Assembly: GCA_034669905.1 (NCBI GenBank)
Contig: JAXMOL010000047.1
Span: 1 to 63,819, forward strand
Origin: Candidatus Hydrogenedentota bacterium
GTDB taxonomy: Bacteria; Hydrogenedentota; Hydrogenedentia; Hydrogenedentales; JAEUWI01
Length of the DNA stretch: 63,819 bases
Reading direction: 5' to 3'
Shown: piece after piece, positions 1-63,819 of the stretch
Numbering within the stretch: position 1 is the first letter of the stretch
How the letters are laid out: each line of letters opens with the position of its first letter
Notes under the pieces: generated by a model
Databases searched by the model: none
What the model saw: only the letters and a program-made list of their open reading frames with translations
What the model was told of the DNA's origin: nothing
Program-made: the position numbers and the translations under genes

Positions 1-90
1 TCCCCGCCCACACCGGCGTACGTTGTGGTGATCCGGCCGCGTTGGGCGCACGGGGGTGCTCGTTGTTCAGGGGGAGTGTACTTGTGTTCA

Positions 91-142
91 CCGCAAGCAA
101 GCTTGCTCCGTGACAGCGTAAGCAAGCTTACGCACTCCAGGG
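91..142. repeat. REP-like palindromic repeat (GCAAGCTTGC family), inverted copy of 4538-4589
   Basis: CCGCAAGCAAGCTTGCTCCGTGACAGCGTAAGCAAGCTTACGCACTCCAGGG matches the reverse complement of 4538-4589 at 48/52 positions. Confidence 0.8.
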
Positions 143-199
143 GGGACGCCTTCGCTCCACGGTAAGATGCGCCGCGGCGGCAATACGTCCCCTGTTTCC

Positions 200-2326
200 C
201 TACCGCACGAAGCGTTGGTAGTGGGGGGCCTCTTCCCAACCAGGTCGGAGCAGGGTGGCGATCAGGGGGGTATGGCCGTCGGCGTAGGTGAAGCGTTTCA
301 GCCCCACCAGTTGGGGCACGTCGGCGACATCCATTTCGAGGCCTTCGAAGCGGGTCCAGGAAACGGGGATGTCATCCCAGGAGTCGTTGTCGGGGGTGTC
401 CGGCCAAATTGCGTTGTAGACCGGGATGAAATAGCGGGCCGTCTCGTCCTCGACCGTGGCGGCGGGGACGGTGGCGGTCCAACTCAGGTTGTGGTCGGGG
501 TGCCCGCTGGCGTACACCACGTCAAAGCGTGTCGGGGTGTCGTTCAGCTGCAACTCGACGACCAGCATGTCCACTTCGAAAAAGCCTTCGGGTCCCGCCT
601 CGGGCAGGCCCTCGCGCAGGGTGGCGGGGTCACAGGTCAGGCGGAGGCGACCTTCGTCCAGCATACCCACCGTGGGCCATACGGTGTCCATCTCGGCCGC
701 TTCATATTCGGTGAACAGGGCCAGCAGCTGGCGGTCCTGGTGCCAGCGCAGGGCGTAGAGGGGGAGGGCGACCAACAGGAGGGCCACGACGGCGAAGATA
801 GCGCCGGTCTTCCCATAGGCACCCAGCGCCGCCCGATTCAGATAGCGCTCCCGGAAGGTCTCCCGTTGCGTCCGCTGAATCAGGGTGGCCGTCCACCACC
901 CGAGTTGGAGCAGTGCCCCACCGGCCAGCAGGGCCACGAATTCGAGGTGGAAATAGTGGCGGGTCGCAAACTGCACCGAGGCCATGCCCGCCAGGCAGAA
1001 GGCCATATAAAGCGTGAGGAAACCCAGGCGGGGCGAAAGGGCACCCAGCAAGAGAAAGAGGGCCAGGGCCACATAGCGGGTGCGGCTGAAGAGGGTGTCC
1101 ATAAGCCCGACCCGTGCCCGATACAGGGGTTCGAGGAATGGGTGGGAAAGCCCTCGGGGCATATAGGCATTGGGATTGGGGCGCAGTTCATCGAGAATAC
1201 GGAGTCCTGATGCGGCCGTGCGGGTGGCCAGATCGCCGGGGAACTTCCACAGCAGGTTGCGCAAGAAATAATCATCGCCCACGGCCTCATAGCCCGGCGT
1301 TTCATAGATGATGGGGGCCGCCGCATCATCCAGGTAGCGGTTGTGGGCATTCATCATGGCCAGCGCTTCGGCATCCAGGTCGGTCTGGGTGACCTGATAA
1401 AGGGGGCTATCCACGCCCAGGCGCCCGTCGAAAAAATTACCAAAGCCCATGAGGAAGGGGTGGGTGCGCTCGCCATAGGTCTGGAACTTCATGAGCACCG
1501 GCCACCCTGCCGCCAGAAAACAGACCATAAAGGCCGTGATGGCCAGGGCGCGACAGCCCCAGGTGGGCCAGCGCCATCCCGGATAAAAGAGGAGTACGGC
1601 CGGCACAAAGAGGACCAGGTAGAGGACGGCTTCGGCGCGAAAACCCGTGGCGAGGCCGATGGCCGCACCGGCCAGCGCCCCGGTCCAGAGGGCCCGCTTC
1701 CACCCTTTGGGGTAGGCCAGCAGGAATACAAGGCAGAAAAGGGCCAGGAGCATGAAGGGCGCCTTGGCGAAATCGCGGAGCCGGGGGAGGTAGTGCAGTT
1801 GGATGGGGGAGATAAAAAAGAGGGTCGCGCAGGCCAGGGCGATGGGGGGATTGAGCACGAGGCGGAAAAGCCCATAGGCCGCCACAGCACAAAGGCCAAA
1901 GAGGAGGCCGTAGAGGGGCGTGAGCGACGACCAGGCCACGCCGAAAATACGCCACACCCATCCCGCAATCCAGAAGAGGTGCCAGGTCCGTTTCTGGATG
2001 CCCGTAAAGGGCACGGTGGGCATGTCTTCCGGGAGGAGCTCACAGGAAAACTGGTCGATGACGGGCGGGCCGTCGTGGTGAAGGTCGGGCCGAAGAAAGG
2101 CGGCCAGTTCCGGTACTTCCGAGGCCTTGGGGTTCACAAAGCCCCGGCCGCAGCCCAGCATGACCGACGGTCCAAAACCGACCTGGAGGATATCGGCCGT
2201 TTGCCCCCAGGAGGAAACGTAGACCATGCCACTCAGGGTTGCCACCACAAAGAGGGCGAGCACAATAATCAGTTCCCGTTTGGCCGGGCGACTCAGGGTG
2301 ATTCGAGGCATGGTATTCCTTGGCAA
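200..2326 (-). CDS. Multi-pass membrane protein, putative GT-C fold glycosyltransferase-like
   Basis: 708-aa ORF with many hydrophobic segments and a soluble C-terminal domain; family assignment is inference. Confidence 0.6.
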   Translation of the reverse strand: MPRNTMPRITLSRPAKRELIIVLALFVVATLSGMVYVSSWGQTADILQVGFGPSVMLGCGRGFVNPKASEVPELAAFLRPDLHHDGPPVIDQFSCELLPEDMPTVPFTGIQKRTWHLFWIAGWVWRIFGVAWSSLTPLYGLLFGLCAVAAYGLFRLVLNPPIALACATLFFISPIQLHYLPRLRDFAKAPFMLLALFCLVFLLAYPKGWKRALWTGALAGAAIGLATGFRAEAVLYLVLFVPAVLLFYPGWRWPTWGCRALAITAFMVCFLAAGWPVLMKFQTYGERTHPFLMGFGNFFDGRLGVDSPLYQVTQTDLDAEALAMMNAHNRYLDDAAAPIIYETPGYEAVGDDYFLRNLLWKFPGDLATRTAASGLRILDELRPNPNAYMPRGLSHPFLEPLYRARVGLMDTLFSRTRYVALALFLLLGALSPRLGFLTLYMAFCLAGMASVQFATRHYFHLEFVALLAGGALLQLGWWTATLIQRTQRETFRERYLNRAALGAYGKTGAIFAVVALLLVALPLYALRWHQDRQLLALFTEYEAAEMDTVWPTVGMLDEGRLRLTCDPATLREGLPEAGPEGFFEVDMLVVELQLNDTPTRFDVVYASGHPDHNLSWTATVPAATVEDETARYFIPVYNAIWPDTPDNDSWDDIPVSWTRFEGLEMDVADVPQLVGLKRFTYADGHTPLIATLLRPGWEEAPHYQRFVR

Positions 2327-2392
2327 GTTGGGGGTGTATCCACGTGGACGCCATCATACCCGGTGTTTTCGGGTGAGACAACTGGCGGTACC

Positions 2393-3616
2393 CTATGGGG
2401 GCGACGACCCCTCGGGTGGGTCTTTACGGAGGAGGGTGTAGAGCGCCATGCCCACAGCGACCGTGGCCATGAGCGCCAGCGGAAGGGAATAATCCATGCC
2501 CGCGATACGCCGTACCTCCCAGCGGTGCTGCCCCATTAAATCGTAGAAAGCCAGCATGTTGACGTTGAGCACAATTGCAACAAGTAGGGCGTGCCTACGC
2601 CAGCGGGGTAAGCGCCATGCCAGGTAACCCGCGACCACGACGGCCGGTGCGAGGTGGTTTTCGTGGGCACCCTTGTTGAGCAAAAAAAAGGCGAGGTATC
2701 CGGCCAGCATATAGCGGTAGAGGTTGTCCGGATTTCGGGGTGTCCGCCAGAGCCGCCAGAGGGAGAGCCCATAGCCCAGGGCAAAAAGACTGCGCACCAC
2801 AAGGAGGACCCGCGTGTCCCGCGTGCGGATGACGGCAATCAGGCCGTCGTCCAGCGGGCCGTAGCTCTCGGGCCAACGCAGGTGCATGGCCCACGTAATC
2901 AGCCAGCCGAAATTCAGCGCCTGCCCACTGAGCACCGCGCTCTGGAGCCCCCGGGTGAAGGCCAGCCAGGTGCCGGGACCAAACAGGGCCAGCGTGAGGG
3001 TGAGCACCACGAGAGGCGGTACGACGTGCCGGAGGGCGCTGCGGCGGGATTCCTGGGGCGCTCTGCGCAGAGCATACAGCAAGAAGAAAGGGAGGAGAAT
3101 AAAGAATTGCCATTTCACGAGGCTCGCCGTGACCGCCCAGGACAACCCGGCACCCTCTCGTCCCTGCGCCATGGCGTGGAGGGCGAGGAGCAGGAAGGGG
3201 AATCCCCAGACGTCGAAATAGCCGTAGACGACGGCATTGAAGAGAAAGGCCACCTGAAAGAGGACGCCCCACCAAACGCGGCCTGTCAGACGAATTACGA
3301 GCAACGCGCTCACGAGCAGTCCCAGCCACGTCGCCATGCCAAAGCCGGTGTGCCCCACCTCAGGCCAGGTGTGCACCGGAAGGCCCACGAGCATGGCGGC
3401 GTGGTGGCTGAGCCATAGGAGAAATAGGCCGAGGGGCGGGTGAACAATGTGGCCTGCACCAAGATTGTAGCCCGTGCGGAGTCCATGGAGGTCGAGTTGT
3501 TTGACCCAGCCATACCAGACGTTGACATCGGAGGTGCCAGGTAGTGCCGACACGGCGAGGCTTCCGATGGCCAAGAGGCCGAACGTGGTCCAGGGGATGT
3601 AGGCGCGGGTTGGCAT
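2393..3616 (-). CDS. Integral membrane protein, putative GT-C (GT87/DUF2029-like) glycosyltransferase
   Basis: 407 aa, about 10 TM segments; SD in first loop, HPP, GYFD, K-WQ and HENH motifs typical of polyprenyl-sugar transferases. Confidence 0.6.
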   Translation of the reverse strand: MPTRAYIPWTTFGLLAIGSLAVSALPGTSDVNVWYGWVKQLDLHGLRTGYNLGAGHIVHPPLGLFLLWLSHHAAMLVGLPVHTWPEVGHTGFGMATWLGLLVSALLVIRLTGRVWWGVLFQVAFLFNAVVYGYFDVWGFPFLLLALHAMAQGREGAGLSWAVTASLVKWQFFILLPFFLLYALRRAPQESRRSALRHVVPPLVVLTLTLALFGPGTWLAFTRGLQSAVLSGQALNFGWLITWAMHLRWPESYGPLDDGLIAVIRTRDTRVLLVVRSLFALGYGLSLWRLWRTPRNPDNLYRYMLAGYLAFFLLNKGAHENHLAPAVVVAGYLAWRLPRWRRHALLVAIVLNVNMLAFYDLMGQHRWEVRRIAGMDYSLPLALMATVAVGMALYTLLRKDPPEGSSPP

Positions 3617-3772
3617 GACGTCATCATAGCCGATGACAGGGACGTATTGCCGCTGTATGTTGTTGTGGATGGGAGCTTAGATGTGTGTGACAGGCGAACC
3701 GCGACGAGCGATGGCTACCGTCAAGGCGGCAACATGTCCCGGTGGGACAGCGCGCTACGCTTCTTCCGGGGG

Positions 3773-4517
3773 CCGGTGTAACGAGGGGAGGAGAGTCTCG
3801 TTCCCACGGTCCTCCGTGGGAATGGCTACCTTGCCGCTCTTGCGGCGATTGGCAGAGGTGAAATGCGCGGCGTTCGAGATGTGCTGGATAGGGAGACGGG
3901 CACCTCAGCACGCCTGCTCCGGGGGACCGGAAGGGTAGTGCGTTACACCGGAGGACCGGTGTAACGAGCGGAGAAGGGTCTCGTTCCCACGGTCCTCCGT
4001 GGGAATGCCTACCTTGCCGCTCCTGCGGCGATTTACGGAGATGAAATGCGCGGCGTTCGAGATGCGCTGGATAGGGAGACGGGCACCTCAGTACGCCTCT
4101 TCCGGGGGACCGGAAGGGTAGTGCGTTACACCGGAGGACCGGTGTAACGAGCGGAGAAGGGTCTCGTTCCCACGGTCCTCCGTGGGAATGCCTGCCTTGC
4201 CGCTCCTGCGGCGATTGGCGGAGTTGAAATGCGCGGCGCTCGAGATGCGCTGGATAGGGAGACGGGCACTTCATTACATTGCTTCCGGGGGACCGGAAGG
4301 ATAGTGCGTTACACCGGGGGACCGGTGTAACGAGGGGAGGAGAGTCTCGTTCCCACGGTCCTCCGTGGGAATGGCTACCTTGCCGCTCCTGCGGCGATCT
4401 GCGGAGGTGAAATGCGCGGCGTTCGAGATGTGCTGGATAGGGAGACGGGCACTTCACCGCGCCTCTTCCGGGGGACCGGAAGGGTAGTGCGTCACACCGG
4501 GGGACCGGTGTAACGAG
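3773..4517. repeat. Tandem array of 183-bp REP-doublet (REPIN/BIME-like) units: 4 full copies plus start of a 5th
   Basis: CCGGTGTAACGAG recurs at 3773, 3956, 4139, 4322, 4505; each unit has four hairpins, including TTCCCACGG-TCCT-CCGTGGGAA and CGTTACACCGG-AGGA-CCGGTGTAACG. Confidence 0.92.
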
Positions 4518-4537
4518 CGGAGAAAAGGAAGGGCGCT

Positions 4538-4730
4538 CCCTGGAGTGCGTGAGCTTGCTTACGCTTTTACTGAGCAAGCTTGCTTGCGGCACTGGGAATG
4601 GGGACGAGATGTGTTGCCTGTGTCGATAGCGGACGCCGGTGCATGGCCCTCGGTAATCTTCTCAGGGATGGGGAGCAAGCTCCCCGTAGAAGGGTAGCAG
4701 CAAGCTGTCACACGCCAGGGAGTCCCATGG
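4538..4730. repeat. REP-like doublet (TGGAGTGCG...GCAAGCTTGC) with a degenerate inverted partner at about 4670-4730
   Basis: 4538-4589 matches the reverse complement of 91-142; GGGAGCAAGCTCCC...GCAGCAAGCTGTCACACGCCAGGG is a decayed inverted copy. Confidence 0.65.
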
Positions 4731-4842
4731 GTTGCAAACGTGTTCCCGTTGGCGTTCCGCCCTTTCCCCATTGCGTGGACTCCTCACAGTCGATACACTG
4801 GGTTCTCGTCGTATTGTTACCGCATCCAGGAGTGCCTTCCCC

Positions 4843-7800
4843 ATGACCCAAGCCAGTTTGCGCCGCCGTGAAGCGCTGTATCTTCGTAAGATTCAAGACC
4901 GCATTGCCGAGATTAAGGCGCGCTTTATCTATCCCGTCCGCGAGCCCATCGTGGATATTGCGGTGGCCGAGACCATGGAACACCTCTCCTTCGCCGCCGC
5001 AAAGAAGCTGACCTACACGCCTTGTGAAGGGGGCTATCGCTGGGGCGAAGACTGGGGCTCGGCCTGGTTTCGTCTGCGTTTTCGGGTGCCCAGGGCGATG
5101 GCCGGGCGCTGTGTGAAGCTCTTGCTCGATCTGGAAAACAGCGAGTGCCTGATTTTTCGCGATGGCCTCCCGGTGCAGGGCCTCTGTTGGACGCGCAAGG
5201 AATACACCCTTTTTGAGAAAGCGAAGGGCGGCGAGAAGGTGGAGCTTTACGTGGAGGCCGGGGCCAACGCGCGCCTGGGGGCCTTTGAAGTGCGGACCCT
5301 CCACCCCCCGGAAGTGGCGGTCTGTAATCGGGCGGTGTGGGATGCCTTCTGGGATATTTCGGCCCTCTTCGATATGGTGGACCGGGCGATTCATTGTGAC
5401 TGGATGGGTAAGCCCTACCTGCCGCCCCGGGAAGATGACCCCCGGAGTGCCCAGATTGCCTTTGCGCTCAACGAGGCGGTGGACCTCTTCGACTATCAGA
5501 ACCCGAGTGACGCAGAACTGAGCGCCCAGGCGCGGGCGGTGCGGAAGCGGCTCAAGCCCCTCTTGTCCGCGAAGGCCGGGGAGGCGACGCCGGTCATGGC
5601 GACCATGGGCCATGCCCACCTGGATGTGGCGTGGAAGTGGCCTCTGGCGGAAAGCGTGCGGAAGTGTGGCCGAACTTTTTCCAACGTGTTGGAAATCATG
5701 GAGGAATATCCCGACTTCAATTTCGTCCAGAGTCAGCCCCACCTCTATGAGTTCGTGAAGGAGACCTACCCCTCCCTGTATGAGCGGGCCAAGGCGCGGA
5801 TTGCCGAAGGCCGTTGGATTGCCGACGGGGCCATGTGGGTCGAGCCCGACTGCAATATTCCCAGTGGCGAAAGCCTGGTGCGCCAATTGCTCTTTGGGAC
5901 CCGCTTTTTTAAGGAGGAGTTCGGGGTGGATTCCCGGGTGCTGTGGCTGCCCGACGTATTTGGCTATTCGGCGGCCCTGCCCCAGCTGTTGAAGCGGAGC
6001 GGCATCGACTATTTCTTCACGGCCAAGCTGGCCCTCAATCAATTCGTGAAATTTCCCTACAACTCCTTTCACTGGGAAGGCATCGACGGCAGCCAGGTCC
6101 TGGCCCACTACATGCCCGCCGAAGAATACAGCTCCAAGCTCGAGCCCTGGCTTCTGCGCTCCGGTGCCCACGACTACACCGAGCGGGACCGGAGCCCCAT
6201 CCAGGCCCTGCCCTTTGGCCACGGGGACGGCGGGGGCGGTCCGGCACGTCCGCAGTTAGAGCGGCACGCCCGCTATGCCAATCTCGATGGCATGCCCCGC
6301 CTGGAGCCCATGTCGCCCCTGGAGTTTTTCGAACGGCTGGAAAAGGAATCGACGCACCTTCCCCGTTGGCTGGGGGAGATGTACCTGGAACTCCACCGGG
6401 GCTGCTACACGAGCCAGGCCTTGGTCAAGCGGCACAATCGGAAGGCGGAGTTCCTCCTGCGTGAAGCGGAGTTGTGGTGCACGGTGGCTATGAGACTCGG
6501 GAAGGCCTATCCCCAGGACGCCCTCAACGCGGCGTGGAAGACGCTGCTGCTGAATCAGTTTCACGATATCTTGCCGGGCAGCTCCATCGATACGGTATAC
6601 GCCGATTCGGAGGCCCAGTTTAAGGAACTCTTCACGACGGTGACGGGCCTGCTCAATAGGGCCCTCGAACAGCTCAGCGTCGCCGTGGAGGGCCCGAAGG
6701 AGGCCGTGGTCGTCTTCAACAGCCTCGGGTGGGCGCGGGAAGACACGGTGGCGCTCCCGGCGGAGGGCGACGATTCGGAGCAGCCACTGGTCGCGTGCGA
6801 TCAGGAGGGGCGCCAGGTCCCCGTGCAGCGGGGTGTGGATGGACATCTGCGATTCCGGGCCCACGTGCCGCCACTCGGGCACCGGGTCTACACCTTGGCA
6901 CCGGGGGAGTACCCCGAAACGTCACCGGCCACCCCGTCGCTCTTAGAAAATGACCGGCTGAAACTGCGCTTCGACAAAGCGGGACGGCTCCGTCGCATCT
7001 ATGACAAGCGTTTCAAGCGGGAGGTATTGGCTCCCAAGGCGACGGGCAATCAATTCATTCTCTACGAAGATAAAATGGCCAGCACGGGCGATTCGTGGGA
7101 CCTCGATATCTTTTACGAAGACAAACCCCTCGTCCACGATGGCGCCCTGGTGCAACAGGAAATCATCGAAGAGGGACCGGTGCGCACCGTGCTTCGTCAG
7201 GTGCGCCACATCAGCCATTCGACCATCACGCAAGACATCATTCTGACCGCCGGTTCGGCCCGGGTGGACTTCGAGACCCAGGTGGAATGGGGGGCAGAGA
7301 AGAATGTCTTTCTCAAGGTGGCCTTTCCCCTGGCGGTCCGTTCCGAGAAAGCACGCTATGAAATCCAGTATGGCAGCATTGAGCGGCCGACCCACCGCAA
7401 TATGCCCCAGGATTTCGCCCGCTTCGAAGTGCCCGCCCACAAATGGGCCGACCTTTCCGAGGGCAACTATGGGGTCGCCCTCCTCAACGACTGCAAATAT
7501 GGCTACGATACCCATCAGAACGTGATGCGCCTCAGCCTGCTGCGGGCCACCACCAACCCGGGCCTGACGGCCGATATCAACCAGACCCACCGCTTTACCT
7601 ATAGCCTCTGGCCCCACGAAGGGGATTTTTCGGCCGGGCTGGTGCGGGAAGGCTACGCCCTCAATGCGCCACTACAGACCCTCCGCTGCTCGGGGCCGGC
7701 CCCAGGGGAGGTTTTGGACGCTTCCTTTCTGCACATCGATGGGGACAACGTGGTCATCGACACCGTCAAGAAATGTGAAGACAGCGACGATGTTGTCGTG

Positions 7801-7983
7801 CGCCTCTTTGAGTCCCACGGGTGGCGGAGTCGGCACCGACTGCAACTGCCCGAAGGGGTCACCGCGGTTTGGGAGACCAATCTGATGGAGGTGTTGGAAA
7901 ATGAGTTGTCGCTGCGTGGGGACGGGCTGCTCCTGGATTTCAGTCCCTTTCAGGTTCGAACCCTACGGTTGCTCCGTAGATAG
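4843..7983 (+). CDS. Alpha-mannosidase, glycoside hydrolase family 38
   Basis: HAHLDVAW Zn motif, WLPDVFG nucleophile, LELHRG and NQFHDILPGSS motifs; start placed at ATG 4843 (MTQASL). Confidence 0.93.
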   Translation: MTQASLRRREALYLRKIQDRIAEIKARFIYPVREPIVDIAVAETMEHLSFAAAKKLTYTPCEGGYRWGEDWGSAWFRLRFRVPRAMAGRCVKLLLDLENSECLIFRDGLPVQGLCWTRKEYTLFEKAKGGEKVELYVEAGANARLGAFEVRTLHPPEVAVCNRAVWDAFWDISALFDMVDRAIHCDWMGKPYLPPREDDPRSAQIAFALNEAVDLFDYQNPSDAELSAQARAVRKRLKPLLSAKAGEATPVMATMGHAHLDVAWKWPLAESVRKCGRTFSNVLEIMEEYPDFNFVQSQPHLYEFVKETYPSLYERAKARIAEGRWIADGAMWVEPDCNIPSGESLVRQLLFGTRFFKEEFGVDSRVLWLPDVFGYSAALPQLLKRSGIDYFFTAKLALNQFVKFPYNSFHWEGIDGSQVLAHYMPAEEYSSKLEPWLLRSGAHDYTERDRSPIQALPFGHGDGGGGPARPQLERHARYANLDGMPRLEPMSPLEFFERLEKESTHLPRWLGEMYLELHRGCYTSQALVKRHNRKAEFLLREAELWCTVAMRLGKAYPQDALNAAWKTLLLNQFHDILPGSSIDTVYADSEAQFKELFTTVTGLLNRALEQLSVAVEGPKEAVVVFNSLGWAREDTVALPAEGDDSEQPLVACDQEGRQVPVQRGVDGHLRFRAHVPPLGHRVYTLAPGEYPETSPATPSLLENDRLKLRFDKAGRLRRIYDKRFKREVLAPKATGNQFILYEDKMASTGDSWDLDIFYEDKPLVHDGALVQQEIIEEGPVRTVLRQVRHISHSTITQDIILTAGSARVDFETQVEWGAEKNVFLKVAFPLAVRSEKARYEIQYGSIERPTHRNMPQDFARFEVPAHKWADLSEGNYGVALLNDCKYGYDTHQNVMRLSLLRATTNPGLTADINQTHRFTYSLWPHEGDFSAGLVREGYALNAPLQTLRCSGPAPGEVLDASFLHIDGDNVVIDTVKKCEDSDDVVVRLFESHGWRSRHRLQLPEGVTAVWETNLMEVLENELSLRGDGLLLDFSPFQVRTLRLLRR

Positions 7984-8220
7984 GGCGTGACATGGGGAAA
8001 ACTTTGTTGCGCGGGGCGCAAGGCAGGTGTGCTAAGGTATACCTGACGTTTGTGAATGCCACGCGGGGGGCTGACGACGATTCGGAGTCGATAATGCGAA
8101 GTCACCACAACGAAGCCTCCGGCGGCCGGGAATGGGCGCGCGCGCTGCGTATTCGGCCCCTGGCGCCCATTACGCCGGGGTTGCGGGTACCAGACGTGCA
8201 AGCGGGGTGGATCTGCGGTC

Positions 8221-10248
8221 ATGATGGGTGAGAACCCAGCGCCCTGGGGGGCACGCGTGCAGCGCATGATACGACGTGTCCAGCACGTTGCGGGTGTAAT
8301 TACCGTGTTTATGGCCTTGGTGGTTATGGGCGGCTGGTTTGCCCGAAACGGCGCCGTGGTGCAAATCTACCATGAATTTGCGCCGATGCAGTTCAATACG
8401 GCCCTGGGCTTTCTGTGGGTTGGCTTGGCCCTGTGCGTAATTCACCGGCCCTGGCGCCGCTTCCATACCCTATTGGGGGTTGCCCTGATAGTGCTGGGCC
8501 TGGCCAGTGTCTCCCAGTATCTCTTTCACATCGATTGGGGCATTGATACGCTCATCGTAGAGCCCTTCACGACCGTGCGAACCTCTCACCCCGGGCGTAT
8601 GGCGCCCAATACGGCCGTGTGTTTTGTCCTTTCGGGCCTGGCCCTCCTGTGCGTCGGGGCGCGTCGTTTCGACGGGGCGGCATGCATCGGCACCGTGATA
8701 ACGGCCTTGGGGTTGGTTTCCATCTTCGGTTATCTGAGCGGGGTGGATAGTGCCTATGGCTGGGGCGACCTGACGCGTATGGCCCTCCATACCTCCGTGG
8801 GGTTCATTATTCTGGGCCTGGGGCTGGTCTTGGAGTTGGTGGTCGATCTGCGGACGGGGGCCGATCCCCGCGTGATATCGGTGGTCGTGGCGTTGCTCAG
8901 TATTACCTGTAGTCTGGCCATTTGGCAGGCCTTGCTCGCGGAGCACAGTCGCACGGTCATGACCGAACTGCAACAGGAAGCCGACCGGGCAGCATCTGGT
9001 GTAAGCCTGGTTTTCGGGCAGACCCTGGACGCGTTGGCCCGGTTCGCCTACCGTGCGGCGGCGTCTGAGGGGGGACGCCAACAGCCCGAACATCGCTTGG
9101 AAGATAGTGCGCGTTATCTGGAAGATTTTACGGGGCTGGCCCGCTTGTCCTGGATAAGTCCTGAGCGTGGTGAGCGTTGGGCCCACGATCGGACATTGGG
9201 TGACGAGAATGTGCCCCCCCTGGACGAAGAGCTTGCCTTGGCCCGACGGCTCCAGGCGCATGGGGTAGCGGGCTCATTTCTGGGGGCCTGTCACCCATCC
9301 CATTCCGGCAAAGGCGGTACCATGGTGTTGGGCACCGTGGCGACCGGGCGGGATGCAACCAGCCCGGGGCTCCTGATTGCAGTGATTGAAGCGGCGGAAT
9401 TCTTTCCACCGGTGTTGTCCCACACGGCTCCCGAACTGTCGCTCCGAATGCGGGTTCAGGGTACGGACCTTTTCGAGCAGGCGCCTACCGAGGGGCAGGA
9501 GCTCTTAGCTCGGTTCACCGCGACATCGACGACGGCCGTACCGGGAGGGGATTTGCAGTTGGAGCTGACGGCGACCCGGGCCTACGTCGTGGCCGAGTCA
9601 TCGGGCATGGGCTATGTGGTCTTGTTTGGCGGCCTTCTGATCACCGGACTGTTGACCCTTTCTACCCATCTTGCGGTGCGGAACTGGCAGGCGCAAGTGG
9701 CCTTTCGCCGTCAATATTCCCGCCATCGTCTGATGGTGAACCATCTGCCGGCCATGATTGCCGCGTTCGATGCCGATCACCATCTGATCTTTGCGAACGC
9801 GCCCTTTGTGGCGTTGGTGGGGGCGACATCGGAGGAGGCGATTATCGGGCGTACGCCCCGCGAAATGTTGGGACCCTATTTCCACGAAGTATCCCACCAT
9901 CTGGAGCGGGTCCTGGCGGGCGATACCGTGCGCTACGAAGTGACCGTGGCATCGGCGCACGACAGGCCGCGCTGTCTGGAAACCCAGTTGGTACCCCATC
10001 GTCGTGTCGGCGAGGCCGTCGACAGCTATTATGCCCTGGTGCTGGATGTGACGGAGGAACGTGAATCGGCCCGCTGCCTGGGCGAGAACGCCGAGCGCTT
10101 GCAGCGCTTCTCCCGTCTCGCGGTGGGACGGGAAGAGCGGATGATCGCGTTGAAGGAGGAGGTGAACGAACTCCTGCGTCAACTGGATCGGGCCGAACGG
10201 TATAAAATCGTCTCCCTGGAGCAGGACGAAGGGGAGGGAGCACAGTGA
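8221..10248 (+). CDS. Membrane sensor with PAS domain and C-terminal coiled coil, no kinase domain
   Basis: N-terminal TM bundle (RMAPNTA, RMALHTS repeats), periplasmic region, PAS ending DVTE, tail VGREERMIALKEEVNELL; start uncertain. Confidence 0.75.
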   Translation: MMGENPAPWGARVQRMIRRVQHVAGVITVFMALVVMGGWFARNGAVVQIYHEFAPMQFNTALGFLWVGLALCVIHRPWRRFHTLLGVALIVLGLASVSQYLFHIDWGIDTLIVEPFTTVRTSHPGRMAPNTAVCFVLSGLALLCVGARRFDGAACIGTVITALGLVSIFGYLSGVDSAYGWGDLTRMALHTSVGFIILGLGLVLELVVDLRTGADPRVISVVVALLSITCSLAIWQALLAEHSRTVMTELQQEADRAASGVSLVFGQTLDALARFAYRAAASEGGRQQPEHRLEDSARYLEDFTGLARLSWISPERGERWAHDRTLGDENVPPLDEELALARRLQAHGVAGSFLGACHPSHSGKGGTMVLGTVATGRDATSPGLLIAVIEAAEFFPPVLSHTAPELSLRMRVQGTDLFEQAPTEGQELLARFTATSTTAVPGGDLQLELTATRAYVVAESSGMGYVVLFGGLLITGLLTLSTHLAVRNWQAQVAFRRQYSRHRLMVNHLPAMIAAFDADHHLIFANAPFVALVGATSEEAIIGRTPREMLGPYFHEVSHHLERVLAGDTVRYEVTVASAHDRPRCLETQLVPHRRVGEAVDSYYALVLDVTEERESARCLGENAERLQRFSRLAVGREERMIALKEEVNELLRQLDRAERYKIVSLEQDEGEGAQ

Positions 10249-11933
10249 CGGAACCACGGACCACATCTCCGCGCGTATACGATCTTATCGGCCTGGGCGT
10301 ATTCGGCCTGGTGCTTTTCCTGGTGGCCGGTCTGGTGGGCGCGGTAGCCCCGGACTGGCGCTGGGAGCATCATCCTGCCCATGCGCTGGCCGAAGGGCTT
10401 GGTGCCTTCGCGGCGCTGACCGTGGCCACACTCATGTGGACCCTTCGGCGCTTCGACGCCCTCCCCCGGCGGTACACGTGGCTTCTGGGGGGACTCCTGG
10501 CCATGGGGGTGCTGGATCTCTTTCATGCGGTAAACCATGCGGGAAATCTCTTCGTGTGGTACCACTCCCTGGCCGGTTTCTTCGGTGGTGTCCTATTCGC
10601 CGGTATCGTGATTCCACCACGCCGCTTCCTGCGCACGGCCCAACACCTGCCCGTCGGTGTGCTCTACGGGAGTGTGGGCGTGGCGCTCGCTTCCGCCATC
10701 TTCGTGGATGCCCTGCCTCCGATGACCCGGGCCGGTGCATTTACCGATATGGCCCGTGTGTTGAATATCCTTGGCGGGGTGGGCTTCCTGGGCGCAGCGG
10801 TCGTTTTGGCGTGGAATCCCTGGGCGGATGACGATGGGCACCGGCGGCTCTTCGCGAGTCATGCCCTCTTGTTTGGGGTCTCGGGCATTATTTTCGAGCA
10901 ATCGACCCTGTGGGATGGGGTGTGGTGGTTGTGGCATGGATTGCGTCTCGTGGCCTACGGCTGCGCGTTGGGCTTTCTGTTTCATCACGTGTACCGGTCG
11001 CAGTGGGATTTGGTGGCGTCACGGCGGGAGTTGAAAGAGGCCGTATTTCGGAAGACGGAAGAACTCGCGGCCGAGGTGGCCTCCCAATTGGACAACCAGG
11101 CGGCCTACCGCGCGCTGGCAGAGACCCTGGAAGAGCGGGCACGGGAGTTGGAGCGCGCGCAGTTGGCAACGCTGAACATTGCCGAAGACGCGAAAGCGGA
11201 GCGGAGTCGGGCAGAAAATGCGGGTGCGGTGTTGCGCGAAGTGAATGCCGAACTCGACAAATTTGCCTACGTGGCCTCCCATGATCTCAAGGCACCCCTG
11301 CGGGCCATTGAGAATCTGGCCCTCTGGATTCAGCAGGACGCGGAGGAAGTACTCCCGGAAGAGTCAAAGCGGCACTTACGTACCCTGCGACAGCGGATTC
11401 AGCGGATGCGCGCCCTCTTGAATGACTTGTTGGCTTACTCCCGCGCAGGGCGGACCAAGGGCGCATTTGGCACGCTGGATAGTGGTCAGATCGTTCGGGA
11501 GGTTGTCGCGTCGTTGGAAGCGCCGGAGTACATCGAGATCGTGATTGGCGAGGAAATGCCCATCCTGGAAAGTTATCCGCTTCCCTTTTCCCTGGTTATG
11601 CGCAACCTGGTTTCCAATGGCGTGAAGCACATGGGCCAGGAGGCGGGGCGCATTGAGATTAGTGCGGAGGAGGATGGGCCCCTGGTTGCCTTTACCGTGG
11701 CAGACAGTGGCCCGGGCATCCCCGAAGACTATCGGGAGCGGATTTTCGAGATCTTCCAGACCCTCGCTCCCCGGGATGAAGTGGAGGGTACTGGAATGGG
11801 CCTGGCCATTGTACGTAAAGTAGTGGAGTCTGAGGGTGGCCGCATCACGGTTTCGGATAACGGGGATCGCGGCGCGCGCTTTACCTTCTGGTGGCCCAAA
11901 GTCTCGCAACGGGAGAAGCAGCATGCATCGTGA
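10245..11933 (+). CDS. Membrane sensor histidine kinase
   Basis: H-box FAYVASHDLKAPLR, N-box NLVSNGVKH, DSGPGI, GTGMGLAIV. Confidence 0.93.
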   Translation: MTEPRTTSPRVYDLIGLGVFGLVLFLVAGLVGAVAPDWRWEHHPAHALAEGLGAFAALTVATLMWTLRRFDALPRRYTWLLGGLLAMGVLDLFHAVNHAGNLFVWYHSLAGFFGGVLFAGIVIPPRRFLRTAQHLPVGVLYGSVGVALASAIFVDALPPMTRAGAFTDMARVLNILGGVGFLGAAVVLAWNPWADDDGHRRLFASHALLFGVSGIIFEQSTLWDGVWWLWHGLRLVAYGCALGFLFHHVYRSQWDLVASRRELKEAVFRKTEELAAEVASQLDNQAAYRALAETLEERARELERAQLATLNIAEDAKAERSRAENAGAVLREVNAELDKFAYVASHDLKAPLRAIENLALWIQQDAEEVLPEESKRHLRTLRQRIQRMRALLNDLLAYSRAGRTKGAFGTLDSGQIVREVVASLEAPEYIEIVIGEEMPILESYPLPFSLVMRNLVSNGVKHMGQEAGRIEISAEEDGPLVAFTVADSGPGIPEDYRERIFEIFQTLAPRDEVEGTGMGLAIVRKVVESEGGRITVSDNGDRGARFTFWWPKVSQREKQHAS

Positions 11934-12339
11934 GGTTTCCATATTATTGGTAGAAGACGATATTGTCGACGCGGAAGCCATTACCCGCGCGGTGCGCCGC
12001 GAACGGATTTTGAATAATATCGTGCATGTCTCCAATGGCTTGGAGGCTATTGAGGCGTTGCGAAATGAAACCGTCATCGGACATCCCCGGTTTGTGCTGC
12101 TCGATTTGAATATGCCGCGTATGAACGGTATCGAGTTTCTGAAGTATATCCGCGAGGATAGCGCACTTCGGCAGGAGATTGTATTCGTACTCACGACCTC
12201 CGACCTCGATGAGGATAAGGTGGCGGCGTATGGATCCAATGTGGCGGGGTACATCCTGAAAGACAAGGTGGGGGAGGACTTTGAGAAACTGCTGGGGCTC
12301 ATCGACAGTTTCTGGCGCATTGTAGAATTTCCAGGTTGA
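11923..12339 (+). CDS. Single-domain response regulator (Rcp1-like)
   Basis: ILLVEDD, LLDLNMPRMNG, LTTS, GYILK; ATG 11923 overlaps the kinase end. Confidence 0.92.
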   Translation: MHREVSILLVEDDIVDAEAITRAVRRERILNNIVHVSNGLEAIEALRNETVIGHPRFVLLDLNMPRMNGIEFLKYIREDSALRQEIVFVLTTSDLDEDKVAAYGSNVAGYILKDKVGEDFEKLLGLIDSFWRIVEFPG

Positions 12340-12385
12340 GCCCGAGGTACACGGGCGGGCCGTCGTTATGCAAAAAGGATTCAAA

Positions 12386-13963
12386 ATGGAAACAACCCAT
12401 CGCACTTCCGTGCTGATTGTGGATGATGATCAGGTCGATCGAGAAACGGTCGCGCGTTATGTGGGGAAGGATTATGAACTTCACCAGGCGGCGACGGGGA
12501 ACGATGCGCTCGCGCGGGCAAAGCACCAGGTCTTCGGATGCATCTTGTTGGATCTCGGTTTGCCCGATTTCGACGGCCATGAACTCATCGAGCCCCTCGC
12601 CCAGCTTGCGCCAGTGGTTGTAATGACCGGCCATGGTAATGAACGGGCCGCTGTGGAGGCCATGAAGCGCGGCGCGGCAGATTACCTGGTCAAAGATGTT
12701 CTCACCGGGGTGGCCCTCAAGCGGGCTATTACGGGCGCCATCGAGAAACGCCGTCTCGAGGACACCGTCGAGGAACAACGGCGACGTCTCCTGGAGGATG
12801 AGCGCCTCAAGGTCTTGACACAACTTGCCGGCTCTTCGCTGATGGATTTGAATGAGCCCCTCTCGCACCTGAGTCTCGTCCTGGATAGGCTGGCATCAAG
12901 CGCGGCCCTTCCGGATGCGGAGGGAGCCCTCGTGGAAAAGGGCAACCGGGCGCTTTCCCAGGTGAATGCCATTATGCGACGTGTACAACAGATGCGCTTG
13001 CAGGATGCGGCAACGGTGGAGGATGGGAGTTTTGTCATGCCGCCGTGCACCGTGCTCTGTGTCGATGACGACCGGGTGAGCCTGAAAATAATGGAGCGAC
13101 ATCTGGAGCAGTTGTCGAAAGAAATCAGTCTCGTTGGAATACACGTCGCCGCTTCCTTCGCCGAGGCCGCCGAAATGCTACATTCCCACGCCATTGACCT
13201 GGTCGTATCCGATTACAATCTGGGAGACGGAACGGCCCTGGATATTATTCCGTTGGCGATGGGTGCAGAAAAAGCACCGCCTGTCATCGTTACGTCGGGC
13301 GCGGGAGATGAAGATGTGGTCGCCGACGTCCTCCGTGCGGGGGCTTCCGACTATATTCCCAAAGGCACCCTCTCTGCCGAGAAGTTGCGCCTTGCCCTCA
13401 AGCGGAGTCTGGAGCGCGCGGCCATGGTCGCGGACTTGCGTAAGTCTCAAGCGCACATGCATACCCTGGCCTTCACGGACGAACTGACCAAGCTCTACAA
13501 CCGCCGTTTCTTAGAGGAGTCGATGTCGCGGGAACTCAAACGCCTCAATCGGCACCCGGGAAACCTGGCCTTTTGTTTACTTGACCTGGATTATTTCAAA
13601 CGCCTGAACGATACCTATGGACATGCGGCAGGCGATCAGGCACTGCGGGATGTCGGGAAGATTCTGAGCAATTCGGTCCGGAAAACAGATCTGGCCGCCC
13701 GCTATGGCGGCGAGGAATTTGCCGTTTTTCTTCCGGATGCCAATGGGGATGCAGCGCTCTCGGTGGCGGAAGGAATCCGGAAAAAAATCGAGCTTCACCA
13801 GGTGGAGTTTGAAGGGCTGTCTCTGGATCTCACGGCGAGCGTGGGAGTTTCGCTGGTGGATGCAGCCGACACCCGGTCGGTCGCGGAAATCATCGGTGCG
13901 GCAGATGGCGCCCTCTATCGGGCCAAGTCGGAAGGCCGGAACCGGGTGTTCCTCGAAGCATAG
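12386..13963 (+). CDS. Diguanylate cyclase with two receiver domains
   Basis: REC (LLDLGLPD), REC (VSDYNLGD), DELTKLYNRR, RKTD I-site, GGEEF; alternative start 12368. Confidence 0.92.
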   Translation: METTHRTSVLIVDDDQVDRETVARYVGKDYELHQAATGNDALARAKHQVFGCILLDLGLPDFDGHELIEPLAQLAPVVVMTGHGNERAAVEAMKRGAADYLVKDVLTGVALKRAITGAIEKRRLEDTVEEQRRRLLEDERLKVLTQLAGSSLMDLNEPLSHLSLVLDRLASSAALPDAEGALVEKGNRALSQVNAIMRRVQQMRLQDAATVEDGSFVMPPCTVLCVDDDRVSLKIMERHLEQLSKEISLVGIHVAASFAEAAEMLHSHAIDLVVSDYNLGDGTALDIIPLAMGAEKAPPVIVTSGAGDEDVVADVLRAGASDYIPKGTLSAEKLRLALKRSLERAAMVADLRKSQAHMHTLAFTDELTKLYNRRFLEESMSRELKRLNRHPGNLAFCLLDLDYFKRLNDTYGHAAGDQALRDVGKILSNSVRKTDLAARYGGEEFAVFLPDANGDAALSVAEGIRKKIELHQVEFEGLSLDLTASVGVSLVDAADTRSVAEIIGAADGALYRAKSEGRNRVFLEA

Positions 13964-14060
13964 GGCGTAACTCCCCGGGCCGCCAAAGCCTCAACAGGGT
14001 GCCGGACTCACCGATTTCGGACCGGTCGGCCACGTGCTAACCCGTGTGCGACGAGGGGGG

Positions 14061-14096
14061 TTGACAAAGGGATTCAAATAGACTATTTTTATAGTC
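14061..14096 (+). promoter_or_regulatory. sigma70-type promoter overlapped by a putative BlaI-family operator
   Basis: TTGACA (14061-66), 17 nt, TATTTT (14084-89); palindrome GACTAT-TTTT-ATAGTC at 14081-14096. Confidence 0.7.
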
Positions 14097-14139
14097 ATAG
14101 AAACGATGCTATAGATTAACCCGGCAGGAGGCATGCACC

Positions 14140-14556
14140 ATGGTGCGACGAAAAAAAGACGAAGCGCAGGCAGGGGAGCTCACACCACTGGAAGAAGCCG
14201 TTATGGCGGTGGTGTGGCAATTGGGCGAGTGCAGCTCGGCGGAGGTTATTGCGCAGTACAATAATCACCACGAGCCCCTGGCGAAAACGACTATCCGAAC
14301 CGTGTTGGCCAACCTGCGCGAGAAAGGCTTTCTCGCGCCCGTGCCCACGACCGAACGGGGTTTTCGCCTGCGGGCCACGGTGTCACGCAATGACTTCGCC
14401 GCGCGCACCCTTCGCCAGATCACCCGACGCCTCTTGAATGGTAATCCGCGTCATGCCATCACCTGTCTTATCAATGACGATGATATTGACGATGCCGACC
14501 TCGAAGCCATCCAGGCGCTCATTGACGCTCGGAAAAAGAAGGGAGGCGACGCATGA
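14140..14556 (+). CDS. BlaI/MecI/CopY family transcriptional repressor
   Basis: LTPLEEAVMAVVW...TTIRTVLANLREKGFL winged-helix pattern; RBS AGGAGG; coupled to an M56 gene. Confidence 0.92.
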   Translation: MVRRKKDEAQAGELTPLEEAVMAVVWQLGECSSAEVIAQYNNHHEPLAKTTIRTVLANLREKGFLAPVPTTERGFRLRATVSRNDFAARTLRQITRRLLNGNPRHAITCLINDDDIDDADLEAIQALIDARKKKGGDA

Positions 14557-17500
14557 ACCTTCAGCACATCAACGGTGCCATTGTCGCGCTTTCAGAGGGC
14601 CATCCCCTTCTGGGCCGTCTCTTTTTTGCGAGCCTGGAGCTGCTCCTGCTCGGTCTGGCCGTTTGGCTGGTTATTGTCTGCTTTCGACTTAAGGCGCCCC
14701 GTGTAACGGCCCTGCTCTGGCTCATCGTCCTGGTGAAGCCTATCATTACTTTGGCCGTGGGGGCTCCGCTGCCCCTCCTTCAGGTGGCGCCCGCATCGGC
14801 CCCCGACGCGCCCCCGGTCGCCGCCGCCGTTTCGTCGCGTGGCCTGACAGTCTACCTGGATCCCGCGCCGCCGGTTATGGAGCCGGTGGATTCCAGCAGG
14901 GCGCCCCTGCCCCAAACCCCGCAGGCGGTATTCGCGCCGGTTCCAGCACCGGCCCCCCTACCCGTGTCCGCTTCCGAAGGGTCGTCGGTGGGGTGGTCCT
15001 TCTCGCTACCCACCACGCTCCTATTGCTGTGGCTGGTGGGCGTACTCGCCCTGTTGCTGAGCACCCTGGTCGATCGGATTCGGCTCTACCGCTTTGTCCG
15101 GCGTACCGAGACACCGCCCGCCCATGCGGAAGACTTGCTCGCCGCTACGTCCCGTGAACTGGGTGTGGGACAGGCCCGGGGCCTTCGCGTGACCCATGAA
15201 CTGGAATCGCCCGCTATGGTGGGTTGGTTTCGGCCCATGGTGGTGGTGCCCGCCTGGCTGGTGGAAGCCTCCAGTAAAACCGCCCTGGCCTGGGCGCTCC
15301 GTCACGAGTTGACCCATTTGAAACACCGGGACCATGGGGCCAATTTTCTACGTCGCGTAGCCCAGATTCTGTTCTTTTTTCACCCCGTAACCTGGTGGGC
15401 GAGTCGCCGCTGGGAATCGGCCGTCGAGCTGGCCTGCGACCGGGCAGTGGTCCAGACCGATGATGATGTAACCGCTTACGCCGAGCAACTCTATGCCATC
15501 CTGGTGCAGGCGCGGCAACAGCGGAAACGGGCCATGGCCACGGGCCTCTTCGCGACCCGAACCCAGATTAACACCCGTATTGCGGCGTTGCTGAGCACGT
15601 CGCTACGTACACCGGCCCGCCTGGGGGTGGCGGCCGCGCTGGCCCTCACCTGTTTCGCGGGCACGGTGTTCATGATCGGTGGGGCCTTTGTGGACGGCGC
15701 GACGGATACTGGCGACGAAAGCGATGGGTTGGCCGTACGGGACGCCCGCCCTGAACTGCCCGCACGGACTTTGGACTTCTCGTCGGATAGTTCCCTGGGA
15801 ACCCTGTGGATCGGTGATCCCTATCCCTACGATTACACACCGGACCAGGAACCGGACATGACGGAGGCCGGAGGCTGGGTTAAGTTGGGCGATGCCCAGG
15901 GGACCATCGAGATCCCGGCGGGTAAGGTGGTCTGGCTCGATGTGGGGCCCAAGCGGACGGTCGTCGATCTGGCGCCCCTGGCGGACCTGCCGGCCAATGG
16001 GGTGCAATACCTGGACCTGTACCGCCTCGAGCTGGATGACGAGGCCCTCCGGCATCTCTCCGGGCTGACGGAACTGGAAGCGCTCAGTCTCTATCGAACG
16101 AAGGTCACCAACGACGGGCTGCGGCACCTGGCGGGGCTGGTGAATCTGCGTTGGTTGGATCTGGGCGCTTCCGATATTACGGCGGAGGGTCTATGGGCCC
16201 TGGCACCGTTGAAAAAACTAGAGCACCTGGACCTCAATTTCATCAAGTTCCACGAAGAGCCGGTAACAGACCGCGAAGTGGCCCTGACGCCGCCCGAAGT
16301 GACCCCCAATCGTCGGGCGGCGGAGGCCCTGGCGGAGTTGACCGCCTTGCGATGGCTCAATATCAAAGGAGCCAAGGCTACCGGGGAAGATCTTCAGGCC
16401 CTCGCGCCCCTCACCGAATTGCGCACACTGGTGTTGGATTACTGTCCGATTCGGGATGAAGATCTGGCCCATCTGGCACCCTTCACCCAGCTGACGCACC
16501 TTTCGCTGGAGCGGACGGAAATCGGATCCGACTACAAGACCTACCTGGCGGCTCTGCCCGCGCTGGCGGATACGAATATTGACTATACCGCGGCACCCGA
16601 CGCCCCTCACCCCATGGTGACCATCGGGGGGCGGGTGGTGAACGAATCCGGTGCGCCGGTGGAAGGGGTCTCTGTCCAATTTTACGGGAGCTATCCCGAA
16701 TCCGTCAGCATGGGGGGCGATAAGGCGACGACGGATGCCTTGGGCCACTGGGAAATGCGGCTGGCTGCCGGGTGGACCCGGCTCATGGCGAACCTGATTC
16801 ACGAAGACTATATCAGCGATCGGATTCTGGGGCTCCGTCCCATTCCCCCGAAAGAGCAACTCTTCGACCAGACGGCGACCTTCGTGATGGAGAAGGGGAG
16901 TACCTTCACCGGCACCGTCCGTGATGCGGCCGGGAATCCCGTGGCCGGTGCCCTGGTGATGAACAGTAATTTGCGGGGCACCTTCGCCCGTATGATGGAA
17001 GACGCCAATTCCGTCGTGACCGATGACGGGGGCAGATTTACCTTTGCCAATCTCGATAAGAAACGGCACGAGGAACTCACTATTGTTTCGGAAGAACACG
17101 CCCCGGTGGTTCGTCGGTTGGACTACGAAAGCCCCGATGTGCCCATCGAGGTGACCCTCGAGTCCGGCATAGGGGTAGCGGGCAGGTTGAGCGATGCGGC
17201 GGGGGTGCCCCTGGCCGACGTGACCGTTTCCGTGGACGAGTGGCGGCCCAACCGTCAGCATGGGCTGCCGCGGGAAGCCATTACCGACAGCGAAGGGCGC
17301 TTCACCCTGTCGCACATGCCCGACCACGGCACGGTGCGCCTCAGTGCGCAGGAGTCGGGCTACTTCGGTGCTTCGGCCACCACCCTGTTGCCCCTCGCCG
17401 AACCCCTGAACCTGCAGCTTATCAATCGAACGGATTTCCAGGGCCGCGTGGTGGACGCCACGACGGGGCAGCCCGTGACCGACTATGACGTGGAGATGGG

Positions 17501-19061
17501 GCGGGTGACCGATAGCGGAGAGTATTGGTGGTTCACCCGCTTTACCCGGGCCGACGTCAACCGGAAGACCGGTACCTTCACCGCAGAACCGGCGGCCATT
17601 TTTGATGCTACGAAGCGGGTCAATTTTGTGGCGCGCATTCGGGCCAGGGGCTATCAAATCACCGAGTCCAAGTTCCAGGAAGCCGCACGGCTGGGTGAGG
17701 AAGTGACCATCGCCCTCCAACCCAAAGCGACGGTCAAGGCGGTCGTGCGGGATGCCGCGGGAGCACCGGTGGAAGGCGCGCAAGTCGCCTGGGTGCGGGA
17801 TGACCAGCACGCTTTCCTCAGCAACGGGGCACTGAGCGCCGATTATGGCAAGAGCCCTGCCTGGTTTGAAGCGAGCGACGCCGAAGGCCAGGTGGAATTT
17901 GCCGCGGACGAAACGCCGGGGGTCCTGGTCGCCGCCCATGAAAAAGGATTGGCCTGGTTCGACCTGCGCAATGACCAGGAGCCCGTGGTCTTAGACCTTA
18001 TGCCCTGGGTGCGGGTGGAAGGACAGGTTCACGGCGTTCAGGGAGAATTGACGCCCGTGGTCTATAAGACGACGCCCCCTGCGGTGCGCGGTCGGGACGA
18101 CTTCTTCATGTTGGTGGGCAACGCGGTGAACACCGATGAGACGGGAAAGTTTATCGTCGATCATGTTCCGGCCATGCCCCTTTCGATTGGCATCCAACGG
18201 CGTTGGGAGCCATCCCATGGGCAATATCTCAACCCCCAACCGGGGGAAACCCTCCAGGTAGCCATTGGGGATGGTCCCTACGCCGCCACCGGGCGGGTCA
18301 ACCTCGATAAGGTGGCGCACCTCCTGGCAGGAGACCTTGCCCATGCGATGGACGAGCGCCATCTTATGGTGCGGGCCACGCCCACCCAGGGAAATTCGGC
18401 GGAGGCGGTGAATTACATTCCCGAGGTGGATGGCTCCGGGCAATTTCGTCTGGACGGATTGGCGGAAGGGGAGTACACCCTTTCCGTGACCGCCCATGCG
18501 ACACCCCCACAAAATGCCTGCGGACGGGGTACACCCATTGGGCGGGCCGCAAGCACCTTTCGCGTCGGAGGCGGCGTGACGGATGTGCTGGATCTGGGGG
18601 CCATCGGAGTGGCGGGCGTTGACTTTCCCCAGCAGAATGCCGCTGCTCCCCCTATCGAAGGCACCGACCTGGCGAGTGACGCCCAATGGTCGCTGGCCAG
18701 TGAATCGGGCAAGCTGGTCATCCTCGATTTCTGGGCCTCCTGGTGCGCGCCCTGCGTGGCCTCTATGCCGTCCCTGAAAAATACCTATGCCGCCTTGCCC
18801 GCCGACAAGGTATCGCTCGTGGGGCTGAACCTCGACACCACGGTCACCGCCGCCAAGACGCTCATCGACGAAAAGGAACTGCCCTGGAAGCAGGTTCATA
18901 TCGGTGGCTGGGCGGAAGATAATCCCGTCACCGCCGCCTATGGGGTGTCGTTCATCCCCTCGGTGTGGATTCTGGACGCCCACGGCAAGGTCCTCGCCCG
19001 CGATGTGGAGCCGGAAAAGTTGGCCGCCACGGTGGAGGGCCTGTTGAAGTCGGGCGCGTGA
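14553..19061 (+). CDS. BlaR1-like M56 metallopeptidase fused to LRRs, carboxypeptidase-regulatory-like repeats and a TlpA-like thioredoxin
   Basis: HELTH Zn motif, FFFHP, ELACD; LxxLxLxx repeats; repeated GxVxDxxGxPVxGA modules; DFWASWCAPC. Confidence 0.88.
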   Translation: MNLQHINGAIVALSEGHPLLGRLFFASLELLLLGLAVWLVIVCFRLKAPRVTALLWLIVLVKPIITLAVGAPLPLLQVAPASAPDAPPVAAAVSSRGLTVYLDPAPPVMEPVDSSRAPLPQTPQAVFAPVPAPAPLPVSASEGSSVGWSFSLPTTLLLLWLVGVLALLLSTLVDRIRLYRFVRRTETPPAHAEDLLAATSRELGVGQARGLRVTHELESPAMVGWFRPMVVVPAWLVEASSKTALAWALRHELTHLKHRDHGANFLRRVAQILFFFHPVTWWASRRWESAVELACDRAVVQTDDDVTAYAEQLYAILVQARQQRKRAMATGLFATRTQINTRIAALLSTSLRTPARLGVAAALALTCFAGTVFMIGGAFVDGATDTGDESDGLAVRDARPELPARTLDFSSDSSLGTLWIGDPYPYDYTPDQEPDMTEAGGWVKLGDAQGTIEIPAGKVVWLDVGPKRTVVDLAPLADLPANGVQYLDLYRLELDDEALRHLSGLTELEALSLYRTKVTNDGLRHLAGLVNLRWLDLGASDITAEGLWALAPLKKLEHLDLNFIKFHEEPVTDREVALTPPEVTPNRRAAEALAELTALRWLNIKGAKATGEDLQALAPLTELRTLVLDYCPIRDEDLAHLAPFTQLTHLSLERTEIGSDYKTYLAALPALADTNIDYTAAPDAPHPMVTIGGRVVNESGAPVEGVSVQFYGSYPESVSMGGDKATTDALGHWEMRLAAGWTRLMANLIHEDYISDRILGLRPIPPKEQLFDQTATFVMEKGSTFTGTVRDAAGNPVAGALVMNSNLRGTFARMMEDANSVVTDDGGRFTFANLDKKRHEELTIVSEEHAPVVRRLDYESPDVPIEVTLESGIGVAGRLSDAAGVPLADVTVSVDEWRPNRQHGLPREAITDSEGRFTLSHMPDHGTVRLSAQESGYFGASATTLLPLAEPLNLQLINRTDFQGRVVDATTGQPVTDYDVEMGRVTDSGEYWWFTRFTRADVNRKTGTFTAEPAAIFDATKRVNFVARIRARGYQITESKFQEAARLGEEVTIALQPKATVKAVVRDAAGAPVEGAQVAWVRDDQHAFLSNGALSADYGKSPAWFEASDAEGQVEFAADETPGVLVAAHEKGLAWFDLRNDQEPVVLDLMPWVRVEGQVHGVQGELTPVVYKTTPPAVRGRDDFFMLVGNAVNTDETGKFIVDHVPAMPLSIGIQRRWEPSHGQYLNPQPGETLQVAIGDGPYAATGRVNLDKVAHLLAGDLAHAMDERHLMVRATPTQGNSAEAVNYIPEVDGSGQFRLDGLAEGEYTLSVTAHATPPQNACGRGTPIGRAASTFRVGGGVTDVLDLGAIGVAGVDFPQQNAAAPPIEGTDLASDAQWSLASESGKLVILDFWASWCAPCVASMPSLKNTYAALPADKVSLVGLNLDTTVTAAKTLIDEKELPWKQVHIGGWAEDNPVTAAYGVSFIPSVWILDAHGKVLARDVEPEKLAATVEGLLKSGA

Positions 19062-19096
19062 GATGGGCGGGGCTTCAGCTTGGTATTTGAACTGGA

Positions 19097-19268
19097 CGTG
19101 CCGCGCGATCTTCACCCGACGAGTCTGGACGAGTTGGGTGAAGTTCGTGCGCATGGGGTACGTGTGCCAGAGTATTTGATGTTGCTCCCCACCATAGACC
19201 CTCCATACGCCACGTCATGATGGCTCCATGCACACGAAATCTCGCGTAGCGCGACGTCGCGTGGCACG
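19097..19268. repeat. About 170-bp intergenic element with CGTGCCRCGCGA terminal inverted repeats
   Basis: CGTGCCGCGCGA at 19097 and TCGCGTGGCACG ending 19268 (11/12); related copies at 54274-54424 and 56538. Confidence 0.6.
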
Positions 19269-19400
19269 GATGCAACCTGCCAAGCGCGGCATCGCGCTGA
19301 CGTGTTGCGGTGAATCGCTTTCCCCCTGTTTGCACACCACCACGCTATCTGGTGTATAACCCTGGGTGTCAATCATCAACCACCACCGCTCGGGGAATCT

Positions 19401-20627
19401 ATGCATCAGCCAGCCATTCAGTCACCCAACTTTGGTTTCCTCGCGGAACATGGTGCCCATCTGCTGGACTTCGCGGGGCGGGCGGAACGCTATGTGCTGG
19501 ATGACCCCAACACGACCCTCATTAAGCTGCGGCAATTGGCGGAAGAGCTGGCCGAATTGGCGGCGGCCTATTCCAACATCCATCCGGACCGTGAGGACGG
19601 GTTCAGTGACTTGCTGCGTAAGCTGAAGCGCAAGCATATTGTCTCCCGGGAAATCGCCGACATTTTTCACGGTATCCGTAAGGCGGGGAACGCGGCGGCC
19701 CATGAGGGGGCAGGGACCCGGCAGGAGGCGGTGGGACAGCTGAAGCTTGCACGCCGTCTCGCCGTATGGTTTCACCAGGCCTTTCGGGACCCCGATTTTC
19801 GCCCCGGCCCCTTTGTCTTGCCACCCACGCCGCCGAAGGTTTCGAAAGCGCTGAAGGCCGAGCTGGACCAACTCCGAAAGGCCCGTTGGGACAGCGAGCG
19901 TCGGGCCGATGAAACGGAAGACGCCCTGCGGAGGGCCGTCCGCGAGCAGGAGGCCGCCGAGGCCCGGGCCGCATCCATGTTTGCGGAGTTGGAAGCAGCC
20001 CTGGAGCTGGCGGAGGAGACGGAAGCCCGCCAGGCGGAACTTATGGCGGCCCACCGTGCCCGCGTGGAGGCCCTGCAGACCCAGGCCGCTGCGGCTTCGT
20101 CGGAGGAACAAGACGCCACCCGGGCACAGGCCCAGGCGGCGACGGACCGATTCGACCTGACCGAAGGGGAGGCCCGGGAATGTATCGACGCCCAATTGCG
20201 CGCCCGGGGTTGGGAAGCTGATTCCATCGTCCGCACCTGGGAGAATGGGGCACGGCCCCAGGCAGGACGCAACCAGGCCATCGCTTTCTGTCCGACGGGC
20301 TCGGGCTATGCCGACTATGTGCTCTTCCTGGGGGAGACCGTCGCCGCGATTATTGAGGCAAAGCGCCGCAACATCGATCTGCGCCAGGCGCTCGATGACG
20401 CCGCGTCCTACAGCGCCGGCTACGAGATTCAGGCGGATGAAGTGTTGCCGGAGGCGTCGGGTGCCTATCGGGTGCCCGTGCTCTTTGCAAGCAATGGACG
20501 TCCCTTCGTCGGGGAAGATGATGTGCTCCACGGCGTGTGGTATCGGGACCTGCGTAGCACCGTACCGGCCTGCGCGCAGGAGCGGTGGCCCACGCCCCAG
20601 GAATTGGCCGCGCTACTGCGACGGTGA
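19401..20627 (+). CDS. Type I restriction HsdR N-terminal region only (DUF4145-like + coiled coil + nuclease), no helicase motor
   Basis: SPNFGFL start, IRKAGNAAAH, IDAQLRARGWEAD, ADYVLF...IIEAKR, FASNGRPF; stops after 408 aa with no Walker A/DEAH. Confidence 0.8.
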   Translation: MHQPAIQSPNFGFLAEHGAHLLDFAGRAERYVLDDPNTTLIKLRQLAEELAELAAAYSNIHPDREDGFSDLLRKLKRKHIVSREIADIFHGIRKAGNAAAHEGAGTRQEAVGQLKLARRLAVWFHQAFRDPDFRPGPFVLPPTPPKVSKALKAELDQLRKARWDSERRADETEDALRRAVREQEAAEARAASMFAELEAALELAEETEARQAELMAAHRARVEALQTQAAAASSEEQDATRAQAQAATDRFDLTEGEARECIDAQLRARGWEADSIVRTWENGARPQAGRNQAIAFCPTGSGYADYVLFLGETVAAIIEAKRRNIDLRQALDDAASYSAGYEIQADEVLPEASGAYRVPVLFASNGRPFVGEDDVLHGVWYRDLRSTVPACAQERWPTPQELAALLRR

Positions 20628-20834
20628 GATCGATACCGTGGGTGTGCTTTGTGGCGGGTAAGAAAACCCGCCCTTCTGCCCGACGTCGTTTGTCCGGAGT
20701 GCGGGGTTTCTCGCCCTGGCGAATCTTCGACCTACCCGCAGCGGGGAGGTCGTTGCCCCACAGGGCATCCCTTCCCTATACTGGTCGACTGTACACCCGT
20801 CGATTTCGAATTCGTCTAATCAGGAGTCCCTATT

Positions 20835-21908
20835 GTGAAGTTCCTTTCGTTCTTGCTTGCCTTGTTTGCCGTCGCCCCCCTGGTCCGTGCCGAGGAGGCG
20901 ACCCCGAACAGCCAGATTCTGACCTATCTCGAGCGCAACCTGGAAAGCGTCACCCCCAAGATGGGGTGGAAAGCCACCACGCCCGCCGAGCATGAAGCGT
21001 GGCGCGGGCCCTTCCGGGAAAAGCTGATGGAGCTCCTGGGGGAATGGCCCGAAGCGGTCACGCCCGATGTGCGCTGGGACGCTGACGAGGTGTTCGAGAC
21101 GGAGGCCTTTACCCGGCGCAAGGTCTACGTGCGCACCGAGGCCGATTACTGGGCGCCCGCCTATTACTACACCCCGAAGGGCGTGACGGGAAAACGTCCG
21201 GCCGTGATCTGTTTCCACGGACACAGCGGTATCCTGCCCTATATACGCGAGGGGTCCGATGCGCAGAAGGCCAAGGGAGAAAAGCACCACCTCGACTACG
21301 CGCCCTATTTTGCTGAGCATGGCTATGCCGTCCTGGCGGTAGTGCAGCGGGGTTGGAATGAAACGGCCCACAAGAAACCCCACAGCTGCGAACGCCTCAG
21401 CCGGGCGGGCTTCCTGGTAAACAAGACACCCATCGGCATGCGGGTCTGGGATGCCATGCGGCTCACCGATTTTCTCCTTGCCCAGCCGGAAGTGGATGGC
21501 GACCGCATTGCGAGCGCCGGACTTTCGGGCGGCGGGACCACGTCGCTCTTTTTCTCCGCGCTCGATGAGCGGGTGAAGGCCTCCCTGGTCGCGGGCTACT
21601 TTTGCACCTTCGAAGATTCCATTTACAGCATCCACCACTGCATCTGCAATACGGTTCCGGGCATCATGAACTGGGGGGAAATGAGCGATGTGGCCGCCCT
21701 CATCGCACCCCGTCCGGCCCTCATGATCAGTGGCACCGAGGACACGATTTTTCCCATCGAGGCCACCCGCAAAGCCTATGGGGAACTGGAGAAAACCTAC
21801 GGCGTGTTGGGTGTTCCCGGGAATCTCGACAGCGATTTTTTTGAGGGGGTTCATGAGTGGAGTAATGCCAAAACCCTGCCCTTCCTGAAGGAGCACTTCG
21901 GAGAATAA
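20835..21908 (+). CDS. Secreted alpha/beta hydrolase (dienelactone hydrolase/acetyl esterase-like)
   Basis: Signal peptide, HGH, GLSGGG nucleophile elbow, APRP, terminal Asp/His; RBS AGGAG. Confidence 0.85.
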   Translation: MKFLSFLLALFAVAPLVRAEEATPNSQILTYLERNLESVTPKMGWKATTPAEHEAWRGPFREKLMELLGEWPEAVTPDVRWDADEVFETEAFTRRKVYVRTEADYWAPAYYYTPKGVTGKRPAVICFHGHSGILPYIREGSDAQKAKGEKHHLDYAPYFAEHGYAVLAVVQRGWNETAHKKPHSCERLSRAGFLVNKTPIGMRVWDAMRLTDFLLAQPEVDGDRIASAGLSGGGTTSLFFSALDERVKASLVAGYFCTFEDSIYSIHHCICNTVPGIMNWGEMSDVAALIAPRPALMISGTEDTIFPIEATRKAYGELEKTYGVLGVPGNLDSDFFEGVHEWSNAKTLPFLKEHFGE

Positions 21909-21915
21909 GCCCATC

Positions 21916-23163
21916 ATGTGCACCCCATCACGACTTCGCTTCCTGTGCCTGAGTCTCTTAATGTGTCTGGCAACGGCGGGGGCGACGGCCGTGCCACCAA
22001 CGCCAGCGCCCCAAACCCAGTCCACCCTTCCCGATATGTTGTCGATGACCTGGTCCGCAGGGCCGCCCCTGCCCCAGGGGATGCAGGATAACTATGTGGG
22101 CCTGGTGGATGGGTGGCTGGTGAACGTGCTGGGCTTTTGTAGCGGGGCCGACGAAGACTGGAAGCCCGGGGTCTATCCCCGGGGTTTCCTGAATAAGGCC
22201 TGGGCGTTAAACGTGGATGACGCGTCGAAGGGGTGGGTCTCCCTGCCGGACTTTCCCGGGGTGCCCCGACAGGCCGGTCAGGGGGCCGTGGTCGGCGATT
22301 CCCTCTATCTCTGGGGCGGCTTCAGCTACGACGCCCCCTTTACCTACGCCGACGGCTACCGTCTGTCTCGCGAGCAGGGCGTGTGGACCTGGTCGCCCTT
22401 GCCGCCGCTCCCGTCGCCCTCCTGTTGGGCCGGGAGCGCTGTGATTGGCAGCACCATCTACCTGGTAGGTGGGGCGGACTATGATGCCCAGCGTTTCTAT
22501 TGCGTCACGGATCGCACGGGCGAGATAGGGCGTTTCGGTGCGCGCCTCATCGCCTTTGATACGGAGCACCCGGCGCGGGGGTGGGTGGAAAAGACGCCCC
22601 TGCCCGGCGCGCCCCGGTGTCTTACGGGGGCCGCCGTCGTGAAGGGACAGCTCTACGTCGTGGGTGGGGTCAGCATGTTGGCGTCAGGGGCCTATACCAA
22701 CGTGGTGGACAACTGGCGCTATGACCCGAAGTCGGACGCCTGGGTCCGCCTGCGGGATCTGCCCCTTTCGGCTTCGGGATCCAGCTCGAGTTCCATTGTG
22801 TACAACGATCGCTACCTGCTGCTGCCGGCGGGCTATCAATATGGGGTGGTCTTGCGCGCCGACGGTACCGAGACACCGGCCTATGGCACGCCAGAAACGG
22901 TCAAGCGGACGTGGAAGCAGCACCCGAGCTTTGAGACGACCCACTACTATAATCACCACTATGTCTACGATACGGAGCAGGACCTGTTTGGTCGGGCGAC
23001 GTCGCTGCCCTTCGACGATGTGGCCAGCATTACGGTGGTGCGGGGGGATACGATGTATCTTTTTCCTGGGGAAACAGGGGGCTTCGCGTGGGAAGGGGAA
23101 TACTTTGGCCATCATCCGGAATTTGTATTGAAGGGAACGATCCGGCCCGTTTCGGTGCCGTAA
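21916..23163 (+). CDS. Secreted Kelch-repeat beta-propeller protein
   Basis: Signal peptide; repeated LYLWGG / IYLVGG / LYVVGG...W...LP Kelch motifs. Confidence 0.82.
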   Translation: MCTPSRLRFLCLSLLMCLATAGATAVPPTPAPQTQSTLPDMLSMTWSAGPPLPQGMQDNYVGLVDGWLVNVLGFCSGADEDWKPGVYPRGFLNKAWALNVDDASKGWVSLPDFPGVPRQAGQGAVVGDSLYLWGGFSYDAPFTYADGYRLSREQGVWTWSPLPPLPSPSCWAGSAVIGSTIYLVGGADYDAQRFYCVTDRTGEIGRFGARLIAFDTEHPARGWVEKTPLPGAPRCLTGAAVVKGQLYVVGGVSMLASGAYTNVVDNWRYDPKSDAWVRLRDLPLSASGSSSSSIVYNDRYLLLPAGYQYGVVLRADGTETPAYGTPETVKRTWKQHPSFETTHYYNHHYVYDTEQDLFGRATSLPFDDVASITVVRGDTMYLFPGETGGFAWEGEYFGHHPEFVLKGTIRPVSVP

Positions 23164-23172
23164 ATAGAAGAA

Positions 23173-23205
23173 GGCCCGGTGCCTCGTTGCGAGAGACACC
23201 GGGCC
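23173..23205. terminator. Hairpin between convergent genes, possible terminator
   Basis: GGCCCGGTG...CACCGGGCC stem. Confidence 0.55.
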
Positions 23206-23213
23206 GGAATCAC

Positions 23214-23368
23214 CTAAATGCGGTCCACCAGGATCAGGTTGATGAAAAGCATCACCACCCGACCAGGCCTGCCCCGGGTCAATACCCCGGAGAGCGACAT
23301 TGGAGCCAGGCAGGCAGGGCGCCCAAGGGGATTGGAATCAACACTACAGCTAAGATGCTTCCTGGCAT
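23214..23368 (-). pseudogene. DUF3309-like small membrane protein pseudogene
   Basis: RBS GGAGGAGG; MPGSILAVVLIPIPLGALPAWLQCRSPGY*PGAGL then frameshift to VVMLFINLILVDRI*; in-frame TGA at 23281-23279; resembles the DUF3309 pattern GALPxWxxSRxWGYxPxGGLG...GRI (recalled, not searched). Confidence 0.7.
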
Positions 23369-23474
23369 GCGTCTTCCTCCTCCCTGGCGACTGTGCGGCG
23401 GGTCCGTGTCAGCACCTCGCCCCACGTACGCGCTGCGCCTGAGAGGCCGCGGTTACCGGCGATGACGAAGTGAC

Positions 23475-23678
23475 TTATTGGTCCGTAGCGTCTTCGACCG
23501 CGTCCGCCGCTTCTTCTACCGCATCTTCCGCCGCATCGGCGGCGTCGTCTACGGCATCACCCATTTCTTCGCCGACTTCTTCAATTTTTTCACCGGTAGT
23601 TTCGGGTTTCGGGTCGCAGCCTGCGCCAAACAGTACCAGTCCAAATACGCTCAGCATGATGGTCAACAGCTTTTTCAT
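23475..23678 (-). CDS. Small acidic lipoprotein
   Basis: MKK + hydrophobic stretch + GAGC lipobox; Ala/Asp/Glu-rich repeats; RBS GGAG. Confidence 0.8.
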   Translation of the reverse strand: MKKLLTIMLSVFGLVLFGAGCDPKPETTGEKIEEVGEEMGDAVDDAADAAEDAVEEAADAVEDATDQ

Positions 23679-23721
23679 GGTCTTCGTCTCCTTTGTTCAC
23701 AGTGGTCTTACGTACAGTTTA

Positions 23722-23738
23722 CGCAATTCTGATGCCAT
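23722..23738 (-). promoter_or_regulatory. Putative sigma54 (-24/-12) promoter
   Basis: Minus strand TGGCATC-AGAA-TTGC about 45 nt upstream of the lipoprotein gene. Confidence 0.7.
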
Positions 23739-23884
23739 GGCCTGAATTGGCCGTAGCATAGTAACAATAGCGCCTAGTTAGCGCAATAACAACATTATTT
23801 CCCCCCTGCATTGCACGTCCATCCTATGGAGTCGACCGGGGCGGGTGCCGGGTGGCTTCAGGGGGCCGAAAAGCGAGCCCATTC

Positions 23885-25561
23885 CTATCGCCGTTGCCCG
23901 TAGATATCGTTCCACACAATGGTAATCACGAGCGATCCCCCAATCACCAGGGCAAAGGCCAGGAGCACAATCGCGAGGCCCGGATAGCCCAAGAGCGTAA
24001 AGGAAGACTCGATATTCATCATCAACGCGGCGCCGATGATCATGGCGGCCAGTACCAGGCCGACGGTAATGCGGTTGGCCACCTTCTCGAAGCCGTGCAT
24101 AAGCCGATCTTCATCGAGGGCGTCGATGTTGATTCGAAACTGATTTTCGGTGAGCAGATCGAGCAGCTGATTCAGGCGCCTGGGCAGCCGTTCCACCACC
24201 TCCTTCATCTCCGCCGCCTGTTTCAGAAGCTGGGTGGGCCGAACAGCGTCAAAGACGTTGCCGCGCATCACCTTGGTCGCATGCTTTCGGATGGCCCTCT
24301 GGGGGTCAAAGTCATCGGCCAGCACGTCACCGATGGCCTCCAGATTGAGGATGGTTTTCCCCAGAAAACGGAGTTCCCGGGCAAGGCGGACGCCGTTTTC
24401 CGCCGCGGCCTTTTGCATCATGAGGAAGATAGCGCCAAACTTTTGCTCGCCCATACCCGCCGTACGCACATCCAGCGCCAACGTGGAAAAAGCGGCGGTG
24501 AAGCCCGCGTGATCAAAGTCGGGTTTTCGTGTGCTGAGATCCAGGGCATAGCCTGCCGCTTCTTCGCCGAGTCCTTCGCTGAGGGCCAGGAGCAGTTTCA
24601 GCAGGGTCGCTGATGCCGTCGGCGTGATCTGGCATATCATCCCCATATCGATAAGGGCCAGGTGTTCCCGGTCTTCCGTGAGAAAGACATTGCCGGGGTG
24701 GGGGTCAGCGTGAAAAAAACCATGGACCAGGATCTGGTCAAGATACGCGTGAAAAAGCTCGGAGACCAGGGTGTCCCCCTGAAGCTCGCACTGGGCCAGG
24801 GGGCCGATGGCCGTGATCTTGCGCCCGCGGACGTAATCCATGGTGAGCACCCGGGTGGTCGTGTAGTCATCCACGGGCAGGGGCACGACCAGGTGCGGGT
24901 GGTCGGCCAGGTTTTCTGCCATGGTCTTCAGGCTGCCGGCTTCCTCCCGGTAGTCTAATTCCCGCAGGATGCTGGTCCGAAGATCTTCCAGGAGCCCCGA
25001 GAACTCATACTTGGCCCCCACGTGGGTATGGGTGTCGAGAAACGCTGCCAGGGGTGCCATGGCCTCAAAGTCGTGGGTGATTTCTTCCTCGATACCGGGG
25101 CGTTGCACTTTTACGGCCACGACCCGCCCACTGGGTAAGGTGGCACGGTGTACCTGCCCCAGCGACGCGGAGGCGAGCGGCCCTTCTTCAAAGTGGGCAA
25201 AGGCTTTCTTGATCCGGGTGCCCAGTTCCTCCTCCACGATGCGCTCCACCTCGGCATAGGGGAAGGGGGCAACGCTATCCTGCAGGCGGCTCAAGGCTTC
25301 CAGGTATTCGATGGGCAGCATATCCGCCCGGGTGGAGAGGAGTTGTCCCAGTTTCACAAAGGTTGGCCCCATTTTCTCCAGGTCGGCGGCCAGATCTTCG
25401 GCCCGCGCCCGGGTGGTGTCGGGCACATCGTCGTCCTTCAGGTAATTGGTAAGGCCGATACGTTCTGCCAAGTCGGGCTCGCCGTGCTTTACCAGCAGCC
25501 GGGCGAAGTCCCGATAACGTTTAAAATAGGCGGGATTCAAGGTTTTCAAGGGGCGTTTCAT
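23885..25561 (-). CDS. ABC1/UbiB (AarF) family atypical kinase
   Basis: GPTFVKLGQ, ASASLGQVH, VAVKVQRPG, FFHADPHPGN, IDMGM. Confidence 0.93.
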   Translation of the reverse strand: MKRPLKTLNPAYFKRYRDFARLLVKHGEPDLAERIGLTNYLKDDDVPDTTRARAEDLAADLEKMGPTFVKLGQLLSTRADMLPIEYLEALSRLQDSVAPFPYAEVERIVEEELGTRIKKAFAHFEEGPLASASLGQVHRATLPSGRVVAVKVQRPGIEEEITHDFEAMAPLAAFLDTHTHVGAKYEFSGLLEDLRTSILRELDYREEAGSLKTMAENLADHPHLVVPLPVDDYTTTRVLTMDYVRGRKITAIGPLAQCELQGDTLVSELFHAYLDQILVHGFFHADPHPGNVFLTEDREHLALIDMGMICQITPTASATLLKLLLALSEGLGEEAAGYALDLSTRKPDFDHAGFTAAFSTLALDVRTAGMGEQKFGAIFLMMQKAAAENGVRLARELRFLGKTILNLEAIGDVLADDFDPQRAIRKHATKVMRGNVFDAVRPTQLLKQAAEMKEVVERLPRRLNQLLDLLTENQFRINIDALDEDRLMHGFEKVANRITVGLVLAAMIIGAALMMNIESSFTLLGYPGLAIVLLAFALVIGGSLVITIVWNDIYGQRR

Positions 25562-25688
25562 AGGTCACGTTCTCCCATACCGTTGCTTCGTTGGCCGCGC
25601 CGTCTGCCTGCGCCTCCATCATGCCTTCCCGAAATGGGAAGCATGTGCCCAGGGCACGGCGGCCTGTCCACGGGGGACAGCAGGGAAG

Positions 25689-25705
25689 TGCAAGCATCGT
25701 GCCAG
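25689..25705 (-). promoter_or_regulatory. Putative sigma54 (-24/-12) promoter
   Basis: Minus strand CTGGCACG-ATGC-TTGCA, a consensus match, upstream of the ABC1 kinase. Confidence 0.78.
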
Positions 25706-25829
25706 CCCGGGCGCACCAACGGAGTGGGATCCTGTGTAAAAACGTTACGCTCCGACGGCCTGTGACGGACGGGGCGGGCCGCGGTGCGTGGTAACTATAC
25801 ACGTGCCGCGGGTCATTCGGGGGCGGGAG

Positions 25830-26951
25830 CTATTCGATTTTCGCCCAATGGATGCCCGTGGAATCGGTTTCGGAACCCGCGTAGTAGACGAGAAGGCCTC
25901 CGCCCCCCGGAAGGGGGGCCACATTGGGCAGGCCCACGGAGAAGGCGTACATTTCGGCCCAGGCATCTTGCATGGAAGTCTTTTTCTCGGTCTGGCTGCC
26001 TTCGGCGCTATCGTAGACGACAATAGTGTCCGCTTCCGGCCAGGTTTCTCCATTGTCTTCGCTGCGGCGCACGGTGATTTTCGGCGGGCCGCTCCGATCC
26101 ACCACGGGCATGGCCAGTTCACCATCTTCCAGGGCGAAGACCGGCCCGGGTTGTCCGGCGACTCCGGTGTCCCGCAAGGGGCTCCAGGTGCGGCCCCGAT
26201 CCAGGGAGTGGCAGGTGTGGATGTTCAGGTAGTCTGCCGCTTCCCGGTCATAGGTCCAGAAGACATCCATGAGACGCCCATCGGGCAGGAGAGAGAGGCG
26301 TTGGTCCCAGTAGAAGACACGGTTGCTCGGGTCCCGGGTCACCACGCTGTGTCGGGGCCAGGTCTTTCCGCCGTCGGTGGAAAAGAGGACGACGGAAGCG
26401 TGGTGCCACGGGGCGGTGTCGTCATAGTGTTTGTTGAGCTCAATCTGGCAGGCCAGTTCGTCATCAGGAAAGCGGACCACCGAGCCGGTGAGGGGGGTGG
26501 GCACGTCGAAGGGGGCGAGGTCGGCGAGTTCTGGTGTCGACCAGGTGGCGCCATCGTCTTCGGAAACCGAAAGGAATACGCGGGTATCCAGGAGGCCTTC
26601 CGTTTCCTCGTTGAAATAGGGGCGCTCGGGTTGGCTTTGATCCACCCAGTTGATGGTCGCGAGGAGGCGTCCCTCGTGGAGGCGGGTCAAACCCGCAAAG
26701 CGGAATGACCCGGGGCGTCCGTCGAGGGTGGGCGCGCGGAAGGGGGCGATAGGTTCCTGCCAGGTGGCCCCGCAGTCATCGGACCACGTAATCAGCACCG
26801 TTTGCGCTGAGCAGGGTACCTTTTGCGGGGCACCGCGAAAGGCACAGAGCCATCGGCCACTCCGTGAAACGCACGCCAGTGGGAAGGTGGCGCTGGCCCA
26901 GGGGCCGTGGGAGGTGTCGAAAAAGAGGGTGCCTTGATCATCGATTTGCAT
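25830..26951 (-). CDS. BNR/Asp-box repeat (sialidase-like) protein
   Basis: Asp boxes SDDCGATW, SEDDGATW, STDGGKTW, SLDRGRTW, SEDNGETW. Confidence 0.85.
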   Translation of the reverse strand: MQIDDQGTLFFDTSHGPWASATFPLACVSRSGRWLCAFRGAPQKVPCSAQTVLITWSDDCGATWQEPIAPFRAPTLDGRPGSFRFAGLTRLHEGRLLATINWVDQSQPERPYFNEETEGLLDTRVFLSVSEDDGATWSTPELADLAPFDVPTPLTGSVVRFPDDELACQIELNKHYDDTAPWHHASVVLFSTDGGKTWPRHSVVTRDPSNRVFYWDQRLSLLPDGRLMDVFWTYDREAADYLNIHTCHSLDRGRTWSPLRDTGVAGQPGPVFALEDGELAMPVVDRSGPPKITVRRSEDNGETWPEADTIVVYDSAEGSQTEKKTSMQDAWAEMYAFSVGLPNVAPLPGGGGLLVYYAGSETDSTGIHWAKIE

Positions 26952-27031
26952 GGCGTGTCCGTCCCGGAGTGGTTGATGGCGGGGGCTGATCCCCGTCTTG
27001 CCCCAGCATAGCGCGGCGCCCGGGGCGCTCG

Positions 27032-30025
27032 CTAGTTTTTCTCGGTGGATTCGGCGACGGCGATATCGCGCTCAGGGGACGGCTCCGCAGGGGGGCGATA
27101 ACAATCCAGGGCTTCGAGCAAGCGTGCAAAGCGGATGGGTTTGGTCAGAAAGTCATTCATGCCCGCCGCGAGGCATGCCTGGACTTCATCACAGTCATCC
27201 AGGCCGGACAGTCCCACGATCGGAAGGGCCTCCGCATTCTTTAGCTCCCGAATTCGGCGGGTCGCTTCCAGGCCGTTCATGATAGGCATGCGGACGTCCA
27301 TGAGTATGACATCAAAGGGTTCCCCACAGGCCCGGTCCACAGCCGCTTTTCCATCCGAGACGAACTCGACCCTGTCCGGGAGGCGCTTAAAGTAGGCCGC
27401 CATGAATTCCCGGTTGCGTTCCAGGTCATCGGCGATCAAAACGCGCAAGGCCCTTCCCTTTGACTGGGCGATTGCCCGGCTCCGCTTAGCGCCCGGGTCT
27501 CGCTTGGCGCAATAGTGGTCGACCCGCTCGTAGAGGGTACTGAGTTGCACCGGTTTGCCCAGGTGCTCCGTGCACCCGGCGTCAAGGCAATCCCGGATTG
27601 CGAATTCATTTACACTCGCGGTGAGCGCGATGATGGGCGTGCGTCCAAAGCCCGCCAGCGCACGAATGCGGGTCGTTGCCTGAAAGCCATCCATGACGGG
27701 CATGTGCATGTCCATGAGGATGAGATCGGGCTTGAAGGTGGGGGTGAGCTCCAGGGCTTCGCGCCCATTCTGAGCGATTTCGACCGTGTAGCCCCGGGGC
27801 AGGAGGGCTTGTTGGATGAGGAACACATTGGTTTCCACGTCATCGACGAGCAGTATCCGCCCGGAGCATTGGGCCGGGTGATGGCCATTGCCCGGCGATG
27901 GGCTGGTGACGACGGGCACCTCGGCCGCCGTAGCTTTCAGGGTAAACCAGAAGAGACTTCCGCCGCCTTTTCGGTCTTGATAGCCCACTTCACCGCCATG
28001 CAGGTGGACCAGTTTTTTGACCAGGGCCAGGCCAATGCCGCTGCCACCCAGATTGGAATCGCGCACATGGTCGGATTGGAAGAATTCGGAGAACACCTGC
28101 GACTGATGGGTCACAGGAACGCCCGGGCCGCGATCGGCCACGTGGAATTCGACCATGCCCTCTGCGGTTTCATGGGCGCTGATGTCAATGCGTTCTCCCT
28201 GCGGAGAAAACTTGATGGCGTTGCTCATGAGGTTGATGAGAATCTGCCGTGCCCGGCGCATGTCGACCTTTACGCGGAGCTGCCTGGGAATCCTGAAGGC
28301 CAACTCAATGGATTTCTCACTGGCGCTCGCGCGGACCATCGCGGCCGCAGAGTCCACGATTTGCTCTACGGCGGCGGGCACCAGATCGAGGCTGATGGCA
28401 TCGATGTCGGCCTTGCTGAGATCCAGAAGGTCTTCGATGAGGGTCAGCAGATGGGTCGAACAACTGGAGATATTGGTGAGGTCGTTGTGCTGCGCTTCGT
28501 TCAGCGGACCGTGCACTTCTTCCAGCATCAGTTGTGTAAAGCCGAGGATGCCGTTCAGGGGCGTGCGGAGTTCGTGGCTCATGGATGACAGAAACCGGCT
28601 TTTGCTCCGGTTGGCTTCTTCGGCGTCCTGCCGTGCGGCCAAGGCCTGGCGAATGGCCATGACCCGGTCGGTAATATTGCGGCCTACGATCCGATAGCCC
28701 GTGAGTTCTGCCCCGGTAAAAATCGGTTGGACGTTCTGGCCAATCCAGCGCTCCATATCATTGTCATGAATGGAGGTTTGGAATTCCTGGTAGAGCCGCG
28801 GCTGGGCGTTGAAATCCTGGGCCCGGATCTGGGCCTTCAATCGGCTGGCGTGGGCGGGGTGAACGAAGTCATAGCAGCTGCGGCCTATCAGGTTTTCACC
28901 GCGGGAAAGGAGGCGACAGGTGGCCGTGTTCATGTAGGTGAAATGGCCCGCTGCGTCTGTCTCGTAGATTAAATCAACCGCGTTCTCTACAAAGTCGCGA
29001 AGCCGATGTTCCAATTGACGGCGGGCGGTGATGTCCCGCACGGCCGTCGCGTCTATCACGTGCTCATCGGGCCGGTCTTTGAGGGCGCCAAACTCAATGC
29101 TGAAGCGATGCCCGTTCTTGTGCAGCGCGACGGACTCGTGGACTTCGCCATCCCGTTGAATTCCGGTGGCGGAGTGAAAGGTCTTACGGCCGAAGGGGGA
29201 ATGGGAGCGAACCTCCGGAGCCAATAAAGCGTCCATCGACTTGCCCAGAAACTCTTCCCGTGTATAGCCGAAGAGCCGGGTGGCCTGTTCATTCACGTCG
29301 ACGATGGCGCCATTGCGGTGCAGAAAAATCGCTTCCAGGGTGGCTTCTGAGAGACGCCGTAACCGCTCTTCGGCCCGGGCCGTTTCCTGGACAGCGTTGG
29401 TGAGTTGTTGGCGCTGAAATTCGTTGGCGATTTGTGTGTCGTGCAAACGATCAAAGGCCCGAATGCGAATGGTGTGAACGAGCAGGGAAAGGACGGAGAT
29501 CTCAAGGACAAAGAAGGCCAGATGAACCACGTCTTCGCTGTGTGCGAGCGTGCCCGAAATGCCAAGCCACGTCCCCAGGATGAGGACAAGGGCGACGATG
29601 AGCCATCGGGTCGAATAGAAAAAGATGCCACATCCCAAGATAACCAGCACGAAATTGGTGGTTTCCTGGGGTTGCCTGGAGAGATAAAGGTGGAGTCCGG
29701 AATTGACGGTAATAATCCCCGTGAGCATCACGGCGAGGGGATGGGCAAGACGAATACGGACCGGGCTGCGATAGAGGTAGATAAACGTGACCAGACAGAG
29801 CAGGCCGCTCGTGGTGGCGGCCACCATCATGATCAGGCGAATGGCAGGGTCGAGAAAAATGGCGTGGGATACCGCAAAGACGGCATAGAGTCCGGTCAGC
29901 ACCGCCGCGACGTAGGTCATGCTGTTCCATACGGCAGCCGCACGGGCCTGGCGACGATCCTCGCTGGATGCCAGCGCTTGGATGGGTGCGCCGGAATCGT
30001 GTTGCTGTGCCCCACTGTTGGCCAT
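27032..30025 (-). CDS. Hybrid sensor histidine kinase (TM-PAS-PAS-HisKA-HATPase-REC-REC)
   Basis: FLSSMSHELRTPLNG, NLMSNAIKF, GSGIGL, LMDMHMP, LMDVRMP. Confidence 0.93.
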   Translation of the reverse strand: MANSGAQQHDSGAPIQALASSEDRRQARAAAVWNSMTYVAAVLTGLYAVFAVSHAIFLDPAIRLIMMVAATTSGLLCLVTFIYLYRSPVRIRLAHPLAVMLTGIITVNSGLHLYLSRQPQETTNFVLVILGCGIFFYSTRWLIVALVLILGTWLGISGTLAHSEDVVHLAFFVLEISVLSLLVHTIRIRAFDRLHDTQIANEFQRQQLTNAVQETARAEERLRRLSEATLEAIFLHRNGAIVDVNEQATRLFGYTREEFLGKSMDALLAPEVRSHSPFGRKTFHSATGIQRDGEVHESVALHKNGHRFSIEFGALKDRPDEHVIDATAVRDITARRQLEHRLRDFVENAVDLIYETDAAGHFTYMNTATCRLLSRGENLIGRSCYDFVHPAHASRLKAQIRAQDFNAQPRLYQEFQTSIHDNDMERWIGQNVQPIFTGAELTGYRIVGRNITDRVMAIRQALAARQDAEEANRSKSRFLSSMSHELRTPLNGILGFTQLMLEEVHGPLNEAQHNDLTNISSCSTHLLTLIEDLLDLSKADIDAISLDLVPAAVEQIVDSAAAMVRASASEKSIELAFRIPRQLRVKVDMRRARQILINLMSNAIKFSPQGERIDISAHETAEGMVEFHVADRGPGVPVTHQSQVFSEFFQSDHVRDSNLGGSGIGLALVKKLVHLHGGEVGYQDRKGGGSLFWFTLKATAAEVPVVTSPSPGNGHHPAQCSGRILLVDDVETNVFLIQQALLPRGYTVEIAQNGREALELTPTFKPDLILMDMHMPVMDGFQATTRIRALAGFGRTPIIALTASVNEFAIRDCLDAGCTEHLGKPVQLSTLYERVDHYCAKRDPGAKRSRAIAQSKGRALRVLIADDLERNREFMAAYFKRLPDRVEFVSDGKAAVDRACGEPFDVILMDVRMPIMNGLEATRRIRELKNAEALPIVGLSGLDDCDEVQACLAAGMNDFLTKPIRFARLLEALDCYRPPAEPSPERDIAVAESTEKN

Positions 30026-30153
30026 GCAATAAGCCCCTGTGTGCGTTTTACGAGATATGGAGTGCTTTGGACTAATATCGTAGAACTACGGTTACAGTAT
30101 ACATGGGAGCGGTTCTGGTGTCTATGGTAGATGACATGTTGGCAGGGGGCACG

Positions 30154-30187
30154 AAAAGGCCCCCACACACCATCAGGTGGTGGGGGC
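30154..30187 (-). terminator. Intrinsic terminator downstream of Gfo/Idh/MocA gene
   Basis: Minus strand GCCCCCAC...GTGGGGGC followed by CTTTT. Confidence 0.55.
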
Positions 30188-30216
30188 GTCAGTGTGTACA
30201 TCAGGCACTTACGTGA

Positions 30217-31611
30217 CTAGCAGGGAAGTTCCCAGCCTTTGCGGTATTCTTTCGAGATCAGCGTGGCGGCGTCTTTGTCGTTCGTGACCTTGCCGTTGAC
30301 CGCGTCCCACTCGAGCTTTTTGCCCGTGCGCACCGTCAGGTTGCCGAAATTCACCATCTCGGTGAAGGGGCCGGCGTAGTCAAAGCTGGAGCCGGGCTTG
30401 GGTCCGCCCTTGATGCCATCGAGCCAGTTCTTGTAATGGTCTTCCCCTTCAATGCGGGGGATGGTTTTTTCGGGGCGTTTGTAATCGGCCATGCGGGCCG
30501 CAGGCAAGAGGCGGGATTCACCGCCGTAGGTTCCCGTCGTCAAGAGGCCATCCGAGCCGAAGTACAGGGATCCATTGGCGCCACCACCAATTTCTTCGCC
30601 TTCTGGAACGCCTTCGGGGCGAGGGGGCAGGTTGTAGGTCTTCTCGCCCGTAGCCGAATCCACTCGGAATCCATCGTACCAGTAGACTTCCACCGGGGGC
30701 ATGCCCGCACGGGCCGGGAACGAATACTTGATGGTGGACAGGAGCGGCGCACACTCATCGGTGGCCCCTTCTTGTTCAATCAGTTCGACGGTGAAGCTCT
30801 TGGCTTCGTTCAGCTTGAGGGCACGGTAGGCCGGGTCCATGATGTGGCAGGCCATATCGCCGAGGGCGCCGCAACCAAAATCCCACCAGCCACGCCAGTT
30901 AAAGGGCGCGTACTTTGCATTGTAGTCCCGGGTCGGCGCGTTGCCAATCCAGAGATCCCAATCCATCGTTTCGGGAATCGGCTCTGCGGCCAGGGGGGCC
31001 GCGATACCCTGGGGCCAGACCGGGCGGTTCGTCCAGGTGTACACTTTTTGTACATCCCCGATGGCACCGTCCCAAAGCATTTCGCAGAGGTCACGCACGC
31101 CGTCACCCGAGTTGCCCTGATTACCCATCTGGGTAACCACGCCGGTTTCCTTGGCCAGGTTGGTCAAGAGGCGGGCTTCGGCGATGGTGTGGGTCAGGGG
31201 TTTTTGCACGTATACGTGCTTGCCCATGCTCATGGCCTGGTAGGCCGCCGGCGCGTGGGTGTGGTCCGGCGTGGAAATCGTCACCGCGTCGATTTCGGGC
31301 ATGGAATCGAGCATTTCACGGTAATCTTTGAACTGCCTGGCATCGGGAAGCTTGTAGAAGGCCTCGCCTGCACGATTCCAATCCGGATCCGCCAGTGCCA
31401 CGAAATTCTCTTTGTGCTTCAGGCAGCCATTGATATCTGCCCAGCCCTTACCACCAGCACCGATGGCCGCGATATTCAGCTGCTCGTTGGGGGAGAATTT
31501 CTTCGGTACGACCCGTGCGGTATTGGTCGTGGTGCAGCTCGACAGGGCGACGGCTGTTGTCGTTGTCGTGGCGGCCAGGAAGGCGCGGCGAGACAGTTTG
31601 GATTGGCTCAT
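30217..31611 (-). CDS. Tat-exported Gfo/Idh/MocA oxidoreductase (paralogue 1, possible lipoprotein)
   Basis: SRRAFL Tat motif, LSSC, IGAGGKG, STPDHTH, YVQKPL, GDMACH. Confidence 0.92.
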   Translation of the reverse strand: MSQSKLSRRAFLAATTTTTAVALSSCTTTNTARVVPKKFSPNEQLNIAAIGAGGKGWADINGCLKHKENFVALADPDWNRAGEAFYKLPDARQFKDYREMLDSMPEIDAVTISTPDHTHAPAAYQAMSMGKHVYVQKPLTHTIAEARLLTNLAKETGVVTQMGNQGNSGDGVRDLCEMLWDGAIGDVQKVYTWTNRPVWPQGIAAPLAAEPIPETMDWDLWIGNAPTRDYNAKYAPFNWRGWWDFGCGALGDMACHIMDPAYRALKLNEAKSFTVELIEQEGATDECAPLLSTIKYSFPARAGMPPVEVYWYDGFRVDSATGEKTYNLPPRPEGVPEGEEIGGGANGSLYFGSDGLLTTGTYGGESRLLPAARMADYKRPEKTIPRIEGEDHYKNWLDGIKGGPKPGSSFDYAGPFTEMVNFGNLTVRTGKKLEWDAVNGKVTNDKDAATLISKEYRKGWELPC

Positions 31612-31929
31612 GATCGAATTTCCTCTAAAGCAAAACTAAAGCGAGGCGGGGAAGCCCCCGTCGTGAAACAAAGATTTGGCCTATGGTAGCGGATTAAGGC
31701 GCAATATTCCATTCCGGGGCGGTGATTCTGTGCCGGGTAGGTCGGCTGGGCACGGAAAGGGACGCGCCGATATCCGCGTGAACGCAGGGTTTTCTGCGAC
31801 GCAAACCCAAAATCGGGCGCCTTCCCCCGGATTCCCACCGACCTGGAGGGCCTTGTGCTACGAACTACTGGTGTGAATCAGAATTGTGGACATTTAAGTT
31901 CGCTTGAACTTGTGGGGAAATTGGTAATG

Positions 31930-32033
31930 AATTTCCCTCCTGGGAGGGTCGCAGATGCGCCGTGGCGGATTAGGGGTGGGTTGGAAATTCTTTCGGGAAT
32001 TGACCCACCCCCGGCCCCTCCAGGGAGGGGAGT
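31930..32033. repeat. REP-like inverted doublet, CCCCTCC-nnn-GGAGGGG family
   Basis: TGACCCACCCCCGGCCCCTCCAGGGAGGGGAG at 32001; same family at 53609, 55454, 55506 and partially at 59113. Confidence 0.7.
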
Positions 32034-32110
32034 AATCCTCAGTAACTCAGGTAATTCAGGTTACCGTAATAATGGCCCATCTGGTTGAATCAAACCACTA
32101 CTACGTCACC

Positions 32111-33466
32111 TCAGACCGGTAAATCCCACCCTTTGTGGTACGTCGTGCTGAGGAGGGCCGAAGCTGCCGGATTGTCTTGGATGGTGCCCGACGCGAAGTC
32201 GTAGGTCACCGCGGTGCCGGTCCGGAGCGCAATATTGCCCAGGAGCACCATTTCCGTGAAGGGCCCCGCATAGTCAAAATGAGAGCACGCCGGGTCACCA
32301 CCCTTACAGGCCTCAATCCAGTTGCGGTAGTGGGAGCCCTTGACCCGTTTCAACGTTTCGTCCGGGAGTGCGTAGTCCTCCATTCGGAGGTCGGGCAGGA
32401 GGCGGGTCTTGTTGCCATAGGTGCCGGTCGTCAACACGCCCTGGCTACCAACCAGAATCGAGCCATTGTCCCCATCGCCCATTTTTTCACCATTGGGAAT
32501 GCCTTCGGGCCGCTCGGGCAATTTGCCGCCGTCGTACCAGAAGAAATCGACGGCGGGAAGGCCCGCCCGCTCGGGGAAGTGGTATTTCAACACCGACGCC
32601 GTGGGCACCAATACGTCGGTCATGCCTTCCTGCATGACCCGCTCCACCGTGAAGCCCGGCGCATCGCCCAGTTTCAGCGCCCAATAGGCGGGGTCCATGA
32701 TATGACAGGCCATATCGCCGAGGGCGCCACAGCCATAATCCCACCATACCCGCCACTTGTTGGGGTGGAGGATTTCGCTGTAGGGACGACGGACCCCATT
32801 GCCCAACCACAGGTCCCAGTCCATTTCCTTGGGGATAGGCTCCCCCGATTCCAGTGCGGCGGGGTCCCGGTGCCAGCGTCCCCCCGGTCGGTCGGTCCAG
32901 GCATGGGCCTCACGCACTTCGCCAATGGCACCATCCCAGAAGATTTCGCAGAATCGGCGCGTGCCGCTGCCGGAATGGCCCTGGTTGCCCATCTGCGTGA
33001 CCACGCCCATCTCCCGGGCGACCTTCGTCAACAGGCGGGCTTCGGCCACCGTGTGGGTCAGGGGTTTCTGGACGTAGACATGTTTCCCGTGCATCATGGC
33101 CGCGTAGGCCGCCGGTGCGTGGGTGTGATCCGGCGTGGAAATGGTCACGGCATCAATTTCGGGCATCTTATCGAGCATGACCCGGTAATCTTTAAACTGC
33201 TTGGCGTTGGGCAGTTTATAGAAGGCTTCCCCGGCCCGTTCCCAATCCACATCCGCCATGGCCACCACGTTTTCTTTGCGCATATTCATGATATCGCTCA
33301 GGCCCTTGCCGCCCACACCGATACCCGCCACATTCAGCTTTTCGTTGGGGGAAATCTTCCGGGGCACCACTTTCGCGTCATTGGCACGGACGATGGCGGG
33401 CGTCAGGGCCACGGCGCTGGTGGTGGCCGCCAGAAAGGCGCGGCGGGTGAGATCGGATTGGCTCAT
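32111..33466 (-). CDS. Tat-exported Gfo/Idh/MocA oxidoreductase (paralogue 2)
   Basis: TRRAFL, IGVGGKG, STPDHTH, YVQKPL, GDMACH. Confidence 0.92.
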   Translation of the reverse strand: MSQSDLTRRAFLAATTSAVALTPAIVRANDAKVVPRKISPNEKLNVAGIGVGGKGLSDIMNMRKENVVAMADVDWERAGEAFYKLPNAKQFKDYRVMLDKMPEIDAVTISTPDHTHAPAAYAAMMHGKHVYVQKPLTHTVAEARLLTKVAREMGVVTQMGNQGHSGSGTRRFCEIFWDGAIGEVREAHAWTDRPGGRWHRDPAALESGEPIPKEMDWDLWLGNGVRRPYSEILHPNKWRVWWDYGCGALGDMACHIMDPAYWALKLGDAPGFTVERVMQEGMTDVLVPTASVLKYHFPERAGLPAVDFFWYDGGKLPERPEGIPNGEKMGDGDNGSILVGSQGVLTTGTYGNKTRLLPDLRMEDYALPDETLKRVKGSHYRNWIEACKGGDPACSHFDYAGPFTEMVLLGNIALRTGTAVTYDFASGTIQDNPAASALLSTTYHKGWDLPV

Positions 33467-33532
33467 GAGGGGCTCCTTGGTGTGGTTGGCTACAACTGGC
33501 AGAAGTTAGACAGGGACACAGGCGGTGAAGTT

Positions 33533-34373
33533 TCAGAGGCTTGCCCCCATTTTGCTCCCCCTTTACAATCAGCGGGGCGCGATGATGGCGACGATTGAGG
33601 TTGCGGCTTGACCCCATTTTGCTCCCCCTTTACAATGCCAAGCGCCAGATTCATACGGATGTGAGTGTTGCGGCTTGACCCCATTTTGCTCCCCCTTTAC
33701 AATCATGCGGAACGGCAAGAAGCAGTACCTGATGTTGCGGCTTGACCCCATTTTGCTCCCCCTTTACAATAAGCTCTGCCTCGAGCATACGCTTGCACTC
33801 GTTGCGGCTTGACCCCATTTTGCTCCCCCTTTACAATAACCGCCTGCAGGCCCACCCACCAACGATCGTTGCGGCTTGACCCCATTTTGCTCCCCCTTTA
33901 CAATTCATGTTTGTGGGTGCTTGGGAGTAATTCCGTTGCGGCTTGACCCCATTTTGCTCCCCCTTTACAATCAACTCAGGCAGCGGTACACCGACGTCGT
34001 TGTTGCGGCTTGACCCCATTTTGCTCCCCCTTTACAATGAGTGGCGCAGAACAGTTGCGCGTGTCGGTGTTGCGGCTTGACCCCATTTTGCTCCCCCTTT
34101 ACAATCCATACCACGGGATTGAGCCTGGCGGATGAGTTGCGGCTTGACCCCATTTTGCTCCCCCTTTACAATCGTTGCCTTGGGAACGAGCAAGTTTAAG
34201 GAGTTGCGGCTTGACCCCATTTTGCTCCCCCTTTACAATGTAGGGGCTTGCGCCCCTGGGTTAGATTGCGTTGCGGCTTGACCCCATTTTGCTCCCCCTT
34301 TACAATTGATCGACCGCAGGCCGCGCATACTCGCTAGTTGCGGCTTGACCCCATTTTGCTCCCCCTTTACAAT
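33533..34373 (+). CRISPR. Type II-C CRISPR array: 13 repeats (12 identical, 1 degenerate at 33533) and 12 spacers of 30 bp
   Basis: 37-bp repeat GTTGCGGCTTGACCCCATTTTGCTCCCCCTTTACAAT with exact 67-bp period (33600...34337); + strand inferred from tracrRNA complementarity. Confidence 0.98.
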
Positions 34374-34501
34374 CCATGACCCTGCAAAGGCTTGGATTGC
34401 AGGGGGTTAGAGGTAAGTTGCTGGATAAAAAACCCGTTGGCTTCTCGGTGTTCAGGCCTGAATTGGAGGGTTTTTTCGAAGGCCCCTGATCGCCAACTTC
34501 G

Positions 34502-34852
34502 TCAAAAGAGGGCAAGTTGGCCGCGCTCACTGGGCGCGACGTATTTTTCCTGGTTAAAGAAGTGGAGCATGTTTTCGTATTGCTTGTCGGTGAACACGAG
34601 CACCGTAACTTTACCCCCCGACGGCAGGGCGGCACGGATGCGCTCCACCAGGGATTCGCAGCGCTCCCGGCTGACGCAGCAGCGCATATAGACGGAGAAT
34701 TGGGCCATTTCGAAGCCCATGTCCAGTAGATGTTGCCGAAAGCGGGTCGCCTCTTTTCGCTCGGATTTCTCCACGACGGGCAAATCAAACATCGTAAGCA
34801 TCCACATGATTCGGTATCCACTCCGTTGGCTGATAGGCGTTGTATCTTCCAC
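34502..34852 (-). CDS. cas2: CRISPR-associated endoribonuclease Cas2
   Basis: SGYRIMWMLTMFDLPV...QFSVY...TDKQY; GTG start overlapping the cas1 stop is inferred. Confidence 0.93.
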   Translation of the reverse strand: MEDTTPISQRSGYRIMWMLTMFDLPVVEKSERKEATRFRQHLLDMGFEMAQFSVYMRCCVSRERCESLVERIRAALPSGGKVTVLVFTDKQYENMLHFFNQEKYVAPSERGQLALF

Positions 34853-35772
34853 TATTTCATGTCCTGCGTGTGCTCCCGGTGCAGCCCTGCAGGCAGGAGT
34901 AGGGTGCGACGGCGACCTTCGCAGGCATCGGCGAGAGAGCGGGTCATCCGCAATATACATTCGGACAGCGGGCTTGCCATGTCGTCAAAGGTGAGATCGA
35001 CGTTGGTCACTGTACTCAGCCGCTCTTTTGCCTCCCTGTCCAGCGTGGGGCCATTCTCCCGTTCAACGGCCAGCTGATATACGAGGAGGTCCACCACAGG
35101 TCGAAAAGGTTCGATGAGATCATCGACCAGGGGCATGGTATCTCGCAGGTTGCAGTGGTGGAGCCCGAAGGCGGGGTGAAGCCCTGCCAGCATGACGCCC
35201 CGAGCTACCGCAGCGCGCAAGATGGTATACCCGTAGTTGAGCATGGCGTTTACCCCCGATTCGGACCGGATGCGACGAAAGTCAGGGCCGAAGAGGAGGG
35301 GCCAGTAAATGCGGGCCCCTTCCCCTTCGGCGTTTTCGGGGTCCCCGGAGCGCACCGTAGCCGCCAGCCGGGTCAGGCGCGCACTTTCTCTGCCCGTGCA
35401 TCGGTGCAGGGTTTCGAGCTGCGCCAAGAGTTTGGCGCCTACCAGTTGTTGCCAGAGTCGCTTCTTTAGCGGCGTTTTGAGGGTCGCCTGGGCCCGAATC
35501 CTGCCCGACTGGAGGCGATGACTTTCCAGTGACCAGAGCATCGACTTAGGTAGAAAGCGTTGGTCACATATCACCAGCGGGATAGCCCGCTCGGCCAGGG
35601 TGTTGAGCAACTCGCTCGTACAGGTCATCCCATGGCCAGCAAAGAGCACCACCTCCAAGTCATCCAGCGGTATGCGACCGAGTTCTTCCTGCTCGGCCCG
35701 GACTTGCAAAAAGCCCCGTTCCTTTCGCAGATGACGTCCTGTGCCGGTAATTTCAATCGCTCTCTGAATCAT
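34852..35772 (-). CDS. cas1: CRISPR-associated endonuclease Cas1 (type II)
   Basis: SGDPENAEGEGARIYW, NAMLNYGY, GLHH, DDLIEPFRP. Confidence 0.96.
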   Translation of the reverse strand: MIQRAIEITGTGRHLRKERGFLQVRAEQEELGRIPLDDLEVVLFAGHGMTCTSELLNTLAERAIPLVICDQRFLPKSMLWSLESHRLQSGRIRAQATLKTPLKKRLWQQLVGAKLLAQLETLHRCTGRESARLTRLAATVRSGDPENAEGEGARIYWPLLFGPDFRRIRSESGVNAMLNYGYTILRAAVARGVMLAGLHPAFGLHHCNLRDTMPLVDDLIEPFRPVVDLLVYQLAVERENGPTLDREAKERLSTVTNVDLTFDDMASPLSECILRMTRSLADACEGRRRTLLLPAGLHREHTQDMK

Positions 35773-38700
35773 AGGCTATCCCTGACAGATACCGGACGCG
35801 GCCCGCTGGACTGACGACCAGAAAGCGCACCTTGGATTTCCTCAACGCCTCAGCGCCCCCTTTATAGATGAACTTAAAGGGATCACTCTTGTCTCTATTG
35901 CGACCATCTGTATTTGCCTCGAAGTGTTCTGCAAACGTGAATTGGCTATCAGACAATCGCTGGACGAAGTAGATTTGTCTTTCACCACGGTGCTCGAATT
36001 CGACCATGTCGCGATTGAAAAGTCGCATGATGTGCTTTCCGTTGCGGTCTTCGACTCGTCGGGCATCGTTGTTGCGTTCCGCGTTTGCGGCATAACGTGT
36101 GACCATAGTGCCTTTCCAGCCTGTCGCGTCCTCCGATTCATGGATGTCCAGATAGGCGTTTCCGTCGGGTTTGAATCCCTTGTAGATCTTCTTCTGCTTA
36201 TCCCGAATGGGTATGAGTTCCATACGTTCGATGATGCGCACACGGCGTATGTTACGACGCGTGAGAAAGGATCTTATTCTGTCCGCAACGAAGCTCTCAC
36301 CGGAAGATGTGGGGTCAATCAATTGATTCACATCTAGTGAAGTGGTTTTATTGCTATCGTCATGTTGCGCAAGTAGCTTAAATACTTTTTTAAAGTCTTC
36401 TCCCGACAGGAATGCGACCAGCTCTGCCCGAAGCCGTCGTCCCCGAATTTCGAGAATGTTCTTGGGTTTGAAGTCCTGAACAGAAATTCGGTGCACTGCC
36501 TGACCGCGCGGGTCGGGTTGCCGTGACGAGTTTGGTGTGGGTACTTGTGCAATGCCGTAGGCGGTCTGATTGTGTAGCTCGCCTTCTATGCCATGATCGA
36601 GCTTGTGTGATACTACGACGTTGGCCAGTGCGGTGCGCGCGTCGGCGCGAAAGCTGGGCCAGGGCTCAGAAAATCCTTCCAGAAACTTTCCAACGCCGTC
36701 GAGCTCATGACGGGCACAGATAGAGGCTGCCTTCTGGAGGAAGACGCGATCCATCAGACCCACCACCAAGGCGTCCACCGTATGGTGTCGATGGTCCGCG
36801 CGGTTTTTCTCGCCATTGGGTACGGGCCGCTCTCCCAGTGCCGGATTCACTTCTTCCAGCAGGCTGCTCAGGCCGAGGTGATGGCGAAACATACCGGTAA
36901 GTCGCCCTGGTATGCAGAGCACCTTGTGGGCTTTATCGGGAGCGTAAAGGCAAGCGAGATAACCTCGGGCGAGTTTGGCGATGTACTGACTGTCGGTGAG
37001 TTGACGGGCAATAAAGTCGTGCTCCTCCTCGAAGCGCTTCATGGCGTCTTCGGCAAATCGCCACCGCTTGTTTCGGGGCAGTACGCTGCTTCGAGCGAGG
37101 ATGCCATCCCAATGGGGGCCTTTCCCCCAGACCTCGAAGGGGGTCTGATTTGATTTCTCGCGGTTTGCGTGGCGTACACAGAGAACTTTATTCGCCATAC
37201 TGTCATCCAGCGTACGGGAAATGGGAAGAATGTGGTCAATCTCTACAGCGCTTGTAAAGAGATTTCTAGGGCAAATGCTTTCGCCCGTGTATACGCAGAT
37301 CCGGTCACCGGCGGGCATCTCTTCCCAGAGACGGAGACGCTGGATGTTCTCCCGGTTTACGGTTTCGTTGTATTTTTCCCGTAGTTCTCGAGCACGTCTG
37401 TCGTTTTGCTCTTTGTTTTTTGCTTGCTCGGCAGCGATTTCCTTTTTCTTCTTTAGGCTGTTCTTGAGGTCTCGGAGCACTTCGACATGGATTTCGACGG
37501 GTTTTCCGTGGAGCTTTATGATGTCATTAACGACACGCCGAAGTTGATTGAGCGCAATATGGACGGTGGGGTTGGTAAGTTTTCCAAAGCGCTGTTCGAG
37601 CTTGGCGGCGGGATGCAGGTAGTGCTCGGGATCAGGGATGACTTCACGTTCCAGTATTTCGCCATAATAGGGAAGCCGCTCGCGAGCCTGACCGGAATTG
37701 AATTGTGAATGGGAGACATAGCCTGCGCGGGTCACTGCCTCGGAGAAGGGAATGACGTCGGCTTTCAATTCGGTAAGTATCCTGGTAAGCGCCGTGCGTC
37801 CCAACCGCCCATGTCCGTCGGGCAACGGTGCGGTTGCGACGGCTTCAGCCTGCGCCCGGCTGAGCCCCCAGTCTTCTTCCAGAATCTGGAGCAAGAGTTC
37901 TTCATCGTCTTCGTTCAGTAGGAGTGCGACAATGTTTTCTTGCTGGTCATTGCTCAGGTCATACCAACGGCGACCGAAACGGGTTTTATGAGAAAGTATG
38001 GCGGTAGTGGAATCGCCTTCCAGGCTCTTGCGGGTCTCCGATTCCAACGAGAACGTGGCATGTGGGCCAAAGAACTTATCCCGTATTTTGTTGAACGAGA
38101 CCTCCGCTTTTCCCGATGCTCTTCCATTGGGTGTGCACAGGAGTTTCGCAATATCATCCCGTTCGTCGTGGGTAAGCGGACGACCGCGCAGGGTTTGTGT
38201 GTCCAAGACCTGAAGGTGGTTTAATTCCTGGTAGATTCGGACTTGATGTGCGAGGGGGTAGGCCTTAGGAAGGCGGTCTTCGTCCCGTTCGAAGGTGCAC
38301 TTGCCGACGACCTGGGGCTTTAAGGGGCGTTGGTAGAAGATGCAGTGGTAGATGCGGTCTCGGGCATCTTCGGTAAGAATTCCCGGATGGTATTGGGTCT
38401 GGTGTTCCCAGAGTGCGTTAAACTCGGCTTCCAGTTCCTGGCGGGCCGGATAGAAGTCGTAGAATTTCTCTTGCTTGTCTTTTTTCCCTTTAGGAGTCTC
38501 AACGAGTCGTGTTTGCATGCGTGAACGAACCGTGAGCCCCTGCGCTCTTCGGAGATAGAGAAACTCACCAAAAGTTCGGGCACCAAGTTCTTCCATGGTG
38601 TCACGTTGTGTCTTGATGGCCGTCTTAAGCGCACTCGCCTCGTTTTTGTCTTTTACTTCGCTCTTACGGTTGCTCTTGAAGCCGCGCCGCTGATTGAGAT

Positions 38701-39076
38701 GGAAAAGAGCCCGCCCCAATTCAAAAGTTTCCAGCCGTTCGTCCAGTCCGCGTGCCCGTAGCGTATAAGGGTCAAGCGTAGTGAGCTTCTGACGGTTCTT
38801 ATCATCGACCGGCATCAAGCCCGTGGCCACGAGCGCATCGAGCAAGTCCTGACGACGCTTGATAAAGCGGTCGCGATTTCGCCGTGCCCCCCGGGCCATT
38901 CGTCGTTTGACCGCATTTGAAGCCCCCGTTTTGGGGTGCCGACCGTCAGAAAATATACGGACTCCCATATCCAAAATGCCTTGCGGCGATGTGCGCTCCC
39001 CTTGCTCGCCCAGATGGTAGGCGCACCACCCAATCGAATTTGTGCCAAGATCCAACGCTAGACGATAGCGCACCAT
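35753..39076 (-). CDS. cas9: Type II-C Cas9, 1107 aa
   Basis: RuvC-I LALDLGTNSIGW, Arg-rich bridge helix, RuvC-II IHVEV, HNH EIDHILP...NKVL...N, RuvC-III HHTVDA; RBS GGGAGG before ATG 39076; no csn2/cas4. Confidence 0.97.
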   Translation of the reverse strand: MVRYRLALDLGTNSIGWCAYHLGEQGERTSPQGILDMGVRIFSDGRHPKTGASNAVKRRMARGARRNRDRFIKRRQDLLDALVATGLMPVDDKNRQKLTTLDPYTLRARGLDERLETFELGRALFHLNQRRGFKSNRKSEVKDKNEASALKTAIKTQRDTMEELGARTFGEFLYLRRAQGLTVRSRMQTRLVETPKGKKDKQEKFYDFYPARQELEAEFNALWEHQTQYHPGILTEDARDRIYHCIFYQRPLKPQVVGKCTFERDEDRLPKAYPLAHQVRIYQELNHLQVLDTQTLRGRPLTHDERDDIAKLLCTPNGRASGKAEVSFNKIRDKFFGPHATFSLESETRKSLEGDSTTAILSHKTRFGRRWYDLSNDQQENIVALLLNEDDEELLLQILEEDWGLSRAQAEAVATAPLPDGHGRLGRTALTRILTELKADVIPFSEAVTRAGYVSHSQFNSGQARERLPYYGEILEREVIPDPEHYLHPAAKLEQRFGKLTNPTVHIALNQLRRVVNDIIKLHGKPVEIHVEVLRDLKNSLKKKKEIAAEQAKNKEQNDRRARELREKYNETVNRENIQRLRLWEEMPAGDRICVYTGESICPRNLFTSAVEIDHILPISRTLDDSMANKVLCVRHANREKSNQTPFEVWGKGPHWDGILARSSVLPRNKRWRFAEDAMKRFEEEHDFIARQLTDSQYIAKLARGYLACLYAPDKAHKVLCIPGRLTGMFRHHLGLSSLLEEVNPALGERPVPNGEKNRADHRHHTVDALVVGLMDRVFLQKAASICARHELDGVGKFLEGFSEPWPSFRADARTALANVVVSHKLDHGIEGELHNQTAYGIAQVPTPNSSRQPDPRGQAVHRISVQDFKPKNILEIRGRRLRAELVAFLSGEDFKKVFKLLAQHDDSNKTTSLDVNQLIDPTSSGESFVADRIRSFLTRRNIRRVRIIERMELIPIRDKQKKIYKGFKPDGNAYLDIHESEDATGWKGTMVTRYAANAERNNDARRVEDRNGKHIMRLFNRDMVEFEHRGERQIYFVQRLSDSQFTFAEHFEANTDGRNRDKSDPFKFIYKGGAEALRKSKVRFLVVSPAGRVRYLSGIAYDSESD

Positions 39077-39106
39077 AATAAGCCTCCCTGATCCACTAAT
39101 AGTGTG

Positions 39107-39136
39107 TTGACAAACGTATAAAAGATAAACCATAAT
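39107..39136 (+). promoter_or_regulatory. Putative tracrRNA promoter
   Basis: TTGACA (39107-12), 18 nt, CATAAT (39131-36) immediately before the anti-repeat. Confidence 0.7.
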
Positions 39137-39139
39137 AAC

Positions 39140-39220
39140 GGAGCAAAATGGGGTTTACAACTAAAAGCCGTTAACAAGTAAACCACCAAATGTGGCAGCC
39201 TGCGGGCTGCCTTTCTTTTT
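39140..39220 (+). ncRNA. tracrRNA (predicted)
   Basis: GGAGCAAAATGGGGT is a perfect 15-nt anti-repeat; AAGCCGTTAAC pairs the repeat 5' end; terminator GGCAGCC-TGCG-GGCTGCC-TTTCTTTTT. Confidence 0.88.
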
Positions 39221-39231
39221 GCCTATGAACC

Positions 39232-39266
39232 AAAAAACGGCCCCGCAAGCATCGCCTGCGGGGCCG
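39232..39266 (-). terminator. Intrinsic terminator of Gfo/Idh/MocA paralogue 3
   Basis: Minus strand CGGCCCCGCA...TGCGGGGCCG-TTTTTT. Confidence 0.75.
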
Positions 39267-39294
39267 GTGTGTTCTCTATCAGGGGGTCATGCCA

Positions 39295-40650
39295 CTAGCA
39301 GGGCAGTTCCCAGCCTTTGCGGTATTCTTTGCTGACGAACTCTTTGGGGTTGGGCACGTTGGTGACCATGCCTTTTTTGTTGTCCCAGTGCATTTTCTTT
39401 TCGGTCTGGAGGGCCAGGTTGCCGAAGACGACCATTTCGGTGAAGGGACCGGAGTAGTCGAAGTTGGAGGCGGCGGCGTCGCCCCCTTTGCAGGCCTGGA
39501 TCCAGTTGAGGTAGGGGTCTTCGCCTTCGATGCGCTTGATGGTGCGTTCGGGGCGTTTGTAGTCTTTCATCTCGGCGTCGGGCAGGAGACGGGCCTGGCC
39601 ACCGTATTCGCCGGCGGTGAGGATACCGTTTTCACCAATGAAGAAGGAGCCGTTCCGTCCGTCGCCCAGTTTCTGGTCGGCGGGCACGCCTTCGGGGCGC
39701 TTGGGAATCATTTCACCGTCATACCAGTAGACATCCACGGGGCCCATGTCGGCCCGGGCGGGGAAGCTGTATTTGACGATGGAAGCGTTGGGGGCCGTCT
39801 GGTCGTTCTTGCCGGACTGGGCAACGACTTCTACGGTGTAGTCGGGGGCTTCAACGAGCTTGAGGGCCCAGAAGGCGGGGTCCATGATGTGGCAGGCCAT
39901 GTCGCCCAGGGCGCCGCAGCCAAAGTCCCACCAGCCACGCCAGTTGAAGGGGCAATACTTGGAATTGTAATCGCGCATGGGTGCGGTACCGATCCAGAGG
40001 TCCCAATCCATCGTTTCAGGAACGGCTTCCTTATCGAGGGGTTTGTCGATGCCCTGGGGCCACACGGGGCGGTTGGTCCAGACGTGGGCTTCTTTGACCT
40101 GTCCGATGGCGCCATCCCAGACCATTTCACACATATCGCGGACGCCGTCGCCGCAGTGGCCCTGGTTACCCATCTGGGTGGCCACGCCCATTTCGCGGGC
40201 GGTGTTGGTGAGGAGGCGGGCTTCGGCGACCGTGTGGGTGAGGGGCTTCTGCACGTAGACGTGCTTGCCGAGCTTCATGGCCTGGTAGGCGGCGGGGGCG
40301 TGGGTGTGGTCCGGGGTGGAGATGGTGCAGGCGTCGATTTCCGGCATCTTCTCGAGCATTTCGCGGTAGTCTTTAAACTGCTTGGCGTCTTTCAGCTTGT
40401 AGAAGGCTTCGCCCGCGCGGTTCCAGTCGGGGTCGCAGAGGGCGACGATGTTTTCGCCGTGCTTGTGGCAGGACATGATGTCGCTGAGGCCTTTGCCCCC
40501 GGCACCGATGGCAGCGATATTGAGTTTTTCGTTGGGCGAAACTTTGCCGGGAACGACCTTGGCATCGTTGGGTGCGGCGATGGCCGAGGCGGCCACGGTG
40601 GTGGTGGACGCCGCGAGAAAGGCGCGACGCGTCAGTGAAACTTTTTTCAT
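39295..40650 (-). CDS. Tat-exported Gfo/Idh/MocA oxidoreductase (paralogue 3)
   Basis: TRRAFL, IGAGGKG, STPDHTH, YVQKPL, GDMACH; C-terminus EYRKGWELPC identical to paralogue 1. Confidence 0.92.
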   Translation of the reverse strand: MKKVSLTRRAFLAASTTTVAASAIAAPNDAKVVPGKVSPNEKLNIAAIGAGGKGLSDIMSCHKHGENIVALCDPDWNRAGEAFYKLKDAKQFKDYREMLEKMPEIDACTISTPDHTHAPAAYQAMKLGKHVYVQKPLTHTVAEARLLTNTAREMGVATQMGNQGHCGDGVRDMCEMVWDGAIGQVKEAHVWTNRPVWPQGIDKPLDKEAVPETMDWDLWIGTAPMRDYNSKYCPFNWRGWWDFGCGALGDMACHIMDPAFWALKLVEAPDYTVEVVAQSGKNDQTAPNASIVKYSFPARADMGPVDVYWYDGEMIPKRPEGVPADQKLGDGRNGSFFIGENGILTAGEYGGQARLLPDAEMKDYKRPERTIKRIEGEDPYLNWIQACKGGDAAASNFDYSGPFTEMVVFGNLALQTEKKMHWDNKKGMVTNVPNPKEFVSKEYRKGWELPC

Positions 40651-41101
40651 GGGAGTTCTCCTGCGGGACCATTCAACGTGGGAATGGCCGCGATAGTTGA
40701 TTGTGCGCCGCTCGCAGGGGAGTGGGTTGTCCGCGCTCTCCGGTGACGCTGTTCATAGGAATAAACCGGGGACCATAGGCCCCCATCGACGGTAATCCAA
40801 AAAGGATATAGAAAAACGGGGCCTACGTCAACCTGGGACGCGGTTGGTCCGTCCCTCGAGCGCTGCCGTCTGGGGCGTGAAGGACACGGTGTGGAGGTCC
40901 GCGACGGTATCTACTGCGCCGTTCTGCTTCGGAAAAAAGTCCCGTACCGGCATATCGGTGGCGTTCATCCTTTCCGCACGGAAACGTGGAACCGGCCCAC
41001 CGTTGGCGTGGGAGAACGGCCTTGCGATGTCGGCGTTATTTTTCGAGAGCCAATGGGCCATCCCGGGGAGCCAGCGACGGCCCCCGGCATTACGCAGACC
41101 A

Positions 41102-42682
41102 CTACGGCGCCTGCTTCAGCTCGAAGGCGGTCAGGCTAACCCCATCCAGTGCGTGGGAGGCCACCGGCGTGCCTTGGGTTGCGAGCCAGGCGGCGATACG
41201 ATCGGTGCTGGGCTGCCATTCAAAGGTGAGGCCCTGGGTGCGGAGCAGCCAGATGCGATGGGCCCCGGCGATGGCCTGCTCCTTGGGTACGGGCATGAGG
41301 TGGTGCGCGCGGAGGATGGCCTCATGTCCCATGGTCTTGATGAAGAGGACCTCATCTTCCGGCCCCCAGCCGATGCGCACCTGGTCGCCGGAAAAATAAT
41401 GGTAGAGCGGGTAGGCGCCGAAATGGCTCGTGTAGACCAGCCGATCGCCCGCGCGCCAGTTCTCGTTCAGCAGCCGGGCCGCGCCCCGGAAGTCGACCTT
41501 GTCCCACATGGCGATGCGGTGCATGGGCGCCATATGAAGGTGGCCGCGATAGTAGTCGTTGAGACAGGGCACGGTGAAGAGGGTGACACCCACCAGCGCG
41601 GGAAGGCCCCACCGTCCAAGCTGGCCGAGCCCGAGGGCGATTCCGATAAGGGCCATGACGCCGGAAAAGAGGAAGAGGCGGTGCTCGTAAAAGGAGAAAT
41701 CGGCCTGCCCCCAGAGCCAGACCCCACCGATGAGGGGCACCCAGGTAAGGCAGACGATGAGGGCGGTGCCGGTGTCCCATTGGGCCCGCCGGACCAGCCC
41801 CAGAAGGTACAATGCCAGCCCCAACAGGAAGAGGGGCCAATAGGCCCAGGTCGCGGGGCTGTAGCCTGCCACGAAGGTCTTAAAGGTGATGAAGGCGGTT
41901 TTCCAGGTGGGCGAGGGGTACCAGATGACTTCCAGCGTTTGCACTTCTGCATGCATGGCGAAGGCCTGATACAGGGCCGGTGCAATGAGCAGCATGAGGA
42001 GGGCATTGGCACCGGTCCAGTGCCCGAGGCGGTGCCGATAGCGCGGCAGGAGCGTGAGGTAGGCCACGTTCAGGCTGAAGATAAGCCACATGGAGAAATA
42101 GTGGCTATACATCAGCAGGGTCAGCGCCACGACATAACCCGCCCAATAGCGGGGGGCACCGTCGGCGAGGGCCCGTTCCGTGGCAGCCACGGCGAGCAGG
42201 GCAAGGGTCACGTAGAGGCTGTAGATCCGCAGTTCCTGGGCGTAGTAGATCTGAAAGGGCGCGATGGCGAAGAGGAATGCGGCGAGGGCGGCGTTGCGGT
42301 CACTGCCGAGGAGCTGGCGCGAGACCTGGTAAACCAGAAAACAATTCAAGATGCCGAGGAGTGCCGGCAAGAGGCGCAGCAGGGCGTCGTGCAGGGGGCT
42401 TGTCACGTCGGTCGGGCTGATGGTGTCCACGAGCCCGGCCCAGAGCCCGGTCACCACGGCATTGAGCGGCGGCTCGGCGGTGTGGTTTCGGTCGAAGAGG
42501 GCCGCCGGTGTTTCGAGGTAGCGTCCGAGATAGAGACTGGCCCCCTCGTCATACCAGAGGCTGAAGGTGCCCAGTCCCGCCAGGCGTAAGAGGGCGGCCA
42601 GCAGCAGAATGGCCACCAGAAGGGGTGGAACAAGAGAACGCCGCCCCACGGGGCTGTCGGGGGCGGCGGAATGCGACATCAA
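41102..42682 (-). CDS. GT-C glycosyltransferase (GT39/ArnT/PMT-like)
   Basis: SLWYDE acidic loop after TM1, PPL, LRL, YYAQELRIYSL, YSHY; multi-TM. Confidence 0.85.
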   Translation of the reverse strand: MMSHSAAPDSPVGRRSLVPPLLVAILLLAALLRLAGLGTFSLWYDEGASLYLGRYLETPAALFDRNHTAEPPLNAVVTGLWAGLVDTISPTDVTSPLHDALLRLLPALLGILNCFLVYQVSRQLLGSDRNAALAAFLFAIAPFQIYYAQELRIYSLYVTLALLAVAATERALADGAPRYWAGYVVALTLLMYSHYFSMWLIFSLNVAYLTLLPRYRHRLGHWTGANALLMLLIAPALYQAFAMHAEVQTLEVIWYPSPTWKTAFITFKTFVAGYSPATWAYWPLFLLGLALYLLGLVRRAQWDTGTALIVCLTWVPLIGGVWLWGQADFSFYEHRLFLFSGVMALIGIALGLGQLGRWGLPALVGVTLFTVPCLNDYYRGHLHMAPMHRIAMWDKVDFRGAARLLNENWRAGDRLVYTSHFGAYPLYHYFSGDQVRIGWGPEDEVLFIKTMGHEAILRAHHLMPVPKEQAIAGAHRIWLLRTQGLTFEWQPSTDRIAAWLATQGTPVASHALDGVSLTAFELKQAP

Positions 42683-42698
42683 AACAGGGCCTCAGTAT

Positions 42699-44021
42699 CT
42701 ATACGGCTCCGATGGAGGTACCATCGGGAATCACGGCGTTTTTGAAGACCACCACGATGCCATCGCGGATGGCGTAGCCGTCGCCGTCATAATCCTTGAG
42801 GCGCTTGGAGCCCTTGATGGTGACCCCTTTGCCGATACGGGCGTTGTGATCGATGATGGCATTGCTGATGCGGGCTTTTTCGCCGATGCCCAGTTGGGGC
42901 TTGCTGCCATCGGTCACCTCATCTTCGAAATACTCGGCACCGAGGATGATGGCCTTTTCAACCTTGGCCCCGGGGTGTATGATGCTGCGGATGCCGATGA
43001 TGGCATTACTGATGGTGGCTTTCGTCATCCGGCTGCCTTCGCAGATGATGGCATTCTTAATATGGGCATCTTCAATGCGCACACCCGGCAAGGCACGGGC
43101 GTGGGTATAGATCTGGTGGTGTTGGTCATTGAACCGGAAGGGGGAGTTGGGCAGGGTCATTTCCATGCTCACGTCGAAGTAGGAGCGGACCGTACCAATG
43201 TCTTCCCAGAATCCGCTGAACATGTGGGATTGGACGTGCAGGGACTGGAGGGAGTTGGGGATGATCTCTTTTCCGAAATCAATCCATTCCACGTGCTCCA
43301 TCAGCAGGCGTTCCAGCACTTCTGCCTTAAAGGCATAGACGCCCATGGAGGCGAGATAGGGTTTGCCCGCTGCTTCGAGGCCAAAATCCTCAAAGACTTT
43401 TTCAGGGGTTTCCAGCGTTTCGAGTACGGCCGGATCCGTGGGTTTCTCAATGAATTCACGAATGCGCCCGCTCTTGAGCACCTTCATGATGCCAAAGCCT
43501 TCGGCATCGTGGGCATCTACCGGGAGGGCGGCGACGGTAATGTCAGCGTCTTTATTGATGTGGGTACGCAGTAGATCGCGGTAGTCCATGCGATAGAGCT
43601 GGTCCCCGGAGAGGATGACGTAGTGCTCGATGTGGGGGGCCTGAATATGAACGAACTGTTTTCGGACCGCATCGGCCGTGCCCTGAAACCATTCGTTGCC
43701 ACTGGCGAGATCGGTCTGTTCGGCCGCGAGGACTTCGACGTTGCCGCCGCTGAACTGATCGAAACGGTAGGTGTTGTTGATGTGACGGTTGAGGGAGTGG
43801 CTATTGTACTGTGTGAGTACCGAGACACGATTTATCTGTGAGTGGATGCAATTGCTGAGCGGGATGTCGACCAGCCGATAGCGTCCGCACAAGGGTACGG
43901 CCGGTTTGGCGCGCACCTTGGTCAGCGGATAGAGACGTGAACCCCTGCCGCCCCCCAGCACGATAGCCCCGACATTCTTCATTACATCACCATCACTCAA
44001 GTCCCCGACGATGTTCGGCAT
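42699..44021 (-). CDS. glgC: Glucose-1-phosphate adenylyltransferase
   Basis: LGGGRGSRLYPLTKVRAKPAVP, WFQGTADAV, SGDQLYRMDY, FIEKP, ASMGVY, WEDIGT. Confidence 0.95.
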   Translation of the reverse strand: MPNIVGDLSDGDVMKNVGAIVLGGGRGSRLYPLTKVRAKPAVPLCGRYRLVDIPLSNCIHSQINRVSVLTQYNSHSLNRHINNTYRFDQFSGGNVEVLAAEQTDLASGNEWFQGTADAVRKQFVHIQAPHIEHYVILSGDQLYRMDYRDLLRTHINKDADITVAALPVDAHDAEGFGIMKVLKSGRIREFIEKPTDPAVLETLETPEKVFEDFGLEAAGKPYLASMGVYAFKAEVLERLLMEHVEWIDFGKEIIPNSLQSLHVQSHMFSGFWEDIGTVRSYFDVSMEMTLPNSPFRFNDQHHQIYTHARALPGVRIEDAHIKNAIICEGSRMTKATISNAIIGIRSIIHPGAKVEKAIILGAEYFEDEVTDGSKPQLGIGEKARISNAIIDHNARIGKGVTIKGSKRLKDYDGDGYAIRDGIVVVFKNAVIPDGTSIGAV

Positions 44022-44135
44022 GCCTTACTCTCCTCTGTAGCCTAAACCACATCCAGCTTCTGGTTCCCAGTTCAATAGCCATTGTAATGAAGTCGGCGTG
44101 CCGGTTCCAATTGCAATTGTGATTGTGCTGAAAAC

Positions 44136-45044
44136 TCAGCCAAACACCGACGGCAAGTAGATAATCAGGCCACAGGAGACGGCCCAGAGCAGTACGGTAG
44201 CGCCCAGGGGTTTGTCTTTAATAAGGGTTTGGCTCGGGTCGCCTCCGCCGGTCTTGTGATGAATTAGATGGAGATAGCGAAAGAGGCCATAGGCCACGAG
44301 GGGCAAGGTGATATAGAGCTTGTCTGTGCCCAGTCGTTCGATGACTTCGGGGGAGCAAGTATAGATGGTGTAGGTGAGGAGGGCGCCCCCCGCGACGATA
44401 AGAATGAGTTGGTCGAGGTAGTGGACGGTGTAGTGCTGTAAAACCTGGCGGTGGGATTGGGCGCCTTCTTCGAGGAGGGTGATTTCATGGCGACGCTTAC
44501 TGAGCCCGAGGAAGGTGGCAAGGAAAAAAGTGCATACCACCAGCCAATTGGAAAAGGGGACGTCCAGTGCGACGGCTCCGGCCACGGCGCGAATAACAAA
44601 GCCGAGGGAGATGGTCATGACGTCGATGATCGCCAGGTGCTTTAACTTGAGGGTGTAGGCCAGGGTCAGCACCACATAGGCCAGCACGGCAAAAAGGAAA
44701 GGTAGGCGAATCGTCCAGGCCAGGGTGAGGGCCGTGCCAAAGAGGACGACGAGCAATACCCATGCAGCCCCGATACTCAGGGCGCCACTGGCCAACGGGC
44801 GGTGGCGCTTCTTGGGGTGCTCCCGGTCGCTTTCAATATCCAGGATGTCGTTGAAGACATAGGTGGCACTGGCGGCCAGGCAAAAGGCAATGAGCGCCAG
44901 CAGCCCGGTGAGTATCTGGTGTCCGTTACCCAATTCCCCCGCAAAGAGGAGGGCCGCCAGGACCAGCAGATTCTTGGTCCACTGATAGGGGCGCATGGCC
45001 CGGACGAGGATGACTGGAAAGGGGGCTCGCTTGGTGTCCGTCAT
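44136..45044 (-). CDS. Polyprenyl-phosphate phosphoribosyltransferase (UbiA family, DPPR synthase-like)
   Basis: MRPYQWTKN, YVFNDILDIESDREHPKKRHRPLASG, KRRHE. Confidence 0.88.
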   Translation of the reverse strand: MTDTKRAPFPVILVRAMRPYQWTKNLLVLAALLFAGELGNGHQILTGLLALIAFCLAASATYVFNDILDIESDREHPKKRHRPLASGALSIGAAWVLLVVLFGTALTLAWTIRLPFLFAVLAYVVLTLAYTLKLKHLAIIDVMTISLGFVIRAVAGAVALDVPFSNWLVVCTFFLATFLGLSKRRHEITLLEEGAQSHRQVLQHYTVHYLDQLILIVAGGALLTYTIYTCSPEVIERLGTDKLYITLPLVAYGLFRYLHLIHHKTGGGDPSQTLIKDKPLGATVLLWAVSCGLIIYLPSVFG

Positions 45045-45802
45045 TACATGCTCATCTTCTTGAATTGCCACCGGGGGATTGCCTTGATAATCATCATGAT
45101 ATAGCGCCAGAAAAAGGGGACATAGGCCTCGTTCTTACCCAGGCTCACCGCGCGGAAGATGGCGTTGCCTGCCTGCTCCGGTGAGGCCACCAGGGGGCCG
45201 GGCAAGGGCAGTCCATAGGTCATCTTCGTGTCGACAAAGCCGGGTTGGATGGTGGTCACGGTCACATTGGCCTTGAAGAGACGGACGCGCAGGCCTTCCA
45301 GATAACAGGTAAGCCCGGCTTTGGTGGCCCCGTAAATGTAGTTGCTTTGCTTGCCCCGCTCGCCCGCAACCGACGACAAGACGCCCATAAAGCCCGAGCC
45401 TCGGGTTTCGAATACCGCGGCGAAGCGTTCGAGGATCGAGATGGCCCCGGTGAGGTTGGCATCTACCATCTTTTGTACTTCAGTGATGTCTGTCTGGGCA
45501 GCTTCCTGCTCGGCCATATAGCCAAAGCCGAGGATGAGCCCCGTGGGGTTGGTGCCCAGTGCGGCCTCGCAGGCGGTGACGAAGGCCCCATGGGAGGCCA
45601 CATCGGTGCCGTCAAAATGGAGGGCGTGGCAGGGAACTTCATAGCGCACCCGCAGGTCGGCCGCCAGGCATTCGTTTTCTCCATCATCACGGGCGGCCAA
45701 CACGAGGGCATAGCCTGCTGCGGCATAGGCCTGGGCCGTGGCCCGCACAATGCCCGAGGTGGACCCCAGAATTACGACGCTCTGTTGAAAATCGGTGCTC
45801 AT
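45044..45802 (-). CDS. SDR oxidoreductase, DprE2-like
   Basis: GSTSGI, SSVAGERG, YIYGATKAG, PGFVDTKMT; directly downstream of the DprE1-like gene. Confidence 0.85.
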   Translation of the reverse strand: MSTDFQQSVVILGSTSGIVRATAQAYAAAGYALVLAARDDGENECLAADLRVRYEVPCHALHFDGTDVASHGAFVTACEAALGTNPTGLILGFGYMAEQEAAQTDITEVQKMVDANLTGAISILERFAAVFETRGSGFMGVLSSVAGERGKQSNYIYGATKAGLTCYLEGLRVRLFKANVTVTTIQPGFVDTKMTYGLPLPGPLVASPEQAGNAIFRAVSLGKNEAYVPFFWRYIMMIIKAIPRWQFKKMSM

Positions 45803-47145
45803 CCTACCAATCCCAGTCGACGGGCCATGGACGACGTGAGGACGCCCTTCGGGTCGAGTCGTTTTTGAATGGCCTTAAAAGTTTCCAGGCGCGGATACAT
45901 GGCCGCGATGGTTTCGGGCGTAGACACGGCATCCTTTGCGAGATAGAGTCGCCCGCCATGATCGAGGAGGATACGGTCCAGCTCATGAAGGAAGGGCGTC
46001 AGGCTGCCGCGGTTAGGCAGGTCCAGGGTGAGGGTGTAGCCCTTCATGGGATGGGAAAGGAGCCCGTCGTTTTGCTCGCCGAACGTTTTTAATACGGCGA
46101 GGAAAGAAGCCCGTCGGGACTGGGAGAGTCGTTCGAGGATTTTCACCAGTCCGTCTTTACTTTCAAAGGGAAGGGTCGCCTGAAACTGGGCAAAACCCTG
46201 TTTTCCGTAGAGCCGATTCCAATGGTGGATGGCGTCCAGCGGGTAGAAATACTGGTTGTAGTCGACGATTTTTCCCGTAGTGGTGGGATGGGCCGCATAA
46301 AAGGCCGTATTAAAGGCCTGAATGCTCAGGGGATTCAGCACGAAGGACGGGCAATGGAAGGGCACGACCTTGGGCAAGCCCCCTTTTACGGCGAAGGGGT
46401 CTGTGGCGCGATGGCCCGTGAGGGCTTCTGCCGGCGCGTGGTTCCCCTGCATCAACACCGAGCGTCCGAGCCGGTTGCCCTTGGCCAGGCAATCCACCCA
46501 GGCCACCGAGTATTGATAGTCGTTGTCCGTGGCGGCCATGGCCTCCAGGGCGCTGTCGAGGTTGGTGCACTGGGTGTAGTCGGTGCTGATATAGGCACTT
46601 TCTACGGGCATGAGGCGAAGCTGCGCGGTGAGAATGATCCCGGTAAGACCCACGCCCCCGGCGGTTGCCCAGAATACGTCTTCGTTCTCATCCCGCGAGC
46701 AGGTCAGGATATCGCCCTTGGGGATGAGGAGGGTGAAGGATTCGACGAATTCACAGAAGGTGCCGTCGCAGTGGTGGTTCTTACCGTGGACATCGTTGGC
46801 AATGGCGCCGCCCACGGTGACAAACTTGGTGCCCGGGGTTACCGGTACGAAAAAGCCCCGGGGCAGGAAGGTGTCGATAATTTCCGCCAGGCTCACGCCT
46901 GCTTCGCACTCGAGCAGCCCTTCCTCCGGATCAAAGGCGAGCATGCGGTTCAGGCGCGACATGTTGACCACGCCCTGTCCACCGTTTACCGCCGTATCGC
47001 CATAGCTCCGCCCCAGCCCGCGGGCAATGAGGGAGTCTGTGTGTTTACAGGCAATAATTTCGGAGAGGGCACGGCGTTTTTCGGGCCGAAAGACGTGGCA
47101 GGGTTCGGGATTCATACCGCCCCAGCCCGTCAGGCTTTGTTCCAT
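45799..47145 (-). CDS. FAD-linked oxidase, DprE1-like
   Basis: LTGWG, RGLGRSYGD, PVTPGTKFVTVGGAIANDVHGKNHH, YSVAWVD, GGRLYLAKD. Confidence 0.9.
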   Translation of the reverse strand: MEQSLTGWGGMNPEPCHVFRPEKRRALSEIIACKHTDSLIARGLGRSYGDTAVNGGQGVVNMSRLNRMLAFDPEEGLLECEAGVSLAEIIDTFLPRGFFVPVTPGTKFVTVGGAIANDVHGKNHHCDGTFCEFVESFTLLIPKGDILTCSRDENEDVFWATAGGVGLTGIILTAQLRLMPVESAYISTDYTQCTNLDSALEAMAATDNDYQYSVAWVDCLAKGNRLGRSVLMQGNHAPAEALTGHRATDPFAVKGGLPKVVPFHCPSFVLNPLSIQAFNTAFYAAHPTTTGKIVDYNQYFYPLDAIHHWNRLYGKQGFAQFQATLPFESKDGLVKILERLSQSRRASFLAVLKTFGEQNDGLLSHPMKGYTLTLDLPNRGSLTPFLHELDRILLDHGGRLYLAKDAVSTPETIAAMYPRLETFKAIQKRLDPKGVLTSSMARRLGLVG

Positions 47146-47379
47146 GTTGGCCTCGGCCACAGCGCATTTCCTCGTGTGATGGACGCGTCCCGGCCCGCGA
47201 TGGTGAGCCGGACAGCCCACGATCTTGGGGAAGGGGTAGCGTCATGTGTGCGAAAAGCCGCCCGGAGGCGATAGAATGGTGTCGAGAGTATAACGAGGCG
47301 GCCTGAAAAGATACAAGTGCCGTCGCCCCTTCGGCTTAACCCGGCTGCCCTTGTGTTGCCCGAAAGCATGTTTTTCTCC

Positions 47380-48783
47380 ATGACCAGCCCCACCCCCGAA
47401 AACCTCGTATGCCGGGCAACCCATGCGCTGCGGACGGCCCTGCCCGGCGCGGTGACGGGGACCGTGTTGCTGGCGGTATCGGGCGGGGCCGACTCCATGG
47501 CCCTGCTACATCTCCTCCATCGGGGCGGCGTTTCGGTGGCCGTGGCCCATTTCGATCACCAGACCCGCGGTGGGGCAAGCACGGCCGAAGGGGACTTCGT
47601 GGCCCAGGTCGCGGCCGATCTGGGCGTGCCCGTGCACCGCGGTGCTGCGGATGTGCACCACGAAGCGGCGGCGTCCAATGAGAGTTTTGAGATGGTGGCC
47701 CGGCGACTGCGCTATGCCTATCTGGTGGAGACCGCCCAAACGGCGGGCTACAGCGCGTTGCTCACGGGACATCACGCGGATGACCAGGCCGAAACGGTGC
47801 TCATGCGCGCCCTCCGGGGCACGAGCCCCACGGGGCTGGCGGGTATCCAGGCCGTGGGCACCGTGTCGGGCCTGCCTCTGCTGCGTCCTCTCCTGGCATT
47901 TCGACGGGCCGAACTCGAGGCCTGGCTACGGGGGGAGGGCCTCGGCTGGATGGAAGACGCCAGCAATCAGGTAGAAGACGTGGTGCGCAACCGCGTCCGG
48001 CATCAGCTGATGCCCCTGCTCGCGCGGGACTACAATCCCCGGGTGGTGGAGGCCCTGAACCGGCTGGCGACCATTCAGCAACGGGAATCGGCGTTGCTCA
48101 CGCGGCTGGCCGAGGAGGCCCGGCGGAATTGTGTGGGCGAAGAGGGTATTGCGCGGGCCGCGTTTTCGGAGTTGGATGAGGCCCTGCAGTTTCGGGTGAT
48201 GACGGCGTGTATTCAGGCGGCCGGTGGGGAAGCGACGGCTGACACCGTAAGTCGTGGCGTGGCCTTTATGGAGCAGGGCGATACGGGGAAAATGCTGGAT
48301 GTGGGCAACCGGATTTTCCTCCGTCTGAGCCGCGGGCATGGCGTGCTTGAGGGGGACACACCGTCTTCCACGGAAGGGCAGGCGTGGGTGTTACCCCTTC
48401 CCGGTGACGTGGTGGTGGCGGGATGTACCGTGCACTGTCGTGTGCTGGACCGCGCTCCCGAGGAGCCGCTAAAACGGTATTGCAGCCCGATCCGACAGGT
48501 GTTCGATGGGGGCGCCCTGCGCGGCCCGCTGACCCTGCGCACCCGCCGTCCGGGGGACCGATTTCAGCCCCTGGGCATGTCGGGTACCAGGAAACTGAAA
48601 GATTACTTTAATGATTTGGGCCTGTCCCGTGCGGAGCGCGATCGCCAGTTATTGGTGCAATCCGAGGGCGAGATTCTGTGGGTGGTCGGCCATGCTATCA
48701 GCCGCACCGCCGCGGTGACGGAGGAGACCGAATCGTGGATTGAGATTAACGTGGTGGGCGATGAGGCCCCCGGGGACGCATGA
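47380..48783 (+). CDS. tilS: tRNA(Ile)-lysidine synthetase
   Basis: AVSGGADS PP-loop, HHADDQAET, RNRVRH; adjacent to hpt; start uncertain. Confidence 0.93.
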   Translation: MTSPTPENLVCRATHALRTALPGAVTGTVLLAVSGGADSMALLHLLHRGGVSVAVAHFDHQTRGGASTAEGDFVAQVAADLGVPVHRGAADVHHEAAASNESFEMVARRLRYAYLVETAQTAGYSALLTGHHADDQAETVLMRALRGTSPTGLAGIQAVGTVSGLPLLRPLLAFRRAELEAWLRGEGLGWMEDASNQVEDVVRNRVRHQLMPLLARDYNPRVVEALNRLATIQQRESALLTRLAEEARRNCVGEEGIARAAFSELDEALQFRVMTACIQAAGGEATADTVSRGVAFMEQGDTGKMLDVGNRIFLRLSRGHGVLEGDTPSSTEGQAWVLPLPGDVVVAGCTVHCRVLDRAPEEPLKRYCSPIRQVFDGGALRGPLTLRTRRPGDRFQPLGMSGTRKLKDYFNDLGLSRAERDRQLLVQSEGEILWVVGHAISRTAAVTEETESWIEINVVGDEAPGDA

Positions 48784-49307
48784 TGAAACTACGCCTGAAC
48801 GAAAAACCGCTGATTGACGCGGCGCAGGTCCAGCAGCGCATTGGTGCGTTGGCGACCGAGATTAGCGCGGCCTATGCGGGAAAGGATCTCGTGTTGCTGG
48901 TGGTGCTGAAAGGGTCCGTGCCCTTTAGTGTAGACCTCATGCGGCAGCTCAACGTACCCCTGGAAGTGGACTATATCCGGGCCAAGAGCTATGCGGGTAC
49001 CGAGAGCGCGGGCACCGTGCAATTCACCCACTTGCCAGAAGGGTCGTTGAAAGGGCGGGATGTGCTTATCGTGGAAGACATCCTCGATACCGGACGAACC
49101 GCCGAGGCGATTCGGGATTTTGTGGCGTCCCAACATCCTGCGTCGGAGCGTTTTATTACCCTGCTCGACAAGCCCAGCCGCCGTGTTTTGGACGTGGAAG
49201 CGGATTACGTGGGCTTTATTATCGAAGATCATTTCGTCGTGGGCTATGGCCTGGATTACGACGAGCGCTATCGGGAACTGGATGCAATTTATACGCTGGG
49301 GACGTAG
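48780..49307 (+). CDS. hpt: Hypoxanthine phosphoribosyltransferase
   Basis: VLKGS, VEDILDTGRT, LLDKP, FVVGYGLDY. Confidence 0.95.
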   Translation: MMKLRLNEKPLIDAAQVQQRIGALATEISAAYAGKDLVLLVVLKGSVPFSVDLMRQLNVPLEVDYIRAKSYAGTESAGTVQFTHLPEGSLKGRDVLIVEDILDTGRTAEAIRDFVASQHPASERFITLLDKPSRRVLDVEADYVGFIIEDHFVVGYGLDYDERYRELDAIYTLGT

Positions 49308-49447
49308 GGGCTACGTGCAGACAGCCGGTCGGGGTGGCACCCTAAAGGATGTGCGCCTGACTTGGCCAAAATCGACACTCACTACGGTCATACATTACAA
49401 TGCGCCTCCTTGACCACACCCTGCTATCTACCCCCTGCGAGAACCCC

Positions 49448-50584
49448 ATGACCGAAACCATCCCCATTGCCACCCTCAAGCCCAAAGAAGAACGCCGCAT
49501 TCAGCGGGGCCATGCATGGGCCTATCGCACGGAGTTCGCCAAGCTACCCGAACTTGCCGACGGCGATCTGGTGGATGTGTTTTCCCACGACCGCCGTTTT
49601 GTAGGTCGGGGTTTTTATCAGGCCCAGGGGGGCATTGCGGTCCGCATTCTCTCGAGGCACCAGGAGTCCATTGATCCCACATTCTTTCAGGCCCGGATCC
49701 AATCGGCCCTGGCCCTCCGTCAGGCCCTGTATCCCCACTCACACGCCTACCGGTGGCTCTTTGCCGAGTCCGATGGGATGCCCGGCCTGGTGGCCGATCG
49801 TTTTGGTGGCGTGGTGTCGGTCCAATCTTCCTGCGCGTTCTACGTGCCCTGGATGCAACAGATCGGCGAATTGCTCCTCGCCGAAGAGGGTGTCCACGGG
49901 GTGCGCGTGCAGGTGGCCTACAACATCGAAACCGTGGGCGAAGTGCCCGACGCGGTCGAATTTGAGCTGGAAGGCCTCGCGGTCCAGTTGCGCCTTGAAG
50001 GGGCTCAGAAAACAGGCATGTTTCTGGACCAGCGCCTGAATCGCCTGACGACGCTCCCTTTTTCGAAGGGGGCCCGGGTCTTTGATGGCCATTGTCATTT
50101 GGGGCTCTGGGGCTGCCATGCGGCAAGCGCCGGTGCCCGGGAAGTGGTGGCCGTGGATAGCTCCCAGGCCGCCATCGACCTGGCCCGTGGCAATGCGGAA
50201 CGCAACGGGGTACTGGATAAATTCGACCTTCGCTGTGACGATGTGGAGAAGGTCCTCGCCGCCGAAAAACCCTTTGATGTGGTCGTTATTGACCCGCCGG
50301 CCTTTGCCAAAGGGCGGAGTCAGGCCAAGAAAGCCCAGGGGCGGTATCTGCAGTTGAACCGGGCGGCCATCCAAGCGACCCGTCCCGGTGGCGTCTGCAT
50401 AACCTCGTCGTGCTCCCACTTCATCGACAATGCCACCTTTGTGGATATTGTGAAGCGGGCGGCCGCCTCCGAGAAGCGGACGGTGCAGTTGCTCGAATTT
50501 CGTGGTGCGGCGGCGGACCACCCGGTCTTGCTGTCCATGCCCGAAACGGCCTACCTCAAGTGCGCCGTGCTGCGCGTGCTCTAA
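49448..50584 (+). CDS. RlmI-like SAM-dependent rRNA methyltransferase
   Basis: PUA N-terminus, ESDGMPGLVADRF, QKTGMFLDQR, IDPPAF, DHP...ETAYLK. Confidence 0.88.
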   Translation: MTETIPIATLKPKEERRIQRGHAWAYRTEFAKLPELADGDLVDVFSHDRRFVGRGFYQAQGGIAVRILSRHQESIDPTFFQARIQSALALRQALYPHSHAYRWLFAESDGMPGLVADRFGGVVSVQSSCAFYVPWMQQIGELLLAEEGVHGVRVQVAYNIETVGEVPDAVEFELEGLAVQLRLEGAQKTGMFLDQRLNRLTTLPFSKGARVFDGHCHLGLWGCHAASAGAREVVAVDSSQAAIDLARGNAERNGVLDKFDLRCDDVEKVLAAEKPFDVVVIDPPAFAKGRSQAKKAQGRYLQLNRAAIQATRPGGVCITSSCSHFIDNATFVDIVKRAAASEKRTVQLLEFRGAAADHPVLLSMPETAYLKCAVLRVL

Positions 50585-50713
50585 GCGCGGATATTCAGGG
50601 ACTGTCTCGCCCCGGGTGACGTGGCCGTAGTCGCGGGACGTTGGACGGCTTGTGTTGTCCCGGCCGGCGTGGGGTGTGTTTCTCGCCTGCCTCGTGGGGA
50701 CGGTTGAAACCTG

Positions 50714-52207
50714 TTATCGCGTCATCCGCGTTCCCACAAACACGCCTTCAATATCGAGCTTGTCGTCTTCCCGCACGGTGTGAATCAGATTCCTGTTGGG
50801 CGTGACCACCATGGCCCGTTGTCGTCCGAGGATGACGTAGGGATATTGCTGCCCCACGATGCCGCCTTCGCTGAGGGTGTACTTACCGTCCCGTGTGAAG
50901 GTGCGGATGAACTGGCTGCCCTTGTATATGTAGGTCCATTGGCCAACAATGGGGTGGATGGGCTGATTGGCTACCTGGTAGGGCGTTTCTCGGGGGAAGG
51001 CGGCGGCCACGGTCGTTTGTGCGCCCCCGTCACGCACCGACAGGGTGTCCATGTAAACAGGCAATTTCCGCAGGGCATCCGCCGCGCGGTAGGGGCCCTT
51101 TTTGGAGGCCTCCGGCGTCATCGGGTGGGCGAGAAGGGTGTACTCGCCGGGCGCGACATCTTTCAGCGTGACTACCCGTTCCTGGGCCAGGAGGCGATGG
51201 GCCAGGGGTTGGTCCAACAGATGTTGTACGTCGCCGAGGAGTCCTGAGGGCGCTTCCTGTTTGCCGAAGAAAAGCAAGACCTGTATCTGGCGGACGCCCT
51301 CGGGTACATTCACAAAGGAGCATTTCACTTCGGCGCCGCTATCGAGTGCAAGGGGCTCCAGCGTGTTGGCACCCGGGGTGATCGTGACATCCAGGAGTTG
51401 ACTGGCCCGGCCCGGTGCACTGACCTGCAGCGTTCCGCCTCCGGTGGGAAGCCCCTTTAATACGAAGCGTCCATCGCTTCCGGTTGCGACGGTCAGGGTG
51501 GTGTCGCTTTCCTCATCCACGTGACGGAAGGTGACGTCGGCGCGCGCGGGGTTGCCATGGGGATCCGTTATCGTACCAGCAAGGGACGCCATGCCCGCAG
51601 CGAAGTGAAGGCGGACCACATTGTTTCCGTTGGGGACGACCATGGCCTCCTCCGTCCGTTGATAGCGCCGTGTGTGGCTGCGATCTTCGAGGCGTACGGT
51701 AACCTGGGCCCGTCCCGTGGGGAGTCCCTTCAGGGTGAAGCGTCCGGCATCACTTGCTTGGACGAGGGATTCAAAGCCGTTGCTGGCAAAATAGGCTGCG
51801 ACCCACGCCGGCGCGAGATCGGGCTGGTCGGTTTCGATGCTACCTGAGAGGGTGTTGCCTTCCTGCAAATAGAGCTCCGGGCCTTTGTCCCCTTCGATTT
51901 TGGAGATGGATTTGGATTCGGGCAGATAGGCTTCGTGGAACGCGGAAAGGGTAAAGGGGGGTGGGTAGGGGGTTTCGAGGGAGAATTTCCCCTCGGCACT
52001 GGTCTCGATGTAGGTGCCCATAACTTGTTCGAGGGGCGAGGGGATAGTGCCCACGGTGACCCGGGCGCCTGCAATCGGAACGCCATTCCCGTCTAGCACC
52101 GTGCCCCGCAAGGTGTAAGGTTTGACCTCCGTTTCCTGCGCGGCGAGGGGGGAGCCCCATAGGATGACGTGGAGCAGTAGTAAAAGTATACCGCGAGATA
52201 AATTCAT
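50714..52207 (-). CDS. Secreted protein with carboxypeptidase-regulatory-like repeats
   Basis: Signal peptide; GTVLDGNGVPIAGARV and GRFxLKGLP repeats. Confidence 0.7.
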   Translation of the reverse strand: MNLSRGILLLLLHVILWGSPLAAQETEVKPYTLRGTVLDGNGVPIAGARVTVGTIPSPLEQVMGTYIETSAEGKFSLETPYPPPFTLSAFHEAYLPESKSISKIEGDKGPELYLQEGNTLSGSIETDQPDLAPAWVAAYFASNGFESLVQASDAGRFTLKGLPTGRAQVTVRLEDRSHTRRYQRTEEAMVVPNGNNVVRLHFAAGMASLAGTITDPHGNPARADVTFRHVDEESDTTLTVATGSDGRFVLKGLPTGGGTLQVSAPGRASQLLDVTITPGANTLEPLALDSGAEVKCSFVNVPEGVRQIQVLLFFGKQEAPSGLLGDVQHLLDQPLAHRLLAQERVVTLKDVAPGEYTLLAHPMTPEASKKGPYRAADALRKLPVYMDTLSVRDGGAQTTVAAAFPRETPYQVANQPIHPIVGQWTYIYKGSQFIRTFTRDGKYTLSEGGIVGQQYPYVILGRQRAMVVTPNRNLIHTVREDDKLDIEGVFVGTRMTR

Positions 52208-52559
52208 AGCATATAGCCTCCCAGATATGTATGTCGCCGCTACAATGTCGGTTGGGCCGTAGCATAACACGGTGAATTGGAGAGGCGCGATGTTCTCCGG
52301 AGTTGTTGCGCATCACGTAATGCGGGGCTGCGGCAGTCCCTGAGGGCACCGTGGTACGGGCTGCGTGGGTCGCGGTGGGCGTGCGCCGTGCCCGAAAAAT
52401 GCGCGGGGGGTGTAACTTTTCCGGCGGGCGCGGTGTCTATAGGGTATTGAACCCATTTTCAGGATGTGTTCTTGACGTAGTGAAGGCCCTGCAATCCGTT
52501 TCTTGCGATTCCCGGATGGCAGGGCCTTTGTGGTCTGTAAGTGTTTTTCTTGAAACGGG

Positions 52560-53450
52560 TTAGTGTTTTTGGGCCGGGTGTACACCTGCCACCGTGGTCT
52601 TCACCGTGTACACACTGGTCAGGGCGGTGACGTAGAGGGTCTTTCCGTCGGGACCGCCGAAGCCGCAGTTCTTGGGTTCTTCGGGGGTATTTACCGATTC
52701 GAGCAGTTGGCCCTGGGGGGAGTAAACGTTGACCCCTACCTTGCAGGTGGCCCACACATTGCCTTCCACATCGGCCTTGATACCATCCGGTGTGGGCAGG
52801 TGACAGAAAAGTTGGCCATCGTGGTAGTTCCCGTCGTCCCCCCGGGTGAAGGCCATGATGTCGCCCATAATGTCGGAGGGAGCATGATCGCCCTCCGTAT
52901 CGGCCACGTAGAGGGTCTTCTCATCGGGAGACAGGCAGAGGCCGTTGGGTTTCTTGAAGTCCTTGCTGACGAGGGTGACCGCCTTGGTTTCCGGGTCCAG
53001 GGCGTAGGTGCCGCTGTAGCCCAGCTCCGAATTCTTCATGCCCCCATCGAGGCCATAGGGCGGGTCGGTGAAAAAGATCATGCCATCACTGCGGACGACC
53101 ACATCGTTGGGGCTGTTAAATCGCTTGCCTTCGAAGCGCTCGGCCAACACGGTGATGGAGCCGTCTTTCTCCGTGCGGGTGACGCGACGGGTGGCGTGCT
53201 CGGCCGCAATCAGGCGGCCTTCCCGGTCAAGGGTGAGTCCGTTGGATTTCCCGCTGGGCTCCCGGAAAACATGGCCCGTGCCGGTGTAAATGCGGTTCGC
53301 CGGAATGTCGCTGAAGAGAAGGGTGCCATCGGCGCGCCAGACCGGGCCTTCGGTAAACTTATAGCCCGAGGTTAAGACGGTAATGGTGGACGGGTCATGA
53401 AGCCCGCCCAGCGCTACGGCCGCAGCGCCGATAAGAAATGCAGATACCAT
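52560..53450 (-). CDS. SMP-30/gluconolactonase/LRE family protein
   Basis: FTEGPVW, SNGL, FNSPND, FTDPPYG, PNG, PDG. Confidence 0.92.
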   Translation of the reverse strand: MVSAFLIGAAAVALGGLHDPSTITVLTSGYKFTEGPVWRADGTLLFSDIPANRIYTGTGHVFREPSGKSNGLTLDREGRLIAAEHATRRVTRTEKDGSITVLAERFEGKRFNSPNDVVVRSDGMIFFTDPPYGLDGGMKNSELGYSGTYALDPETKAVTLVSKDFKKPNGLCLSPDEKTLYVADTEGDHAPSDIMGDIMAFTRGDDGNYHDGQLFCHLPTPDGIKADVEGNVWATCKVGVNVYSPQGQLLESVNTPEEPKNCGFGGPDGKTLYVTALTSVYTVKTTVAGVHPAQKH

Positions 53451-53557
53451 GAAAACTCATCCTTGTTGTGTTGGGGTTGGTGTTCCGGTGTGCGTGCTTC
53501 GATTCTAAGTCAGAGAGAGCCGTGCGTACCAGTGGGATCCGATGGTGGCGCGGACTC

Positions 53558-53640
53558 ATTCCCTTCCACGGAGCGGCGAGGGGCGGGTTTGCGACATGGT
53601 TTCCCGCTTGACCCACCCCCAGCCCCTCCAGGGAGGGGAG
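53558..53640. repeat. REP-like doublet, CCCCTCC-nnn-GGAGGGG family
   Basis: TGACCCACCCCCAGCCCCTCCAGGGAGGGGAG at 53609, near-identical to 32001; decayed inverted partner upstream. Confidence 0.65.
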
Positions 53641-53704
53641 GCTTTGGTAAATTGCCGGTAGTCTTCGAAGTGACGACGTGCTTGGCAATGGGCACGACAT
53701 GGAT

Positions 53705-54151
53705 TCAGGGAAGGACGACCACCTCCGCCGTGATCGAGTTGGCGATGAAACAGTGTTCATGGGCCTTTTCGTGGATGGCCGCAATGCCCTCGGCGTCGGG
53801 TTGCCGCTCGCCGCTGAAGACAATGGTGGGATGCAGTTCGATGCGCGTGATGGCAAACTTGCCTGCGTCGTTCTTGTCCAGAACGCTGGTGGCGGTATCC
53901 ACGTAGGAGTCGACCGTATAACGCTTCTTCGCGGCGATGGCGAGGAAGGTCAGCATGTGACAACTCGATAGGGCGGCGGTGAGGGATTCTTCCGGGTCGA
54001 CGCAGGCCTCGCTGCCGAGGTAGTCCGGCGCGGCCGAGGCGTTGAGCTGCTGGCCGTTGGGGAACTGTATGGTGTGTTCCCGGTTGTAGGTGTCGAAGCT
54101 GAAGTCGTCGGTTTGGCGTTGCCACTGAATGGTGGCCTGATGGCTGGACAT
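53705..54151 (-). CDS. OsmC/Ohr family protein
   Basis: DPEE...SSCHMLTFL and AHEHCFIANS; start placed at ATG 54151. Confidence 0.9.
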   Translation of the reverse strand: MSSHQATIQWQRQTDDFSFDTYNREHTIQFPNGQQLNASAAPDYLGSEACVDPEESLTAALSSCHMLTFLAIAAKKRYTVDSYVDTATSVLDKNDAGKFAITRIELHPTIVFSGERQPDAEGIAAIHEKAHEHCFIANSITAEVVVLP

Positions 54152-54273
54152 GGGGTGCTCTCCTATGGGTTGTCTACGGCTATCAGCATAGCACCCCCAA
54201 CCAGCGGCGGGCGAGAACGGGGTCTCGGGGAATCGCCCTTCGAGTCGCTTCATTCGCGCAAAGCGCGTCCAGT

Positions 54274-54424
54274 CGTGCCGCGCGCTCCCCAATAGGAGCC
54301 TTTTTGACGAGGCCTGACGGGTCCGTGCGTATGTCACTATTTCGAATACGCAGAAGCCTCTGGTATTGCTCAAATTGGTTACACCAATCGCACGAACCCT
54401 CGTGCCTCGGGATCGCGCGGCACG
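54274..54424. repeat. 151-bp intergenic element with perfect 11-bp terminal inverted repeats
   Basis: CGTGCCGCGCG at 54274 and CGCGCGGCACG ending 54424; related to 19097-19268 and 56538. Confidence 0.6.
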
Positions 54425-54546
54425 CATGATTTTTCTGGAGTGTCATTGCTAAAACGATATCCGGCGCCGCCCCCGCCTTGGCAGGCGAGGGCCGCCCCTG
54501 ATAAGCTTAGGCCCATCGTTCACTGGCAATCCTGGAGTGTTATCGT

Positions 54547-55443
54547 ATGCTTTCCCAATCTCCTACAAAACCCTGGCTGGTCTCCCTCCATGGGGGGCAC
54601 TCCGGTGCCTATTGCGACCACGCCGAAGACACCCTGGAAGGCCTCGTCCAGGCGGCGGTGGCGTCGGGTATGCATACCTACGGTCTCACCGAGCACGCGC
54701 CCCGCGTGGCGCCGGATCTCGTCTATGCCGAAGAAAAGGCCATGGGCTGGGATGTAGCCCACCTGGAAAAACTCTTCGACGACTACGTGGCGGAGGCCCG
54801 TCGACTCCAGCGGGCCTATTCCGGAGAGATCGCGTTGCTCGTCGGCTTTGAGATCGAGGTGGTCCCGGTCCAGCGCTATGCCACGGTTATGCAGGACCTG
54901 CGCGAACACTACGCCCTCGATTACATCGTGGGCTCGGTCCACTGGGTGGATGGCATTATCATCGACTATACCCGCGCGCTATTTGACGAGGCGGTGGAAG
55001 CCTGTGGGGGACTGGAGGGCCTGGCGCTCCGCTACTACGACACGGTGGCCGATATGCTGGTGGCCCTGCGCCCGGAAGTGGTGGGGCATCTGGACCTCGT
55101 GCGCCGCCATGGCGGGGAGGACCCGGCGCTGGAGACTCCGGCGGTGCGTGAGCGCGCGCGCTCCGTATTGGCGCTGGCAAAGGAGCAGGACGCAATTCTG
55201 GACATCAATACCGCGGCCTATCGCAAGGGGCTGAGCACGCCCTACCCGGCTCCGTGGCTGCTCGAAGCGGCCAACGAGGTGGGGGTGGCCTGTTGCTTTG
55301 GCGATGACGCCCACCGGATTGGGGAGGTAGGCGCCGGTATTCCGGAGGCCCGGGATTATCTGCTGGCCCATGGAATCGAAGAGGTCACCACCCTGTGTCG
55401 CGAAGGCAGCGGACTCGGGCGACAGGAAATATCGCTGCGGTGA
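54547..55443 (+). CDS. PHP-family histidinol-phosphatase (HisJ/HisK-like)
   Basis: SLHGGHS...CDHA, TEHAP, GFEIE, GSVH, GHLD, GDDAH. Confidence 0.85.
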   Translation: MLSQSPTKPWLVSLHGGHSGAYCDHAEDTLEGLVQAAVASGMHTYGLTEHAPRVAPDLVYAEEKAMGWDVAHLEKLFDDYVAEARRLQRAYSGEIALLVGFEIEVVPVQRYATVMQDLREHYALDYIVGSVHWVDGIIIDYTRALFDEAVEACGGLEGLALRYYDTVADMLVALRPEVVGHLDLVRRHGGEDPALETPAVRERARSVLALAKEQDAILDINTAAYRKGLSTPYPAPWLLEAANEVGVACCFGDDAHRIGEVGAGIPEARDYLLAHGIEEVTTLCREGSGLGRQEISLR

Positions 55444-55453
55444 TTTCCGTTTA

Positions 55454-55539
55454 AACTCCCCTCCTGGGAGGGGCTGGGGGTGGGTCACGTCGGATAGTAC
55501 GCATCAAACCCACCCCTGACCCCTCCCAGGAGGGGAATT
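55454..55539. repeat. REP inverted doublet, CCCCTCC-nnn-GGAGGGG family
   Basis: AACTCCCCTCCTGGGAGGGGCTGGGGGTGGGT and ACCCACCCCTGACCCCTCCCAGGAGGGGAATT form an inverted pair. Confidence 0.8.
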
Positions 55540-55603
55540 CGCAAATACTCCGCGCCAGCGATGTGACACGAGAGCTCTTCCCAAACGACGGATATCCACT
55601 TTC

Positions 55604-56476
55604 ATGAATCAATCCACGACTCCCAATCAACTCACCATTCCAGAGGGCAACTCCTTTCGCATCCTCCAGCTCACGGATTTTCATTCGGATGGCAGCGAGT
55701 TTGCCAATGAGCGTACCCGCGCCGATGTCCGGGCGATGGTCGCCCTGCACAAGCCCCATTTTCTGGCGGTCACGGGGGATATCTGGTGCAGTGACGGGCA
55801 CCCCGATGTGGCGCCCATGTGGATGCAACGGGACCTGGAACTCATCGCGTCGCTGGAGACGCCGTGGGCCTTCACCTGGGGCAACCATGACTACGCAGCA
55901 GATTTTGCGGCCGCCCAGGCACGCATCGCCGCCACACCCCACTATGCCGCCCCGTCGATGACCGCACGGGGCGAAAGCCACCTGGAAGTGCGCCGAACCG
56001 ATGGGACCCTGGCCTGGGACCTGTTTTTCGTGAACACGATGGATGCCTGGCAATTGCCCCGGGATCTGGCGTGGCTCACGGCGCAGGCGGAAGAACTGTC
56101 CGCCCACCGTCACACCGTGGTGCCTGGGGTGCTGTTTTTCCACATTCCCTTGAAGCGTTACCAGGTGGCCATCGACGAAGGCCGGGCCCGGGGGATTGCC
56201 CTGGAGGAGGTGCTCTGTTGGGGCGATGAAGCCGATACAGGAGCCGATAGCATCACCGGGCTGGGAAACATTCGGGCCTGCTTTTGCGGGCACAGTCACC
56301 GAAACGACTGCTATTTTGAGGAAAACGGGGTGCTCTTTGCCTATGGAAGGTCCACGGGCTATGGGGGATACGGGGATGACGTGAAGAAAGGGGCCAAACT
56401 CATCACCCTGTCGCCGGAGGGGGAGGAGATCGCCTTTCAAACGGTCTTCGGAGATGGCACCACGTGGAGTCCCTGA
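55604..56476 (+). CDS. Calcineurin-like metallophosphoesterase
   Basis: LTDFH, TGD, GNHD, FHIP, GHSH. Confidence 0.9.
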   Translation: MNQSTTPNQLTIPEGNSFRILQLTDFHSDGSEFANERTRADVRAMVALHKPHFLAVTGDIWCSDGHPDVAPMWMQRDLELIASLETPWAFTWGNHDYAADFAAAQARIAATPHYAAPSMTARGESHLEVRRTDGTLAWDLFFVNTMDAWQLPRDLAWLTAQAEELSAHRHTVVPGVLFFHIPLKRYQVAIDEGRARGIALEEVLCWGDEADTGADSITGLGNIRACFCGHSHRNDCYFEENGVLFAYGRSTGYGGYGDDVKKGAKLITLSPEGEEIAFQTVFGDGTTWSP

Positions 56477-56537
56477 GTGAGGACGGCGCTTTCTGAAAGT
56501 TAAATGTCCGTCGCTGCGTCGTTTGAGGGCTTGTCTA

Positions 56538-56583
56538 CGTGCCACGCGATGGCGAGCCACACGAGGATTCGTGTGCATGGAGC
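56538..56583. repeat. Further copy of the CGTGCCRCGCGA...TTCGTGYGCATGG motif
   Basis: CGTGCCACGCGA...TTCGTGTGCATGGAGC aligns with the reverse complement of 19223-19268. Confidence 0.6.
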
Positions 56584-56821
56584 GGTGTGTTTGTGGGGCC
56601 ATGGCGTACGATCGAATTCGGACGTCTTTCCGAAGCTTCGGTCTTGATAAAGGGGGCGAAATAGACGCTCCGCCGACGCGCGTGGTGTGCTGGTTGGTGG
56701 CCTAAGTCCTTCCAAATCGGGGGATTCGGACGTCATCAACCGGGGGGCAAATCGAGACCCCGTTTGAACCACTCCCGCACGGGGGCCTATAATTACGGGC
56801 TTTACACAAAGGTATTCTTTT

Positions 56822-57835
56822 ATGATTCGAGTTGGCATTATAGGCGCCACCGGTTATGGCGGACGTGAGCTCTTGCGCTTGCTCCTGCCCCATCCGGGCG
56901 TAGAAATTGTAGCGGCCGTCTCCACCAGTGCGGTGGGGCAGCGGGTGGACAGTCAGTTGCCCGCCTTTCGGTCCCTTACGGATCTGGTGTTTACCGCCTT
57001 TGATCCCCAGGCCCTCGCCGCAAGCTGCGACGTGGTCTTCATCGGCGTGCCCGGCAAAGAGTCCATGGCCCCCGTCAAGGCCCTCCGCGAAGCGGGCGTC
57101 CGGGTGATCGACATTGGCGCGGACTTCCGTCTGCAGGATACCGATCTCTTTACGCAGTACTACAAAGAGACCCACACAGCCCCCGAGTTGCTCGCCGAAT
57201 CGGTCTATGGCTACGTGCCGGGTTGGCGGGACAAGCTCCCCGATGCCCAGTTGGTGGCCGTGCCCGGTTGTTATCCCATCAGTATTATTACGCCCCTGCG
57301 GCCCCTGCTTTCGGCGCCCCTGGACGATGCACCCGTGGTGATTAACTCGGTCTCCGGTGTTTCCGGCGCGGGGCGGACGCCCAGTGCGGCCCTTCACTTC
57401 CCGGAGATGAACGAGAATTTCAAGGCCTACAAGGTGGGCGTGCACCAGCATATTCCCGAAATTGAGCAGGCCCTGGAGAATAAGATGATGGTGCAATATA
57501 CGCCCCACATCACCTCTATGACCCGGGGTATTCACTCTACGATTGTCTTGCGCCCCACGGAACCATTTGACCCGGCAGCGTATTATGACGCCTATGCCGA
57601 CGAGCCTTTCATCCGCGTATTGGGCGAAGGGGTCCTGCCGGAAGTGCAGTATGTGCGCGGTACCAATTTTGTGGACTTCGGCTGGGTGCGCGACGAGCGC
57701 ACGGGCAACCTGATTATCGCCAGCGCTATCGACAACCTGGTGGGCGGCACGGCCGGTATGGCCGTCCAATGCTTGAATCTTATGTTTGGCCTGGACGAAA
57801 CGACAGGTCTGATGAACGGAGCCTTTGCCCCATGA
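56822..57835 (+). CDS. argC: N-acetyl-gamma-glutamyl-phosphate reductase
   Basis: GATGYGG, DIGADFRL, PGCYP, SGVSGAGR, HQHIPEI, IDNL. Confidence 0.95.
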   Translation: MIRVGIIGATGYGGRELLRLLLPHPGVEIVAAVSTSAVGQRVDSQLPAFRSLTDLVFTAFDPQALAASCDVVFIGVPGKESMAPVKALREAGVRVIDIGADFRLQDTDLFTQYYKETHTAPELLAESVYGYVPGWRDKLPDAQLVAVPGCYPISIITPLRPLLSAPLDDAPVVINSVSGVSGAGRTPSAALHFPEMNENFKAYKVGVHQHIPEIEQALENKMMVQYTPHITSMTRGIHSTIVLRPTEPFDPAAYYDAYADEPFIRVLGEGVLPEVQYVRGTNFVDFGWVRDERTGNLIIASAIDNLVGGTAGMAVQCLNLMFGLDETTGLMNGAFAP

Positions 57836-59040
57836 AAATCATCGACGGTGGTGTGTGCGCCCCCCAGGGCTTCCGGGCCTCGGGCGTGGTGGCCGACATC
57901 AAAGGGAAAGGCACCGGACGACTGGACTGTGCCCTCGTGGTCAGCGATGCCGAAGCAGCTATTGCAGGCACCTTCACGACCAATGTGATGAAGGCGCCCC
58001 CGATTCAATGGACCGAAGGCGTGTGCATTCGGGGTACGGGCCGGGCCGTGTTTATCAATAGCGGCAACGCCAATGCCTGCACGGGCAGCCAGGGGATTCG
58101 TGATGCCCAGGATACGGCCGAGCGCCTGTGTCTGGGGCTGGAGATTCCCGTGACCGAAGTGGCCGTCTTGAGCACGGGTGTTATCGGGGTTCCCCTGCCG
58201 ATGGAGCGCATCCTGAAGGGTGCGGATGCCTGTATCGCGGGCCTGTCCGCCGCGAACCATGGTCAGGCCGCCGAGGCCATCATGACCACCGACACGGTGC
58301 CCAAAGAGATGGCGCTGGAAATCCCCCTTTCCACCGGGCCGGTGCGCCTGGGCGCCATGGCGAAAGGCTCGGGCATGATCGCCCCCAACATGGCCACCAT
58401 GATTGGCGTCATTACCACCGACGCTGCCATTGCGCCCGATGACCTGCGCGCCGTGCTGAAAGATTGCGTGGACCGCTCCTTCAATTGTATGTGTATCGAC
58501 AACGACATGAGCACCTCCGATGCGGTCTTGTGCCTCGCCAATGGCCAGGCCATGGGCGCGCTGCTCAAGCCGGGTACCGAAGACTTTGAGCGTTTCGCCG
58601 AAGCCCTGGACCAACTCTGTGTGGCCCTGGCCCAGGCCCTCGTGCGGGATGGGGAAGGGGCCACCAAGTTCGTTGAGATTAACGTGGCGGGTGCGCCGAG
58701 TGACGAAGATGCCAAGACGGTAGCCCGCAGCATCGCCCACTCCCAGCTATGCAAGACGGCCTTTTTTGGTGAGGATGCCAACTGGGGACGTATCGCCTGT
58801 GCAGCGGGATACTCGGGTGTGCAATTTTCCCCCGAGCGCCTGAGCATTTTTCTGGGTGATCTCGAGGTGGTGCATGAAGGCCTGCCGACCCTGTTTAACG
58901 AGGCCGAGGCCGCCGAAATCATGGGTGAGCCCGATTTGAACATCCGGGTGAGCCTGGGCGATGGTCCGGGGATGGCCACCTTCTGGACCTCGGATTTGAG
59001 CCACGATTACGTATCTATCAATGCCGATTACCGCACCTGA
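57832..59040 (+). CDS. argJ: Ornithine acetyltransferase / N-acetylglutamate synthase
   Basis: NSGNANACTG, STGVIG, IMTTD, KGSGMIAPNMATM, RDGEGATK, YVSINADYRT. Confidence 0.96.
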   Translation: MKIIDGGVCAPQGFRASGVVADIKGKGTGRLDCALVVSDAEAAIAGTFTTNVMKAPPIQWTEGVCIRGTGRAVFINSGNANACTGSQGIRDAQDTAERLCLGLEIPVTEVAVLSTGVIGVPLPMERILKGADACIAGLSAANHGQAAEAIMTTDTVPKEMALEIPLSTGPVRLGAMAKGSGMIAPNMATMIGVITTDAAIAPDDLRAVLKDCVDRSFNCMCIDNDMSTSDAVLCLANGQAMGALLKPGTEDFERFAEALDQLCVALAQALVRDGEGATKFVEINVAGAPSDEDAKTVARSIAHSQLCKTAFFGEDANWGRIACAAGYSGVQFSPERLSIFLGDLEVVHEGLPTLFNEAEAAEIMGEPDLNIRVSLGDGPGMATFWTSDLSHDYVSINADYRT

Positions 59041-59244
59041 GCGTGCGCTAGTGGTCTGAATCAAAGTTACGGAAGTTTGTTTTGCCAGAAAAGTTTATTT
59101 AACTCGCCGAGCAATTCCCCTCCTGAGAGGGGGGTATAGTATAGAATCTGGTGAATTTTTCGCAGCAAATTAATCGCTCATCAGCATGATTCAAACCACG
59201 AGATACAGGGGCGCCTGACGCGTTCCCGGAAAGTACGTTTATTC

Positions 59245-60111
59245 ATGGAAGAGATCATTCAAAAAGCAGCGGTTCTTATCGAGGCCCTGCCCTATATCCG
59301 CGATTTCAATGGCAAAACCGTCGTCATCAAATACGGCGGTGCGGCCATGCTCGACCCGGCGCTGCGCCGCAGCACGGCCCAGGACGTGGCCCTCATGAAA
59401 TTCGTGGGCATGAACCCTGTCATCGTTCACGGAGGGGGGCCGGCCATCAACGGCACCCTGAAACGCCTCGATATTCAATCGACCTTCAGTCCCCAGGGCC
59501 TGCGAATCACCGACGACGCCACGATTGAAGTGGTGGAGATGGTGCTCGCCGGCACGGTCAATAAAGACATCGTGAGCCTGTTGAATACGGCGGGCTGCTC
59601 GGCCGTGGGGCTGTCCGGAAAAGACGCCAACCTCCTCTTTGCCCAGAAGAAACAGGTGGCCGATGGCTCTGACATTGGCCATGTGGGCGAGATTACCCAG
59701 GTGAATTCAAAAATCATCGATACCCTGGCCGCGGCCGGGTTGGTGCCGGTTATTGCGCCCATTGCCACGGACAGCGAGGGCGGTACCTGGAATATCAACG
59801 CCGATACGGCCGCCGGTGAAGTGGCTGGGGCCCTGCGGGCGGAAAAGCTGGTTTTCCTGACCGATACGCCGGGACTCCTTCGGGATGTTTCGGATCCGGA
59901 GTCGCTGATTCATCAATTGCGCAGCGACGAGGTGGCTTCCCTGACCAAATCCGGGGTGATCGCCGGGGGGATGATCCCCAAGGTGGAGGCCTGTGTGAAT
60001 GCCTTGAATGCGGGCGTGCGGAAGACCCATATTATCGACGGGCGCGTGTCGCACAGTTTGTTGCTTGAAATTTTTACCCGGCAGGGTCTCGGGACCCTCG
60101 TCAGTCATTAG
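59245..60111 (+). CDS. argB: Acetylglutamate kinase
   Basis: EALPYI, KYGG, VHGGGP, NINAD, GGMIPK. Confidence 0.96.
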   Translation: MEEIIQKAAVLIEALPYIRDFNGKTVVIKYGGAAMLDPALRRSTAQDVALMKFVGMNPVIVHGGGPAINGTLKRLDIQSTFSPQGLRITDDATIEVVEMVLAGTVNKDIVSLLNTAGCSAVGLSGKDANLLFAQKKQVADGSDIGHVGEITQVNSKIIDTLAAAGLVPVIAPIATDSEGGTWNINADTAAGEVAGALRAEKLVFLTDTPGLLRDVSDPESLIHQLRSDEVASLTKSGVIAGGMIPKVEACVNALNAGVRKTHIIDGRVSHSLLLEIFTRQGLGTLVSH

Positions 60112-60165
60112 TGCCCCGGGCCGCCACGGCGGTCTAACCTTTGGTGTTTTATAGGAGAAGCAGGC

Positions 60166-60807
60166 GTGGAAACTTCCACCATACCATTTGAGTTGATATC
60201 GCAGGGCGGCTTCCTGATGTGGCCCATCATGTTCTGCTCGTGTGTGGCCATGGCGATTATTATTGACCGCTTTCGCTTCCTTCGCCGGGCCACGATTGAT
60301 ACCCGGGAATTCATGGATACGATGCGGCAGGTATTGCGCCAGAACCGTATCCAGGAAGCCATCAATATCTGCGACGAGACCGACGCCCCGGTGGCCCGCA
60401 TCATGAAGGCGGGTATTTTGAAGAACACCCGCGGCAAAGAAGAAATCCGCGAGGCCATCGAAGACGCCGGTAATCTGGAGTTGCCCCACCTCGAGCGCCA
60501 CCTTTCGGCCCTCGCCACCTGCGCGAACATTGCCCCGCTCCTCGGGCTGCTGGGTACGGTGACCGGTATGATCACCGCCTTCGCCCAGATTCAGAACAAA
60601 CGGGGTCAGGTGAATCCTGCGGACCTGGCCGAAGGTATCGGCAGCGCCCTCGTAACGACCGCCGCCGGGCTGACCGTGGCCATTCCCATCCTGGTGGTGT
60701 ATAACTGGCTCGTGACCCGGGTGGACAATATGGTGGTGGAGATGGAAATCAGCTCGGCCGAATTGGTGGAGCTGCTTACCCGCAACCAGGGCGAACGCGA
60801 GATATAG
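60166..60807 (+). CDS. MotA/TolQ/ExbB proton channel protein
   Basis: APLLGLLGTVTGMI, GIGSALVTTAAGL. Confidence 0.92.
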   Translation: METSTIPFELISQGGFLMWPIMFCSCVAMAIIIDRFRFLRRATIDTREFMDTMRQVLRQNRIQEAINICDETDAPVARIMKAGILKNTRGKEEIREAIEDAGNLELPHLERHLSALATCANIAPLLGLLGTVTGMITAFAQIQNKRGQVNPADLAEGIGSALVTTAAGLTVAIPILVVYNWLVTRVDNMVVEMEISSAELVELLTRNQGEREI

Positions 60808-60811
60808 CGCC

Positions 60812-61249
60812 ATGAAATTCAAGCGCAACAACAAGCGACGCATTGTGGCGAACGTGGAAATGACGCCCCTGATCGACGTGGTCTTTCAGCTGCTGATTTT
60901 CTTCATGCTCTCCTCGACCTTTGTGGTGCAGACTTCTATTCCCGTGGAGATTCCCCAGAGTGAAGGGGCCACCAAGATGGAGCACAAGGAACTTGTTATT
61001 TCCTTGAAGCCCGGTGTGGGTGGGCCCGATGATGAGGGCGAGATCTATGTGGACGAAGTTTCCATGGGCTCCTGGGAAGAATTGTCGAGTACCCTGGCCG
61101 AGTTCAGCCAACGCAAACCGGACGCGGTGGTCTTGCTCCGTCCCGATACCCGTGTCGACTATGGCCGCCTGGTGCGGGTGCTGGGTATCGCCAGCAATGT
61201 GGGGATCGAACATTACGGGTTCGCCGCGCAGCCGCCCTCCGAAGAGTGA
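60812..61249 (+). CDS. ExbD/TolR family protein
   Basis: MTPLIDVVFQLLIFFML. Confidence 0.92.
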   Translation: MKFKRNNKRRIVANVEMTPLIDVVFQLLIFFMLSSTFVVQTSIPVEIPQSEGATKMEHKELVISLKPGVGGPDDEGEIYVDEVSMGSWEELSSTLAEFSQRKPDAVVLLRPDTRVDYGRLVRVLGIASNVGIEHYGFAAQPPSEE

Positions 61250-62121
61250 CGCCTATGGCTAACCCCTCGTCCTCGGGATCCTGGTACCATCGCTTTCGGA
61301 AACGAGAGAGCCAGCGGAGTTTCTACCTGGCCCTGATTGCGTCGGGCATGTTTCATCTGTCCATGGTGACCGTCTTCAGTATCGTGATCTATTTCCCCCG
61401 GGAAGATACGCGCTACTACGACTTCTCCATCGTGCCCCTCCGCACGCCGACAGCGGTGGCAGGGGCCGAAGCGCCGGAAGCGGACACGACGGCACCTGAG
61501 ACGGAAGTGGGTGGGGAGAAGCTGGCCCTCCGTGGTGCCACGCTGCCCGACGTGGAGCTGCCCACCATCGAGTTCGCCGAGTTGGAACGTCTCCGGGTGG
61601 GGCAGGCAGGTTCCCAGTCCCTTTCCCGCTACGACGAAGTTTTCCAGGAAGGCCCTGACGACAGTTGGGAGCGTTTCAGTCGGGGGCTCTCGGAGATGTC
61701 CCGTTCCCTGACGCGCCTGCGCCTGTCGGGCGATGCCCCCACGGACCCGTTGTCATCCGCCCTCAACGAGGTCACCGCGCCGTCCAATCGCATTGTGCAC
61801 CGGCCGGCCGAAGGCTTTGAGGCCCAACTGGTCTGGTCAACGGCACCCTTTGACCGCCAACTGCTCTTTGCGCCGCCCATAGAAGCCCTCTGGGGGGCCG
61901 ACGAGGCTACTTTCCAGCGCCCTGTGGAACTGGTGTTGCAGGTGAATGCCCTGGGCCGTGTGGTGAACGTATTCAGCCCGACGGTGGATGAGCGGGAGTT
62001 GGTGGATGCTATTCAGATGACCACCCTTCGCTACCGCTTTGAGCCCCTGAGTCTGGAATCCGGCGACAGCCAGACGGTGACCCTGCGTATTCAGCGGGAC
62101 ACGGCGGGAGGGCATCCATGA
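61246..62121 (+). CDS. Single-pass membrane protein, possible divergent TonB/TolA-like energy transducer
   Basis: N-terminal TM with S-x3-H (ASGMFH), Pro/Ala/Glu linker, C-terminal VNALGRV...RFEP reminiscent of TonB_C; operon position. Confidence 0.55.
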   Translation: MTPMANPSSSGSWYHRFRKRESQRSFYLALIASGMFHLSMVTVFSIVIYFPREDTRYYDFSIVPLRTPTAVAGAEAPEADTTAPETEVGGEKLALRGATLPDVELPTIEFAELERLRVGQAGSQSLSRYDEVFQEGPDDSWERFSRGLSEMSRSLTRLRLSGDAPTDPLSSALNEVTAPSNRIVHRPAEGFEAQLVWSTAPFDRQLLFAPPIEALWGADEATFQRPVELVLQVNALGRVVNVFSPTVDERELVDAIQMTTLRYRFEPLSLESGDSQTVTLRIQRDTAGGHP

Positions 62122-62492
62122 TTCAGATATCTCTGGGAACGGCCCTCATGGTATACAGCGGCATTATCCTGATTGGTGCCCTCGCCATCTGGATTTATAC
62201 CGAGATCACAACCCGCCGGGCCTACCTGGTCTTGGAGAAGCAATATCTCTGGCGCTGTGTCTTCTGTTCCTACACCTACTTGGACCAGCAAGCCGTCAAG
62301 CACTCGGAATGTCCCCAATGCCATGCGATTAATTCCATGACCGACAAGAAGGCCCGGGTAGTGCCGCCTTCCGGCGCATCGCTGGTGCCGGAATCGGAAG
62401 GGCCCGGCCACGACTCGCGCCACAATCCTTCCAAGGGGAAACGGAAGGGGGCCCGTCACCGGGGCCCACGACGTCGCGGCGGCCGGCGCTAG
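62118..62492 (+). CDS. Small membrane-anchored zinc-ribbon protein
   Basis: N-terminal TM, CVFC...CPQC, basic tail; overlaps the upstream stop. Confidence 0.7.
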   Translation: MIQISLGTALMVYSGIILIGALAIWIYTEITTRRAYLVLEKQYLWRCVFCSYTYLDQQAVKHSECPQCHAINSMTDKKARVVPPSGASLVPESEGPGHDSRHNPSKGKRKGARHRGPRRRGGRR

Positions 62493-62701
62493 GGAGTGGG
62501 GACCTTGCCGGGTGCCCACCGGTGAAGCAACAGGGGGTTGGGCATTCCTGCCCGATACAAAGGGCGCTACTATCGCCGAGCTACACGGCGGGTTGGGGCT
62601 GCCACCACTGTTCCTTCGGATGCCTTGGTTTCGCTCGTTCCCCTGCCCTGTGCGGGAACGGGTCCTGGAGCAGCGTTGTGGGCGGCGGATGGGGTGTTCG
62701 A

Positions 62702-62986
62702 TATGGGACCGGCTTTCAGCCCTTTGCGAGGGGGTGTCCTTTTTCCTGGGCCGTTGGCCCAGGCGGTTATGCGGCGCCCCTTCGGCACTTTTCACGTAGG
62801 GAGCCCGGCACCGTTGTGCGAAGGCACAGGCCCCCACTTCGGGTAGGGGTTATGGCTTCGCCCTATTCCCGTGGGCCAGCGGCACGGCGCTATTCCGTAG
62901 GGCCAACGGCCCGTGGCATACCAACATGGGGCATCGCCCCATGGAGAAGGCATTCCCACCAGAAAGGGCTGAAAGCCCGTCCCATA
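62702..62986. repeat. REP-like composite element with 24-bp terminal inverted repeats
   Basis: TATGGGACCGGCTTTCAGCCCTTT / AAAGGGCTGAAAGCCCGTCCCATA (23/24); several internal GGGCC-nnn-GGCCC hairpins. Confidence 0.7.
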
Positions 62987-63206
62987 CTGCTGCAACACGG
63001 GGCCTTCCTGGGGAGGTTCCTGCGGCGTAGGATCTTCTCACGGATACGCAGTGCCTGATCTCGCGGCACAACAGGCTCCAGAATAAGACCATGGTACTAC
63101 TTTGGGTCTGTCTGGCCGGGGTGGTATCGCGCTTGTCACGGGTTATGACACCATGAGGATGTGTATAAGTGCCATTATAGAAAGGACTTGAAAATGTTTC
63201 TTTGTT

Positions 63207-63223
63207 TTGGCACGGCCTTGGCT
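63207..63223 (+). promoter_or_regulatory. Putative sigma54 promoter for the peptide array
   Basis: TTGGCACGGCCTTGGCT with GG-N10-GC spacing, about 100 nt before the first ATG; AT-rich upstream region. Confidence 0.65.
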
Positions 63224-63320
63224 TTAGGTCTAGACGTGCAACGGGTTGCACGAGGACACGCGCCGCGAGCCAACGCGGCGGCGCAGCAAAAAGCCCTGTG
63301 CAGGGGCGGAGGAATGAGCC

Positions 63321-63503
63321 ATGAAAGACATCAAGGTTACCGAGCTTACGGAAGAAAACGAACTCAGTGCGGAGGAAGCGGCGGCAGTAAAGGGTGGACC
63401 TGCTTACATCAAGATTGGGGACATCAAGGGCGAAGCCCGGCTGTCCCGTCCCACGATTCAGAAGCCCGCCGCGGGTTACACCGAAGTAGAGTGGACGTAC
63501 TAG
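63321..63503 (+). CDS. 60-aa double-glycine-leader precursor peptide with Hcp-like core (copy 1)
   Basis: RBS GGAGGA; leader ...ELSAEEAAAVKGG; core PAYIKIGDIKGEARLSRPTIQKPAAGYTEVEWTY. Confidence 0.8.
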   Translation: MKDIKVTELTEENELSAEEAAAVKGGPAYIKIGDIKGEARLSRPTIQKPAAGYTEVEWTY

Positions 63504-63567
63504 TCCCCCTTCCCATCACGTCGAAACCGAAACAAACGAGCCCTGTGCAGGGGCGGAGGAATGTGCC

Positions 63568-63750
63568 ATGAAAGACATCAAGGTTACCGAGCTTACGGAA
63601 GAAAAAGTGATCAGTGCGGACGAAGCGGCGGCGGTGAAGGGTGGACCTGCTTACATCAAACTGGGCGACATCAAGGGTGAATCCCGGTTGGCCCGTCCCA
63701 CGGTTCAGAAGCCCGCCACGGGTTACACCGAAGTAGAGTGGACGTACTAG
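63568..63750 (+). CDS. 60-aa double-glycine-leader precursor peptide with Hcp-like core (copy 2)
   Basis: RBS GGAGGA; leader ...VISADEAAAVKGG; core PAYIKLGDIKGESRLARPTVQKPATGYTEVEWTY. Confidence 0.8.
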   Translation: MKDIKVTELTEEKVISADEAAAVKGGPAYIKLGDIKGESRLARPTVQKPATGYTEVEWTY

Positions 63751-63814
63751 TCCCCCTTCCCATCACGTCGAAACCGAAACGAACGAGCCCTGTGCAGGGG
63801 CGGAGGAATGAGCC

Positions 63815-63819
63815 ATGAA
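63815..63819 (+). CDS. Start of probable third peptide copy (truncated)
   Basis: Same upstream hairpin and RBS followed by ATGAA at exactly +247. Confidence 0.65.

Follow-up and report, generated by a model that had tools for sequence, protein, structure and literature searches.

Double-glycine leader peptides with cores resembling pieces of Hcp and pilins in a Hydrogenedentota bacterium

Peptides with a double-glycine (GG) leader that are exported by ABC transporters with a C39 peptidase domain (C39-ABC) include class II bacteriocins, pheromones and the NHLP/Nif11 group of ribosomal peptides (RiPPs). In the prochlorosins, many hypervariable cores are placed behind one leader type and served by one machinery acting in trans. 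Another group comprises the CCRG-2 RiPPs; Hcp-like cores are not mentioned in the accessible part of one account of them (PMC8120280). RaxX of Xanthomonas is described, in the accessible part of its source, as a 60-residue GG-leader precursor which is modified by an enzyme, exported by an ABC transporter and sensed by a receptor as a mimic (PMC6637879).

Here we describe a tandem array of short genes located at the end of a 63,819-nt stretch of DNA from Candidatus Hydrogenedentota bacterium (the window), which is an entire contig, C47. The array and its genome share with the GG-leader peptides the leader consensus, the C39-ABC exporter, HlyD, a TIGR04500-like partner and an enzyme with an RRE-like domain. 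The cores look like pieces of Hcp, the tube protein of type VI secretion systems (T6SS). The export chassis is familiar and the cargo principle, pieces of others' weapons, is apparently undescribed: in the literature covered, with subscription papers and preprint supplements outside its scope, nothing was found that describes peptides made of Hcp or pilin pieces, and within that scope the statement of a preliminary description that no system of this kind was known still holds.

Tandem array and its promoter-like site

The array occupies the last 530 bases of the window, on the forward strand, and is built of 247-nt units that are 92% identical. By unit comparison the first unit (63292..63538) comprises a ribosome-binding site and precursor gene 1, a 60-aa ORF at 63321-63503 in the ORF list. 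Gene 2 (63568..63750; leader 63568-63645, core 63646-63747) also encodes 60 aa and is 85% identical to gene 1, and a third unit begins at 63786..63819 with its ATG at 63815. The 26-aa leader of precursor 1 (63321..63398; leader HMM E 3.8e-11) is of the double-glycine type, with L-12, S-11, E-8, V-4, G-2 and G-1. The leaders end in L/I-S-A-E/D-E-A-A-A-V-K-G-G and the 34-aa cores are free of Cys, as had been claimed and as can be read directly from the sequence.

Reading past position 63819, as had been proposed, uncovered further copies, since contig C38 carries the continuation of the array at one end (81366-80855, reverse strand). The first 114 nt of that end overlap the end of C47 with one mismatch, and the join is supported by metagenome contig L030, in which the same two flanks are joined around two copies. 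The C38 part holds one copy of 59 aa and a final one with a frameshift close to its end, as judged from the orthologues, in which the core closes with a typical late Hcp strand. The preliminary count of at least two and probably three or more tandem 60-aa genes is thereby raised to at least four copies, and to at least five if the mismatch in the overlap is real. Because the orthologous loci L030 and L049 carry two copies each, some of the additional copies may have arisen recently or through assembly.

Between copy 1 and its G065 orthologue, synonymous changes affect 16.5 of 41.3 sites and non-synonymous ones 9.5 of 135.7 sites, with zero replacements in both Hcp-like motifs. The array genes are therefore under purifying selection and represent real, selected genes. 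Directly upstream (60166-62492) lie exbB, exbD and two further genes, one for a membrane-anchored protein of 291 aa that belongs to no family and one for a Zn-ribbon membrane protein of 124 aa, a stretch that is kept in L030. These exbB/exbD and Zn-ribbon genes were considered as part of the system and rejected, as the genes upstream differ among the arrays of relatives.

A pattern scan identified a sigma-54 -24/-12 promoter-like site (TGGCAC-N5-TGGC) on the forward strand at 63208..63222, 113 nt before the first ATG, and the site is conserved at -113 in the orthologues L030 and L049. With a pattern loosened after the sites had been inspected, such sites precede five of the six precursor units of the genome at 112-140 nt, against a background of 0.003 per 200 nt. 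The 5' leader RNA of the array folds no better than shuffled sequences (z -1.17). Two marine RNA runs share 0.04 of words with the DNA, and three short contigs from relatives cover the array only, at a depth of about 4-5; two of them stop at 63248 and 63251, just past the predicted start near 63234. RNA contigs of relatives cannot show transcription of this array and were left out of the evidence.

Likeness of the cores to Hcp

The core had been described as two Hcp elements joined by a linker. A single 34-aa core matched no Pfam family at all, had no Hcp match in NCBIfam and matched no Hcp chain in the PDB; the likeness reaches significance only with a profile of the family or of Hcp, so that the expected profile match holds for these profiles and fails for the lone core. 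When a profile of ten cores, built without any Hcp, was compared with 177,635 distinct PDB sequences, six were matched at E<=10, all of them Hcp or Hcp fusions, the best being 1Y12 (E 2.7e-4, residues 9-21 and 125-135). Profile-profile comparison with 23 real Hcp proteins gave E 7.9e-5 for the first strand of the window core and a probability of 93.8% for the late strand. In an ungapped scan with the same 23-Hcp profile the best placement of the first 12 core residues was Hcp position 4 (equalled by 0 of 2000 shuffles) and that of the last eight was position 129 (1-3 of 2000), and no Hcp fit was obtained for the linker (461 of 2000). These tests agree that both ends of the core are Hcp-like and that the linker is not. 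On the forward strand of gene 1 the copy of the Hcp N-terminal strand (module A, by PDB, profile-profile and shuffle comparisons) lies at 63399..63434, the linker, which holds all core amino-acid changes relative to the orthologue, at 63435..63476, and the copy of the late strand (module D, consensus position 129-136, by profile-profile and shuffle comparisons) at 63477..63500. Reciprocally, a profile of 69 peptides searched against 351 Acidobacteriota genomes found 22 places, namely 17 N-termini of full-length Hcp and five peptides.

The source of the modules appears foreign. The first 12 residues of the window core are identical at 10 positions to Hcp L120 and at four to the Hcp of the genome itself, and no gene among its 58 pilin-like ones has the PAVQ form of the pilin stem used in the peptides; an origin of the modules in the hcp and pilin genes of the same genome was accordingly rejected. 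The earlier picture of a miniature Hcp complementing strands proved too narrow, as sister precursors with the same leader carry pieces of DUF1559 pilins, eCIS, tail-tube-like proteins, autotransporters and FG-GAP proteins and weakly EF-Tu-like pieces. Modules are paired in many ways, the two Hcp ends being just one of them, and in one genome the peptides tile almost the whole of Hcp, helix and loops included.

Precursor set, export cluster and wider family

The leader HMM identified ten precursors in the genome, on this contig and five others (E<=1.8e-7, the next match at E 46). Their cores start with the first Hcp strand in six cases, a mid-Hcp strand in two and a DUF1559-type pilin stem in two; one mid-Hcp-strand core matches PF05638 at E 0.021. 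One first-strand core, encoded on C6, holds three tandem copies and presumably ends in a tail-tube-like segment, and the C1 core holds two. The window leader agrees with the L-S-x-x-E-(L)-x-x-I/V-x-G-G consensus, with Ala at -7, and V-K-G-G is invariant in the family alignment. Curated leader models matched it weakly (TIGR04149 E 0.12) and none passed.

Two precursors lie in a cluster on C6 between genes for a Cys-rich protein and a sigma-54 activator and, on the other strand, genes for HlyD, a cNMP-domain C39-ABC transporter and a TIGR04500-like protein. The transporter (C6:27891-31010) has a C39 domain (PF03412 E 5e-38) with visible Cys/His catalytic motifs, ABC domains and two cNMP domains, is adjoined by HlyD and is the sole C39-ABC transporter found in the genome. 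The C39 exporter that had been expected is thus present, in trans to the window array, and a 297-aa ORF on C24 holds another C39-like domain. The TIGR04500-like protein matched at E 6e-13, below the cut-off; proteins of this type are required partners in one graspetide pathway according to the accessible part of PMC13097080. Neither an immunity gene nor a receptor kinase was seen in the cluster, and no LanM/LanBC-type enzyme was present among the six cluster proteins scanned.

The Cys-rich protein (363 aa, C6:23615-24703, with a second member of the family at C3:176243-177313; loci L001, L003) has eight invariant Cys in its N-terminal part and belongs to no Pfam or NCBIfam family. In its structural model (mean pLDDT 76.5) residues 277-363 match RRE domains, best TigE (VIA Z 8.0, rmsd 2.9 over 81 residues) and then MibB, MccB and PbtF, and the modelled C-terminal domain is RRE-like. 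Foldseek with the whole model returned nothing at E<=0.001, and the predicted catalytic part is only weakly similar to YkgJ/CxxCxxCC proteins (PF03692; atlas 0.82, hhalign probability 3%, one of 17 members at E 0.24). Of 135 genomes of the phylum, 10 have the peptides and exactly these 10 have the enzyme; all are close kin. The enzyme also stands beside precursors without Hcp- or pilin-type motifs (L013), and in other phyla members of its family adjoin a radical SAM enzyme and precursors of unrelated kinds. In G188 five precursors form a compact cluster with exporter and HlyD, and the Cys/RRE enzyme was not found in this genome, so tailoring appears variable.

A complete-looking T6SS is encoded on C9 (39438-59491, L006), with TssA, B, C, Hcp, E, F, G, VgrG, J, K, L and M recognized by inspection; Hcp and TssC alone were identified by Pfam. 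This Hcp is the only PF05638 match of the genome, and Hcp is 92-100% identical across the Hydrogenedentota genus. Among the ten Hydrogenedentota producers nine encode a full Hcp themselves, and this genome is one of the nine. Hydrogenedentota loci L073, L075 and L085 encode proteins of 230-255 aa that combine an Hcp domain with a hydrophobic, signal-like segment at the N-terminus.

Homologous leader plus Hcp-fragment peptides, which the preliminary description asked to be sought elsewhere, are widespread. An exact motif scan of metagenomes found 24 loci, 23 of them short GG-leader peptides, and a leader-plus-motif profile retrieved 183 proteins among 1.84 billion; among the 150 listed, 131 were short and 100 had GG followed by the Hcp motif. 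A pilin-core profile retrieved 211 proteins, with GG followed by the pilin stem in all 120 among the matches listed. Among 85 short leader-plus-motif members picked by eye, 11 passed the curated cut-off of PF05638, three that of DUF1559 and one that of the eCIS core; among 114 pilin-core members seven passed that of DUF1559. Sixteen of the 120 pilin-led cores contain a second module from Hcp (0 with a reversed-profile control), i.e. modules from unrelated source proteins are shuffled and fused within single cores. Of other modules TIGR04294 and TIGR02601 passed, DUF5908 came near its cut-off, and matches to EF-Tu and SseB were weak (E about 0.02). Modules may be as short as 9-10 residues, proteins that form no polymers are among the sources, and Cys occurs in 23 of 219 cores. 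A Vibrio-like Hcp subtype is represented among the peptides of G070.

Leader types also vary, CCRG-2 and Nif11 leaders being among them; the CCRG-2 model (NF033456) scored above its cut-off in four of 30 family proteins scanned, with cyanobacterial relatives among those that match, and WP_413743573.1 of Synechococcus sp. MIT S9451, which clusters with a CCRG-2-leader member, passes the Hcp Pfam cut-off. Named carriers are this Synechococcus strain, Sphingopyxis, Parasphingopyxis and Parasphingorhabdus; to our knowledge marine Synechococcus have no T6SS. Other loci pair such peptides with a CxxCxxCC protein, ATP-grasp, methyltransferase or B12 radical SAM enzymes. A word-index search with the window peptide returned only itself (two of three candidates), and its best ESM atlas match (0.87) was to clusters without a name. 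No copies were found in viral contigs (two motif patterns) or in phages and plasmids (tblastn), which points to a chromosomal host trait.

Larger proteins with the motif were also met: among the matches listed, 15 of 19 long hits had 2-15 copies, often behind a signal peptide. P0123, P0124, P0141, P0199, P0201, P0212 and P0260 are long, several with a signal peptide, studded with the Hcp motif, and also hold VgrG-like, FG-GAP, gp19 tube and ribosomal S14 pieces; P0124 comes from a marine eukaryote transcriptome set. The motif copies of P0170 read W where G is expected, which suggests that its organism reads TGA as Gly and that the sequence was translated under another code. ECF sigma factor and/or Ser/Thr kinase-like genes lie near some peptide loci (L150:2904-6507; C28:48486-50489 of this genome; L015:12342-15353) and are possible receptors; such genes are common in these phyla.

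The most elaborate set was found in an acidobacterium, G473, whose exporter, activator and enzyme are 56%, 57% and 32% identical to those described above and whose chassis also includes B12 radical SAM enzyme(s). Its peptides, cNMP-C39 exporter cluster, B12 radical SAM and Cys/RRE enzyme lie at C1:165000-190000 (L190, L191) and about 40 scattered loci. There are 50 matches to its own Lys/Arg-rich GG leader, and at least 41 precursors were recovered from the regions examined. On the Hcp profile 25 of the 41 scored >=22, a threshold chosen just above the maxima of a reversed and an unrelated profile (21.4 and 21.6; 0 of 41); at >=30 the counts were 16 and 0. Jointly these 25 peptides cover 151 of 161 Hcp positions, the closest Hcp proteins of the 20 best are spread over 13 different loci, and four peptides pass the Pfam cut-off singly. 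With the loosened pattern, 14 of the 41 genes have a sigma-54-like site within 150 nt (0.009 expected). As no shared repeats were visible by eye in the 41 flanks and core GC3 resembles leader GC3, there is no sign of a recent mobile cassette. Searches of this genome, which passed an 85% completeness filter, found neither full-length Hcp nor TssC, and T6SS genes missing from G473 and G137 may be merely unassembled.

Possible functions and comparison with known systems

Taken together, the genes make up a library of borrowed motifs that is under selection and presumably regulated, rather than one mini-Hcp inhibitor. In the reading that we favour, to which we give an even chance, the window array belongs, as an orphan, to a sigma-54 regulon whose genes encode ribosomal peptides, and the cores of these act as extracellular mimics, decoys or signals. 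The activator encoded in the cluster would switch on the scattered precursor genes, the Cys-cluster enzyme with its C-terminal RRE may modify the cores, and the cNMP-domain C39-ABC transporter with HlyD would cut the leader after GG and export cores of 15-45 aa. The cores are brief copies of regions that are best conserved in foreign contact and injection machines (Hcp and tail tubes, eCIS, DUF1559 pilins, adhesin repeats), and selection keeps them protein-like; outside the cell they might mimic fragments shed by injection or contact machines and either trigger or, as decoys, saturate motif-detecting receptors of kin, competitors or grazers. The uniform tiling, the several subtypes, the very short pieces, the helical and non-polymer sources and the carriers without a detected T6SS suit the recognition of linear motifs better than a single structural mechanism. 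The reading also accords with the ten precursors that share one leader in this genome, with its sole C39-ABC exporter beside two of them, with the joint occurrence of peptides and enzyme in 10 of 135 genomes, with the like chassis and the Hcp tiling of G473, with the foreign likeness and fused modules of the cores, and with the precedent of RaxX. Against it, these genomes are close kin and nine of the ten producers hold their own Hcp, which would equally fit a role tied to the own T6SS; the enzyme occurs beside motif-less precursors in L013 and was not found in G188. A bolder form, an "epitope library" of captured foreign hcp, pilin, eCIS and adhesin fragments exported by diverse bacteria under sigma-54 control as an artificial digest of attack machines that alarms kin, or that jams or misleads the pattern receptors of rivals and grazers, we put forward tentatively, at somewhat below an even chance.

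Selection keeps the pieces recognisable, so something should read them, be it receptors that respond to fragments of T6SS and pilins or a step of assembly open to blocking by short peptides. As assembly poisons, the cores would take the place of a native strand or helix in Hcp, tail-tube, pilin or translocon subunits and cap or derail the polymers of rivals. In favour of this, modules are exact structural elements of polymer-forming proteins, variants span several Hcp subtypes, including the Vibrio-like type, and the viral, phage and plasmid searches yielded no copies. Hcp and tail tubes assemble in the cytoplasm, however, so an exported peptide would need an uptake route, and near-uniform tiling beyond a few strands, pieces of 9-10 residues and non-polymer sources fit poorly; we regard this as rather unlikely. 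Somewhat less likely again is a diversity library like that of the prochlorosins, with gene fragments as raw material or enzyme tags and a modified product (e.g. Lys-methylated) that hits an unrelated target. The RRE-bearing enzyme with its weak YkgJ/CxxCxxCC lead, the varied tailoring enzymes beside other loci and the use of CCRG-2 and Nif11 leaders are in its favour, but random material should drift, whereas the modules retain their likeness to Hcp with a codon use like that of the host, and the motif after GG is the same in different phyla while the tailoring enzyme varies or is missing.

Self-assembly, with cores stacking into amyloid-like fibres or Hcp tiles rebuilding a split Hcp-like fold outside the cell, is suggested by the tandem strand motifs (three in the C6 core, two in the C1 core, 2-15 copies in 15 of 19 long hits among the matches listed) and by the near-complete tiling in G473. 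The tiles overlap redundantly and come from different Hcp subtypes, the genes are scattered, most genomes encode few modules and pilin modules are helical in their source family, all of which makes this quite improbable. That chance likeness, pseudogene debris or an assembly artefact is involved is barely credible: a single core lacks Pfam and PDB Hcp matches, a contig break interrupts the array and a frameshift affects its last copy, yet shuffle and reversed-profile controls, curated cut-offs passed by relatives, purifying selection and orthologues in other assemblies speak against it, and for the family it is already refuted.

If the epitope library exists, it would imply a widespread and unrecognised sensing of T6SS-tube and pilin peptides. 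The family gives a lead on the nature of some CCRG-2 peptides, small "Hcp" annotations in metagenomes can be GG-leader peptides of this kind, and producer lineages exist in culture (Synechococcus, Sphingopyxis, Parasphingopyxis).

From the other GG-leader/C39-ABC peptides the system differs in that its cores copy pieces of unrelated structural proteins, its precursors are scattered under sigma-54 sites, its cluster showed neither an immunity gene nor a receptor kinase, and the window leader passes no curated leader model. The CCRG-2 RiPPs of Prochlorococcus and Synechococcus are defined by an 18-position leader model only, and the window peptides fall outside it (no match to NF033456 at E<=10). 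Nor are these peptides Hcp/TssD proteins (PF05638, 1Y12): they are 60-aa leader-type precursors without a PF05638 match, encoded outside the T6SS cluster on C9, and the window core keeps about 20 of 160 residues. With the prochlorosins they share many cores, one leader type and one machinery in trans, and are set apart by borrowed motifs in place of free variation; Cys-free window cores and no LanM/LanBC in the six C6 proteins place them outside lanthipeptides. As an analogy that claims no relation in sequence, RaxX appears to be the nearest functional precedent for an exported mimic; as far as its accessible account goes, RaxX mimics one plant hormone, whereas the family described here comprises tens of peptides per genome that copy bacterial and phage-type machine proteins.
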